DNA of 62,981 nt, filler included, from Rhabdomonas costata (taxonomy: Eukaryota), in assembly GCA_019059605.1 (NCBI GenBank). It is 35 parts of 35 records of this genome, joined end to end, with 100 filler letters (N's around TTAATTAATTAA, not from the genome) between each part and the next. Parts side by side here need not be neighbours in the genome. Positions count along the whole stretch, not along the records: positions 10,816 to 12,518 come from JAHMHO010010387.1; positions 12,619 to 14,322 come from JAHMHO010010388.1; 33 more parts are not named here. One strand, given 5' to 3'. Position 1 is the stretch's first letter. Each line of letters begins with the position of its first letter. A program made the position numbers and the translations under genes. Below are positions 1-62,981 of the stretch, piece by piece. Under the pieces are notes generated by a model that worked only from the letters and a program-made list of their open reading frames with translations, did no database searches and had not been told where the DNA came from.

Positions 1-740
1 GCCCTTGGAGGCCTTCTCGGCGCTTGTCGGTGCAGTTTTGGGACACCTTCTTGGACGAGAGGTTCAGGTGCAGTACGCGGCTTTCTACTTATCGATGTAA
101 GGGCTTCGTGGAGCTGTCCTTAGTGAAAAGAACGAATAGAAAACGAGCAGAAACAAATGGATCCCTTCAGTAGCTGACTTCGTCCCTAAATTTGCGGACT
201 AGGCCTCTCGCACCACTTCATTACCTTCCTGGGGGTTTCAGCTGTGCTGCGTCAGTGCGTTCTTGGCTTATCAGTGGGGAGATGCCTTGGAAACGGCCAA
301 GCAAGCTGGATTGGGTGTGACGAGCAAATTCTCAGACTCTCTTTTGCTGTTCAGTGTTGTTGTTTTTAATTTTACTGACATCGGTTCACGTGGGTTTTTC
401 AGACCTCGCGCAGGCCAAGCAGGCGACCTGCGGGTTGCAGTATGTAGTCAGCAACTCCACAAGGTTTCATTGCGACTCCGCCACAGTGAAGGACGAAATG
501 ACAATGATCGGCCTCCCCTCAGGTTGGCCCGTCACCAACCCTTTCAGTTTATTGGCATACCTCAGCAGAGGATTCGCAAAGGCATCAAGCAGTGGGATCA
601 CAGGTTTGGCCATGAAAATAAAGGAAAGTGCGATTTCTGTGAATCCACAAGTTTCGTCCCAGAGCACCTCTTCCATCACTTCCCCCTTCACTGCCATTTC
701 TTTTCTCGCGCCATTTCCAGACACCTTTATCACATTGTAG
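1..740 (+). CDS. 3' part of a hypothetical spliced gene (exons ~1-96, 203-311, 403-740)
   Basis: GT-AG junctions join in frame (..FLLID|ASRT..AGL|DLAQAK..FITL*). No family recognised. Confidence 0.4.
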
Positions 741-1703
741 TTTCATTCATCGTTCATTTATTCATCGCTGGAGCGCTTTTCTATGTCAGATCCTGTGGAA
801 AAAAACTGGGAATGTATCCTATGCCTGCGTATTCAGGTTGTGTGCGTCAAAGGACCGTATCACTTTCTTTTTCGCCTCAACCTTTTCTTGATGATGAGCA
901 GGCGGGAATTTTGATCCACGGCCACTGGTGAAAATAAATTGTGTGGTGGGGCCTCACAAACTCTGGAGTTCTGTTAAGAAAATTTCCTTCCCGTTGTTTT
1001 GACGCGAATTTGCAGAGCTTGCGGACAGTCTCGCCTTGGCATACTCGGAAGCTTACGAGAAGCTTCAGCATTACGCTGCTGAGGATTTTCCGCGCCGTAT
1101 GTGTGTTGGTTTTTCGCAATCGTTTTGAGCGAGGAACCATTTTTCGACTGACCCAAGCCGACCTTCACCCCGATAAAGCGCCAACTTCAGCCTTCTGCAG
1201 GCTTTTTGGGGTGGGCCGTCGCAACCGCAATGGAGTACGATGCCACTCAGGGAAAACGCAAAGCTGAAGCTGAATCAGAGGAAGCCCCCGACGAGCAGGC
1301 CCTGAAGCTGATGCCGCCGCGCAGTGCCCCAATTCTTCCAACCGATAACTCCACCGTCCCTGCGGACATCAGTGACACTTCCAGTGAAGCACCGTCCGTA
1401 ACGCCTTCTGCGTGTGGCAGTCAGGCGATGTCCGCCACCGGATCTAATCGCGGAAGCAAAAAGAAGAAGCCCTTTCCTGACCGACGGCCCAAACGCAATG
1501 GCAAAACAGAAAAAGCGGGGACAACAACATGAGCTGCTCAACGCCAAAAGGAGCGAAGCGCTCCACAGTCGGATGCGAGGGTCTCCTCAGCGAAGAATCC
1601 TATGGGCAATTTCCGCAGCACAGCCTCACAGCGATCGCTTGGCTCTCCCAACAGTCACGTGCACGAATCCTCCGGCTGTTCCGACCGCTCAGCGAGAAAA
1701 AGA

Positions 1704-1803
1704 NNNNNNNNNNNNNNNNNNNNNNNNNNNNNNNNNNNNNNNNNNNNTTAATTAATTAANNNNNNNNNNNNNNNNNNNNNNNNNNNNNNNNNNNNNNNNN
1801 NNN
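1704..1803. other. Artificial contig linker (first of 34): 44 N + TTAATTAATTAA (stops in all six frames) + 44 N
   Basis: An identical 100-bp spacer recurs every ~1.8 kb up to 61180-61279. Intervening contigs are all ~1700 bp, consistent with a length-sorted concatenation of unplaced contigs. Confidence 0.99.
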
Positions 1804-1869
1804 GGGTGGGGTGGGGCAGGAAGCACGTGCACCTCGCGGGTGGCGTCAGAACCCAATGGAGAAAGAACC

Positions 1870-2568
1870 CTAGTGAAGTCGGGGAAAGGCCATGTCAAAC
1901 GACTGAGTCACGGATCTGGAGTTGTACTGCATTTCTGGCTGCGACGTTGAATACCGGTGCCACAGTAGGTCAGTGGGCTGCACCACAGAGCGGGAGTCGA
2001 GCTGGGACTCGGGCCGAGGCATCAAGTAGCGATGCCATTGCAAATCCAGTGGCTGGGCCACCGTGCGTGATTCGGAGGAGGAAAATGTGTGCTGGTACTG
2101 CTGAAGATCCAGAGGTTTGGTCAGTGATCGGTAGTCGGGTGGGACCTCCGAGTGAGCGGTTAAGTACCGGTAGGACTGTTGCTCAAGGGGTCGGGCCAAT
2201 GACGGAGCCTCGGGCTGAAAAGTCACCCGCGGGTGAATCTCTAAACCAAAATGGGTGTCGGGGAGAGCCGTCGCGTAGGGGAACTCCTGCAGATCGATGG
2301 GTCTGGTTAGTGGCTGTGAGCCAGCATGGATTTCGGGCCGAGACGACAGATGAGGGTACAGGTGCAGGTCAAGGGGTTGGGCCATGGACTGAGAACCGAC
2401 ACGGGCCTCAGGCAGAGAGATCGGATGGTGGAATGGGAGGGTGTCCAGAGACTGCGGAAGCGGCCTTGAGTCAAAGGGGGGCGTGGGGCGGACAGGTGGG
2501 AAGCGGTGCCGCAGTCCCTCAAGATGAACTGACGAGCCGATGTCGTCGATGCGAAGGGTCTTGTGGCC
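1870..2568 (-). CDS. Terminal exon of a low-complexity protein with ~8 S-x-S-x-x-Q-P-L-D-L repeats
   Basis: The frame is open from the TTCAG acceptor at ~2569 to the stop at 1870. Repeats include SQSMAQPLDL, YRSLTKPLDL, SRTVAQPLDL and SRSVVQPTDL. Confidence 0.6.
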   Translation of the reverse strand, partial: GHKTLRIDDIGSSVHLEGLRHRFPPVRPTPPFDSRPLPQSLDTLPFHHPISLPEARVGSQSMAQPLDLHLYPHLSSRPEIHAGSQPLTRPIDLQEFPYATALPDTHFGLEIHPRVTFQPEAPSLARPLEQQSYRYLTAHSEVPPDYRSLTKPLDLQQYQHTFSSSESRTVAQPLDLQWHRYLMPRPESQLDSRSVVQPTDLLWHRYSTSQPEMQYNSRSVTQSFDMAFPRLH

Positions 2569-4237
2569 TGAAGTTGAAGATCCGAAATCCCCCCCTCCGG
2601 ACGTTGCTCATTCCAATAGAAGGAAAGCATAACGGCACGTAATCAATTGGTGCCACCCTACCCCCTTCCTGAAGCCACATCTCATTCAATGAAAACAATA
2701 GGCATAACGCTAACCGGAGCACTCGGCCTCGCATTGGTGAGCTTTTACACAACCGCGACAAATGATTCGGGTCCCAAGGCTCTACTGACAGTGGCGGACT
2801 GTTGAAGGTGGGACACTTGTATTGTTTAGGAGGTTGTTAAACGTTACGCGTTTTGGGTCTTTGCGAATCTATTTGGACCGCGGCGCGGCCGGATGAGCCG
2901 GGAACGTGTCCTGGGGAGAGGGCAACGCAAAAATTCGACTTTGACGAGGTTGACGGCGTTTTCGTTCAGCACTGTTAAACACCATTAAACTTTTCATTCT
3001 TCTGAGCGTGGGGTTCGGGAAAACAATGTCCGTGCGCATTAATCACAAATCAAAATTCTTTTTAACTTTCGACCGCTTAAAATTTAACGCCCCCCCTATA
3101 ACAGCAACTTAGAGAACTGGAACAATGAGCAATGATCGTGGTGGTTGCGTGTTGACCATGGAAACGGAAATTTTTAGAACAGGACAAACTATCCCATATT
3201 CAAAAATTCCCACATTCAGCAACCACCCCCCGATCCCGCTCAGCCAGTTGGTGTTCAACGTGAATGCCTTCGTTATAATCTCGCCCGCCCATTTCACCCA
3301 TTCCCCGTCGCCACCTGCCCAGGCTACACAAACCAGCCCCACTTACTTTGGGCGGTCCACATCTTCTCACCCCCGAATAGATCGGAGCCGATCTCGAAGT
3401 CGCTGGTGGGCGCTGCTTGAGATGGCGTGATGACCCAGGGCTTGGGCAGGTCAGCCGCAGGCCGGGCAAGGCAGGGCGCGGGCGGAGTGGGGTCACTTAA
3501 CCAACANNNNNNNNNNNNNNNNNNNNNNNNNNNNNNNNNNNNNNNNNNNNTTAATTAATTAANNNNNNNNNNNNNNNNNNNNNNNNNNNNNNNNNNNNNN
3601 NNNNNNGGTTTTTTTGTTTAGATCAGTTTTTGTTTTGTCCTTTTGTCCTTTGCCTTCTTTGTTTTGCTTCGTTTGCCCACCCATCCATTCATCGACGCCT
3701 GCTTGCCTGCAATTTTTCTGTTGCTTTCTTTTCATTTTTATTATTTTATTTCTCACACCGATTCTCAGTTTGCATTTCGAAGGTGCCTGTGCCGGGTTCT
3801 GGTGTGTAGAACGTGGTCAGAAAGCCCGTTCTTTTCTCCCTTTGGAAGCCATGCATCTCGACGACTCCACTTTGCATTGTGTGTGCATAGGTTCTCTTCT
3901 GTTCGGTTGAGTATTGAATTGCTGAGGGTCTTCCATGCACGCGCCTCCCAGGTTCTAACAGAATATATTGCAGAGGGTACGACAGCGACGCACATCCGCC
4001 CGGGATTCCAGCATAAGGACTGCACGGGGTTAGAGGTATGCGCATGCCACCCCGTGTTTCGACAAAAGTTCACTGGGGTAGGTTGCGACACAAATTCTCC
4101 TCGGAAGCGCAACCCAACACCTGATTCCCATGCGGTTTTAATGTTATGGGGTATGGTTACGAGGATTCCGAGTGGGGTTGGGCGTCAGGAGGGGGTGGGG
4201 CTACATCCTTACCCTTCACTGAATGCAATACCCCCAG

Positions 4238-5029
4238 CCTGAATGAGCGCAAGCTGCGGTACTGGGTGGATGAGTACGACCCCCCTACGGATATCTTCCG
4301 CCACTACATCGCCGTGCATCTCCCGGCGAAGGTCACGCTTAGGGTCAGTGGGCTTCCCCGCCGGTGGAGGGATGCTACCCTACGGGAGCTCGTGCTGGAG
4401 GCCTCCTCGAAGGACCCCCACCTTGGCGACCAGGTCTGTCTGTCTGCTAGTTCTTAGGGCACTGGAAGCTTCTTCAGGAAGGCTGTTCCTGCACCTTCCC
4501 GCCTTTTCACAATGCTTGTTCGGATGTCAAACTTTCCGGGCATCTTGCTGATTGCTGTGGTATCCAACCGCCACAGTGGCTTTGTACGGACCAAGAAGTT
4601 CAAATTACAAGTGCCGACACTCCTCGACGGCGCTTGCACGGTGGTTTTAAACCTCGTAATTACAAACAGGACTCCTCTTCTCCGCTGGTGAACGGCCTTT
4701 GCTTTGCGTGCCCAACAGCTGGTGCTTACTAACAGCGACAACACTTTTCCTTCGCCCAACAGCTTGTCAGCGCTCGAGTGCTGATGGACCAGGCCATGGC
4801 GATTAGTACGGGCGTGGGCCTGATGACCTTTACCGAGCCCAAGTTCGCCGCACAGGCTCTGGAGCTTTTAGATGGCCTGGAGGTCCAGGAGAGCTGGACC
4901 CGGGCTGACGCCAGCGACACCAGCGCTTCCCAGCGCGTTACGGCAACCCAACTTCCGGAGCTTAGCACGGGGCTGCGCCGCGGGGCATACAGGCTTGCCG
5001 TGGAGATCTTCGAGGGTACCTCCAAGTAG
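4238..5029 (+). CDS. RRM-domain RNA-binding protein, last two exons (4238-4433, 4763-5029)
   Basis: RNP2-like LRVSGLP and RNP1-like TGVGLMTF, followed by AAQALELLDG. Phase-0 GT-AG intron. Confidence 0.75.
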
Positions 5030-5916
5030 CACTTGACGGACCCTGTAATGTGCAAAGAAGCAATTTTTTGTGTATGTGCCTCTCATTCTCAATGCCAACC
5101 GTGGCCTCGATTCGATATCGCGGTGGACCCTAGTTTTTCGGTCGAACACTTATATGAGTGTGTTTTATGAGTGCGGGAAGAAGAGACAATTTCTTACCAT
5201 TGCAAACCATTGCAGTGTTTTTGTAGTGCACATATCCTCTATGCTCGAAATGCTAAAAACGGTGCAATGGTTTGCAATGGTAAGAAATTGTCTCTTCTTC
5301 CCCACCACCNNNNNNNNNNNNNNNNNNNNNNNNNNNNNNNNNNNNNNNNNNNNTTAATTAATTAANNNNNNNNNNNNNNNNNNNNNNNNNNNNNNNNNNN
5401 NNNNNNNNNGTGTTGGGTGTGGGTGGTTGGGGGTGGGGGCGTGCCAACAAACAAGCAATTTATTTGCTGCAAATCGGTGATCACAGCTTTGAACGCCTGT
5501 CTCTTTGAGACACCTCAGACCTTTCTTAGGGCCTTTAACCAGTTCCTCTTTCTTTTTTTTTTGGCTTGTTTTTCATGTTCATCCTATTTTTTTCGAATCC
5601 CATTTCATTCCCACTGACTCCATATCAAAGTTCTGCGCAGCAGGATCAGAGGCACTGCCGTGGAAACTCATCGTAGCAGCTGACTGGGGTGCCAGAAGAT
5701 TTCAGCTCTTCTGGGGTAACAGTCACAATACGAAAGCTCTGCCAAAGAGAAAGCGCACAGACGTTCAGCGTCGGAGAAAAATGCAGTGCAATATTCTTTT
5801 ACAGCAGAAGAATATCAAAAGGCCACTAAGTTACAGGGGGAAAGGCGTGAAAAGAGGGCGTGTGAAGGGGGAGGTTTCAACTCTTTTTGCTCATGTTGGG
5901 TCTATGCCTCCCACAG

Positions 5917-6520
5917 GTCCTGGATCTTAGCCACAACTGCATCGCGCGTATCTCTGCCAACCTTAAGGACCTGAAGCTGCTTAGGGTTTGCCTGCTGCAC
6001 GCCAACGCCATTACGAGGCTCGACGACATCAAGAACTTGAGGTGTCCCTCTTTTCTCCAGACCTTCTCCCCAGAGCTTCTCTCCAGACCCTCTCATCGCC
6101 CGTCGTCCGACCGCCATATTCCATGATCAGGTTGTGGTTGCAGAAAACTGACTCGTTTTATGCTCTTGCTTTTGTTCCACAAATCGATTGGACACTCCGT
6201 GTCCTGATTTGTGTTGGCTGCGAATTGGCGCATGCATGCATGTACTTATCACTATGGGCCATTGCTGCTGACCATATTGCTTCCTCCAATGTTCCAAATA
6301 CCGTGTTGTTTGTGTTGCGGGTGTTACACCAGCGTTCTTGCCGATGTGCTGGGGATGGGTGAATATTTTGAGCATTGAAGGCGAGGTCCAATGAGTGTGG
6401 CATCCGGACCAAATTCTGTATTACAGGCCCTGTTCCCACCTTCAGAAGCTGACACTCTACGAAAACCCCCTCTCTGCCGTGGAGCACTACCGTAGCTACA
6501 CGACATTCTTCCTTTCTCAG
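5917..6520 (+). CDS. Leucine-rich-repeat protein with LRRcap (exons 5917-6041, 6427-6520)
   Basis: VLDLSHNCI, LRVCLLHANAI and LQKLTLYENPL..YRSY match the SDS22-type LRR plus cap consensus. In-frame GT-AG intron. Confidence 0.8.
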
Positions 6521-7209
6521 GTGCTGACCTTTTTGTCACCAACTCGTCGAGCCACTCACTTTTCATTCATGACCCGAAAGCCTGTCGCAGCCATAGTCCA
6601 GGGGAGACTTTTGCCTTGATAGCAGGATTACTTTTAGAGATGTGAGGGTTTTCTCTATCCAGAGCACGCACAAATCAGCTGGGCTCTTAGCTGTGGGTTG
6701 GGATTGTACGACTGGGTCGTGCCGTTTTCCTTGACCTCCTTCCGTCCTTTGCGAACGGTTAATGCCCACCCCGTGAGCTGAAGGAACATTTATCGCTGAG
6801 GTGAAACAAACAAATGAAACTGCCATAGAACAAGGAACTCTGCTCATTCAAAAGCAAGCTATCCACGTAATTTCATGATTTATGCTATGAAGGCTTGCAG
6901 TTATTTCGAAAGTTTGCTGAACACGAATAATTTGGGTCACACTGGGTTGATGTTGAACTCAGTCCTTTGATAGCTGCTCACGTTCTTACAACAAGGGGCC
7001 CACTGAGGTGTGTATTCAGCCGACCCTACACCGTGCCACCGCGGGAGTGCCCGCGCAGCTCCGCAATACTGTAGGACGATGTTGCACATCGAATTTCCAA
7101 TCCAACACANNNNNNNNNNNNNNNNNNNNNNNNNNNNNNNNNNNNNNNNNNNNTTAATTAATTAANNNNNNNNNNNNNNNNNNNNNNNNNNNNNNNNNNN
7201 NNNNNNNNN

Positions 7210-8912
7210 AAATCCAGTCGGGCGTGAACGCCTGCGATGAGACGGCGTCAGAAGGCAAAGAAAGCTTCGCCGCAGCCAGCGCAGCGGTGTAGCTCCGAAT
7301 TACCGGCCTGCTGGAGTCTGTTGGAAGCGGAACGACTTGGGAGGCATAGACATTCGCGGTGTTCGCCCCAAGCCGGGAGTACAGCGACGAACCTCCACCA
7401 AATGAGCAGCTCACAAAGATCGTCGATGAGGCTAACACTTGCTTCGCTTGGGCGACAAACTCTACCACGGCATCCGTGGCGGCGTACAGCACAATCGCTT
7501 GAGGGGTCTGAGGTGAACCACCAGAGAGGATGTTCCGAAGTGCTGGGCCAACATCAATCGTGTTCCGCTCGTACTGCCCCCGGCTCAGAACCTTGAGCTC
7601 AATAGCCGCAAGCGAGTTGATGAGCGCCTGAAGCCCACCAAGCCCAAATGCATCGTTTTGGTACAGAACCGAAAACCGAGTCACGAAATGGTATCGGGTG
7701 AGGTAATCCACAATCGCCGTGGTCTCGTCTGCATAGGAGGCTCGCAGGTTGATCGTATTTTTGTCAAAGGGCTGCCGAAGACCCATCGTGCCGGTGAAGG
7801 CCCCAACAAAGGGAAACCCCGCGGCCGAGGTAATCGGCGCCACAGCGATCGAGGTCACGGAGCCGTAAAACCCGATCAGCCCGTACACCCCTTGGGCCAT
7901 CAAGGCCTGCGTGTTGGCCAGCGCGGGGCCTGGGTTGTACCCATCGTCTAGGCTCCGAAGCTGCAGAAGGTACCCATGGACCCCTCCACGGCGGTTTTGC
8001 TCGGCAAAGGCCGCACGCACCCCGGCCATCAAAAGAGAACCCGCTTGGGCGTTGAGCCCGGTGAAGGCTGTGCTCTGCCCGAAAACCAGGAACTTCTGAA
8101 GCGCTTCGGGATCCGAATAGCACGAGGAGCATGGAAACGTAAAGCTCCGGGCCAACCGCAGGGATGAACCGAGTGAGGAAGCCGATGCGTCTGGGATGGC
8201 CAACCACACCTCTCGAAGACCTTGCCCACAGTTGGGCGTGAAGGGGCCCATAGCCAGGCCTGAGGCGTTCATTCTTCCTGCGGCATACATTGCGCCCAGA
8301 AACGTCTGGTTGTTGGGTTCCACACTCGCATCGAACTTCCGAAGGGCAGCAAGAAGGAGCTGGGACAATGCGTAGCCTTCCAGTGCCACACTTTCAAGGC
8401 TGATGTTGCCCGCCAGGCTGGGCTGCTGGGCCAACGCACTCGAAAAGGAACTCACCAGCGGGTGGGTGGTTAGCGAGAGCGGAGGCACCACTTGCGAGAT
8501 CACCACAGAGGATAGCGAGGCATGGCTTGCGGTCAGCCCCGACAGAAGCAGCTCGGGCACAATCGTGGCTGAGGTGACGAGGTATTGTGTGGAGGACGGC
8601 AGGAAGGTGTGTGCAGCCACAATGAAGGGCACGACGTCTTCAGATGGGGTCAGAACAAACAAAACCTGCGAAAAAAACAAAAGCAGTGAAATAGCAAACA
8701 ATAATAGCAGAGAAACAAGGCTTTGACAATGATTGCTATCAGTGCTGTCAGCCGATGACAGCGATCAGGAAACTGACAGAACAGGAAAAGAGGAAAATTG
8801 AAAGGAAAAAGAACACGCATGCCTTGGGAACGCCCCCCGTGCGGTTCGTGAAGTTCGCCAGCGCTGCTCGAATCCCCGTCACCCCGCCACCCGCAGCGTA
8901 CCCAACACCCAC
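7210..8912 (-). CDS. Receptor ectodomain with tandem type-1 periplasmic-binding-protein domains, probably a receptor-type adenylate cyclase (exons 8823-8912, 7210-8665)
   Basis: FGQSTAFTGLNAQAG..AAFAEQNRRGGVHG..LRSLDDGYNP..NLRASYADE..LYQNDAFG is a leucine-binding-protein-like fold. The remnant of an earlier copy (SLESVALEGY) lies upstream. Confidence 0.85.
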
Positions 8913-9540
8913 NNNNNNNNNNNNNNNNNNNNNNNNNNNNNNNNNNNNNNNNNNNNTTAATTAATTAANNNNNNNNNNNNNNNNNNNNNNNNNNNNNNNN
9001 NNNNNNNNNNNNGTTTACGCAGTTTCACTCCAATTTGCTCCAAGGGCCCGAACCGGCCTATCTACCGGATTCTTTCTTTCTTTCGTTGACTTAGGGACAG
9101 TTTTGTTTACGTTGAAGGACGGAACTCCCTCACTCCCTCCTTCACCTGTGAAGGAGAGGATGATCGAAAGAAAAGCTGTCCCCAACCTGAGTTGCGCGCA
9201 GCCTGGGTGCTCGCACGGAGGGTCCCATAGGGGTGAGATTAAACGTGACGAACGGTGCAACTCCGCAGGCCCACAGAGCAGGAAGCCCGCCAAAACGACA
9301 AAAGAAAAATAAAGGAATTCATGTAATTGCGCCTTGCTCACTCGCTAACCGCGTTTGGGGTGGACGCAGAAACCTTTGGTGCAAAATTAAAAGCTGCATT
9401 GTTCCATCAAACGGTACCTTCATAGGTGATCTCTTTCTCCCTGTCTTGTCCATTCACTTTTTTGCTCATTCACATTCACATTCACATTCACTGTTGTTGC
9501 GGCTTCGTGCTTTTCGTGATAATTTCTCGTGTTTGTGTAG

Positions 9541-10124
9541 GAGATTGACCTTTTTCTGGACACGATGCTTGCCATTCGAGTCAACAAGATCAAGCGAAGG
9601 GACAGAATGGAGGCTGTTTGGCAGAACGAGGTCTGCATAGGCACCATAGGCACCCAGATTCCAACCCAAAGTCCAAGTAATGTTCTGTGCTTAGCTTCGG
9701 TTGGGTTCAGCCAGTGCCAGTCGCAATGGATAGCAATTGAAAACGAAGCTAGGTGGTGGCTGCGTGCCAAGTGTGATCACCCATGACTTTTCAGTGTATT
9801 GAACGATGTTGTATTTTGCACTTCTGTTTCATTTCACATCTATTTTGCTTGGATTTCGTCAGCTGTTTTCCTTTCCTTTTCCAGATGCGCCGGAAAAAGG
9901 ACTGTGAGGAGCGCTTCCCGAAGGCCAGTGCTGATGTGTGGCTCACGCAGTACGTTAAGGACAGTGCAAAGCGTGTGTTTCATGAGCGGGCCGAGCAGCG
10001 CCGCAAGGAGTCTGAGGAAGCCGAGAAGGCGGAGCGGCGCCGCCAAGCCGAGATCCTTCTGGCCGAGCGCAAGGCAAAGGCAGAGGCGGCAGCGAAGGAG
10101 CGGGAACAGAGGCTGCAGTCATAG
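9541..10124 (+). CDS. C-terminal exons of a charged coiled-coil protein (9541-9630, 9885-10124)
   Basis: EIDLFLDT..WQNE|MRRKK..EREQRLQS*, joined by a phase-0 GT-AG intron. Confidence 0.6.
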
Positions 10125-11310
10125 CCTCCATCCACTTTACGCCAAGTGCTCACACTTGTTGACTGTGTAACTTTTGCGACTGCTTTTTTGTTGCAGTGTA
10201 CCTTTTAGAACTGAGGGACTGGGAACGAGTTGGGTCCGACCCAGTTTTGGCGCAACATTCCTTCACCCCCACCCCCTCCAGTTTCTCCTGGTCTTTTAAG
10301 CTTGCGGTTGACCATTGGGCGATAATTTTCCTTCAACCAGTGCAATTGTCATTCTTTTGGTTTCCCGGTGTTCTTTAGGGCAACTGTTATTGTCGTTGCT
10401 GGTGTGAGTCTGTGGGTGTGTAAGAATAGTTTTCTCTTTCCTCGCAAAACCGTTATGCGGAAACCTGCGGAAAGTAATGTTGCTCGGCACCGTGCAACAC
10501 TAATGCTTCGGTGCTGCAAGCGGGGCGGCGGTCTGCAGCCAGCCAAAGAGACAACCCGCGCTTTTGACTGTCGTCGGCAGGAGCAGCGGTGCAAATGCAC
10601 AGGTTACTGCTGTTGTCTTGTTTCACCAGTGTCTTCATAAATTGACTGCTTGAAAGCTTTTGTTATTGTTCCTCTCTTCAAACTGTACTGTTTGAAGAGA
10701 GGAACAACAACAAAANNNNNNNNNNNNNNNNNNNNNNNNNNNNNNNNNNNNNNNNNNNNTTAATTAATTAANNNNNNNNNNNNNNNNNNNNNNNNNNNNN
10801 NNNNNNNNNNNNNNNTGTTTTTGGTGTATATCCTTTGCTCTCAACTATTACCTGCCCGCCCACTGTGACTGCCTTGTAAATGTTCTCTCTAGTCAACGGC
10901 TCCAACATGCGCACCTAATTCTCTCTTCTCAAAACCACATACAAACGAGCACACTCTGATTTTCCTTCATCCTTCACCCCAATTGTCCCTTTGTATGATA
11001 CACAGAGGTGACTGGAAGGGAGGTTGCAGCCCCCTTTCCTTCAAAGTATACTGTCCAGAGCAAGGGCTCGCCAACAAGCACCGGAGAAATGAGAAATGGC
11101 AGGTCAGGGGGAGAGCTAGAGGGAAAAAATACAAGGCAATCACAGTGGGCGGGCAGGTAAAAGTTGAGAGCAAAGGATATACGCCAAAATCGGACAAGCA
11201 AGTTGACGATGACAGCAGGCAGCAACAGGTGCAGCAAAGACGGCCCAAAAGAACAGGGCCGAGGACTCCGGACTACACTAGTCTGTATGCAACACTAGTC
11301 TTAGCTCACC

Positions 11311-12474
11311 TCAGCTCAACACAGGCCGAGCGTAGAGCTCTTGTAACACCCGCCCTGACATCCACCGCCCGGACCGCAGCCCCAGCGCGTGCAGCGCCGT
11401 CACCGCGAGGTCGCGGTTCGACACAAAGTGGTGGCGCAGCACAGTGTCCTGCGTCGGAACCACCCCAGGGCCCCAGAAGATGGCGGGCACGTAGAGACAG
11501 GCCTGGGTGCTCTGGCCGTGGGTTTTCCGGAACCCTCCGTGGTCCGCGGTGACGATGACAAGGGTATCATGGAGGGCGTTGGTGTGGCTTAGAGCGGTGA
11601 GAAGATCGCCTATGTAGCCGTCCGTTCTACGGGCAGTCTGCAAAAGCGGGTAAGGAAAAGGAGGGAGATGAACGAGTGAGAGGTGATTAAGAAGAAGCAG
11701 AATGAGACGAAATGGCCGTATCGAGTGTCATTCCGTCGCTGGATGCCATCTTCAGATGTCTGGAATCGAAATCACCATCCAACCCTAACAAAACGAATCG
11801 CGAACAGAACAAACTGCACACATGCCTCGTAATACTCCGCACCACCCCACCCGTGCTTGTGACCCGCCTCATCGATGTCCCCGAAGTAGGCGAACATCAG
11901 GGTGGGCTGACCTGTCTCAATGAAATGCACCATCGCCTCCGCGACTCGGGAGTCATTGTCTTTGCTGCTGCTGCGGAAGTCCACCAGCTCGGGCTCCACA
12001 AGGTACTTCAGCCAGTCCCACGAGAATGCCACGGCGATGCTCCCGTGCTGGAAGGAAAGGAACCAGAAAGCTGGAAGAAAAAGGGACGGAAACATAGAAA
12101 AGAAAAAGCAGCGCCTTTCAAGAAGAACGATGATGACCATGTCCTATCGGCACGCAAGATAAGAATAAGCCAGAAGATCGACATTGTGCAACCGCAACTC
12201 CATGACTTCGCCCCCCACCCTCACTTCCATTGAAACCCAGCTGCGAAACAGAAAAATAACACAACGCCCAAAATCAAACAGAACGACAAGCAGCACGCGC
12301 AGCGATGGGCGCCAGTTTGGGAGAACACAGGGCATTCCTTTCCCTGCCACTGCTGGCGGGCAACCCGCCACATCGTCTCTGGGATGCGGCCGGCCCCACT
12401 AATCGGAGAGATCGCGGCCTCGGTGACATTGCTCGGGTCCGCGTTTGTCGGGACCCAGTTGTTGTCGAAAACCC
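11311..12474 (-). CDS. Type I phosphodiesterase / nucleotide pyrophosphatase, alkaline phosphatase superfamily (exons 12351-12474, 12225-12240, 11826-12047, 11311-11637)
   Basis: Metal-ligand motifs YFGDIDEAGHKHGW, VIVTADHGG..HG, VPAIFWGPG and SNRDLAVT. Confidence 0.88.
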
Positions 12475-12630
12475 CTTTTGGAGTGTGTGTGTGTGCGCGC
12501 GCGCAGGAAAGCGAAACANNNNNNNNNNNNNNNNNNNNNNNNNNNNNNNNNNNNNNNNNNNNTTAATTAATTAANNNNNNNNNNNNNNNNNNNNNNNNNN
12601 NNNNNNNNNNNNNNNNNNGGGTTGTTGGGT

Positions 12631-12885
12631 GAAGTAAAAACCTGAAGTACCAAAAATGTAATATCTAAATATAATATGAATATTACAAAATTACATTTAT
12701 TCAATTTTATTTTAAAATTAAATAGATCAATCTCAACACATGTCATACGTAATGAATTATATCATACATATAAAAAGCTTATGGAATGATGTAGTGATTT
12801 ACATCATTCCATAAACTTAATTATATTTCGAACAATTATTATTAAAGAACGGTTTGAAATAAGAAATGGCAAAGCGGCAAAGCTG
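12631..12885 (-). repeat. AT-rich intergenic module copy A (AAAATTGA promoter motif plus hairpin)
   Basis: Near-identical to 13257-13497 and 13992-14231. TCAATTTT at 12701-12708. 15-bp perfect stem at 12779-12793 / 12800-12814. Confidence 0.92.
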
Positions 12886-13256
12886 AGTAGTAAAGATGGG
12901 ACCAACTCTGGCTCCTCCTAGTCAGGAATGGATCCAGAGCCATGCGGGGAGAAAGATCTTGTGTTCGAGCTCCAGTCTGGAGAATCTCTCGGAGGGCGCG
13001 GTCCATTCTCTAGTTGGTGAGCGATAGGGGTGCCAGTAGTTGTCCCGGAAAGGTAGGCCCTCCGTTCTTTGAAGTAGTCAGGATGGTGGGATAGGGGAAT
13101 GACTCTGAAGAGCAAAGAGCACCCCCTTCAAAAAAGTGAAAGTGGTCTAGGTCCACCCCGTCTAAAGTTTCAAATTTTTTTTTTGCTATTTTGGGTTCGT
13201 TTAAGAACCTGTAAAAATGAACGGCGTAACGCGCGTTACAAAAAGACACTATTTTT

Positions 13257-13497
13257 AAGTAAAAATCGGAAGTACCAAAAATGTAACATCTAAAGATAAT
13301 ATGGATATTACAAAATTTTATTTATTCAATTTTTTAAAATTTTAAATAGATCAATCTCAATACATGTCATACGTAACGAATTATATCATACATATAAAAA
13401 GTTTATGGAATGATGTAGTGATTTACATCATTCCATAAACTTAATTATATTTCGAACAATTATTATTCAAGAACGGTTCGAAACACAAGCAAAGCTG
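13257..13497 (-). repeat. AT-rich intergenic module copy B
   Basis: TCAATTTT at 13326-13333. 19-bp perfect stem at 13399-13417 / 13424-13442. Second stem TTTCGAAC..GTTCGAAA at 13450-13483. Confidence 0.92.
13399..13442 (-). terminator. Palindromic hairpin, candidate giant-virus 3'-end/polyadenylation signal
   Basis: AAGTTTATGGAATGATGTA-gtgatt-TACATCATTCCATAAACTT lies ~95 nt downstream of the stop at 13536. Confidence 0.55.
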
Positions 13498-13535
13498 CGG
13501 ACAAGGTTATTCCGCGACCTAGGGCCCAGATTGGT

Positions 13536-13981
13536 TTACGTGGAAGGAGAGACAGTTTCGTGAGCGACAGGGGGAGTGCTATTTTCCTTTGCCTCCATGG
13601 CGTCACACAAGTCCCTCCACATCCACCTCATTGTTGCGTCGTCGGGTGGTATGTTATATATGCGCGCGATGCGCTCTTCTTCTGGTTCCAAGTCTAATTC
13701 GGATCCGCTGTCCTGCATTGGTTTACATGAAGGAAGGACGAATTCGTAAGCGACAGGAGGAGTGCTTTTTTTTGGGCGTCCTCGGCGTCGCAAAAATCCT
13801 TCCATAACTTTATTAGAGATGGGGGGAAAGGTGGAAGTAAGTTGTGGATGCGCTCGATGCGCTCTTCTTCTGGTTCCAAGTCTAATTCGGAACCGCTGTC
13901 CTTCATTGGTTTACATGAAGGAAGGACAATTTCGTGAGCGACAGGGGAAATTGGTCCGGTGGAGATCTGAGAAACATTCAT
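13536..13981 (-). pseudogene. Intronless small gene with ~2.3 copies of a 62-63 aa repeat and a 1-nt frameshift in an A8 run (13766-13773)
   Basis: PVAHEIVLPSCKPMKDSGSELDLEPEEERI.. and PVAYEFVLPSCKPMQDSGSELDLEPEEERI.. sit in different frames and are joined by adding one A. Repeat anchors at 13931, 13743 and 13557. Confidence 0.7.
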
Positions 13982-13991
13982 TTTCACAATT

Positions 13992-14231
13992 GTAAAAACC
14001 TGAATTACCCCCAAAAAATGTAACATCTAAAGACAATATGGATATTACAAAATTATATTTATTCAATTTTTAAAAATTAAATAGATCACTCTCAACTCAA
14101 CACATGTCATACGTAATGAATTTTATCATACACATAAAAAGTTTATGGAATGATGTAGTGATTTACATTAATAATTATATTTCGAACAATTATTATACAA
14201 GAACGGTTCGAAATATATAAAAGCAAAGCTG
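13992..14231 (-). repeat. AT-rich intergenic module copy C (one hairpin arm partly deleted)
   Basis: TCAATTTT at 14063-14070. The right arm of the palindrome is truncated after TACAT at ~14168. Confidence 0.9.
14063..14070 (-). promoter_or_regulatory. AAAATTGA, Mimiviridae-type early promoter motif
   Basis: Exact octamer ~82 nt upstream of the ATG at 13981, conserved in all three modules. Confidence 0.55.
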
Positions 14232-14422
14232 CGGACAAGTTGTCCTCCGCAAAGTAGTCTTCAAGAAGCACGCCCAGTACATCAGGACAAAAAGTCATAC
14301 TCGTCTTCTTCCACACCCCCCCNNNNNNNNNNNNNNNNNNNNNNNNNNNNNNNNNNNNNNNNNNNNTTAATTAATTAANNNNNNNNNNNNNNNNNNNNNN
14401 NNNNNNNNNNNNNNNNNNNNNN

Positions 14423-16097
14423 GTGGGGGGGTCTTCCCGTCCCAGCTGCGGGGGTCCACGTCGGCGTTTAACTCGAGGAGATTCAGCCCTAGCTGGGTGT
14501 GGCGACCCCTGACCGTGTACAGCAGAGGAGTCACCTTGGAGTTGTTTTTGGCGTTGATGTCCCCTCCCATCTCCAGAATCTTCAGGCACACCTCCGTGTG
14601 GCCTCCAGCAGCGGCGTGCAACGCCGGTGTGTTTCCGTCCCCGTCCTTTGCGTAGACACTGGCGTTCAGCTCCAGCATCCTCAGGCACACCTCAGTGAGC
14701 CCGTTGGAGATGGCTGACATCAGCGGCGTCCTGCCAGACCTCTCCTTGGCGTTGACGTCAGCGTTCAACTCGAGAAGCTTCATGCACATCTCCGTCTGGC
14801 CCATCTGCGCCGCACAGGCCAAAAGGGTTTCTCCATGCTCCCCCTGGGCGTTCACGTCGGCCTTCATCTCCAGCATTTTCAGGCAGACCTCGGTTAGGCT
14901 CTTCTCGATTGCGTACATCACAGAGGTTTTCTTCGTCCTATCCATGGCACGGACGTCCGCCCGAAGCTCCAGTAGCTTCAGGCAAATTCCGGTGTGGCCC
15001 TTGCGGGCTGCATTGATCAGCGGGGTCTCCGCGGAGCTGTTCCTGGCATTGATGTCAGCGTTGCACGCCGTCAACCTTTCGCAGGTTTCCACGTGACCCT
15101 TCTGCGCCGCATACATCACCGGGGTATCCCCAAACGCGTCCGTGGCGTTAACATCCGCGTTCAGCTCAACCAGCCGCAGACAGACCGCGGTGTGCCCGTT
15201 CCAGGCGGCAAACATCATAGCAGACGCGCCAAACCTATCAACCACGTGGACGTTGGCGTTCAGCGAGACCAACGTCACGCATATTTGGGCCAAGCCCCTT
15301 TGGGCAGCGTACATAACAGGGGTCTCCAACGACTGATTCGTACTACAGGGGTCGGCATTTAGCTCCAGCAACTTCAGGCAGACGTCGGGGAGTCCCGCGC
15401 CAGCGGCGTACATCAGCGGGGATACCCCGGTACTGTCCATAGCGCGAACGCTGGCGTTAAGTTCCAAAAGTTTCAGAGAGACGTCGCCGAGACCACTCTG
15501 TGCGGCATACTTGAGGTGGGTCTTTCCAGAAAGGTCTTCCGCGTTGACTTCGGCGTTGAGCTGGAGCAGTTTCAGGCAGACCTCGCCTAGACCGTTGGTG
15601 GCAGCAAACATGAAAGGTGTCCGCCCCAAGCCGTCCTTCGCGTTGACTTCGGCATTGATGTCAAGAAGCTTCATGCAAACCGGAGTGAGGCCCGCACCGG
15701 CAGCGTACATCAAAGGAGTAACCAGGGAGTTGTCTTTAATCCCAACATCCGCCTTTTGTTCGACCATCTTTAGACAGACCTCTGTCAGGCCACTCATAGC
15801 GGCGTGCATCACAGGAGTTCTCCCCGAGCTGTCCTTCAAGTTGACTTCAGCGTCCAGCTCGAGCAGCCTCAAACAAACCTCCGCGAGGCCCTTCTTAGTG
15901 GCATATTCCATCGCGGTCATGTCGAGCTCGTCCTTCAGATTCGGGTCGCACGGCTCCATCATAAGATGCATGACTCTAGGAAGGTTGTCCTCCTTGAGAG
16001 CTTGAACCAACGCCTCCCCATTGATTGCACGCTGAGCCAGTTGATTGGCAGCGCCCTCCTGGGCCTCCTCCTCGGTGACCTCCGCCAGTTCAAAAAC
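14423..16097 (-). CDS. Ankyrin-repeat protein (~16 repeats of 33 aa), single long exon, truncated
   Basis: G.TPLMYAA..G..EVCLKLLELNADVNAKD recurs every 33 aa. TTTAG acceptor at 16098. Confidence 0.95.
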
Positions 16098-16836
16098 CTA
16101 AACCGCAGAAGCCCAAGGCTGTGTNNNNNNNNNNNNNNNNNNNNNNNNNNNNNNNNNNNNNNNNNNNNTTAATTAATTAANNNNNNNNNNNNNNNNNNNN
16201 NNNNNNNNNNNNNNNNNNNNNNNNGGGGTTGGGTACTGAAGGAAACCACGTTCACCACCGTCTTCTCGGAACTAGTGAGTGAAACCTGCGGCACCCTCGG
16301 CTAATTCAACCTCAACCTCACCTGCACCATCTCTGCGTCTGGTGCGAACCTGGTTTCCTTCAGTACCGCACCCCCGAGTTTGGCTGAACTTGCTTTCGAG
16401 TCGACCAGCGGTAAACGGCCTGCTACACAGTACCCGCGCTAATGCTGTCTCTTCCAAGTCTTGCCTATGCTCTGGGTTCACGTCTTGACTTTGCGCTTGC
16501 ACCTAATCGAAGTCCGAGCGTGTACGCGACCCATCCAGTGTTGACTGACTCGATGCTCGATGGGTCTGAACTGGAGTTGTCTTTCCACTGCTTAGCTCTT
16601 ATTCCAGGTCACATTCTTCATCACTTTCTTTGACCGCAGACTTGCTCGCCACACAACATTCCTCCTTGTATTTCTGGCCTACAGCTTGATCCAAAAACCA
16701 CGGCAAGGCCAAATTGCCCCACAATCTCCTTCTTGCTCGACTGAAAGCAACCTTGCAACACTCTCGGGCACAAATTCTCGGTCAATATTCTTGGGCTCAA
16801 TGTCGCGTGTTGGAGTCGCCCCCCTTCCAACCCTCT

Positions 16837-17361
16837 TCAGTTTGGGTTTTCCTTCTTGACAGGGACAGTTATCCCGCCCTGAAACTGTGTACTTCTTGAC
16901 AATGTCTTTGGTGCGTACTGCCCAGCTCTCGACCTAAATTCCTGGCAATCCTTAATTAAATGGCCTGGTGACCCGCAATAAAAACACCTCAGCGCCCCCC
17001 GTTGCACAGCGTCGTCCAAGGGTACTTGTGCAAACGGGCTTCTCCCTTCCAACCTAATGGTATTTGTTGTCGCCGGTGATCTCGGCGAGTTAGACATCTG
17101 TCCCACCACCGGTCTACTCCCTACTCTTGGTCTGTATCTAACCGGTAAAACGGTTCTGGTAAATCCTCCTCTTCCTCTACTCAAAAATATTCCCCCCCTG
17201 TGGTAGACTCTGGCCGTTGGAGATGGGGGTCTAGGTGACGGGGTCCTAACTGCGTTGGCTTGCGCCTCTCCACGCTCCACAAACAGCACCCCTCTGGGCG
17301 GCGACTCGATAGCCCCCAGCAACGTTACTGACGTCGTGGCGTCCCAAGCCCGACATCCCAC
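16837..17361 (-). mobile_element. Degenerate gag-like ORF with a CCHC zinc knuckle (probable LTR retrotransposon remnant)
   Basis: CFYCGSPGHLIKDC fits CX2CX4HX4C and is preceded by RGRGGF. Intronless; flanking frames are broken by stops. Confidence 0.6.
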
Positions 17362-19123
17362 TCAGTCCTCTTGAGCTAGCCTTGACCACCACCGCACTCT
17401 ATGAACCTTGTGATTGAATTTCAGCGGTTGGATGGTCAAAGTACCGCGCACCTCCAAAAGGCGAGTTGACAAATCTCAATAAATACAGCTACATTATGGT
17501 CGGTTTCGCTGTCGCTGTCTCTGATCACGGCGCGACAACAATGACCTTGGGTGGAGCTCTGGGTTTCCTGTGGAACTCCCAGGCTGCGTCAACGTTTTCC
17601 TGCAAACTAAAAGCTTTTTCGTCATCAGCTCTGCTTGCATGTCTGTCTCCAACACTTGAATGAAAAGGTAACTCAAGTGCAAGTCATGAACAAAAGGACA
17701 ACCTCTCAGTAGCTTGGCTCCCAGTGTGAACTGGGATACAAAAAATGAACGTTTCCATCAACTCTCAGCTTATTCTATCTCCACAAAATGTTGTTATTCA
17801 AAAGTGTACAAACAGAACCTAGTCTTCAAGTAAGCTACAAAGGAGTCACACGTCTCAAACGTCTGAGCGTCCCCCACTGTGCCTCTGGTGTGCGGCACCA
17901 TTGCTCCGACTTCAAAGGTGATTGCAANNNNNNNNNNNNNNNNNNNNNNNNNNNNNNNNNNNNNNNNNNNNTTAATTAATTAANNNNNNNNNNNNNNNNN
18001 NNNNNNNNNNNNNNNNNNNNNNNNNNNGGGGGTGTGTGGGGGTGCGAAAGTTGTTAATTACTCTTTCTTTTTTTTTTTTTTCGCATTTCCGGCAGGTATA
18101 TATTTTATGCTGAAATTGCCTATTTTGAATGAAGATTTGCTTGCTCCCGGTGTTTATTGGCGGTTCAGCAGTGTCCAGGCTTCCTCTAATGCCTTTACAT
18201 ACTTCAGAGCACGTGAGTCGCACAGTTGAGTAACCTTACAGTTTACTGGGTAAAAATGGAAAAAAAAAGAGTGTGTCCATTTGACCGAAATGTTTGTCCA
18301 CCAACGCGAAGGGTGGCACAAAGTTGAGAGGTCGGAGAAAGGCTGTGTTCAAGTGAAGAGAGCCCATCGGGCATTTGAACAAAACCTGATCGAAAGAAGA
18401 AAGGGCACCGTAAACCTAAATAAAACTGAGAGGAAAGATAAGAAAAAAAGTTACGCAAAAAAAAAGATAAGCGGTGCCTCTTTGTGTATGTTTTCCTTGT
18501 AGACCAGAGGCGAAATTGAAGCCAAGGGCACGTGTTCAGTCGTTAGACTACAGCTTCGCCGGACTTGGAGAAGCCCCTGCAGCCCACACATACTCATAAA
18601 AGAGCTGTTTCTGTCAGCTTGAAGCAATTCGGTACAATGCTGGTGTCCACCCACCAAAATGGGTCATTCTTGCCATCACCACATCACCACCCTTCTCATA
18701 CTTCACCCAGGTTCGCTCCCAGAGTTAAAAAAACAGATAAGTGGAAGAAACAAGCAAATTTTCTTTTTTCTTTTTCACTTTTCTTTTTTTCCTCTGCCGT
18801 AGTTGGGGCCCAACGAAGGGGGGAGGGACGGATATGTGGAAGAGGAAAGTAAACCGGCCGCACGTGATGCTTTTGCTGCAATGTATGTTGTCATGTGCAG
18901 GTTTGCTTCAACTCCCCTTTTGATCTTTGTTTCGGGTTAGACGATTGCAACCTCCTCAGAAAAAGTACGAGGAGAACTTGAATTTTTTCTTTTTGCTAAT
19001 TCGTAATGTTCTTGAAACCGACCTCGGATCAGGTCTAAGGTGAGGTAGGTATGAGTCGCATTAGTTTATGCAACTGTTGTATTTCCTGCCTGTCATGTTC
19101 TTGCTTCTCTTGGCACCACACAG

Positions 19124-19268
19124 CTTCATCAACCGCAACGCCATCTCCACCACCTCGGGCGCCCGCTCTGCAGAGCTCCTGGCGAAGCACTGCCACCAGA
19201 TCCTCAAGCCCAGCTCGAAGATGTCGAAGTCATTGACCGACCAGGAGCTGGATGCCCGGATCTCTCGG
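19124..19268 (+). CDS. Cullin (CUL1-like) internal exon
   Basis: FINRN..RSAELLAKHCHQILKPSSK..DQELDARISR matches the cullin FIN.N..SPELLAKY.D.LLK motif. Bounded by AG and GT. Confidence 0.8.
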
Positions 19269-19826
19269 GTACGTCTGACCTTGCGTTTGTGGGTTATTGC
19301 TTGTCTGTCAACAGAAAGTTGGAGCACAGTTGGGGCACAGTAGGGTGCCCGGCCGACGAAAAAGACCTTGCTGAAGCACAAGACAGAGAGCCTTGAGGAC
19401 ACCCACGACTGTCGAGACAGGCTGAGAGGCTGCAGAAAAGGACTCGACAAGACCCAGAAGAACACCCCGTGAAGGAGTTCAGGGAGCGATGCAGTCCAGA
19501 ACAGCGGCAAACGACGGGTTCCGGGAAAATTCCCGTAGACATTTGACCGACCGTGGAAACAAGCGTCGACTACCAATCCTGGGCCTTTTCAGGGTCACGG
19601 CCAGCGCTCAAGCTCTCAGACCGAGGTCCTGAGTGTGTCCAAGGAGGGTACCCAGGAGTTTGCCTGAGACAGACCTCATCAATGCACCTCTAAGGGCCTT
19701 TTAAGGTCGTTTTTAAACCACACACCNNNNNNNNNNNNNNNNNNNNNNNNNNNNNNNNNNNNNNNNNNNNTTAATTAATTAANNNNNNNNNNNNNNNNNN
19801 NNNNNNNNNNNNNNNNNNNNNNNNNN

Positions 19827-20770
19827 GGGTGGTGGTTGCTGCGATGTCAAGCTGAGTATGTTGCTTCTTGTGTTTCTTTGCGTAGGGTGTGTTTGGGTTC
19901 TGAGGTTCGTGTTTTGGGGTTCGTGGTGTTGGGGTCAGGATGTCGGGATGTTGGGTGTGTCGATGCATGGCTGTAGTTCGGTGTGATGTTGTGAGGGTTG
20001 AGGGCCAAGGTGTGAGGTTGAGGGTGTGTTTGTCAACGAATCGAGGGTTTGAGAGTGAGCGTAAGGTCTCAGGGTGCATGGCTGTAGTAGGGTGTCTAGG
20101 GGAATAGAGTGTAGGCATCGTGCTGACAACCCCTCCTACCAGCTGTGAGAATGAGCCCTTGGGGTGTGAGACGCGAAGGGAGAGGTGAAGTGAGGCCTTG
20201 ACGTGAGAAGTGATGCTGAGGTGAGAAGTGAACCCTTACCTGAGGTGTTACTCCGACGCACTACCACCCTCGCCTTGCAGACACTTACCACTCTCTACTA
20301 CGCATGGCTCGCTGACGCACCCATGCTTCGTTCCTTCTACCCTCTATGCATTCTTGGGTGAGAGGGGTATTTTGTGTTCTCTGCCGGTCGTGAGATCCCT
20401 TCACTACGTTCCGGTCTCTCACTCCCTAAGGGCATGATGGTTCACTCGTTCCCCGGTACCCGGTCCACTCGTTCACTTTACCCTGAGGGTATTCTGCATG
20501 GCTTCGCCCGGTCGGATCGAACGGAAGCCCCTTATGGGGGTGGAGTGAGAGGAGAGACACGTATAGATGATGTAAGAGGAGGAACGTAGCCGCCTTATGG
20601 CGGTGGAGTGGAGGGAAGTGACAGGTGGGGTTAACGTAGGATGACCGACCGTAAGCACCTTATGGTGGTGTAGGGAGGGAGTAGACACGTATAGGTGAAG
20701 AGAAGGGAGGCATTCGAGGGACCGAGAATGCTGACAGTGGAGTATACTGCTGGTCGTGATGCCTCGCTAC
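19827..20770 (-). repeat. Member 1 of the motif-shuffled dispersed family (possibly mitochondrial-derived)
   Basis: The reverse complement shares TCCGACCGGGCG[A/T]AGCCATGCAG (20494-20516), CTCGGTCCCTCGA (20714-20726), TCACGACCAGCA (20748-20759) and a C/A-rich tail with 54063-55776 and 56550-57577. Confidence 0.8.
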
Positions 20771-22083
20771 GCTCGTCATCACTCCCTAAATGCGTTGTTC
20801 AGTCGCTCTGTGGAAACGCATCTCATTGACGCCCGTCGGCGCTGCCTCCCATCACTGGATCTCCCCGAAGCTTCGCCACGGGCCGGCATTTCGCACCGAG
20901 GGACTTCCCTGGCTCCTGTGGATCCACGTTCCATGCTGGAGTGTGCCGGGTTACGGGATTGCGTGGACCTCATGCCTTCGTTCACATACGTACTAGATGG
21001 CGTCCGGACCTTTTCGCACGGAATCATTGGAACATCGAGGACAGGCAAAGCGGATCTCCTTGCCATACTAGGCAAAGCTGTGGAGGCCTCCGCGAGGATT
21101 TAGGTATTGGTCCCGCTACATGATCAACATTCCCTGGTTTTCACCCAACTCACCCAGCTCACTCCAATTCAATTGATCGATGGAATGAGGCAAAGGGAAA
21201 GTCAACCCTGCCAATGGTGCTGTGGACAGGGAACAAGCATGCACCAATGCAAGTAAAGGTCCAACAGACGACCTCTTCATATGTTGTTATGGGGTGCAGA
21301 GAATGGGCGAAATGGGTGAAGAAGAAAGGGAGAGAAACGCCTATGCCCACGTAAGGTGGACGAATAGTAGAGATGTCCCCAGTCATACAAGGTGCGCCGC
21401 CTTTGACGCTCGCACGGAGGCCCATACATTCTGTTGAGGGACTGATTCATCGATTTGTATACAGCTTTGTGCGAATAACTACTAATTGCTTCTTTCTAGC
21501 CAATGCCGTTCTAACGGAAACCCAAAACCNNNNNNNNNNNNNNNNNNNNNNNNNNNNNNNNNNNNNNNNNNNNTTAATTAATTAANNNNNNNNNNNNNNN
21601 NNNNNNNNNNNNNNNNNNNNNNNNNNNNNGGGGGGTGAGTGAGAGTGAGTGAGAGTGGGGGCAACGATGTAAAGACTTTTTCAGGCATGTTGTGGGGTAC
21701 ACCTGAATCCACGAGTCGACGTAATCCTCGGCAAATATGCAGTTGCGAAATAACCTGAAAAGCTTCTCCCTCGAAAATCCGATGCCGGCAATATCGCCCC
21801 AGGCTATGAGTGAAGTGTGCCTTGAATTTTTTTTGCGGGGGAGGGGGGATGCCCTCTTTTTTTTTTGTTTTAGTGTGCTCAGCATTCTCCTGGCTTTAAG
21901 GTGCAGTGCTCGGTTGCTGTAGTGTTCAAGGAACATTCACGGGGCCTATATGTTCTTGAAAACCACAGCGTATCCTTCTTGATCGATGATCAATTCGCGC
22001 GTGTATATTCGTAGCATCCCAACGAAAGCAGGTTTTCCACGACCGACCCTCCCATCGTCGTCAATGCCTTTTGGTTTTTGCAG

Positions 22084-22956
22084 GTGTCCAGAGTGCAACA
22101 CCCTTCTTCGAGAATGTCTGCGGCGCCATGTGCAGGTAGAATGGTTTTGCGCAAAGACGAATTTTCTCTCCGGTGTTCAGAAATGAAGTGTTATATGGGC
22201 TTGCACCAGGATGCTGTGATGTCTAGCAAGCCGAACGTTAGCCCCGTAACAATTGTTACTGAGAAGGGAGTTCACCCAATGTTTCTGACGATGTAAGATG
22301 ACATACATTATTTGTAAGAATAAATGCAGACTGTGACTCGCTATGGAAAAAGAGTGCTGTTTTCTGCGTGCCGCACCCTTTCTTTATCCTTTGGCTTTGT
22401 TAGAAATCAGATATTCGCCTTCCCTGGCACTGTTGAACAGGAGAACGAAGGCTGGCGATGGGGCTGTGCCCTTTTTGTTTGATTAAACCCCCTCTACAGT
22501 CACAGCCCCCTGAAGTCAAATCAGTTGTTGCGCACTAGCGCAATTTTCAGTGATTCCTCACAAAGACATAAAAACAATCAGCCTGTGCATCTTTGTCTTC
22601 CTTGGGCCGAAGTGCAACGCACCCGATCTTAAATTCTTGCACTCTAGCATGTGCGTTGGCATAGCTGGGATGTGACGCTTGCTTTCGAGTTTGCGCTGTC
22701 TTTGTCTTTTTGTGTGTTTTGGGGTTGAAATGACCCACAAAACGAAGTCGGCGTTATTGGTGCGGGTATGGGTCCGTTCATTCTCATCGGCCCGCTCCGT
22801 TGACATGTGTGTGCGGTTCTCGTGCAGATGCCCGGGCGTCTGGATCCCTCCGTAGTCGCGTTTTACAACGACTTCTGGTTTTGCAGCTCGTGTGACAACT
22901 ACTGCTATGGGCTAAAAGATAAGCTGCATCGGGTGTGTGCGGCTTTGCGGGTTTGA
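22084..22956 (+). CDS. Mut7-C RNase-like domain, C-terminal zinc ribbon (exons 22084-22135, 22828-22956)
   Basis: RCPECNTLL...|..LDPSVVAFYNDFWFCSSCDNYCYG resembles the Mut7-C pattern RCxxCN..VP..V..FWxCxxC..YW.G. Confidence 0.55.
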
Positions 22957-24053
22957 CGAGATGTAAAAGCGGGAACAGCTAGCCCAATATCATGCAGCCG
23001 CTTTGGCCACTATCGACGAACACGCCTGAGCAAAAATGTGTTGACCCGCTATAGCCCGCTCGGCGGAAGCCACGCGTTTGCGGGACAGAGAGACGGGTGA
23101 GAGAAAAAGAAACTGATTTAACCCTGCAAATACTTTCCTGTTTACCTCTCCCAATCAGCTGCAGTTAGTCGCAGACCCCGGCCCCTTGCCGCAGACTTTG
23201 GACTATTTTTCTCCTTTCTCCTCTTCTCCTTCTCCTTCCGCGACTTTTCCAGACGACTCCTGTCAAGGTAGCCAACACTCTGGAAGTTGGTACTTTCCCC
23301 CCATACATTCGAATGCTGCGTTTTCAAGCCNNNNNNNNNNNNNNNNNNNNNNNNNNNNNNNNNNNNNNNNNNNNTTAATTAATTAANNNNNNNNNNNNNN
23401 NNNNNNNNNNNNNNNNNNNNNNNNNNNNNNAGGGTGTGTTGGTCCTCTTTCTCTTCTCTGTACCTGTGTACATATGCAATCATTCTTCCTTCCGTTGTGG
23501 ATAAGTCCAATTTCCAATTTTTCTGCCGGTCGCCTTCTTCCCGACACCTGTCATCACATACCGTTCCCTTTCGCAGCCCGGGTAACCACCCCCGCTGAAC
23601 CCTGGTGATGTGCTGGATGGGGCTGGCGTCCACCATGAAATCCTTTGCAAATCGATCCGTCCCAAAACGTTTACCGGCATCGAACGTGAAGCCGCCCTGC
23701 GGGTACCAGTACCACGGCAGCACACGACAAAAGATGACCGCTTCACCCTTGTTTTGCAGCGATATGACGAAATAAATTCAAGACGAACTGGCAAAACCTC
23801 CGATGCATTAGTTTTTCTTCTTCGCAACTTTATTATTGGTGAACGAATAGATCCACGTGTTCAACTACACTGTTCAGTTGACTACAGAACACAATCAAAA
23901 TCGTTGCACTCAGCTGTACGTTGGTAAATACAAAGACCGATCTCCAGGTTGGCAAAATGACGATGTCCGGCTGAGCGCACTGGGTGAAGTGCACCCGAGC
24001 GCAAGTGGAATGTCATGCAGCGGCCCAGAGAGAGTTCGCATCGGTGCCATGCT

Positions 24054-25132
24054 TCAGCCTCCTCCAGAAAACCCTGCAAGAAGAACTTTGATGAACTTCC
24101 CCACGTTGCAAAACTCGGCCACGATGGCCTCGTAGGCGATGAGAATGATGATGTACCATTCTCGCCGGATTGCGCCATGGTGCTGCAAATAAGATCAGAG
24201 AGCGTGCAAAAAGTCAGTCAAGTCGAAAAATAGGAGCTTCCCAGCACCCAAGCCGAAATGTCAATGAATGTCCAGCGTCTAAGGTCCTCCACACATGAAC
24301 CGCCGCACAAAAAAAGATGAGGCAGGCAAAAAAAAAGAGGGAAATGGGATGGGATGCGTGCGTGCTAACATACTAACATTGTATTGGGAGACCGAAATGC
24401 CAAAGTGGTGAAGGCCCGGTACTCCAAACCAAAGTACTTCTGATGGGATTCAGGGTCAACTACGTGTTGGAGGAGGTCGTGTGATTCACACTTCATGGAA
24501 AAAAATACAGGACATATCAATATGTGTAGGTTGGGTGGCACCTCCCTCTCGGCATGCTGGGTGGCCTTCTCCTGCAGCAGGCTTTGGAGCTGATGGCTCA
24601 CAAAGCCGATCTGCTCTGTTAGGTGCTCCGAGCGTTTGACGACATCCAGGTAGCCACGTGTGGTGTCCAGGATGTCCTCTGTCCACATTAAAGAGAAAGG
24701 GGGTACGTGAGAGCAGAAAGTCCGCTGGCTCGCAAACATGTCTACGCGCAACCCAAACGCACATATGTGCACATGCTCACAGCGACACCTCTCCCCTGAA
24801 TAACACTGTGAAGTGAGACCTCAACCGACAGAGCGAGCTTGGGAAAAAGCCTAGCACCCCCCCCCCCAGCAATGGTATGACGCAACCTCATGGAGCCAGT
24901 GGTCTCTCAACCATCTTTGTTGGAGGCTGGCACGTCCGCTTTTACGAGAACCACAAAACTACCTCCTGTACGCCCCAACACATGCACAGCTTGGGAAGTG
25001 AACTGTCACAAGCAATTTTCCCACAAAGCACGTGATGATGTATGATCTGAGTACCCAAGTCATCCTCGTCCCAGAACAGGTCATGGACATTCTTGATGTC
25101 CCCGTCGACGTTGACCTCCCTCTTGATGGCCT
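24054..25132 (-). CDS. DUF155 / RMD1-RMND1 family protein, C-terminal exons (~25055-25132, 24542-24678, 24054-24182)
   Basis: HDLFWDEDDL|EDILDTTRGYLDVVKRSEHL..|HHGAIRREWYIIILIAYE matches the family pattern FW..LE..YLDI..R..L..H..RLEWIIIILI..E. Confidence 0.8.
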
Positions 25133-25448
25133 NNNNNNNNNNNNNNNNNNNNNNNNNNNNNNNNNNNNNNNNNNNNTTAATTAATTAANNNNNNNNNNNN
25201 NNNNNNNNNNNNNNNNNNNNNNNNNNNNNNNNCCCCCCCGTTGGTCCTCATTCTCCGGAGCCTGCGGGAGCCTCGACAGGGTCGCAAAATCGGAGCTTTT
25301 CAGTATTGGCATCTGCCCAGACACTACGCCTGCCTAATGTGGTTTTTGCGGCCTCTTTATTTTCCTTTCCTTCCCTATGGCTGGAGTGCGCTCTGGTGAC
25401 CTAACTTGATATTTTTTTGCCACTCTCAATTTTTTTGGCTGCTTTCAG

Positions 25449-26934
25449 GTTTCGGAGGACCCGCAAACGAATGAGTTCCTCAAGCGCACCTGTGGACCTG
25501 ATTATTACACTGCGACATTTGGAGGTTTGCCCCCTTTTTGTTTCGAAGGCCCTGCTCCAACTGGACCTGCTAGCTATGGCCGCGTTTCAACTTTTTGTTT
25601 GTGCACAGCGAATGGACGAGAAAGAAGGTTGATTTTTTTGTTTTCTCTGTCCAATTACCTTCAAAAGCTCCGTAATTTTGACTTTATTGCTGCGTATTTT
25701 CCTTTTTGTTTCCCGCTTTTGGTGCTTTTGTACATAGTGCACTTTTGGGACTCGCCCTGCTATTGTGGAGACTCCAATGACAAACGGGGGAGAATACATC
25801 TGGCTTTTGGTGTCTTCTCCAGTGGACTCGCTATGTGCTGTCTTTCAGCTGAAGTGATCTTCTCCAGAGATGGGTTCTGGTGGGTTTGCCTCGCCTGTTG
25901 ATAGGGAAGGAGGTGATTGCCAGCCGCTTTGCTTACTACGGAAACTGCACGCACCGTGCGGATTACGCCTTTGCTCTCCCCGGGGAACACACCCTGCAGG
26001 TGTGTGGCACACTGCACAGGACATTGACATATTGAAGGGGGGGGGGGCCTGCCGCCTCTCTGGGGCGCAGACAACGAAATGCAACTGCCCATTTCAGCAG
26101 CACCCGAGAGAATGAACGGAAACGATAATGGGTGCAGGGCGAAAAAAGGGGGGACATGCTTCCCCTGCCAAAGCGCTGATAGAGTGAGAGTTCTTACTTC
26201 TTGGATGGTGCGATGCCCCCGTGAATTTGCCTTGGCCGCGGGTTTCTTCCGAAATCTGGGAGATCATTCGCTTCGAAATTGTCTTGCCCCAGCTGGGCGG
26301 AAAAAGGACTCAGGCTGCGTTTTCGTCTGCAGGTGCACCATTTGTACGCCCACTACGATGCCGTGACGGAGATGTTTGACGTGAGGCGGCCATCGTGGAG
26401 CGCGCACTACTTCCGCGGCAAGGTGGTGGGCGCCGCGGAAACCCTGCCGTGCTCCACTCCCGAATTGGTCGCTGTGCTCTTTCGCTCCCCTGCCCCCTAC
26501 TGCTTGCTTCACGGTGAGCACCCGGCAACTTTTTCTTCCCTTCAGTTGATTGTGATCACGAACAGCAAGCGCGCTATGCGACAATCCCAGTTATAGGTGG
26601 TAGCAGAGGTTTTTTGTGGTGGGTCGGGGGGCGGGCCCTTTGCTCCAATCACCATTTATTGCTGCCATGTATTGCTGACAATTCGCGTCACTCATCCCCA
26701 CCCATTGACACGCTTTGCTCCCCATCCACTACCACAGTCACCTTTCAGACTACTTCATTTCTGGCGACCAGTGGTTGGTTGACCGCTTGGTAGAGCTTCT
26801 TTTCTTTTTTTTTTCTCTTCTTTTCTTTTCTTTCTTCTGTTCCCTTCTGCCCAGGCGTACCCCACGGAGAACAAGCCGACCTGCCCCAACGCGCGGGCCC
26901 CTGGCCGCTGGCTAGTCATGGGGCGGCAGCGCTT
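25449..26934 (+). CDS. Hypothetical multi-exon protein fragment
   Basis: GC-rich open exons bounded by pyrimidine-AG and GT at ~25449-25524, 26333-26422 and 26855 to the contig end. No family recognised. Confidence 0.35.
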
Positions 26935-27887
26935 NNNNNNNNNNNNNNNNNNNNNNNNNNNNNNNNNNNNNNNNNNNNTTAATTAATTAANNNNNNNNNN
27001 NNNNNNNNNNNNNNNNNNNNNNNNNNNNNNNNNNGTTTTTTTGTTTTTCCTTCTCCTTCCCGTGAGGTGTTTTCTGTGCTGTTCTCTTGTGCAAACGGGG
27101 AAAACATATGATGTTGGTCAGCTGCGGTGAGAGGCGGCAGCGAACCCACTTCCAAGCAGAGCACGCCCATGCTTGAGGTATTCGGTGCAGCTCACTTTCA
27201 TTCAGCCATCCGGCGGAAATCTTAATGTTGAAAATCCACTTTCGTTCCGTCAATTCCCCACATTTGGACTGTCCACCCATTTCGCCCAAATAAGCGAAGA
27301 AGTGAGCAGGGGATAGAAACCCACGCGCAGAACCTGACCGGTCCCCATTCCCTTTGCGTCGGGGGTGAGCACATCGGCATCACCGACGTAGACGTGAAAC
27401 ACGCGCCCCAAAAGCGAGCCAATCCACTCCTGAATCGAAGCACACATCCTGTTTCATTTCGCATCGCAGTGATTTCGCATCTCAAACCAAAGCAGTGACG
27501 AAAAGAAACGTGGACTGACTCTGCACTGACTCTGCGCTCGTCATCCAACAAAGCCACCACATTTGCGGAAAGTAAAACAAACGAAGGACCTTAAATAATG
27601 CTGCCTAAAATTCCTAACTTCCCTAAGGAGCTGGCGGCAGAACATGTGGAACATTTCTCGGATGTCCAGAGTGTGCTGAACAAAGAGGCCCAAACGGTGA
27701 GGCCTAACCAACCTACGGTTTGGGTGAAAACCCACTCACACGGACAGACTTCACACTTCAACAAGAAATACACTCTTCCAGCAGATACCCAAACACTACC
27801 ACCAGTCCTGCGGTTATTGGTTGCGAACGTTCAGCCAGTTTGAGTATGAGGGCCCACTAGCCTCCACTACGTCCCTTCCGTCCCTAC

Positions 27888-28651
27888 CTCGCTGTAGTGC
27901 AGGACAATGGCGTCGATTCGCCCATGCGGATGAACCGAGGTGGTCCAGCAGGTTCCAAGGCTCTCAGACGCATGCACGGCTGTCACTTCAACGGGTACCG
28001 CGACCATCGAAGGCCACAGAAAGCGGGTTCTCGACGAGGCCTGGAAGGACACAAGAAAAAAGAAACCCTGCAACCCCCACTTGCATTTTTTCATGCTGGT
28101 TGCAGGTCGGCAAATTAGAGGATGACGAATTTTTGTTGGCTTCGCGGTTCAATGGTGCAACCCTGATTCGACCACAGGCTCTTTGCGACTCTCTTCTCCG
28201 CTCAGTTGTACCCGTCCCCTACCTCCGCCGACCGTGGGCTGAGGGGTTTTGGGTGACTTCCCTGGATTACCTTAAAGCACTTACGTACTTTCTGGGCCGC
28301 CGATCCCTGATCACCTATCACAAAACTTCGAACAACTGTGTGAGTTCAAGAAATTGGTCAAACATCAAACGAGCCCTGGGTTTTGGGGGCAACCGTCCAT
28401 TTTGTGGACACTCGGGTTACGATCAGTGCGATCCAACTGTATGTTCCCTCTGTACTCTGTTTACAGCCCGAAACTAGGAATTGCTAAGTTTCAGACCCAC
28501 AAAAAGCCCGCATATGAACATAAATAAAAACCTCCCACCGGACAACTCGGCTGTCCATGGTCCGGTCAAGCACGATGTACCGGTACTCGACTGGCTCCTC
28601 CGAAAAAGTGACCGAGGCAGTCCACCAGCCACTCATCAGTGCACAGCCGCC
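27888..28651 (-). CDS. CBM20 starch-binding-domain protein (exons 28532-28651, 27888-28040)
   Basis: WWTASVTFSEEPVEYRYIV..VVRWE|ASSRTR matches CBM20 W...V.L..EYKY..WE..NR. Confidence 0.6.
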
Positions 28652-29635
28652 CTTTGAAAGACGCAAAAAAGTGAGGAGACTGGAGACTGGAGAGCCATTC
28701 CACGGATGCAAGGAGCAGCTTCACGAAAAGCGTCACNNNNNNNNNNNNNNNNNNNNNNNNNNNNNNNNNNNNNNNNNNNNTTAATTAATTAANNNNNNNN
28801 NNNNNNNNNNNNNNNNNNNNNNNNNNNNNNNNNNNNCCTTCGCGCTTCAGCATCTCCACTGCTTAAATATAAAATGGGTCGTTTGGGGAAATCTCAGGTT
28901 CGAGGAAATTATGTTGGGGTTTGCTGCTGGCAACCTGAAAGTTTTTGTACCTCCGGAAAGCTGGCGTTTGTACGAGCTTGCCGGACTCGGTGGCTCCACG
29001 TTCCCCCGTGTCTCAGTTGGTAAACGAAAAGTAACAAAACGAGGAAGCAACGTGGCCACAGCGCTGCTGTCGACTTAGGTCCTTGTCTGTTGTATGGGGA
29101 TTTGGGTGGTAGAACCGGACAGCATTAATTAGGTAAGGTAAGTTCAATCATAAACTCAGAACTCATGCCTTTCAGACCAGAGCGAGTATATGCGCGCATA
29201 TGGAAGCCCGTCCGCTTTTGGAGCGTTCTCAAGCCGTCCAAAACTCTGAGTTTCGGGATATAACTAACCTTAGTTGGTCAAAAAACAGTCAGCTGTCAGC
29301 TGCCCTTCCAGCCAAAGCGGTGGGATAGCGGTAGGTAGGGAACGTGGGCTGGGGGACCTTTAGCGACTTTTTCATCTATGGTTCGATGGGATAAATTTTT
29401 TTTACCACTGGTAACCGTTACTACTCATTCCCACCCTACGTCGTAAGTCCGTTACGTTGTGTAACATCTAAGCTGGCCTGGGCCCCTTTCCTGTTCCCTT
29501 ATCTTCCCCTTCCCTGTTCACCATACCCGCTTCCTTCCCCGGATCTTCTCGGGCCTCGGAACACGGGAGCGCTGGCCCGACAACACCTGTGTCTCGATGT
29601 GCCGGCCGGGCTCTGCTCCGGGTGCGAGTGCACAG

Positions 29636-30497
29636 GCTGCGGCGCGGCACCCGCCACACGTGGTGCTACTACAGCCACGCCAGAAGCCCCTCTGGGGCCT
29701 GGCTGAAGTTTGTGCTGTCCTACCGCGCTAGCGACACTCCCCCGCTGCGGGTGCAGCGCGAGCCCAACGCCAGCGATGGTATCAAGGGGAGGCCCGAAGA
29801 CAGGGGTTGGGGGGAGCGGTCCGTGTGCTCTTCAGGCCCACTTTCTCTGACATGGGCATTTCAACTCGAAATAACTGGGGTATCGTCAGGTGACCTGCAA
29901 AAGCTGGTGGTTGGGAAAGCCGAGAAGAAGAAATGGAGTGTGGCAATGTGTGAATAGGTATGCATGATGCACTTTGTTGGTTGTGTCTCTCTGTATGTTT
30001 GAGGTGTTGGGGCACCCGCTCGATGTTCTCTGTAGCACATACTGCACGCGCCAGGCAGTCTGTGGAGCGAGGCTGAAAAAAAGCCCTCTAAATCGCAGAA
30101 TACCTCGATGTCTTCTCTCATCGCTTCTACAGGAGTACAGAGAGAACCTTTCGACAACCAATCCCAACAACTGTCTCGTCAAACACCTCGTTTCCGCTTA
30201 CCTTCCGCTACTCCGTACTCATCTTACACCACGAAGCAATGCGGGTGGGGGGACTGGGGGACGCAGCGACAGGATGGGCCCTGGGCAAGGGGATCCCGGA
30301 CTGGTTACCCAACATCAACTACGCCGACGTTTTGGGGTGGGGCTTGGCGCTGCCGCAGCGCGTGGTGCTGCTGTGGGAGCTTCTCGGAGGGGCCCCGTAC
30401 TGGCCTGACTACAACACCCATAACTTCGTGGTCACCCGGGGGGGCAAGGTGCAGAGGATTGACACGGAGATCAAGTCCATGAAGAAGCACCCCCCAG
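29636..30497 (+). CDS. Atypical protein-kinase-like (PKL) fragment (exons 29636-29778, 30273-30497)
   Basis: WPDYNTHNFVVTRGGKVQRIDTE gives a catalytic-loop DxxxxN plus a metal-binding ID. In-frame phase-1 intron. Confidence 0.45.
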
Positions 30498-33068
30498 GCA
30501 AACCCGATCTCCAACCCCACCCAAACACACCCACCACNNNNNNNNNNNNNNNNNNNNNNNNNNNNNNNNNNNNNNNNNNNNTTAATTAATTAANNNNNNN
30601 NNNNNNNNNNNNNNNNNNNNNNNNNNNNNNNNNNNNNGGGTGTTGGAAACTCCAAATTGCTCTCCATTTACCACCCAAATCATCACGACCACCCACTTTC
30701 ACACAGTACCAGCATCGCACTTTGCCACACACCAACTCGGCCTGTCACTTTTCACTCTTTTCTTTTTGCTGTCAAGAAGCTTCTCTGCCATTGTTTGCCT
30801 CTCGTATTACCACCTGTCGTGCACCGCAGACACACTACATGCCCCACAAGTCGACCAAGTGGTGAATTTCATGAACGGATAAACCATGAGGCTAGTCATC
30901 CTACCCGTGGTAAAGTTTTGTATTCCCCGCTGGTGGACGCTAGGGAAGTCCACTATTGAAGGCTGCCCCGGAGGAAAGCCGCCACCCCGGGTAACGGGAC
31001 CTACCCCACACCAACACTATGCAGTACCGGCACTGGGGTATGTGAACCGGTACCGAGTAGAGGGGTAATGTAAAGTTTTACCTCGGGATAAGGTAACCGT
31101 TCAGCGACACCACACCCACTGTGCCGACCCTGTTTTGCCTCGTGCTCTTCTTTGTGCTACCCTGTTCATGCTCATTTGTGTTTTTCAGGCACTCCACTCC
31201 ACTACTGCACCACACTTTCGCGCGTATGTGTTTCTTTGCTTGTCTTTATGGTCTCCTCTTTGCTTTTTTACCAGCTAGAGTGCGGCCAATCTCCGCCAAC
31301 CTGCCGCCAGCCTGCCTCCAAGTAGCGGCCCCTGCGCGTCGCAGCCGGCAGTACCCTCGCCCGCCAGTCAGCCGTGGGCGCCGGGACATCCCGCCTGATG
31401 CACAAGAAGACCAGAACACACACATGCACACAAATGTACACTGCACTTGACCACTGCACTTCTTTTCCTGGACCCTTTGTACCCTTCGAACCTCTTTCCC
31501 CGACTAAAGGATTCCTTTGGTAATTGTGTTTTAGCAGAGGAGGTGCAGCAGAACCACAGAGAAACCGCAGGTGAGAGCCGCGGAGACACGAGGCACCAGC
31601 AGAGAGGAAGAGGGTGGTAAAAGGGGCGTGGCGTGTTTGTGCGGTGAACACAGGACAGGGTGTGTGTGCTGTCGCGTGCCCCTTCCCCTTCCTGTAGGAG
31701 ATTGGTGAAATGCATAAAACGACGAGACCAGCCCAGCGAAACCCCTCCACAGTCCAAAAAAATGTGGGCACCAAGTCCCGGCCAAGAGACCACCAACCTG
31801 CAAATAAAACAGCCTTCACGAGCCACAAAAGCATCCTGAACCCCCCATGGTCTGCAGAGTTGTGTCTCCAGAGATCGCCAGATTTACGCCAAAGCGGCTT
31901 AGTAAATTGAAAAGTGGTTGGCACCACCGCCTCCGTTTCAGAAAGGCGACGCCAGCAGAAAGCACCACCAGAGCGACCCCGGACAAACGGAATAGACCTC
32001 CGCCACGTTCTAGGTGCCAAGACACCTAGGTAAACCGATGCACCACCCACCCTGTGCAATCAAGGTCTGGATACAGTCCAGCTCGAGTGTGATCCAGCGG
32101 CACGACCACCAAAAGATGTAGGTGCGACGTAAGAGTTCCCGCAGCATAGTTGAAGTGTGACGCTTTGTCAATTTTTCTGCTTTCCATTTTCATGTCACGG
32201 TCCTCTTAATGTCAGAAACCGATTCTTTCTCCTCTCGACCGAGGATCACTCCTTGCCCGGAAACACATACTTCTCACATTTACCTCTTACGAAAATCCCC
32301 TTTTGGCCAAATGACCGTTCTGGCCATTCCCCCAACACCNNNNNNNNNNNNNNNNNNNNNNNNNNNNNNNNNNNNNNNNNNNNTTAATTAATTAANNNNN
32401 NNNNNNNNNNNNNNNNNNNNNNNNNNNNNNNNNNNNNNNGTGTTTTTTATTTGATCTGGAGAGTCTTTGTGCTGACGAGGTGAAGCTGAGAGCTTTTTTG
32501 ACATAGTATGGAGTATTGCGTGACAAGGACAAGTGTTGCTGTGGTGGTACCTTGGGCCGGGATTACGAAGGTATGCCATCTATTTTACTATTTACGGCGC
32601 CCCGTTTGGGCATTGAAGCGCTGAGCCCTTCTCTTGCAAACGCTCTTCTTGGAAACGAATGAGAACCTGCACAGCTATTTCATCCTCCGTTGCTTCGCTG
32701 TTTACCTCAAAAGCAGCATCGAGAAGAGGTGAAAGGAGTTGCGTGAGTATTCGATAGTTCAGGGCTAAGCCGAAGCAGGCCTGGGGTCTTTTGTATATAC
32801 AACAGGCCTCCCGAGGAGTTGCAATGTGGCAAGCCCGGACACCATACCTCCCCACTGCGTATACTTCGTCGATAGACACGCAAGGTTCACAGGACTTCAC
32901 AGGACACTTCTCGTGCGCGTGGGCTTGTACGAGAAGTGGAGCGCTTTTCTCATATAACAGCAGCATATCTGAAATGAAAAAACATGAGAAGAATCCAATT
33001 CATTGATCGCACTTCATTGGTCGCACTTCATTCCCACCTCTCACGGATTGGGAAGGGGGTGCGCGTAC

Positions 33069-34141
33069 CTCAAGGAAGAAAATGTCCGCGCACTGCATGA
33101 TGGGGTACAGGATCTGCGCCGCAGTAAGGTTGTCCTCCTTGCGGCCCATGATCTGGCAACACTTCGTGATCCGCGCCACTGTGAAGTGCCGCGCCACGTC
33201 CAGCGCGCGGCCCCAGTACTGTTCCGCCCGCGAAGAAATCTCCTGAGCACAGGAGGACGTTGGGAGGAGGGGGACGAAGACAGTACCCTTGCCGTATAGT
33301 GGCATGGGAATTGGAGTGGAGTGGAGTGGAGCGGGGGGGGGCTTCGCTCAAATCAGGTTGTACGCGAATCTGACCTGACACTAGTTCCCCAGCCTCAGCC
33401 TCAGCTTCTATGAATCTATTTCGCCCTAAAGTACGATACATGACCCCATCAGATCACAGGCTGTAAGGACGATTCCGAAAAGAAACGATAACGAAGCAAC
33501 GTGACAGGGAAATTTCAAGTCGAGCAAGAAAAGGGAGAAAGTAGAGTGCCACATGAAAAAAGCGATGGCATACAATAGTCGATCTAGTCCGACGCACCAT
33601 TGATTTTCACCCCTCATCAGGAAAAGTATATTTCGGTTTGGTTGTAATCTTGCCGCTGTCTGAGTTTCGTACCTCTGAATAACGCAATAAAAAAGAGCAC
33701 ATTTCAGAGGAAGAGCCGAAGACCTCGGAGGACCACAGGAAGCGGACTCGGCTCATGTCCATCCCGGCAGCCTTCCAGACCTCAATGAAGTACTGCCCCA
33801 CGGTGTGGATCTTGTGCGGGTCCCCACCCATCTTGTTGTTCATCAGCGCAAACCAGTCCGCCACTGCGGGTACCGTGGAGGCGACAGAAGCATACTTCCA
33901 CAGATGAAGGAGCAAAGGACAAGAACCCTGCACTTAAAAAGTTTTCGTTCTAGCCAGGGGTCTCGGAAGTAATCCTTAGGAAAGGTCCTCTAGGTTTTGT
34001 ACAAACTCCTTGACGAGGGGGGGGGTGTCACGCCACTTCTCTGCGTAAGGTAAAAAAAACACAAACACGCGTGCACGTGCAAACAAAGACCCCAGAAGAT
34101 GAACTCGCCACCAGCCTGGGTGGCCTTGTTGACAAAACCCC
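33069..34141 (-). CDS. YARS: Tyrosyl-tRNA synthetase, trypanosomatid/plant cytosolic type (exons 34091-34141, 33724-33863, 33069-33242)
   Basis: VNKATQAGGEFIFW|VADWFALMNNKMGG..VWKAAGMD..FLWSSE|EI..AAQILYPIMQCADIFFL. Confidence 0.95.
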
Positions 34142-35085
34142 NNNNNNNNNNNNNNNNNNNNNNNNNNNNNNNNNNNNNNNNNNNNTTAATTAATTAANNN
34201 NNNNNNNNNNNNNNNNNNNNNNNNNNNNNNNNNNNNNNNNNGGTGTTTGGTAGCGGCGACGTGCATTTCACACACACACATGCACGCACGCACAAATCAG
34301 CTATTGGAACACTTAAACCTGCTGCTGATGTTACATCTATTTACCAGGCCAGAAAGCCCTGAAAGGCACGGAAGGCCCCGAATGCGCAAAATGGCCCCAA
34401 GGGGAGCTCCAAGCCGAAGTATTTCGGCCCACTCTGGTGTGAAACGAAGGACTCCTGGGCTTTATTCTCCTTATGAAAAGCAGGTCGCACCGAAAGCTTG
34501 GGCTCAGTACAAAGGCCTGCAAATATACAAAAGCCCCCCTTCCTCCTATTTTCGGAGTAACCCCGGATGATTAGTGCGGGTCCGGGGCCCGCAGTGGAGG
34601 AAAGATGGATGCTGCTGGCAGAGAAGAACAAACAGGAAGGCCAAAGAGGAATTCGGGAACACACATTATATGGACAGGGCAAACGATACTCTACAATAAC
34701 ACTCAATCTGAGACTGCCTGCCTCCGTGCTTGCCCACTGGGTACTGACCACTTCCTCTGAGGTCCATAGAAAATCGCAATGGCGAACCAAACCAAACCAA
34801 AACCATTCACACTGGCACCAGGCATCACCTTAAACCCCTCCATTGGCATTCGCCGTCACCCGTGCTTCGACTCCTTAACTCATGCGAGATTCTAGTCCCA
34901 ACCATGGGCTCAATTCGTTGCCTTGACCCCTGCCGCGGTGACGCGGGATACACGCGCACTATACACGATATGCCAAAGCAGCCGGTCGATGCTTTCATGC
35001 CTCGCACAGTTAATTTCCGCTACAGAAGTGCACCAAAAAGCATAAAAGCGGTACGATAAAACAAAAAGGGAAAGTCAGAAGGCAC

Positions 35086-35901
35086 CAGGTTCTGTTCCTC
35101 GCGGCGGCTCTCGTCCTCGTTCAAATGGATCATCTCACAAGGCGCCCCTGTGAGATCCTCCAGGGCCGTGGTCGGCTTTCCACTGACAATAGCCTTATAC
35201 GAGCCGTACAGCTTGGCGTATGCCTTCTCAATCACTGACACCTTACCGATAAACCACCAGCAGCGTTCTTCTCACGACCACAAGAAAAACCGAAAATGTT
35301 GCGTGAAGCCAGAAACCAAAAGTCAGCCCAGCGCACCGTCTGGCTACGAACCGATACTGCTGCAAGGGGACACATAGGACGATTGCGCCGTGGCAACACA
35401 ACAGCCGTGACAAACCCATTTCGATCACCTAAAATCGAGGAAAGGCACGCTATGGGGGCAAAATTCACACAATTCAGGGCATCTGACAGGTTCTCTCGCC
35501 CTTTCTATTTTTAAGGCACAACATCAATGTGGGATCACAGCTCGTATATTAATGTGGAGATAGCTGCCGTTTCGCGACGCTTCGCTTGCGCGCTTCAGTG
35601 GGAAACTATTACCCAACTACCCAAGGCACTGCCCAGCAACAACGTGGGACCATGGCTTATGAGGCTGAACAGGGAAGAGTTTCGAATTTTGTACAACAAA
35701 AATGGAAATAGCCAACGATTGCGTGGGATGAAAGAGAAACTGCCACGTTTGTATCATGTCCCCTCAACTCCCCTGTTCCTTCTTCCTCAGGTGGATGGAT
35801 GCGGGGGCATACCCACAGCTGCTTATTGCGGCAACGCCCGAAGGCAAGCCAGCCGTTCTTTACAGGAAAGTGGTCGTCGACGATAACTCGGGTCCAGTTC
35901 C
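35086..35901 (-). CDS. Calpain catalytic (CysPc) domain fragment (exons 35813-35901, 35086-35241)
   Basis: GNWTRVIVDDHFP..QLW|VSVIEKAYAKLYGSY..ALEDLTGAP. Confidence 0.93.
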
Positions 35902-36239
35902 CTTGTGCGCCAACCGAACCAAAGCTCTCAAACACACCCCCNNNNNNNNNNNNNNNNNNNNNNNNNNNNNNNNNNNNNNNNNNNNTTAATTAATTAANNN
36001 NNNNNNNNNNNNNNNNNNNNNNNNNNNNNNNNNNNNNNNNNGTTTTTGGGTTATACAAACCATCCCCAAACTTTTTGACTGCCAAGAATCACGGTAGCAG
36101 CAGCAAACAATTGTTCACTATCTAATGGTGACCACACGGCAAAAAACCGTGAGGCAAGTAAATGGGAAGATCGGAAGGAGGAGATAGGTGTTGTGCTCAA
36201 AAAAAAACAAGACCCGTGAAAGTTGGTAAGTGGGCGTAC

Positions 36240-37441
36240 CCTCAATGCTGACAATGGGATACTTCTGCGCCCAGGAGGAGTAAATCTCGACCATTTCGGC
36301 GGCTGAGAACAGCTTGTCTGGGTTGGACTTCCAAAACTTGTACCTTTACCGGGATACAACAAACAGTCAAAGGAGAAACGCAAAAAAAAAGAATCCCCCC
36401 CCTAAGCTCTCCTGAGTAGCCATGAAATTCAACAAGGCAACTTCTTGCCACAACTTTGAACTAAACAGACAGTTTAAGGATGCATACGCAGTGTCTTAAA
36501 TTTGCGAGGTACAGGGAGGGAGAGCAGGTAGACTGGGTCTGTACCCTTCCTTTTTGCCCTCGTCGAACAGCTCTGACGATGCGCAGTCCAGAGCGATGGC
36601 GATCTGCTCACCCGCCTTGTAGCCAGCCGCGGCAATGGCCTGTGGGCCAAACAATGCGCAAAAACTCCTGTAAATTCTCACAGGCCACTCCACTACACTT
36701 ACAGAGAAGTGCCAGTGAAAGTGTCAGTTTCCACGTGCAGACCTTCATCACGAATTCCAGAGCTTGATCGTTGGTCAGATCAGGGGCGAAGCCACCTTCG
36801 TCACCGACAGCGGTGTTGTGACCAGCTGACTTCAGCTGCTGCTTCAGGGAATGAAAGACCTGCAATACAACCACAGGGATGGACACATAATACTCCATAA
36901 TACAACAGAGTAGCGGTTGGAGTGGTGTGGTGTAGGGGGCGTTATGTGTGCGTGTGGGGATGCATTTCCGCGCATTTCAGTTTTGACAAATGCATCACTG
37001 CCCAAACAGAACATTCACAGACAGGCATAAAAATTTACAACCACTATGGAGCAGGAACTACACCACAAATGAGGAGGCAGAAAAGACGTTCCGAATTTGT
37101 GGCGCTTCCCAACGCAGAGAAACAGTGGAACCCCCACCCCATCCCTGACAACATATCGATGAGGTATGATAACCAACCAACGCAAGCCGCCTCAACCTCG
37201 GTGATCCAGCGCAGCCCTTCGGTGTAACTCTTCGCCCCGACAGGCATGATCATGAACTCCTGTGAGAAAACGAAAGCTAGCAATGCCTTAGGGAGGTAGG
37301 GGACAGAAGTAGGGAAAGTTCTGGAAAACAACGCGAGCCTGGAAGTCGATCTTGTTGTCCGCGTGCTTTCCACCGTTAATGATGTTGGCCATGGGAACGG
37401 GCAGCTGGAATACTTTGTTGCCGTGCAGCTGCGCGATATAC
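36240..37441 (-). CDS. eno: Enolase, bacterial (spirochete-like) type with spliceosomal introns (exons 37339-37441, 37197-37259, 36743-36859, 36545-36639, 36240-36343)
   Basis: [31 protein letters not shown]..|..[13 protein letters not shown]..|..[14 protein letters not shown]..|[20 protein letters not shown]. Confidence 0.97.
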
Positions 37442-38116
37442 CTGAAGGACGGGAAGATCCACCCTCCTCCCACACCCCACCTCCCACAAACCATCCAACC
37501 CGTCCAGCCACAGCACGGAAACGGCACTATTTAAGCAATCAAACAACTCAGTGAGGAGGAAGCGGAATATCACCACGATCGGGAAAAGAAAGACGCGCTT
37601 AAAGACGCGTTGATACAATCGATCTGGCTAACAATTATACAGTGCACTCAGGAAAAGCGGAAGCCCTACACTAGCACCGGAAACCGTTAGCCTTCTGAAA
37701 TTGCTGCATTTTGACCCGGTATTTCGACCCTTACAAACAAAGANNNNNNNNNNNNNNNNNNNNNNNNNNNNNNNNNNNNNNNNNNNNTTAATTAATTAAN
37801 NNNNNNNNNNNNNNNNNNNNNNNNNNNNNNNNNNNNNNNNNNNTCTGAATGCAGGTATGCGTGCACAGTTAAGTCGGAGTGTTCACGAGACCTTCGATAT
37901 ACTTTAAAGAACAGGACGAGAAGAGGACCTCTTTGAGCTGGCGAGAAACTTCTGCCAGCTCAAAGAGGTCCTCTTCTCGTCCTGTTCTTTAAAGTATATC
38001 GAAGGTCTCGTGAACACTCCGACTTAACTGTGCACGCATACCTGCATTCAGAGGATGCAGAGAAAATGCAAGGCTTTGCGAAGGTTTGATTTTCCACCAC
38101 CTGCGTGCGACTGCAG

Positions 38117-39160
38117 GCGACTGAGGAGGTGGACAGCGTCAAGCGTGAGGGGCGCAGGTTGCTGAAGGACTCCGAAGCGGGGAAGCAGGGCCTGTCACAG
38201 CTGCAGCAAAATGAGTTGGAGTTGCTGCGAAAGCTTAAGGAGGTCCTCTCTGAAAAGGGAAGGAAGTTCTGAGGGGCTGCAATTTTCCATTTCTTCTCCT
38301 GTTGACCTGTCTTTGCCTCGCGTTGTTTTCTGGCCCTCAACCAAAGGCTTTTGACGAGTTGGAGGAGTGCAAATTACAGCTGTCCTCTGCCTCCGCACGC
38401 GAGACCCAGAAGGACCAGCAGCTCGGCACTTTAAGGGAGCAGATGCGGCAACTTCTTGCTGTTCAGGCGGGTATGGATGCTGGATATTGTTGTCTCTTCC
38501 GAGTTTGGCAGATTTCCTTGTACGCATCCCTTTCAGAGAAGAAAGGCTCCGTCGAAAACCGCGGCACTCCAACGCTGTGGGAGCTGGGAACACTGCTCCT
38601 CGGCTTCTGTTTTCTCATAGAGACGCACTCCCGGCATTCAAAAGTTGTTTTGGACAAGCATAAGGCGCAGCTGGAGGAGCTGAAAGAAGAGCTCAAGGCC
38701 AAGGACATCGAAATCTCTGCTCTGAAGGCTCAGGTTTGTGAACTGTCCCTTTGTGACTTTTCAAAGACAATGAAAGCTCTTTATCCACTGAAGTTCAGCG
38801 TGACAGGTTGTCCGAAGTTAAAGGCAGCGCCAACTGGATACAATTTTGAAATGGCCAGGGTTTCGCAAAACACAAGGCCATGAAGCTTCTGCTCCGGTCC
38901 GTCTTCTGACTTTCCTTCCTCAGCTGGAGAAGTTCGGGTTTGAGAAAAGACTGAAGGAGCGTGAGGTGGAGGCGCTTCGGAAAGAGTGCGGAGGAGGGCC
39001 GGGAAGCTCGGTGTGCTCCTCAACTCTGTTTTTGGGAGCCGGCGCCGGGGGAGGGTGCCCGGGCATGCCCCACGAGAGCCGGTCCCCCGTGCTCAGCCAG
39101 TGCGTTTACATTGAGGAGTTGCAATCCAGGGTTCAGAGGTTCACTCTGGAGCGTGATGAG
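38117..39160 (+). CDS. Multi-exon coiled-coil protein fragment
   Basis: E/K/L/Q-rich heptad exons (ATEEVDSV..LRKLKE; AFDELEEC..LAVQ; VVLDKHKAQLEELK..LKAQ; LEKFGFEKRLKERE) bounded by AG and GT/GC. Confidence 0.6.
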
Positions 39161-41447
39161 GTGGCGGAGCTCTTTCTCCCCTCCCGTGTTTCCCCTCTTC
39201 CCTCTTTCCCTCACTGGCTTCCGGCCATTCGGCAAGATCTAGGTGTGGGGTGAGATTGGAGGGCTGCGGAGGCTCTGCTTGGACTGTGACAGTCTGGCCG
39301 CATCTATGGATGTAGACCCGCTGTTTGTCGTTTGCTTGTATCCCGGCGAACGAAAGCTTTTTAACAAACAGATGTCTACTCTCCGCAGTCCACTCCAGCT
39401 CAACGGTTAAACGTACCGCTGTGTACTGTTTGGGGGAAGTGTGAAAGACTGAATTTAAGTTCCTGGGAAGTGCGGAGCGAGGCGGTGGTGGTGGTGGTGG
39501 TGTGGTGTCTGAAAGTATATTGCACCGTTTAATCCCCCCAACCCCNNNNNNNNNNNNNNNNNNNNNNNNNNNNNNNNNNNNNNNNNNNNTTAATTAATTA
39601 ANNNNNNNNNNNNNNNNNNNNNNNNNNNNNNNNNNNNNNNNNNNNGTGGGTGGTGTGCAGGACCCTCGCACAGGGCAGCTTCGCGAGCGCCGACGCGTGA
39701 CGGGCACGCAGACCCTGAGGCAGCTCGCAGTCCTTAGCAACTGCACGGAGGTGCTCACCGCTGCGGAGCCCGGGCCGTCGGAAGGGACCCGGGCAGGCGC
39801 AAGCAGCAGCGTCTCCTCCCCCGCGGCCACTTCCTCTTCGCTTCCGCTTCCGCTGAACAGCACGCCACCCACAGCGGCGTAGACCTCCGCACAGTTGCTT
39901 TGGCTCTGTGCTGATACTTATGCTATCTAAATATGTTGTCGCGTGCACTTTGTAAGACGCACATGGAGGACGGACTTCCTTCAAACTACCCCTGCCCTTG
40001 CTGTTCACGAGCAGGTCGGAACTCTTATCGTCCGCTTGCGATCGGGATGGAATGCCTGGCGTTCAGCTGAGAAATCTTGTGGAGAGGCCTTTTAGGTTTG
40101 ATTTTCATTGCGTCTGGAAATTCCCAATCGCCGCGCCAGTTTTCTCATTGTATTTACATTCCCAGTGACTCCTCTAGAAGTTAGTTTCCTGTATGGTGTG
40201 TCCCAAAGAACGAGAGTGACTCTTCCTAACCTCGCTGAGTGGTTTTTCGGTGGCTTCCAGTGGTTTCCCGCAATATCAACTGGTTTTTACGGGCTTACCA
40301 GGGAGATTGTTTAGATTCCAGTCATGCCTCTTTGAGTCCCTCCCACAGGGTGGTGGGGTGGGGGGTGCGCTGAACTGCAAATGAACTTGTCCTGTGACTT
40401 TTGTTTGCAGCGTACGTTGGATGGCTGTGTAGTATGCATTGTTAGGGTGGAGTGGGCGTTTAAGCTGTAACGGACATCTTTTGCCTGACTATCCGTGAAC
40501 ATTACGCGCCGATGTGCACCCTTGTTCATCCCGCGAGAAGCGAACACAGCATCACTTAGTGCAGAGAGCAAAAACCTTGAAAGCCGATTTAGGGATGCGG
40601 CATCTGAAAATGGGAAGGCCACTGCGTTTCGGAGTGTGCAGCAGACTTGCGCTGGTGCAGGGAATCTCCGAATGTCAGGGGAGTTGAGAAGCACACACAG
40701 TTATACTGGTACGATTGGCAGCTCAGGTAGGTTGTTCCACAAGGTCGGTGGACGGGGAAGTCCTGCCTCTTCATCGTGCCTCATCGTGACGCCTCAACAT
40801 AAAATGTTCGGTGTGGTGACACCTCTCATTCGTCCCAAAGTCCTCTCGACATCTTTCCCCCCCCCTCCATTTCGGTCAACACTGCCCTGCCATTTCCTGA
40901 AGTCTTCTCTGCAGTTCCACTCTCGGTGCCTTTTTCTGGGCAACTGGTGCAGTGCTCTGTAAAAGCCTTGGACGGGCTCTGCCTGCAAGAATGCAGCCTG
41001 CGGTGTCAGACAGAGGAATCCTCATCCTCCGCCCTCGCAGTGGTTTCTTTGGAGGCCGCTTCTGGGATTTAACTGAGAACCCCGAGCTCTGGGTGTGTAT
41101 GTGGTCTCACAAAGTAAAGGCGTCAATCGCATGAAGCATGGCTGATACTTTGCGTTTGGGCACTCGATATTGGCTAGGTTACAGTTAGCATCTTGGCATG
41201 TTCATTTCAGCGAAAAAAAAAAGCTTAATAGACCCCACCAGTCTGCTTCAACTGTGCTGCTTCCTCAAGGTTCCCTGTTCCAGAATGCTCTTTGCGGCCT
41301 GCTCGCCGAGAGTGGCCTGTCTCAAGGTTATTGAGCTACAACCCCCCNNNNNNNNNNNNNNNNNNNNNNNNNNNNNNNNNNNNNNNNNNNNTTAATTAAT
41401 TAANNNNNNNNNNNNNNNNNNNNNNNNNNNNNNNNNNNNNNNNNNNN

Positions 41448-41760
41448 TTGTGGGTGTTCCTTGAGGGTCTTGCGCGGATGCCAGTGCTCCTTCGCCCTTT
41501 CCTACATCCGCCGGATGGTCTGCCCGACGTACCAGCGACCCTAGGCGAAATGGAACATGCCGTAAATCAGGCCATACTTGTTCCAAGTCGCCGAAGCGTC
41601 CTTAAACTTCATGCCCTTGTTGATCGGGTCCTGGTCCAGGAGTTGAAGACCTCTCCGGATGCCGGGCTTGTACCAGCGCCAGCGCCGGCATCAAAGCCAT
41701 TTCATCCACTCCCGCCAGGAATCCCATGTCCATGGATCCTGGTGCCGCCGGCTTTGGAAA
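41448..41760 (-). mobile_element. Degenerate GIY-YIG endonuclease, probable Penelope-like retroelement remnant
   Basis: A frame absent from the ORF track reads NKYGLIYGMFHFA*GRWYVGQTIRRM*ERAKEHW. Stops at 41541-41543, 41502-41504 and 41691-41693. Confidence 0.7.
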
Positions 41761-43577
41761 CCTGCGGCTCGTGCTTTTCAAAGGGCTCCGGGAGTGGAAG
41801 CGGTCGCTCGTCGGTGCATCGGGACTCCGAGCAACCTCACACCTTTGCCCCCGCGTGGGGTTGGGAAGGAAGCCTGACGAAACGCTTTGTTTCATGCCGT
41901 GCAGGTGGCAAGGACTTGGGCTTGGGTGTGGCAGGCTTGGGTGCCTGGCAAGTCCTCTGGAAACGACGACGACGGGCGGGCAACGACCACTGCTGGTCGA
42001 TTTGTGGACGTGGCCCCTGGGTGAGAACGGCCTCAGCGGGCCGGGTTTGGTGGGTTTCCCCGTGTGCACGGTGAGGCAACCGACGGGGGCCGCCGTCGCA
42101 CACATGGCGCCTTGGCGCGGTGTGCTGTGGCGTCCTTGTGCTGCTTGTTCTGCACACCTGTTGGTTTTTGGCGCGTTCACGGTGCTGCTGTTCGTGATGG
42201 ACAACACGACGGGCATTGGGTGGAGGGTGTGCGCCGTGCCCATCCACACACACGCACACACACAAGAACCCAGACTAACAAAAAACTAGGCAACGGCAAA
42301 AAGAAAATCAAGCCGGCAGAACTAATGAAAGAAGAACGATCCAGCTACGCTCGCAACAAAGCCGCCGGTCTCAAGCCCAGTCTCTCAAAATTCCGCCTTC
42401 CTTTAAACGATTTACACCGCCCCCCCAAAAAACACCATCTTGGATGGAATTTCCACATGTTCCCCCCGAAATTCCGTCCAACACTTTCTTCGGATTTTAT
42501 GGACCATCCTCTCGTGCACTGTTCCCTCATACTTGCTGTCGGCTAAATCATTGCAAGAAAACCCACGACCTTTGGCAATGTTCTTTTGACCTCAAGCCTC
42601 CTTTCTGCACACACGCGCCGCGCAGTTACCACAACCCGCGCCTCGTATGGCATCCCCTGGCCTTTCATTGCTGTATTCAACCCTCATCCAAACTTGTTTC
42701 ATAATTTTTCTGGCGGAATACTGTCGCGTTTTTTCGACTTAACCATCTGGCTTCCGAATCCACCCCGGTAAAATCCTTTACCTTTTCGGATCGTTTTCCA
42801 ATATTTTATATGAAAATTCCCCCCATACCTTCTTAACTTCATTTTGAGATCAAAAACCCAACTGCCAACCGAAATCTCGGATTCAATTGCTGTAGGTCAT
42901 TTCCCATTTCCATTATCATGCTTTGAACTCAATGTCCGATGTGATTCCCTACTGGTGAAATTTTCTATCTATCATTTAATCCTTAAATGGAAGCGAAAGC
43001 AAACTTGGATCAAACCCAAAGTTCGCGAAGTGAAGTTTTTTAAACGAAATCAAAGTGGTAAAAACCGCAGATCATGAAGGACTGACTTCAACGCCTGTTG
43101 GAAGGGTGAGGGTAATTCCACCTCCGTTTTGAACTCCGCCACCCCCACCCNNNNNNNNNNNNNNNNNNNNNNNNNNNNNNNNNNNNNNNNNNNNTTAATT
43201 AATTAANNNNNNNNNNNNNNNNNNNNNNNNNNNNNNNNNNNNNNNNNNNNTGTTTTTGTGATATGGGCTATGAATGAGGCAAAGACGTTAGAGGCTTTCT
43301 GTTCTGGCTGGCATGTGATTGATGACATATGGAAGTCCGTGGCATCCGGGGGCAGTGTTCTTTTGAGAGACGGGCACTTTGGCCCAACGCCCTTCCGCAG
43401 AGAAGGCAATCTCCCAAATTAGGGTGAAGTCCTGGAATGCTGAAATCGCTCCTCCTCTTTCTCCTGTGCTTCTGGGTTTTGTGTACGTGCCGGACGAAGT
43501 GGACAAATGTCCTGTCCACCCATCCTTCCGGCTGATGGATGTTTGTGTGTGTATGTGTGCGCGCGCGGTGCTTGCAG

Positions 43578-44714
43578 GGCTACAGCTCCCTGCGGTGTGA
43601 CCAGTGCGAGCGGGACTTCTACACGTACCCCGTGTGCATGTTCTGCACTCGAGATTTCTCGTGCAGCGGGCACGGCGCGTGTAACGGCACCCTGAACTAC
43701 TGCGCGTGCGATGAGGGCTACGTCGGCCGCAACTGCAGCCAGTGCGCCCCGAAGTGGATCGGCTACCCCAACTGCACGTCACACTACATCCTGTATCTCC
43801 CCCTTCATGCCCCCACTCCCACCCTCACCCGAAATATTCGGGTCCTTTCCCACTGCTGTGGATGCTTCGTTGTTGCGCACATCTTCAAGGACTGCGCACC
43901 AAGCGCGGATTTGTGTTATAATGGGACCAAATACGACTGGGTGTAATCTTTTTTTCGTTTTGTTTTACTGATGACGTTTCCCTTTTGTTCTTTTTCTTGC
44001 CTCGCGTGCACGCTCGAGTGAGACGAAAGAGCAACTACCACAGAAAGAGATACCACTGGGACGTACCGGGGTTGAGAGGTAGCAAAAAAAAAGGCTTCCC
44101 TTGTAAATCATATTTGTTGTGTATCCTTAATTCCCCTTAATTCAGATTGTTTTTCTGGAATATACCGATGTTTTCCAGTTGCTCGTGCGGCATCCAGCGA
44201 GGTTTCTTTTTATCTCTTTCATTATGACATGGATGGGCCAGTTATGTCGGCATGCGTGATGCAATATGGGATATCCCTTGTGGGAGGGAGGTGGAGGTGC
44301 TGGCTCCTGGCACGTTTTCTCTTCATAAAGAAATCTAAGTGGTCTAAGACCCCAGCCCTGCTTCGGCTTTGCCCTCTCAGCTTGTTGTTGTCCGGCAGTA
44401 CAAAAAAGTAATCTTAGTGGTTGACTCCGTTCTGCAAGTTGCCACATCCTGGATGTGACAGCGATGCACTGACTCACATTTCTTGCTGCAGATCCGCGAC
44501 CTACCTGCCCTCGCAGCCCGTAGTGGGGCAGCCCTTCCAGGTGCTCTTCCACGGGGAGGGTCCGAGGTCGGGTGACACGTACACCTTCGACCCCGCCCAC
44601 CTGGAGGACTGTGTGCCGGAAAGCCCCACCGCAGTGACGGGCACTGTCACCAGCTTTGACCCTTATGCCGGGCCAACGGAGGACAACGGCACAGCGCTGC
44701 TCGTCAACGAATCC
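43578..44714 (+). CDS. Laminin-EGF / EGF-like surface protein fragment (exons ~43578-43777, 44492-44714)
   Basis: CDQCERDFYTYPVC..CSGHGACN..CACDEGYVGRNCSQCAPKWIGYPNC. Confidence 0.8.
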
Positions 44715-46371
44715 GTACGTCGGTGTTTGCTTCACTTCACTGGGAGCACACGAGGCTTCCTCAGCCCATTGGAGAACGATGCCACTGGACCAAGGCTCTG
44801 GATTGCTAGCACCAAAAGAGAGACCACTGATTCTGCGAACAATTCTGTGCACAAGTGCCCAACAAGCTGACTGCAGGCAAATCTCCCTGTGAAAAAGTAA
44901 GGAAGAGTTCAAGAGTGTGTACTTGTTGTCACAGATCATGACTTGCCATGACNNNNNNNNNNNNNNNNNNNNNNNNNNNNNNNNNNNNNNNNNNNNTTAA
45001 TTAATTAANNNNNNNNNNNNNNNNNNNNNNNNNNNNNNNNNNNNNNNNNNNNGTTTTTTTGTTGTTACTATTGCATTACCTCTTCTCATTGACGAACGAA
45101 TGGCATCGAATGCTGGCTCAAGTCTCTCGCAACCGTATGCCCCATCATGATGCTTTGTCGCGCACCTGTTCTCGTCTGTGGCCATATGCGGCGTTCCTTT
45201 CTCATCCCACTTCGAAAAAGGGGAAACTCACGGCTTTCTACTTTCTCGGAGGATGAAGGGTAGAGGGTAGAGTAATGGAGGATAAAGGGTAACTAGGATA
45301 AAGGGTAACTAATACAACCGAGAAACGATGCTAAGATGCAACCAAGGAAGCTAAGCACTTAGGCAAAATGTACAATCCACCCATGTAGGCAATTTCTTGC
45401 AAGCAGCCCAATGATTCAGATTAATGAACTTGTCATCATTCATCTTCAGTGCCCAGGTGCACTCGGGCTCCGAGGCTATTGCCGACTTCACCACCTCCGC
45501 CCGCGCGCACCCCGTGGTCGCCTCCTACCCTCTCCCGGACTTCTTTGCGGATGACCAGGACTCCGCCGCGCCCACCGATCCACCGTCTACTAGAGCTCCA
45601 TCACAGCAGATCGCTTCGCTGCCCTCCACGGTGGCCTCTTCTGCAGCGCAGTGCGTTACCGCACTGATCATCCCCGTTGCCGCATTTTCCATCCCATTGC
45701 TGTTTTGCCAGCGCACGTCCGTTCAGACTGTACCCCACCGGCTTTGGTGCTGAATGGTGCTAAATGTGCGATAGGTGATGAGGCGTTCTGTTTGCCTAGC
45801 AGAAGGTGGAATCGCCCAGCTTGGGCATGTACGATTGGGCATGGTTGATTCCACACAACCTCATATTAATCTTTGGTTGGCATCGCGGTCTCTGGGTTGT
45901 GTCACCGCATGGTCTTATATTAGGTTGCCACATAGTCGCCATATTGCCACAACCGATGCGCATATTCGCATCATCTCGAAAAGTCTGTGGAGCCACATAA
46001 AAGACATGGGCGAAAACATCAAATAACCCCAACTCGTTGTATTTGCTGTGGTGCTCTCTTTTAGCTCTGCGGTGCATATGTCGTCTTCGAGCCGTGCACC
46101 CGAGGAAGTGCAACGAAGTTCACGGACATCTACACCTGTGGCATTTGTGGCCCAACCGCGCGGAAATACTGCAGCTTCTGCCGCTGCAACTGTCAGGTGC
46201 CTGTTGTGAGGAGAAGAGGGGAGCGGGAAGGGGAGTGTCATGGACGAAGGCAGGTGGTTCGTGTGCCAGCAGTTTTTGCTGCAGGGTAGTATCTAAACGA
46301 AAGCTGAAACTTTTCTTATGGCTTGACGTTAACATGCTGCCCCCCTCCCTTTCTCTTCTTCACCCTACAGA

Positions 46372-46754
46372 GTGACTTCAGCTGCCTTCAGGAGCACAAG
46401 CGTTCCGCTCGCCAACAGCCCCAGCTCCTCATCTTCCTCCTCCTTCCCATCCACTAAAACTCAATACGGCACCTCATCGACTGTGATCCCATCCGCATCG
46501 CCTGTGGGGATGCCGGCTTCTTTTACTGGGACCACGCCTTACACCATTTCTGCCTCCATGACACCTCCAATTTCTACGGCCACCCGCTCAGCGGCGCAAT
46601 TTGCTTTGCCATCATCCAGCACTTATAGTCAGTGGTATACCCCCACCGCCACCCCGGGCCCGGCACCTGCAGCAACTACAGCTGCTGCTTCACCAGTTAC
46701 TAATGCACGGCTGCCCCATCCCGTTGCCAACGGTATGCCCTATTCCACCCCACA
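46372..46754 (+). CDS. Ser/Thr/Pro-rich low-complexity exon
   Basis: Open frame after a polypyrimidine-CAG acceptor, running to the contig end. Confidence 0.45.
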
Positions 46755-46854
46755 NNNNNNNNNNNNNNNNNNNNNNNNNNNNNNNNNNNNNNNNNNNNTT
46801 AATTAATTAANNNNNNNNNNNNNNNNNNNNNNNNNNNNNNNNNNNNNNNNNNNN

Positions 46855-47335
46855 GGTGGTGTGGAATTTTTTTGACATTTGGAACCTGGTCACGTTCACC
46901 GCGGTGATTGTGTACCGCTTTGTGCTGCGGCTGGACTTGATCCAGATGGAGATGGGCAGCGCAGCCAGCGTGGATAGTCAGTTCCTGAACTTCTTCCCTC
47001 TCGGTTGGCAGGTTGCACACACACACACACACACGCTCTCTCTCTTGCAAAGGACAGTCGAAGGGAACGGTAAACACCATCTGCTATGCATTTTGTTTGT
47101 GATGTGCATGTTTGGGGAGTGGGGGTCGAGGGGGGAGGGCAAGCGTACTTTGTTGTTTTTCGAAATAGGTTTTGATACGTGTACACTTACACTGTTGCGC
47201 GCAGGCCATCGCTTTTACCTCCAAGTATTGCATGGCCGTCATTGTGAAAAGGAATCATGCACCGCCCTCAAATATCGTCTTCAAATATCATGCCCCCCCC
47301 CCTACAAAGCTAACGTCAGCGTGTTTGTGCAATGG

Positions 47336-47367
<32 letters not shown>

Positions 47368-48508
47368 CGCACACATGAGTGCAACAGCAGACCCATCAGT
47401 GAGGGGGGGGAGGCGCGAGGCCGGGGACTCCCTCTGCCCTCTGGGGAGTGTATGGGGATGTATAGGAGCAGAGTCCGACCTCGTCGAAAAAAATCCACTG
47501 CAGAACCAGAACGAGCGAGCGATTCCCTACCAAGTATCTCAACACCCGCAAACATTCTCTGGGCCATTGACACCAAAAATATGCACCCCGGAAACACCGC
47601 TGTCTGCATAAACTGCAGGAAACTCTGAGCAGATCTGATGGTTTTGAACTGCGGATGTGAAAAGTCTGGCGCAAAGCAGCAACAAATATTGGAGATGGGT
47701 GGAACATGAACTGGACCGATGCAGGGTAAGTACACGAACACAAACGGTGGGGCTCGGCAGAACCCCCCCCCCATAGGTCGCACTGATCGGGGCGCTGGAC
47801 GCGATTAACATGCTGCTGTGTTTTGTGAAGAGCCTGAAGTACCTCAGCCGAATCCGAGGGATGCACGTGCTGATCCGCGCCCTGCAGTATAGCTTCGCGG
47901 AGCTGTGCTTCTTCATTCTGACCTGGGGCGTGTTCTACGTCGGTGTGCGTGTGAATGTTTGCATTGTGTGTTTCGCAATTCCTGAAGATCAAGCCGTGCT
48001 TACGTGTGGCTTGGTCGTGTGCACACAGGAAGTCGTGGGAATATCTTGCTCCATTGGCCAAGGTTGGCCTCTGCGGGAGCTAGCGTGTGGTTTTCTCAGA
48101 CATTTTGCCTTGTCCAGTCTTGGGACATCTCGTTGGCTTGTCCCCCGCCCCCTTCCAATAAGCCCGATTTTTGTGAAATCCGATCGAATTCTGGGTCTGG
48201 GTGACATTTATTTTATTTCATATTATTGCGTTGCGTAATTTTTCGGTTGTCGACCTGTTGATGACATGCCGATGTTTTGTTTTATGGTAAAGCGTGCTTC
48301 CCACCTACAACCCCACACGTGTGTACGCATGCAGGTATGTGTGGTGGGCCTAGGGTTCGCGCTGGCCTTTGTGCTCGCCCTGGGGGTCAGCGATGCCCAC
48401 TTCCGGACATGGGACCTCAGCTTAGTGCACGTCTTCCTGGCGATGCTGGGGGAGTTGGACTACTCCGCGATGTACTTCGCCAACCGCATTCTGGCGCCGT
48501 TCATGCTG
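46855..48508 (+). CDS. Polycystin-2-like (TRPP) cation channel fragment (exons 46855-47011, 47777-47942, 48354-~48508)
   Basis: WNFFD..; NMLLCFVKSLKYL..MHVLIRAL; pore region LGVSDAHFRT..AMLGELDYSAMYFANRILAP. Confidence 0.9.
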
Positions 48509-48656
48509 GCCCGTCGCCCTCTTCCCGCCCCACAAAACCCAGACACACCCACCACANNNNNNNNNNNNNNNNNNNNNNNNNNNNNNNNNNNNNNNNNNNN
48601 TTAATTAATTAANNNNNNNNNNNNNNNNNNNNNNNNNNNNNNNNNNNNNNNNNNNN

Positions 48657-48882
48657 CCACACCGGAGAGTGGCATGAGTCGCCTGATCAGTGCAGCTACG
48701 TGAAGTGCACGGTGGGCCTGGGGTGGTCCAACGCAGGAATGAGCCACTGGAGCTGCTGCTTCTCCACCAAGAGGGATTCCCTATGCAAGAAATCTCCAGC
48801 GCACTTAGTGGATAAGTGCTCTAACGTTGTGAAGGAGATTGTTTTTTTCCGGGAGGGTCGCGTGGAGCAGAATGTGGTGTAG
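48657..48882 (+). CDS. Terminal exon with a Cys/His-rich putative Zn-binding motif
   Basis: HTGEWH..C...C..GLG..HWSCC..C..H, loosely like a Btk motif. Confidence 0.35.
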
Positions 48883-50458
48883 TTCTGATGGGGGCTGGTG
48901 TGATTTCCTACCCCTCCCCGACTCTTTTTTCTCACGTTGTGTGGCTTTTCCCCCGCAAGCTTGCGCTACCGTGTATTAGTTATACCTCTGTGTGCTTTCT
49001 CACGGAACGGCTTGGGAACTGGGAATTTTGGATTTTGCCGTGCCCTCCTGTACATATTGTCTTTAGCTGACCACACTTTTGTCAATTATCCTTCGTTTCG
49101 TGGTGTTCTGTGATCGCTGAGGGGATGCGAGCGGGTACACCCAGGACCCATCTGCATCTTCTTTTTCCCCCTTTGTATCTTTGTTCATATCCCTGCACTT
49201 GGCTTCCCTGGTGTTCAATAATGCCCATGATTTTTCCTGGAGTTAACGTCGTCTGTGAACACCTTGCCCGCCCCCCTCACCACCTTGTTTTCCGATATTT
49301 TGTTGTTTGTCAAAGTTGTGGACTCCCCCACAACTTTTCACCTCCTCCATCTCCTCAGCGGTTTTCATGGGCGTGTGTGAGCTGGACTTTTTCTGCAGCT
49401 AATGGAAGGGCCTCCTCCTCCATTTCTCAATGTCGCGCCCAACTGCATTGCAAAGCACTGATTACTCTGACGATTACTCTGTCGAACTGTGCCGTTGGGT
49501 ACTCATGAGTTTTTTCTCTGTTGGACATGTCATTGGAGATCCCGTTTCAGGGCGGTGAAACAGTGAAAATGAAGAGATGGTATTTCGCTTATTTGAGTCT
49601 GAGTGCAGTTTCGAATCACTCCATGCTGGAAGCAAGTGCAGGCAGCGGCATATCTGTGTCCACGGGTTTGCCAACTCACGGTCTGCTAGACCGAAAATGA
49701 CGGCTTAATTCCCCCCCCCACCCCTCCGCTCCATCTTAGAAGAGGTGAGGTTGCTGCTTCAAAAGGTGGCGCTGCAACAGCAAAAGACGCAAAAAGCATT
49801 CAGTGAAAAGATCGCGTGAATTCCGAACAAGAATCCACTTGATAAGGCTCACTGTCTTTGCTTCCCACTTCCAATAGATGCGTGCCCCGCTTGCGCCAAC
49901 TCGTTTTTCACACCGTGACGAATTGCAAAACTTTAATCTCTCTGAGGCGAGACATGGGTCAACGTATACCAACGCGGCGGTCGTGAGTATATACCCAACC
50001 AAGGGTGAGGAGGAAGAGAGTGACACACGAAATCACCCAGGATTTCAGGGTGCTCGACTGCTCTCCTGGTACCGAGACGTTCTGCACGACGAAACTCCAG
50101 TGACGCGTGCATCGCCCTCTTACACTGAGACACACTGCAGGACATCAAGACACCCTTGGTCGCAGCGCCGGCCACTCGACATGCAGCACTTCGTAGCCCG
50201 ACCGATCAAATCGATATTAATACCGTACCCCAAGTAACACAAGTTGAACATCAATCTATTGGTATTGGTTTATATCCCAGTCCTGCTATTCCTTTACAAC
50301 TTCTCACGACTCGCAGATGTCTGACGTTGTAAAGGAATAGCAGGACTGGGATATAAACNNNNNNNNNNNNNNNNNNNNNNNNNNNNNNNNNNNNNNNNNN
50401 NNTTAATTAATTAANNNNNNNNNNNNNNNNNNNNNNNNNNNNNNNNNNNNNNNNNNNN

Positions 50459-50580
50459 AGCGCGGAGGTTCGCCAGATGAGCGCTGCTGCGAGCAAGACG
50501 CTGCAGCGTCTGGAGGGCCAAGTTGGGGGGGTTGTTGGCCGAGTGACGGAGCTAACGGAGCAGTGCGTTCGGCTTGAGGT
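50459..50580 (+). repeat. Direct repeat of the contig's last ~122 bp (52039-52160)
   Basis: Identical except for one substitution (GGGGGGTTG vs GGGGAGGTTG). Confidence 0.95.
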
Positions 50581-51261
50581 AGATGGGATCTTTTTGAGTC
50601 TGTTTTTTGTTTTCTAGGTTTTTTTTTTGTTTGTTTTTTGTCACATTTTTTCTTTGCATTTTGCGGTTTTTTTCTTACTTTGTTCTTTCTCTTACTTTTG
50701 ATTTTACCCTTTTTCCGTGGGTCGATTGGGCTCATGTATGACTCGGAGTTGTGGGTGGGGTTTGATTATACTTTTGGTGCGTCGTGTCCTGCTTGGTGAA
50801 ATTACTTCCTGACTAGACTCGGACCTATCGGGGTTCTGAGCTTTTGATAATGCTTGAAACATTGTGCGGGAGCTCTGCGGTTCTTGTATTTTCTTTCTTT
50901 CTACCTTCTTTTATTCTACCTTCCGTTCCTTTCAGACACGGAATAATTTCTGATCTGAACTCATGTGTCGCAATGTTACTTCTCCATGCTGAGCAGTCCG
51001 AAAATCCTTCCCCAATGTGAATTTTTTCCCTGGCCACACTTACCCACTACGTATGCTGCATTGATATGGCGATGCATTCTCACAGGCCGAAGACAAACAA
51101 CACCTATGGAAGATTTCCCTTCCCTCTCACATTCGCCATAACTTCCAATACTCTATCGGTTGGGAGGTTATAACGGAATCGTAGGTTTAGCTTGCAGACA
51201 TGTTAGCCAGAATTCTGAGGCATGCCTTTCTGTGGTGCACTGCGAAGGCTTTTCCCCACAG

Positions 51262-52158
51262 GAAATTCAGGCGGAGCTGTCCTCGACCCAGCGCGGCTCT
51301 GCAAGCAGCCGAGAGCTCCAAGAGAAGCAGCTGACCACCTTGAGGGTGTCCGTGGAGGCGCTGTCCCAGAAGTTGCAAGATGTGTTTTCCATATCCGCCA
51401 ACTTGGACTCGAAGGTTTCTCAGCTTCATTGCAAGGTGGATGGTTTGAGCCAAGCAGTAGGTCGGCCCGGTGGCCCGCCAACAGGCTCCGATGAGAAACC
51501 CACGTCTTCCACCGCGCTCTCCATTGTGGAGGCCCAGACACCATCGGAAGAGGCCCGTCCGCTAAGAATCGAGATTGTGGATCTCCGCGAGAGGCTGGAG
51601 TCGATCATGAAGGAGATTGCGCAGGCAAAGCTGGAGATAGCCAGCGAGACTGCTGCACGCGGGCAGGGCACGGAAACCCACACCCAAGTCATCTCCAGTC
51701 TTCAGAGCGCTGTAGCAGCCCTACAAGCTCAGCACCATCGAACTGAAGCACAAACGGAAAGGATCACGGAAGACTTAGAGCAGCTTCACGCAGAGACGGA
51801 GCGTTCGACCGGCGCACTTCGGGAGAAGCTGGGCGAGCTTTGTGAGCTGCACGACCGGGTTGGAGAGTCGGAGCGGGCCGCGGAGGAGCTGGCGGAGGGT
51901 CAGCGTGGGCTGCGGGAGGAGGTGACGCGTGTGTTGCGGCAGCACCAGGCGGGTGTGCAGCGGGAGCTGAGCGAGGCTCGGGAGGCGTTGGGTCGTCTTC
52001 GTGAGGAAGAGGTTCCGCGGCTTCTGGAGGAGCATGTCAGCGCGGAGGTTCGCCAGATGAGCGCTGCTGCGAGCAAGACGCTGCAGCGTCTGGAGGGCCA
52101 AGTTGGGGAGGTTGTTGGCCGAGTGACGGAGCTAACGGAGCAGTGCGTTCGGCTTGAG
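51262..52158 (+). CDS. Long phase-0/0 coiled-coil exon (299 codons)
   Basis: CCCCACAG|GAA ATT..CTT GAG|GT, with E/L/R/Q-rich heptads. Confidence 0.8.
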
Positions 52159-54062
52159 GTNNNNNNNNNNNNNNNNNNNNNNNNNNNNNNNNNNNNNNNN
52201 NNNNTTAATTAATTAANNNNNNNNNNNNNNNNNNNNNNNNNNNNNNNNNNNNNNNNNNNNTGAGTGTGGTGGTATTCTCCCCACCTTGGCCGAGCGTTGT
52301 GGTGAGCTTCACGCTGCCGTGCGGGAAGATTGCATTTTTTCAAATGTTAGTGGTCAATGACCAAAACAGATTCTTGGGTTTGGGCAAGAGCTTGTGGAGC
52401 TTGTGCTTTTCGCCAAGGAATTTTCCAGCACAAGAAACATAACAATGCTCTGGGTTTTTTTAATTCATATCCTGTCTCATGCCGTGTCAGATTTAGAAGC
52501 AAATCGTTGCTGTTGCTTTTTTTGGTGGCAGTGGGAGCCTTGTATGCAGGATGCCTGACTCTCAGCTCTTTTCCGCCCTTGAAAAAAGAGCTTTGGCAAT
52601 GAGGAGGCCACGATACTCGAGCAGGCCGTGACAGGTTCCCCTGTCCCTTCCGCGCCGGGGATATCCATGCTGCCGGAGTTCCCCACGGAGCCCTGAGAGT
52701 GGAAAGTACAGATCCCGTCCAGGCCCAAATTTCTTTGAGGGCTTCGACAATGCGTATTGTAATTGACTTGCTACGCCGAAAGACTTGAGGTGATGAAGAA
52801 GACGAGCAGAATGATGAGTGATTGCCTTGTTTTTTAGTCTTATAAAATGTGTGCTTGCGCATCAGCACCACCTTCCCCCCTTGGAGCACGCTGTGCTGCA
52901 CCGCAACGACCAATGCGATGGTATCGCCATCACAGTGCCATGTGGTTTTGCCTTTCGCACTTTCAACTTCGCGTTGCCTTCGAGCTCGCGTGCTGCACAA
53001 ATATGGGCTCTTGAATCGTAATGATGAATCCTAATGGTCAACTTCGATAAGCACTGAAAAGCCCCCAGGGACGGGGACGTGCGCTTTTGGTTATCCTCCA
53101 AATAGTCACCCCAGAGAAGTTCAGGGAGCCCTAAAGCTGCCCTAAGCCCCAAGAGTTATCCTCGCCGTATGTCTGTGTCCTGCTATCGAACCTACCCTGT
53201 CTGAGCTGAAGGGTATAAGCAGCATGTCGTTCAGGTTTCTTCCAATTAAAGCAAGTCCAGCCATGACCCTTTATAGCTGACTTTGGACACGGTGTTGTTT
53301 GCTCCTCCAAATCAATTAAGTACAAGGGTAAAGTTCTCAGTGTGCGCAGTTGAAGGGTTTTGGTCTGAAGACCTCGGTTGAATTCTGTGCAGCTATGTTC
53401 ATCCATTTATTTGCACTCCTTTTCTTTTTTTCCTAATCGTTTGTGTGCCCGCCCGCTTTCTCAGGGTGTGCTGCATTATTTTCTTTGTTAAATATGGCAA
53501 GTGAGTCGGCGTACGCCCGCGGATCAAGCTCTGTCGTATGCCACGTTGTTTCGCCCGTGCTTTCGGGTCTTGGGTGCTGTGGAAAATGCCCATCTGTCCA
53601 TCTCCACGAAATGCACGCAGTGTGGAAGCGTCCGCCTGTCTCGTTATCTCCGCCTTGAAGAGTCGTGCCGTTAATGGTCTGTTACAATAAAAAAAGATGG
53701 CGGGATATTGCTTTCTTGGCATAGCTTCGTTTTGCTTGTCTTCTAGCGCCTCCTAATACATTCTTCCCTGCGATACGTTTTTCTTGCCCTGTTACCCGTT
53801 ACATATTTTTGGGGACCGTTAGGTTGCCTCCCCCTTTGCGGGGAGCGCATTCAGCATTCCCGTCCCACAGCAGCAGCAGCTCTCCCAACCGCAAGACTCC
53901 GAAACGCAGCTCCAGATACAACTCGACGAGGTGAGTCAACTTTGTACCTCGCCCCGACCCACNNNNNNNNNNNNNNNNNNNNNNNNNNNNNNNNNNNNNN
54001 NNNNNNTTAATTAATTAANNNNNNNNNNNNNNNNNNNNNNNNNNNNNNNNNNNNNNNNNNNN

Positions 54063-55776
54063 GGAATGCATGAACCATCACTTCGGGAGGAAGGATACGA
54101 ACGCAGTGAGCATCCTGACGACCAGCTATCTACTCCACTGTCGGGTCTCTCAGTCCTTCGAGCCCCTCCCACTCTTACATCTTCTATACCTGTCTCTTCG
54201 TTCCACTCCCCGGCATAAGCCGGTACGTGTCACTCCGACCGGGCGTAGCCATGCAGGAATACCCTGGGGTTCGTGAGCGAGTGGAGGCAGCTTATGCTGG
54301 GGGAACGAGCGAACCACTGCACTTAGGGAGTGATGACGAAGGCATTAGCCTGAGGCATCACGACCAGCAAGAGCGTTTCCTTCCCGTTGGGGTTGGGCTC
54401 TCTCTGTCGGTCGGCACTTCACCACCCTATGGATGCTTACGTGCCTCCCTCCACTCCTTTACACCCTTAGCTATACCCTCAGCTTGGCATCAGGTTAGCC
54501 CCTCAGAACGGTATGCAGAGGGTTAGCATGGCGTATTGGCATCTACCGTAGCATCTGCAGCATCGGCATCAGGCTTACACCCTACGCCTCTGTTCAGCAT
54601 CTGCCTTAGCATCAGCCTCTACAGCCATCCCTTCACCTCTACTCCCTGGGTGATGCTTCGGTGGTGGTGGAATGCGTCCCTTTACCCTTGGCGTTACCCT
54701 TAGGCATAGGTGTCACTCCCCCTCACTCTACTACATCCCCTCTGTCACGGGTTGGTGCTGGCTACGATGGAGGGTAATGCATAGCGTCAATGCTTAGCGT
54801 ATGTGCTACTATGCATACCGTACCACCATCACCATCACTACCACGGGTGGGCTACAACCATGACAGGGTTCGGGTGACAAGGCTTGAGCGTTGACGTTAT
54901 GCTGAGGTTGTAACGCGTAGGGTATTGCTACACTACGGTACTCCCTTGTGCATAGCGCCATTACCGGTCACCATGTCACCTCAACCACTGCCATGGAGTG
55001 CGTGACTCGGGTACGGTGGTTTGAGTAGTGTATGCGTTGCTGCCCTACGCTACCGTATACCACTAACCTCAATCACTTCCCTCGTGTGGGTTGAGTGGGT
55101 TTATTGTCCCCTATGCATGGTTTCGCAGGCCATACACAGGTCGATCTTGGGTCGCCTACCCAGCACTACTACCACATGCATTGACGTGGGTTCATGTCCA
55201 TCACTGGAGGCTTAGCAGATATACCCAACGTGAGTCAGGGCATCTACCAAGCTCACCTCCAGCCACTACTAGCGTAGGAACATAGGTGTTGAGTTACGCG
55301 CTACGTTGCATAGCCTCACCGTGATACCTGTATCCTCACGTGGTTCGTGTTGACTTGATCAGTGAGAAACGATGCCAACCCAGGCGTTGAACTTCAGGGT
55401 GACCAATCCTTACTACTCAGGACACTGGGAGCGATCGTCGATAAGTTGTGGAGCACGGAAGTAGCGAGTGGGACAGTAGTGGCATAGCCGTACGCAGCCT
55501 TGTTGTTCTAGAGATATCCCGAGGGACATCAGCGAATCCGAAACCGAGACAGAACCCAAACCCAAAGATCACCAACTCCGATACCCTAACATCCTCGACT
55601 CGCAGACACAAACGCATACACCCAGAGACACAAACGCATAAACCCCGAACCCAAGACCTAGAAACCCAACCCCACACCAAGAATGCCGAATACCACCACA
55701 GCCTCGAATACGCATAAACCCCAACCCATACCCTCACGAACCCCAGGAATACCACCAAGACCTAAACCCACACGAA
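54063..55776 (+). repeat. Member 2 of the motif-shuffled family: motif block (54100-54370), unique core, C/A-rich tail (55530-55776)
   Basis: Shared motifs at 54178-54194, 54234-54256 and 54358-54369. No introns or polypyrimidine tracts; rich in TAG/CTA/GTA. Confidence 0.8.
55362..55408 (-). pseudogene. cox1: Short cytochrome c oxidase subunit 1 fragment (CuB-ligand helix VI) with internal deletions
   Basis: GGT CAC CCT GAA GTT caacg CCT GGG tt GGC ATC GTT TCT CAC reads GHPEV-[gap]-PG-[F]-GIVSH, against the consensus [15 protein letters not shown](I/V)SH. Confidence 0.6.
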
Positions 55777-55876
55777 NNNNNNNNNNNNNNNNNNNNNNNN
55801 NNNNNNNNNNNNNNNNNNNNTTAATTAATTAANNNNNNNNNNNNNNNNNNNNNNNNNNNNNNNNNNNNNNNNNNNN

Positions 55877-56192
55877 GGTGGTTGAGTCTCTTCGAGGTGA
55901 TGGGTCCCTTTGGCAGGCTTTCAGGCAGTCAGCTGTCACCAGTGAACTCCAGATGAACGCACAGGATCTTGCAAGCTGTGTGTGCGGCTTTTCCGAGGTG
56001 CCTTTGCTGCTTGGTGACCGAGAACTTTGGATGTCCTTACGAGCAACACTGCTGCGCTTGGCGAGCACCTTGAACTCCAAGGATGTCCAAGACTGTGTGA
56101 CTGGCTTTTCCAAAGTAGAATTCTTGCTGCAGGATGCGGAGCTGTGGGAATGCTTGGGACGAGCAGCGGCCTCCAGTCCACGCAATGTTTGA
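55877..56192 (+). CDS. C-terminus of an OPR/HPR (FASTK-like) helical-repeat protein
   Basis: Two 39-aa repeats, MNAQDLASCVCGFSEV..DRELW and LNSKDVQDCVTGFSKV..DAELW. Confidence 0.6.
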
Positions 56193-56549
56193 TAAAGAAA
56201 CGTCGCCTGCCGGTCCAGTTTGGATAAGAACTGACCTGGAGATGCGAGCGTGCAACGGTGGTGGTGGTGGGGAGCAAAGAAATGGGACAAACATGACTTC
56301 GTTTTCGGGTTCATGGGTTCGCCTTAATGACGTGCCCTCAGAGTTTTGTTGCTTGCTGTGGCGTACATTTCCCATTCCCCATTTGCTGAGCACCTGGTTA
56401 TGCCTACAAAAGCAAAGTGGAGTATTTTTTATGGAGGCCTCAGGGCACCTCTTTGGATTGGGTTGCTGTCAAGGAAAAGTGATCTGTGGTCTTGGATGGT
56501 TTTTAATATGTTGTCTGCTGTGCAAACTTTCGTTTTCTTAAGGATAGAA

Positions 56550-57577
56550 GGAAGGATGGCCGTAGCGCAGCGTAGGACATCCTGACAAGAAGACACGAGC
56601 GTAGCGAGTAGGTGAGCTAGCGACCCATATAGCGGGGAGCGAAGCGAACCATCACATAGGGAGTGAGGGAGCGTAGCGACCTCACGACCAGCAAAGACAA
56701 AGGGGCCCCACGAACACGAACGCAGTGAGAGTGAGTGGGGATACAGGACGAGGGAGCGTAGCGACTGAGGACGTAAAGACATAAAGGTGGAAGGATGGCA
56801 TCGAGGTCACGAGATGACATCCTGACAAGTAAAGGCATCTTCTATACCTGTCACTTCGCACTCTCGGTCCCTCGAGTGCTCCGTCCCGGCGTAGCCATGC
56901 AGGAACCACCAAGAGAGACTACGCTTTGAGACGGAGGGCATGTCGAGGAACGAGGCATGACCGTAGTAGAGGATGAAAGGCACCGCAGGTAGAAGACTGA
57001 ACCCCTCAGCATCTTACGCCCCTTACCTTGAAAGCTGGTTGGATTGTACACCCTTACATCATCACCTCACCCTACACCCCTCCACACTCCCTCAACCCCT
57101 CGACAACATGACAGCCATGGTAGATACGCGTAGAAATACCGGTACACAGAAGCCATTACAACATCCTTGAGACAGAAACACACATCCTGACATCCTCTGA
57201 CACCCTCAGCCCTTCAACATATGCGTAGAAACAGGACACCACCAAGCCATTGCACCATCCTTGCATCCTCCTACAACCCCTCGAAGCATCGACCCACCCA
57301 GAAACACGCAAAGCACTAACACAAGGGCATAAAACACACACAACATCGCTACTTCTACAGAGGGCATGACAAACAGGAACAGTGAGAGCATGGTGGAAGG
57401 AATCGGAACACACAAGGCCATGACGAAGCACTAGATACAACACCCACACTGATACACTACTGAAGCCGTAGAAACAGGGAGCATGGTTGTTGAGACAGGA
57501 GACGTAAAGCACTACAGAAGCGGTACACACAACAAGGCATCACATCATTACACTGAGACAGCACACCACAACCCAAC
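56550..57577 (+). repeat. Member 3 of the motif-shuffled family
   Basis: TCACGACCAGCA at 56682-56693, CATCTTCTATACCTGTC at 56836-56852, CTCGGTCCCTCGA at 56863-56875 and GGCGTAGCCATGCAGGAA at 56888-56905, followed by a C/A-rich tract. Confidence 0.8.
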
Positions 57578-57784
57578 NNNNNNNNNNNNNNNNNNNNNNN
57601 NNNNNNNNNNNNNNNNNNNNNTTAATTAATTAANNNNNNNNNNNNNNNNNNNNNNNNNNNNNNNNNNNNNNNNNNNNAGACTGGTGCCTGAGGGGGGAGG
57701 TCAAGAGAACCGCCATCCGGGGAGGAAGAGGCAGATGTGCGGGGTGGCAAACCCAGAAACGCAAAAGAGCGACAGTGCTCGACC

Positions 57785-59325
57785 CTAGCAGTCCTCCACC
57801 GTAAGAGAAAGAGCTGTCTGCAGGGGAACTGACGACGATATGGAGGCTCTCATATCCCCAAACGCCTCCCGGGGAAGGGGATGGGTCCGTGCACTCGGGG
57901 ATGGGCCCGGGGAGGCCGAGCCTGCAGCCCCAGCCGCCCCAAACGCCACCACTGCACCGGCTCGGTCCCGAAACGCCGCGAAGGCGTACCCCCCGATCGC
58001 AACCTCCAGCCCAAGCTCCATTTGAAGGTCACGAGGGACGTTCACCGAGCTGCGCTTCACAAAGTACGCCGGGATGTTGCCGAAGCCCTTGGCGTACACT
58101 GTCCGCGGGGCCTCGAAGGAGAAAGGGGAGTTGGGGTCCCCGACCGCCGCCCGGTAGGCACTCTCGGAGCACTGCACCATCATGGGCTCCCCGCTGCTCT
58201 GTGGAAATCCATGAAGAAAGCTTAAAGTAGTAAGGCTTTCATTGGATATCTCCGGACCTCCGAAACAGCTCGAGCAAGGTTCTGAGGAGGCCCAGAACTC
58301 GAACACGTTACAGTGCAGAGGGCATCAACGGCGTGCACACGCAGCCGCCAACAGACCTCCATCCTCGAGGAAAGGTTGACGGTCTTGCCCCAAACGTCGA
58401 ACATCGGGCGCTCGCCGGGAAGCACCCCCATCGTCACTGCGCCCACGGCGATCCCGAAACGCATGGCACAGCGGAACAGCGTGCCTTTGGAGCTGGATTG
58501 GGCGGTACTCCCCGAGACCACGCTGTTGGAGGTCTTCCTCTTCACATGGGCGTTAGTCTGGGCGATGATTGCGCTGCGCTCCGCCATGGCCCTTACACAG
58601 GCCCCGGACTCGGGGTGCTCATATAAGCTGCGGAACCCCATAAAATGCAGGGTCACATCAAGAGGTACTGAGACTTGCTTTGTCTGCTGTGTAGTTTAAA
58701 GATTCAGGCTTGGCTTATTCTTGAAAAGTCAACTGTCTGGTTTCTATGAATACACACATACATACAAACAAACATACAATGTTTCCATGAATACACACAC
58801 ATGAATAAATTTTGATGGCGAAAAGACGGATGACGGCGTGGGTCGGGGTGGGTGTGCATCTGCATCAAGCTGGACGGGATTGAAAGCGGCTGAGGTTCGC
58901 TTTTTGAGACCTGAAGCAAGAGTTTGTGGGACAAAAAAATAGGGGGAGCGAGGGAGGTGAAGGTCACTGCAGAGGAAGACCCAGATCACCGCGGAAAACA
59001 AGCAGGGCAAAAGAAAAAGTTGCGAAATTGGACGTGGATGTGAACGTGAAGCCTGAAACCCAAGCAAGCGTTACAAATGTCCAGCTTTCATGGGTTGCGG
59101 CGAAGCTCAAGCCAGCGCTTTCTTCGTATATCTTGGCAACAAGCATATGAATGACATGAATGTGCATACCCCGAAAAGATCTGCACGCAGTCCGACGCAA
59201 AGCGAAGCATCCGCAGCGTGGGGCCCCCCTGCGCGTTCAGGTCGGGGTCCTCAATGAGGCAGTCTGGCCCAGAGATCGCGAAGTAGGCATCCCCGATGGT
59301 CTTCACTTTGTAGATTTTGTAGTAC
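57785..59325 (-). CDS. Class III adenylate cyclase catalytic domain (exons 59170-59325, 58357-58627, 58198 downward; 3' end uncertain)
   Basis: YKVKTIGDAYF..MRFGIAVG..GVLPGERPMFDVWGKTVNLSSRME|SSG..VQCSE..KGFG. The K and D specificity residues indicate ATP. Confidence 0.92.
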
Positions 59326-59774
59326 CTAAAAATGAGATGGGAATGTATGGTCAAGCACGTGTCACTTCACACAACACANNNNNNNNNNNNNNNNNNNNNN
59401 NNNNNNNNNNNNNNNNNNNNNNTTAATTAATTAANNNNNNNNNNNNNNNNNNNNNNNNNNNNNNNNNNNNNNNNNNNNGCGGATGTATTTCGGCAAACAC
59501 TCAGTCATACTGCTGAAGGTTCGATCAAACACTGAGCTGCAACTGAGACATGGCTCTTTCCATTTTGCAGTTTTTCTCCAAAATGAAATCGCCGAGGTCG
59601 GTGTTCCTGGATCTCGGACTCAAACAACAGAAGGAACGTCCTAAGAGATCCTGCTGTTTACTTTATGTAATTGCTGCCCAGTCCCTTCAGCCGCCCTTGT
59701 CAAAGACGTTTTTGGGAATAGGTTTCTTCTGCTTTCCAAGGAAAGGTGCTTTTATTCGTTTTTCCTATCTAGCA

Positions 59775-60433
59775 ATGCAGCGTGCCTTCAGGGCAACGTC
59801 CTCCTTCCGGCCCCGCCAGGCCCGCTTTCTCTCAGTTGGAGACATTCAGAAGAATCTTACCAATGGGCCCTGGATGCTCCAGAACGTGGTCGGTATGTGC
59901 CGCTGGAGACTCGCATTTCCTCTTCCCTCCCCTTGGCACAAGTATCCTCTTCTTCCAGGTTCCTCCAGGTTTTGTGCATCTCTCTTTAATAATCCGCGAT
60001 TCGCGATTTCCAGCAGATTGATGTCGCCCTGATCTGCCATTGAAAGTGTTGTAGAGGCGTCGCGCTGTGTACCCTGACAAAAGGATCGAGTATAGTGCTC
60101 CGGTGTCTTGCGCCAGCAGCAATGCGAGCCACCTCATCCTGAGCTGCCGTCCAGTTGTTTCGAAAACGCACGAAAATCCAAGTTTCGCACTCATATTTCC
60201 CATATTCTCCGTTGGTGCCTGAATCTCCAATCTACAATCTGATCTTTGGAATCCCTGAGCAGCAATTGGTGAGTCAGTGGGGTCGGGTGCGGTGGGGAAC
60301 AGCACCGCTGATCGGAGTCTTCCTGGGCATCAAGTTTCTTCTGCGTCCGGCGCTGGGTCTGTCCGGTCTGGAGGGCAAGGTGGCTGACTTGGACAAGAAG
60401 TGCACAGCCATCAAGGAGGAAGTCGCGGTCTGA
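59775..60433 (+). CDS. Complete 82-aa two-exon protein with a mitochondrial-type presequence and one TM segment (59775-59892, 60303-60433)
   Basis: MQRAFRATSSFRPRQARFLS..QNVV|APLIGVFLGIKFLLRP..EEVAV*. The phase-1 GT-AG intron joins in frame. Confidence 0.75.
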
Positions 60434-61279
60434 ATCGCCCGCTCCTTTCTCATACAAGCCTTGCCTCTACCTCGGTCTCTTGGTAACGAAAAAGGGTATG
60501 GCATGCTCATAGCTGCTGCTCTGCGCACCGCAAAAGACGTGGCAGCACTGTAAGCTGGGTCGATGACGGCCAGCGGGGGCGATCACTTGTTGGGTGCTTG
60601 GCAAAGAAAAGGGCGGGGCCCTGTCCGGTTGCCCTACGGCAGCCACTTTGTTGCCTTTTTGACCTTTTTTATAAAGTGTGAGTGTTAGGGGATAATTCTG
60701 CTTGGTTGGCACACCGTCAGTGTGCCTTTTTTTTTTCACAATGCACAATGCTGCTTCACAGAAAACCGCCGCCCGGCGGCCGATGTTCATGCTCAGCCCG
60801 GGGACAACAACGATCACGACCACCTCTGCGCCGCAGCAGTGAGAGAAGACCTTTCTGTGAGCGTGGTGCTTCTTATTTTCCCTGTGGGCACAAGTGTGTC
60901 CACATCCCCCGTGCAAGTGAGTCCCATACCCCCCTCGCGCACGCAGTCTTGGGAGGGGGTTACCACACCTCTGAACTGGGTTACTGTATCGAGCATGTAC
61001 GAGCCGAAGTGGTGCCTCGTTTTTCTGCTTGCCTTACTTTGCCCACGTGCATATTCATTTGGAGAAGAACTGGCGAAATTTACAAGTGCCATTCCGTTCA
61101 TATGCACATTTTCGGAATCCAGCGGCGTTAATATGCCGCAACGCAAAAGGATTTCTGTTCGATATGTCGCCAACAAACCNNNNNNNNNNNNNNNNNNNNN
61201 NNNNNNNNNNNNNNNNNNNNNNNTTAATTAATTAANNNNNNNNNNNNNNNNNNNNNNNNNNNNNNNNNNNNNNNNNNNN

Positions 61280-62936
61280 GCAGCTTGCTGTACCCTGGTC
61301 ACTGCTTCGTTGAACAACATGATGGGGCACATGTATGAAGACTGGGGAGGGGGAGCGACCGAGGCATATTGTATTATTAGCACGCAATGAGCCCAAATTC
61401 AAAAATCGGTGATGGTTTCGGTGGCGCTGGTGGTGACGATAATAGAAGAGTACCGTCCGGAGGATAGAGCAGGCCATAGGTCAGTGATGTCCCGTGGTCA
61501 AGGATATTCTGAATCAGCGCATTAGGGATGACATCCAATCGGGAGGCTGTTTGAATGTTAAGTTGTTCAGGGCTTGAGTTTGTTGGGACCCGACCTCGGG
61601 ATGCCCCACTCATTTCTCCGTGTGCCTTACTGTGCTCTGCCCCTTCTTTCGCCTGCTGAAGGACCACTGTCACGGTCAATGACCAGTTGGGAACCACGAT
61701 GGAGACTGCAGATGTAAGTTTGTGGTGCCCAACACCCAGATTTTGACAACACCCTTGAAAAAACCCCACTAACCTTTGAAAACACCCATTCCCACGCATT
61801 ACACGCACCTGCGCGGCTCCGTTGGAGGAGCCACCTGAAGAACTCCCACCACCAGTACCGCCTCCACCACCACCTCCTCCTCCGCGGCCACCAAAGCCTG
61901 AAGGCGGAGGGCCTCCAGATCCACCTCCAGTTGGGGGCTGGCCGCCAGATCCAGAGCCTTGGCCTCCAGAAAAAATTGTGGAGCCTCCAGACCCGAAACC
62001 AATCCGGAGGTCATGGGAGTCAGTGTGAAGTCGGTGAAGTTGATCGTGTAGAAGCTTCGGGTGCTGCACTGCATATTAAGCAAACTGGCGCTTGCAGAGC
62101 AGGTACTGCGGTTCGTTCACACTGAGGACCTTGATCTTGGAGAGGACGAACTGCGCATGGAAATGCACAAACATTTGTGTGAGAGAGAGGGGGGCTCAAA
62201 AACACGAAACCTAGACGAACCCTCGGTACCCCGGTTGATCATGCCAAAGTGCCAGTGGGACGCATCTACGAACACATACGAACACAGCAACAAACCTCGC
62301 CGTATAATCCAAACGGGAACACGGAGTCGCTCTCCGTCAGAGAAGTCGCAAGAACGTACGAGGGAGAGCTGATCTGCACAACGCAAGCGCGAAAATAATG
62401 GAGGTGTGGAAGGAAAGCCAAAAAAACAAAGACAGCAAGTCTGCAACGGCACTCACCATTAGCTCAATGATGAGAAGCGGAAAACAGCATTCGGTTCTTC
62501 AGCATTATTAAAAATGTGCTCACTCCCTCGCCTGCACCGCACGTCGTCTTGGCCCTCTCACGCACCGGACGTCATCCAGAACGTTACTCATCAGCGTGTT
62601 CGCCAGCTTGTCCGCGCTGGTGTACCCAGCAACGTAGATGAGCCCGCCCACAGCAACCGAGGTCGCCAGCAGCATCAGTGGGATCATCGCACACATGATG
62701 CTTCCCACTTGGAGGCAGTGGCGGCGGGCCTTGGTGCCGCAACTGGGCTTTGCCGAGGGCTCGCCGTACGCAACAAAATCGGACTCCGAGGCGAGATCGG
62801 GAGGCCGGCTTGACGTCTGCATGCTGACAAAGTTTTGGCTGACGGCCAAAGGAAGGGTGGCTGAGATGACCTCCAACTCCGAGCGCACCTGACTCCTCTT
62901 GTAAGTGTTCGACGGCTTCTCTCTCGAGGATGGCAT
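61280..62936 (-). CDS. N-terminal part of a membrane sensor/receptor-like protein with a Gly-rich segment; exon structure uncertain
   Basis: ATG at 62936; TM segment IMCAMIPLMLLATSVAVGGLIY followed by SADKLANTLMSNV; Gly/Ser-rich exon at ~61809-62000. Confidence 0.45.
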
Positions 62937-62981
62937 GGTATTTCGGTTGGAAAGGCGATGCAGGTAGGGAAACCAAACCCC

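Follow-up and report, generated by a model that had tools for sequence, protein, structure and literature searches.

What produces a short contig in which three near-identical, AT-rich blocks alternate with unrelated, GC-richer DNA? The contig lies in a window of 62,981 nt (the whole stretch of DNA that was analysed) from the Rhabdomonas costata assembly GCA_019059605.1, in which 35 unrelated contigs of 1699-1714 bp each are joined by N/TTAATTAATTAA linkers. Since the array is one entire contig among 35 that were concatenated, its genomic context is confined to positions 12619-14322. GC content is 48.3-58.2% in the remaining 34 contigs, a range compatible with the ~51% published for two fragmented drafts of euglenids (PMC8219788, PMC12455990), compared with 38.1% in this one. 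Across the 35 contigs, AT-rich islands longer than 250 bp were found within 12619-14322 only; three shorter islands (105-152 bp, 30-32% GC) occur in other contigs of the window. G/C homopolymer runs terminate the contig at both ends. As a test for a circular contig, we searched its ends for an overlap of at least 8 nt and found none, a result that a circle could also give. Neither a Nucleocytoviricota hallmark nor any other recognisable gene was detected on the 1.7-kb contig.

The features of the contig are listed in Table 1. An earlier note on this DNA had placed three copies of a repeated module at 12631, 13257 and 13992, and these positions hold. The modules (M1, M2 and M3) are direct copies of ~250 bp. 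Pairwise blastn gave identities of 92.6% over 230 nt for M1 and M2 (E 1.6e-93), 85.0% over 260 nt for M2 and M3, and 83.5% over 254 nt for M1 and M3, and 205 of the 288 columns are invariant in a three-way alignment. All three copies lie in this 1.7-kb contig and none in the other 34 (~58 kb), a clustering that makes independent insertions of a dispersed repeat unlikely. Exact or gapped patterns of the module had no matches in viral, metagenome and genome contig collections, and the whole contig had no blastn match among phages and plasmids.

Table 1. Coordinates of the array features, counted along the whole window
Feature	Position	Strand	Remarks
Contig holding the array	12619..14322	.	1704 bp, 38.1% GC, N/TTAATTAATTAA linkers on both sides
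Module M1	12632..12878, its CAGCTTTGC to 12886	-	22.7% GC over 12632-12878
Module M2	13257..13505	-	24.9% GC; best preserved copy
Module M3	13992..14239	-	25.4% GC; most diverged copy
Cassette C1	12887..13256	-	No ORF close to module
Cassette C2	13506..13991	-	Tandem unit of ~187 bp, about 2.3 copies (13530-13947)
Cassette C3	14240..14322	-	Cut by contig end
Candidate gene of C2	13536..13981	-	ATG 13979-13981, stop 13536-13538
Hairpin 1 of M1	12822-12861	-	One internal mismatch
Hairpin 1 of M2	13446..13488	-	TTTCGAAC...GTTCGAAA, 12-13 bp stem
Hairpin 1 of M3	14175-14217	-	
Hairpin 2 of M1	12775-12818	-	19-bp stem, one G-U pair on minus-strand RNA
Hairpin 2 of M2	13399..13442	-	Perfect 19-bp stem, 6-nt loop
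Hairpin 2 remnant of M3	~14139-14168	-	Right arm only
AAAATTGA in M1	12701-12708	-	Within invariant AAAATTGAATAAAT
AAAATTGA in M2	13326-13333	-	Within invariant AAAATTGAATAAAT
AAAATTGA in M3	14063-14070	-	Within invariant AAAATTGAATAAAT; 82-89 nt upstream of C2 ATG

The alternation of a constant AT-rich module with unrelated, GC-richer cargo was likewise borne out (23-25% versus 48-51% GC). The cassettes between the modules measure 378 bp at 47.6% GC (C1), 486 bp at 49.2% GC (C2) and 83 bp at 50.6% GC (C3), and they have no clear codon-position bias. Smith-Waterman scores were 24 for C1 and C2 (highest shuffle score 29) and 19 for C1 and C3 (highest shuffle score 22). C2 and C3 share the ~25 nt next to the module (GCGGA...CTTGTCCGCAGCTTTGC) and otherwise show shuffle-level similarity. 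Because the modules are 83-93% identical and the cassettes lack similarity above shuffles, either constraint or conversion has acted on the module, or cargo has been replaced at its borders. The contig is best explained as a few small cassettes in tandem, parted by copies of one intergenic module whose composition is foreign.

On the minus strand, each unit runs from a conserved cassette tail through hairpin 1, hairpin 2, an unstructured A/T half containing AAAATTGAATAAAT, and a leader into the cassette, so that the proposed order of hairpins, AAAATTGA, leader and cassette was confirmed. The TTTCGAAC stem was found in all three modules. The palindrome of 15-19 bp ascribed to each module is present in two of the three (19 bp in M1 and M2) but not in M3, where a 10-nt deletion took the left arm of hairpin 2. 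The M2 RNA has a predicted folding energy of -62.6 kcal/mol (z -6.95); the hairpin half folds strongly (z -5.5 in M1 and -7.7 in M2), and the half bearing the motif is unstructured (z -0.7 to +0.1). The stop codon of the C2 candidate gene is followed within 140 nt by stems of 13 bp and 19 bp. The same stem pair occurs in M1, and M3 retains the first stem only. By eye, single substitutions in M1 leave a G-U pair only on minus-strand RNA in hairpin 2 and only on plus-strand RNA in hairpin 1; with one such case per hairpin, they favour neither strand for the hairpins.

The second half of the module carries AAAATTGA in all three copies, as the earlier note had it, at a distance of 69-71 nt to the module end rather than ~80 nt to the cassette. 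The invariant run that holds the motif is 14 nt long and is one of 10 invariant runs of at least 8 nt, the longest of which measure 24 and 26 nt. Greater conservation of AAAATTGA than of the neighbouring AT-rich bases, which the note had proposed as its own test, was therefore not seen, although a comparison of three copies has almost no power. In shuffled modules, the motif, which was picked post hoc, arises by chance in ~2% of cases on the strand that has the hairpins before it and the cargo after it, and in 6-7% on either strand. Since the three modules descend from one another, its occurrence counts as one event. The first ATG of C2 lies within the ~150 nt that we allowed between motif and start codon, and that of C1, ~320 nt from the M2 motif, lies outside; the contig does not extend to C0 or to the cargo of M1.

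The module had also been said to drive unrelated small genes, a claim that fits one of the two complete cassettes, whose ORF is frameshifted. This ORF, in C2, begins 10 nt past the module and ends ~30 nt short of the next. Its frame is broken once, at a T8/A8 run (13766-13773) in which unit 2 of the tandem repeat has 1 nt more than unit 1. With one frameshift allowed in the A-run, the reading frame would occupy ~92% of the cassette; as they stand, the two pieces encode P0001 (95 aa) and P0002 (89 aa). In C1, the first minus-strand ATG, at 13006, starts a frame of 54 codons whose end lies in the loop of hairpin 1 of M1, and the initial ~110 nt of the cassette (13150-13256) are AT-rich.

We then searched for relatives of these products, including two frames of C1 (P0005 and P0006). 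P0001 matched no Pfam family at E<=0.01, and P0001, P0005 and P0006 had no relatives among the proteins of similar length in a set of 5.8 billion. P0002 gave two weak matches to repeat proteins among 1.84 billion representatives, P0003 (CENP-B_N x5) and P0004 (HTH_32 x6), at 30 bits and 36% identity over 44 aa per repeat. P0002, P0005 and P0006 had no match in a viral contig collection, and a protein atlas yielded no usable match for the cassette proteins. AlphaFold2, run on P0002 without an alignment, predicted helices at residues 41-49 and 56-74 with a mean pLDDT of 59. A model of that pLDDT is too weak for a fold search, and a region of the helix-turn-helix type is no more than a hint.

We tentatively favour a giant-virus-type boundary, combining terminator and promoter, as the best single explanation for the module. 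The structured first half, with its two hairpins, would terminate the upstream transcript, and the unstructured A/T-rich half, with the early-promoter core AAAATTGA and a shared leader of ~70 nt, would start the next. The module would have been copied as a unit beside unrelated cargo, and its copies would probably provide the homology by which recombination exchanges, gains or loses cargo, as in the PeSL cassettes of T4-type phages. The contig would most likely be decayed giant-virus DNA, or a selfish element using giant-virus signals, that either became integrated into a eukaryote of ~52% GC or was assembled together with it. The sequence itself shows the repeat architecture, the contrast in composition, the hairpins, the place of the motif and that of the C2 ORF, from which transcription, termination, a viral origin and recombination are inferred. 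For a single isolated 1.7-kb contig without relatives in the collections searched, the resemblance to giant-virus boundaries is unproven.

The two precedents on which the earlier note relied, AAAATTGA as a giant-virus early promoter and hairpins at Mimiviridae transcript ends, are both in print (PMC5294985, PMC4402537). In mimivirus, 45% of genes are reported to have AAAATTGA within 150 nt upstream (PMC5294985), and Mimiviridae transcripts are described as terminating at palindromes that form hairpins (PMC4402537). The boundaries described in Mimiviridae resemble those in our contig in being AT-rich and intergenic and in running, on one strand, from hairpin to AAAATTGA to a start codon within 150 nt, as for C2 (PMC5294985, PMC4402537). 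In contrast to them, the entire ~250-bp boundary is repeated here at 83-93% identity, and it comes with a shared leader of ~70 nt, cargo of ~50% GC and no linked viral gene. A conserved leader of this size looks long for known giant-virus genes, a point against the viral reading.

A more specific assignment to an Imitervirales-like virus, as the earlier note proposed, was not supported. The contig carries no viral gene, and the same motif is reported as an early promoter of the Asfuvirales pacmanvirus, where 44% of genes have it, and of ASFV (PMC11788076). Moreover, the only giant-virus insertions described in Euglena gracilis are Asfuvirales (PMC12455990). Asfuvirales signals do not fit at the 3' end. 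Termination in ASFV is described as occurring at poly(T), without hairpins (PMC7163114), and the 3' motif reported for pacmanvirus is T-rich (PMC11788076). The modules contain no minus-strand run of at least 7 T, the longest read from the sequence being 5-6, and nothing in them matches the Asfuvirales-type 3' signal (~7 T or a WWTTTATTTTTTAWW-like motif). Lacking such a run, they are at odds with the termination signals of the sole viral order reported from Euglena.

Two Asfuvirales-related systems are comparable. The pacmanvirus episome is of similar size (1.9 kb, here 1.7 kb) and holds three genes preceded by AAAATTGA, as there are three cassettes here, but it is described as having 30% GC throughout, three paralogous genes and a T-rich 3' signal without a hairpin (PMC11788076). 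Pacmanvirus itself is placed close to the Euglena insertions in capsid trees (PMC12455990). In E. gracilis, eight giant-virus insertions of 25-37% GC and >90% coding density have been described in a genome of ~51% GC (PMC12455990). These elements, which we compared by description, are alike in being low-GC DNA in such a genome and unlike in their size (86-311 kb), hallmark genes and dense coding; they are described as eroded, as bearing duplications and tandem repeats, and as invaded by transposons (PMC12455990). Given their GC content and coding density, their genes must be AT-rich, and the cassette cargo at 48-51% GC therefore counts against the viral reading. So do the lack of an ORF near the module in C1, the frameshift in C2 and the loss of the long hairpin in M3.

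We consider one further form of the viral reading unlikely, if worth stating. A giant virus of a protist of ~52% GC, or a parasite of that virus, may maintain cassettes in which an AT-rich expression unit, made up of terminator hairpins, early promoter and leader, is joined to cargo of host-like composition, with the repeat serving as a recombination joint for capture, swap and excision, possibly through circles of ~1.7 kb. Such an array would be the eukaryotic-virus counterpart of the phage PeSL, recruiting host-derived DNA for the viral polymerase. In T4-type phages, PeSL cassettes, each a promoter plus a stem-loop, mediate the shuffling of ORFans (PMC2839356). They are similar to our modules in that repeated units of promoter and terminator hairpin flank small genes without homologues and offer homology for modular shuffling, whereas they use sigma-70 promoters, belong to bacteriophages and have had recombination and mini-circles demonstrated experimentally, where we have the layout alone (PMC2839356).

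Integrons were the comparison chosen in the earlier note. Integron arrays share with our contig a constant imperfect palindrome that alternates, in one orientation, with short unrelated cassettes; here, the module is twice as long as attC sites usually are, half of it is promoter-like, and the setting is eukaryotic or viral. The hallmarks of integrons are attC sites with RYYYAAC ... GTTRRRY cores and the IntI integrase. A RYYYAAC/GTTRRRY pair on one strand was found in none of the three modules, and no frame of the 1.7-kb contig matched a Pfam family, tyrosine-recombinase integrases included. We therefore regard "integron-like" as an unsupported label, together with "Imitervirales" and "euglenid".

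If the viral reading is true, giant-virus-type expression signals have been copied en bloc to unrelated DNA that resembles the host in composition, within a protist lineage from which only eroded Asfuvirales insertions have been reported so far. Such viruses, or parasites of theirs, would thereby have a concrete way to take up and try out new genes. If it is false, what remains is an unusual AT-rich repeat array of small size within a genome rich in repeats, and its interest is local.

The latter case is a credible possibility. A purely cellular repeat array would have no viral link; its cassettes would be spacers or captured fragments and AAAATTGA a chance 8-mer in DNA of 24% GC. The module would be a structured, non-coding repeat, whether of the host or of an organism cultured with it: it could belong to a complex satellite or a subtelomeric mosaic, be one of a cluster of genes for small or hairpin RNAs, or be a non-autonomous mobile element. 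Mobile and satellite DNA often contains long perfect palindromes, which speaks for such an origin. The chance frequency of AAAATTGA on either strand and its lack of special conservation point the same way, as do the host-like GC of the cargo, the absence of a plausible gene from one of the two complete cassettes, and the similarity, weak as it is, of the C2 unit to transposase-type helix-turn-helix repeats only. More than half of the Euglena genome is reported to be repeats (PMC12455990). Against a cellular array, a tandem repeat that decayed neutrally and evenly would not retain modules at 83-93% identity beside cassettes of zero similarity, an element of 24% GC is exceptional among the 35 contigs, and the absence of copies from the other 58 kb argues against an abundant dispersed element. 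Rfam, applied to the whole window at gathering scores, returned no matches. We rejected a MITE or other non-autonomous transposon. The inverted similarity of the ends is at shuffle level in all three modules (of 500 shuffles, 305-500 equal or exceed the observed score), which leaves no terminal inverted repeats, and the best flanking direct repeats, of 4-6 nt, lie at inconsistent offsets and form no consistent flanking duplication. Helitrons end in 5' TC and in 3' CTRR after a hairpin; inspection by eye for such ends and for box C/D snoRNA motifs revealed nothing convincing.

We consider it improbable that the module is real and the array an artefact of assembly or amplification, in which short reads were threaded through an AT-rich repeat or whole-genome amplification created a chimera. 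The contig is only 1.7 kb, comes from an assembly so fragmented that 35 near-equal contigs fill the window, and stops at both ends in the G/C runs; one fragmented euglenid draft was obtained from amplified DNA (PMC8219788). However, the module copies differ at 7-17% of positions and by indels, which marks them as three separate loci and not as a single repeat that was collapsed. A walk through the assembly graph would have needed three different copies, with a distinct pair of unique flanks attached to every one.

Introner-type elements look like near-identical, AT-rich, structured inserts in GC-richer DNA, and the modules could on that ground be introns, either introners or MITE-like nonconventional introns of euglenids, with the cassettes as exons of a minus-strand gene. 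A MITE-like origin has been proposed for the nonconventional introns (PMC3935182). We rejected this reading as very unlikely, since no frame is open from border to border in C1 or C2, C2 would take three frames to cross and carries a start near one end and a stop near the other, a candidate AG at the module 3' end is missing in M2, and the M2 fold lacks the end-to-end stem described as the defining pairing of nonconventional introns (PMC3935182). Equally remote is an origin from a recombining organelle genome or from a nuclear copy of such DNA, for which the module GC is organelle-like and the mitochondrial DNA of E. gracilis, described as linear pieces of ~4 kb that have repeats at their ends and many small fragments of genes, offers a model (PMC4700960), but which is opposed by the cassette GC of 48-51%, by the lack of Rfam rRNA or tRNA matches, and by a Pfam search of 14 stop-to-stop frames of the contig, read with TGA as Trp (code 4), that returned no family at or above cut-off, hence no cox, cob or nad fragments, and led us to reject mitochondrial fragments. 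Below the gathering scores, the contig gave five Rfam matches (E 0.12-0.59), four to microRNA precursor families and one to a lncRNA.

The Rhabdomonas costata array is real and odd, and its layout mimics a giant-virus gene boundary. It occupies 12619-14322, exactly one contig of 1,704 bp, with a GC content of 38.1% versus 48.3-58.2% in the other 34. The 35 segments of the window (1,699-1,714 bp each) are joined by 34 identical linkers (N run, TTAATTAATTAA, N run) and are unrelated small contigs from a very fragmented assembly, apparently chained in order of length. Because this chain is artificial, features spanning a linker and genes across one have no real context. Both borders of the module-bearing contig are G/C-rich homopolymer-like runs, GGGTTGTTGGGTG at 12619-12631 (left) and CCACACCCCCCC at 14311-14322 (right), which are likely places where short-read assembly broke. 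No terminal overlap of at least 8 nt was detected between its two ends.

The contig carries three copies of an AT-rich module (M1 to M3; 22.7-25.4% GC) alternating with unrelated, GC-richer cassettes (C1 to C3), and the module positions and the alternation that the earlier note had described were confirmed. M1 and M2 are 92.6% identical over 230 nt (E = 1.6e-93), M2 and M3 85.0% over 260 nt, and M1 and M3 83.5% over 254 nt; 205 of 288 columns are invariant in the three-module alignment. Of the 35 contigs, this one alone has AT-rich islands exceeding 250 bp; three shorter ones (105-152 bp) lie on other contigs. No further module copy was found in the other ~58 kb of the window. Three copies in 1.7 kb versus none in ~58 kb make it unlikely that a dispersed element inserted independently each time. 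Local alignment scores of C1 with C2 and with C3 fell within the shuffle range, indicating no nucleotide similarity. C2 and C3 have only their last ~25 nt in common, and these nucleotides therefore belong to the module. Modules that are 83-93% identical, set against cargo without similarity, speak against a simple tandem repeat that decayed uniformly. The module has been kept by selection or conversion, or else cargo has been exchanged at module borders.

Module copies (M) and cargo cassettes (C) of the array
Feature	Position	Type	Length	GC
M1	12632-12878(86)	direct repeat	~250 bp	
M2	13257-13505	direct repeat	~250 bp	
M3	13992-14239	direct repeat	~250 bp	
C1		cassette	378 bp	47.6%
C2		cassette	486 bp	49.2%
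C3		cassette	83 bp, cut by contig end	50.6%

Read on the minus strand, the module runs from a conserved tail (GCGGA...CTTGTCCGCAGCTTTGC) through two hairpins into an unstructured A/T-rich half. Hairpin 1 (TTTCGAAC...GTTCGAAA) has a stem of 12-13 bp; in M1 and M2, hairpin 2 pairs perfectly over 19 bp around a 6-nt loop. The long palindrome had been claimed for every module; it holds for these two copies, and in M3 a 10-nt deletion has removed its left arm. Over its full length, M2 has a fold energy of -62.6 kcal/mol (z = -6.95), matched by none of 200 shuffles. For M1, M2 and M3, respectively, fold z-scores are -5.5, -7.7 and -2.6 in the hairpin half and -0.7, +0.1 and -0.2 in the second half. 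This second half contains the invariant AAAATTGAATAAAT, and its promoter-like motif lies 69-71 nt from the last shared bases (...GGTTTTTAC).

Like most of the module, this motif, AAAATTGA, is identical in all three copies. Its invariant run is 14 nt long, one of ten such runs of at least 8 nt, two of which are longer (24 and 26 nt). Aligned over only three copies, the motif is no more conserved than its neighbouring bases, an outcome that the earlier note had named as one half of what would refute its own reading. In shuffled modules (20,000 shuffles each), the 8-mer arises by chance in 5.9-6.8% on either strand and in 1.7-2.1% on a given strand. Across the window the motif is not enriched (6 matches versus 3.4 expected; 13 of 100 shuffles reach 6). 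Because the module copies descend from one another, their three motifs amount to one event, picked post hoc. The sequence evidence for a promoter is suggestive, not strong.

The modules had been proposed to drive unrelated small genes, which fits one of the two complete cassettes, the damaged gene of C2, and fails for C1, where we found only overlapping short frames, the first start codon being 250 nt past the module. C2 comprises about 2.3 copies of a ~187-bp unit. On the minus strand, its ATG (13979-13981) lies 10 nt past the module, and ~30 nt separate its stop (13536-13538) from the conserved tail of the next module; if read through, the frame would fill ~92% of the cassette. A single break interrupts it, at an A8 run (13766-13773) in which unit 1 lacks 1 nt relative to unit 2. 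Neither resulting piece, P0001 (95 aa) or P0002 (89 aa), matched a Pfam family at E ≤ 0.01 or above cut-off, and P0001 had no homologue among 5.8 billion proteins, of which only those of similar length were compared. When 1.84 billion representatives were searched with P0002, two proteins reached E ≤ 0.001, each of them made of transposase-type helix-turn-helix domains in tandem (CENP-B_N x5 and HTH_32 x6). The apparent E of 1.5e-10 arises by summing five weak matches that are identical (30 bits, 36% over 44 aa each), and for P0002 an AlphaFold2 run lacking an alignment yielded a poor model (pLDDT 59; two helices, 41-49 and 56-74). The C2 product is possibly a degenerate DNA-binding repeat. 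No homologues of two C1 frames were found by protein search or in viral_contigs. GC3 of the cassette frames (0.47-0.61) is without the excess seen in long ORFs of other contigs (0.65-0.74 in three of five). In C1, the ~110 nt nearest the module (13150-13256, minus strand) are themselves AT-rich and include a palindrome (GTAACGCGCGTTAC), another TTTTTAC, and an A11 run leading into TTTGAAAC that loosely resembles the AAAATTGA region; they may be a decayed partial module.

Four DNA patterns from the module and three cassette proteins gave no match in viral_contigs, nor did module patterns in metagenome_contigs or genome_contigs. Phage and plasmid records (blastn) and Rfam at gathering scores likewise gave none; five sub-threshold Rfam matches fell on the module-bearing contig (four microRNA precursor families and one lncRNA).

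Passages of the literature agree with, and widen, the premises that the motif is a giant-virus early promoter and that transcripts end in hairpins. Of the mimivirus genes, 45% have AAAATTGA no more than 150 nt from the start codon, and an iridovirus promoter depends on a related word (passages of PMC5294985). Hairpin-forming palindromes mark transcript ends in Mimiviridae (PMC4402537). According to sections of PMC11788076, pacmanvirus has AAAATTGA for 44% of genes, ASFV is said to be reported with the same motif, and a 1.9-kb pacmanvirus episome holds three paralogous genes with the motif before each. Since these are Asfuvirales, the motif does not point to Imitervirales, and the label "Imitervirales-like" is not supported. 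The genome of Euglena gracilis (~51% GC) harbours eight giant-virus insertions, eroded and of 25-37% GC, which are placed in Asfuvirales and whose capsid genes fall close to pacmanvirus (passages of PMC12455990). Were the host Euglena, one would first suspect an Asfuvirales source. The ~50% GC of the cargo here, however, is unlike those insertions, and the module has neither the poly(T) terminator, without hairpins, described for ASFV (passages of PMC7163114) nor the T-rich 3' motif of pacmanvirus (same sections of PMC11788076).

We tentatively propose, as the likeliest single reading though at less than even odds, that the hairpin half would end and process the upstream transcript, the A/T half would recruit a viral-type polymerase at AAAATTGA, a common leader would precede the cargo start codon, and repeated units would recombine with one another, with duplication, replacement or loss of cargo as the result. 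PeSL cassettes of T4-type phages, in which recombination between repeated units was shown experimentally (PMC2839356), are the model for this last step. The array is possibly a new variant of repeated terminator-promoter cassettes; the evidence comprises one 1.7-kb contig with three non-independent module copies and a single damaged ORF, for which no relatives were found.

A cellular repeat array bearing the motif by chance is a possible, slightly less probable reading: host-like cargo, weak motif statistics and the transposase-like hint in C2 favor it, against which stand the local clustering of copies, the exceptional composition of the modules and the lack of terminal inverted repeats or target duplications at them. 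Misassembly or an amplification chimera is improbable, the three distinct copies arguing against collapse. It is very unlikely that the modules are introns, given no frame continuity across cassettes, module ends that do not pair and a candidate acceptor AG absent in M2. Organelle DNA is equally hard to credit, with no cox, cob or nad fragments on the contig when frames are read with TGA as Trp and no rRNA found by Rfam. An "integron-like" array was rejected: none of the three modules has the attC core pair, and the contig carries no integrase.

Other contigs of the window hold features of their own. A 558-aa ORF at 14424-16097 (minus strand), open at both contig ends, is built almost entirely from ankyrin repeats of 33 aa (Ank_2, E = 2.2e-87), with a 99-nt DNA period visible as 12-13 repeat copies; it adjoins the module contig in the window only, which is not genomic context. 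An open frame of 518 aa at 7211-8764 (minus strand) encodes a periplasmic-binding-protein/ANF-receptor ligand-binding domain (Peripla_BP_6, E = 2e-35) and runs off its contig. Another contig opens with a 74-nt inverted repeat (10819-10892/11116-11189; 91% complementary, arms 223 nt apart), which could be a foldback or MITE-like element.
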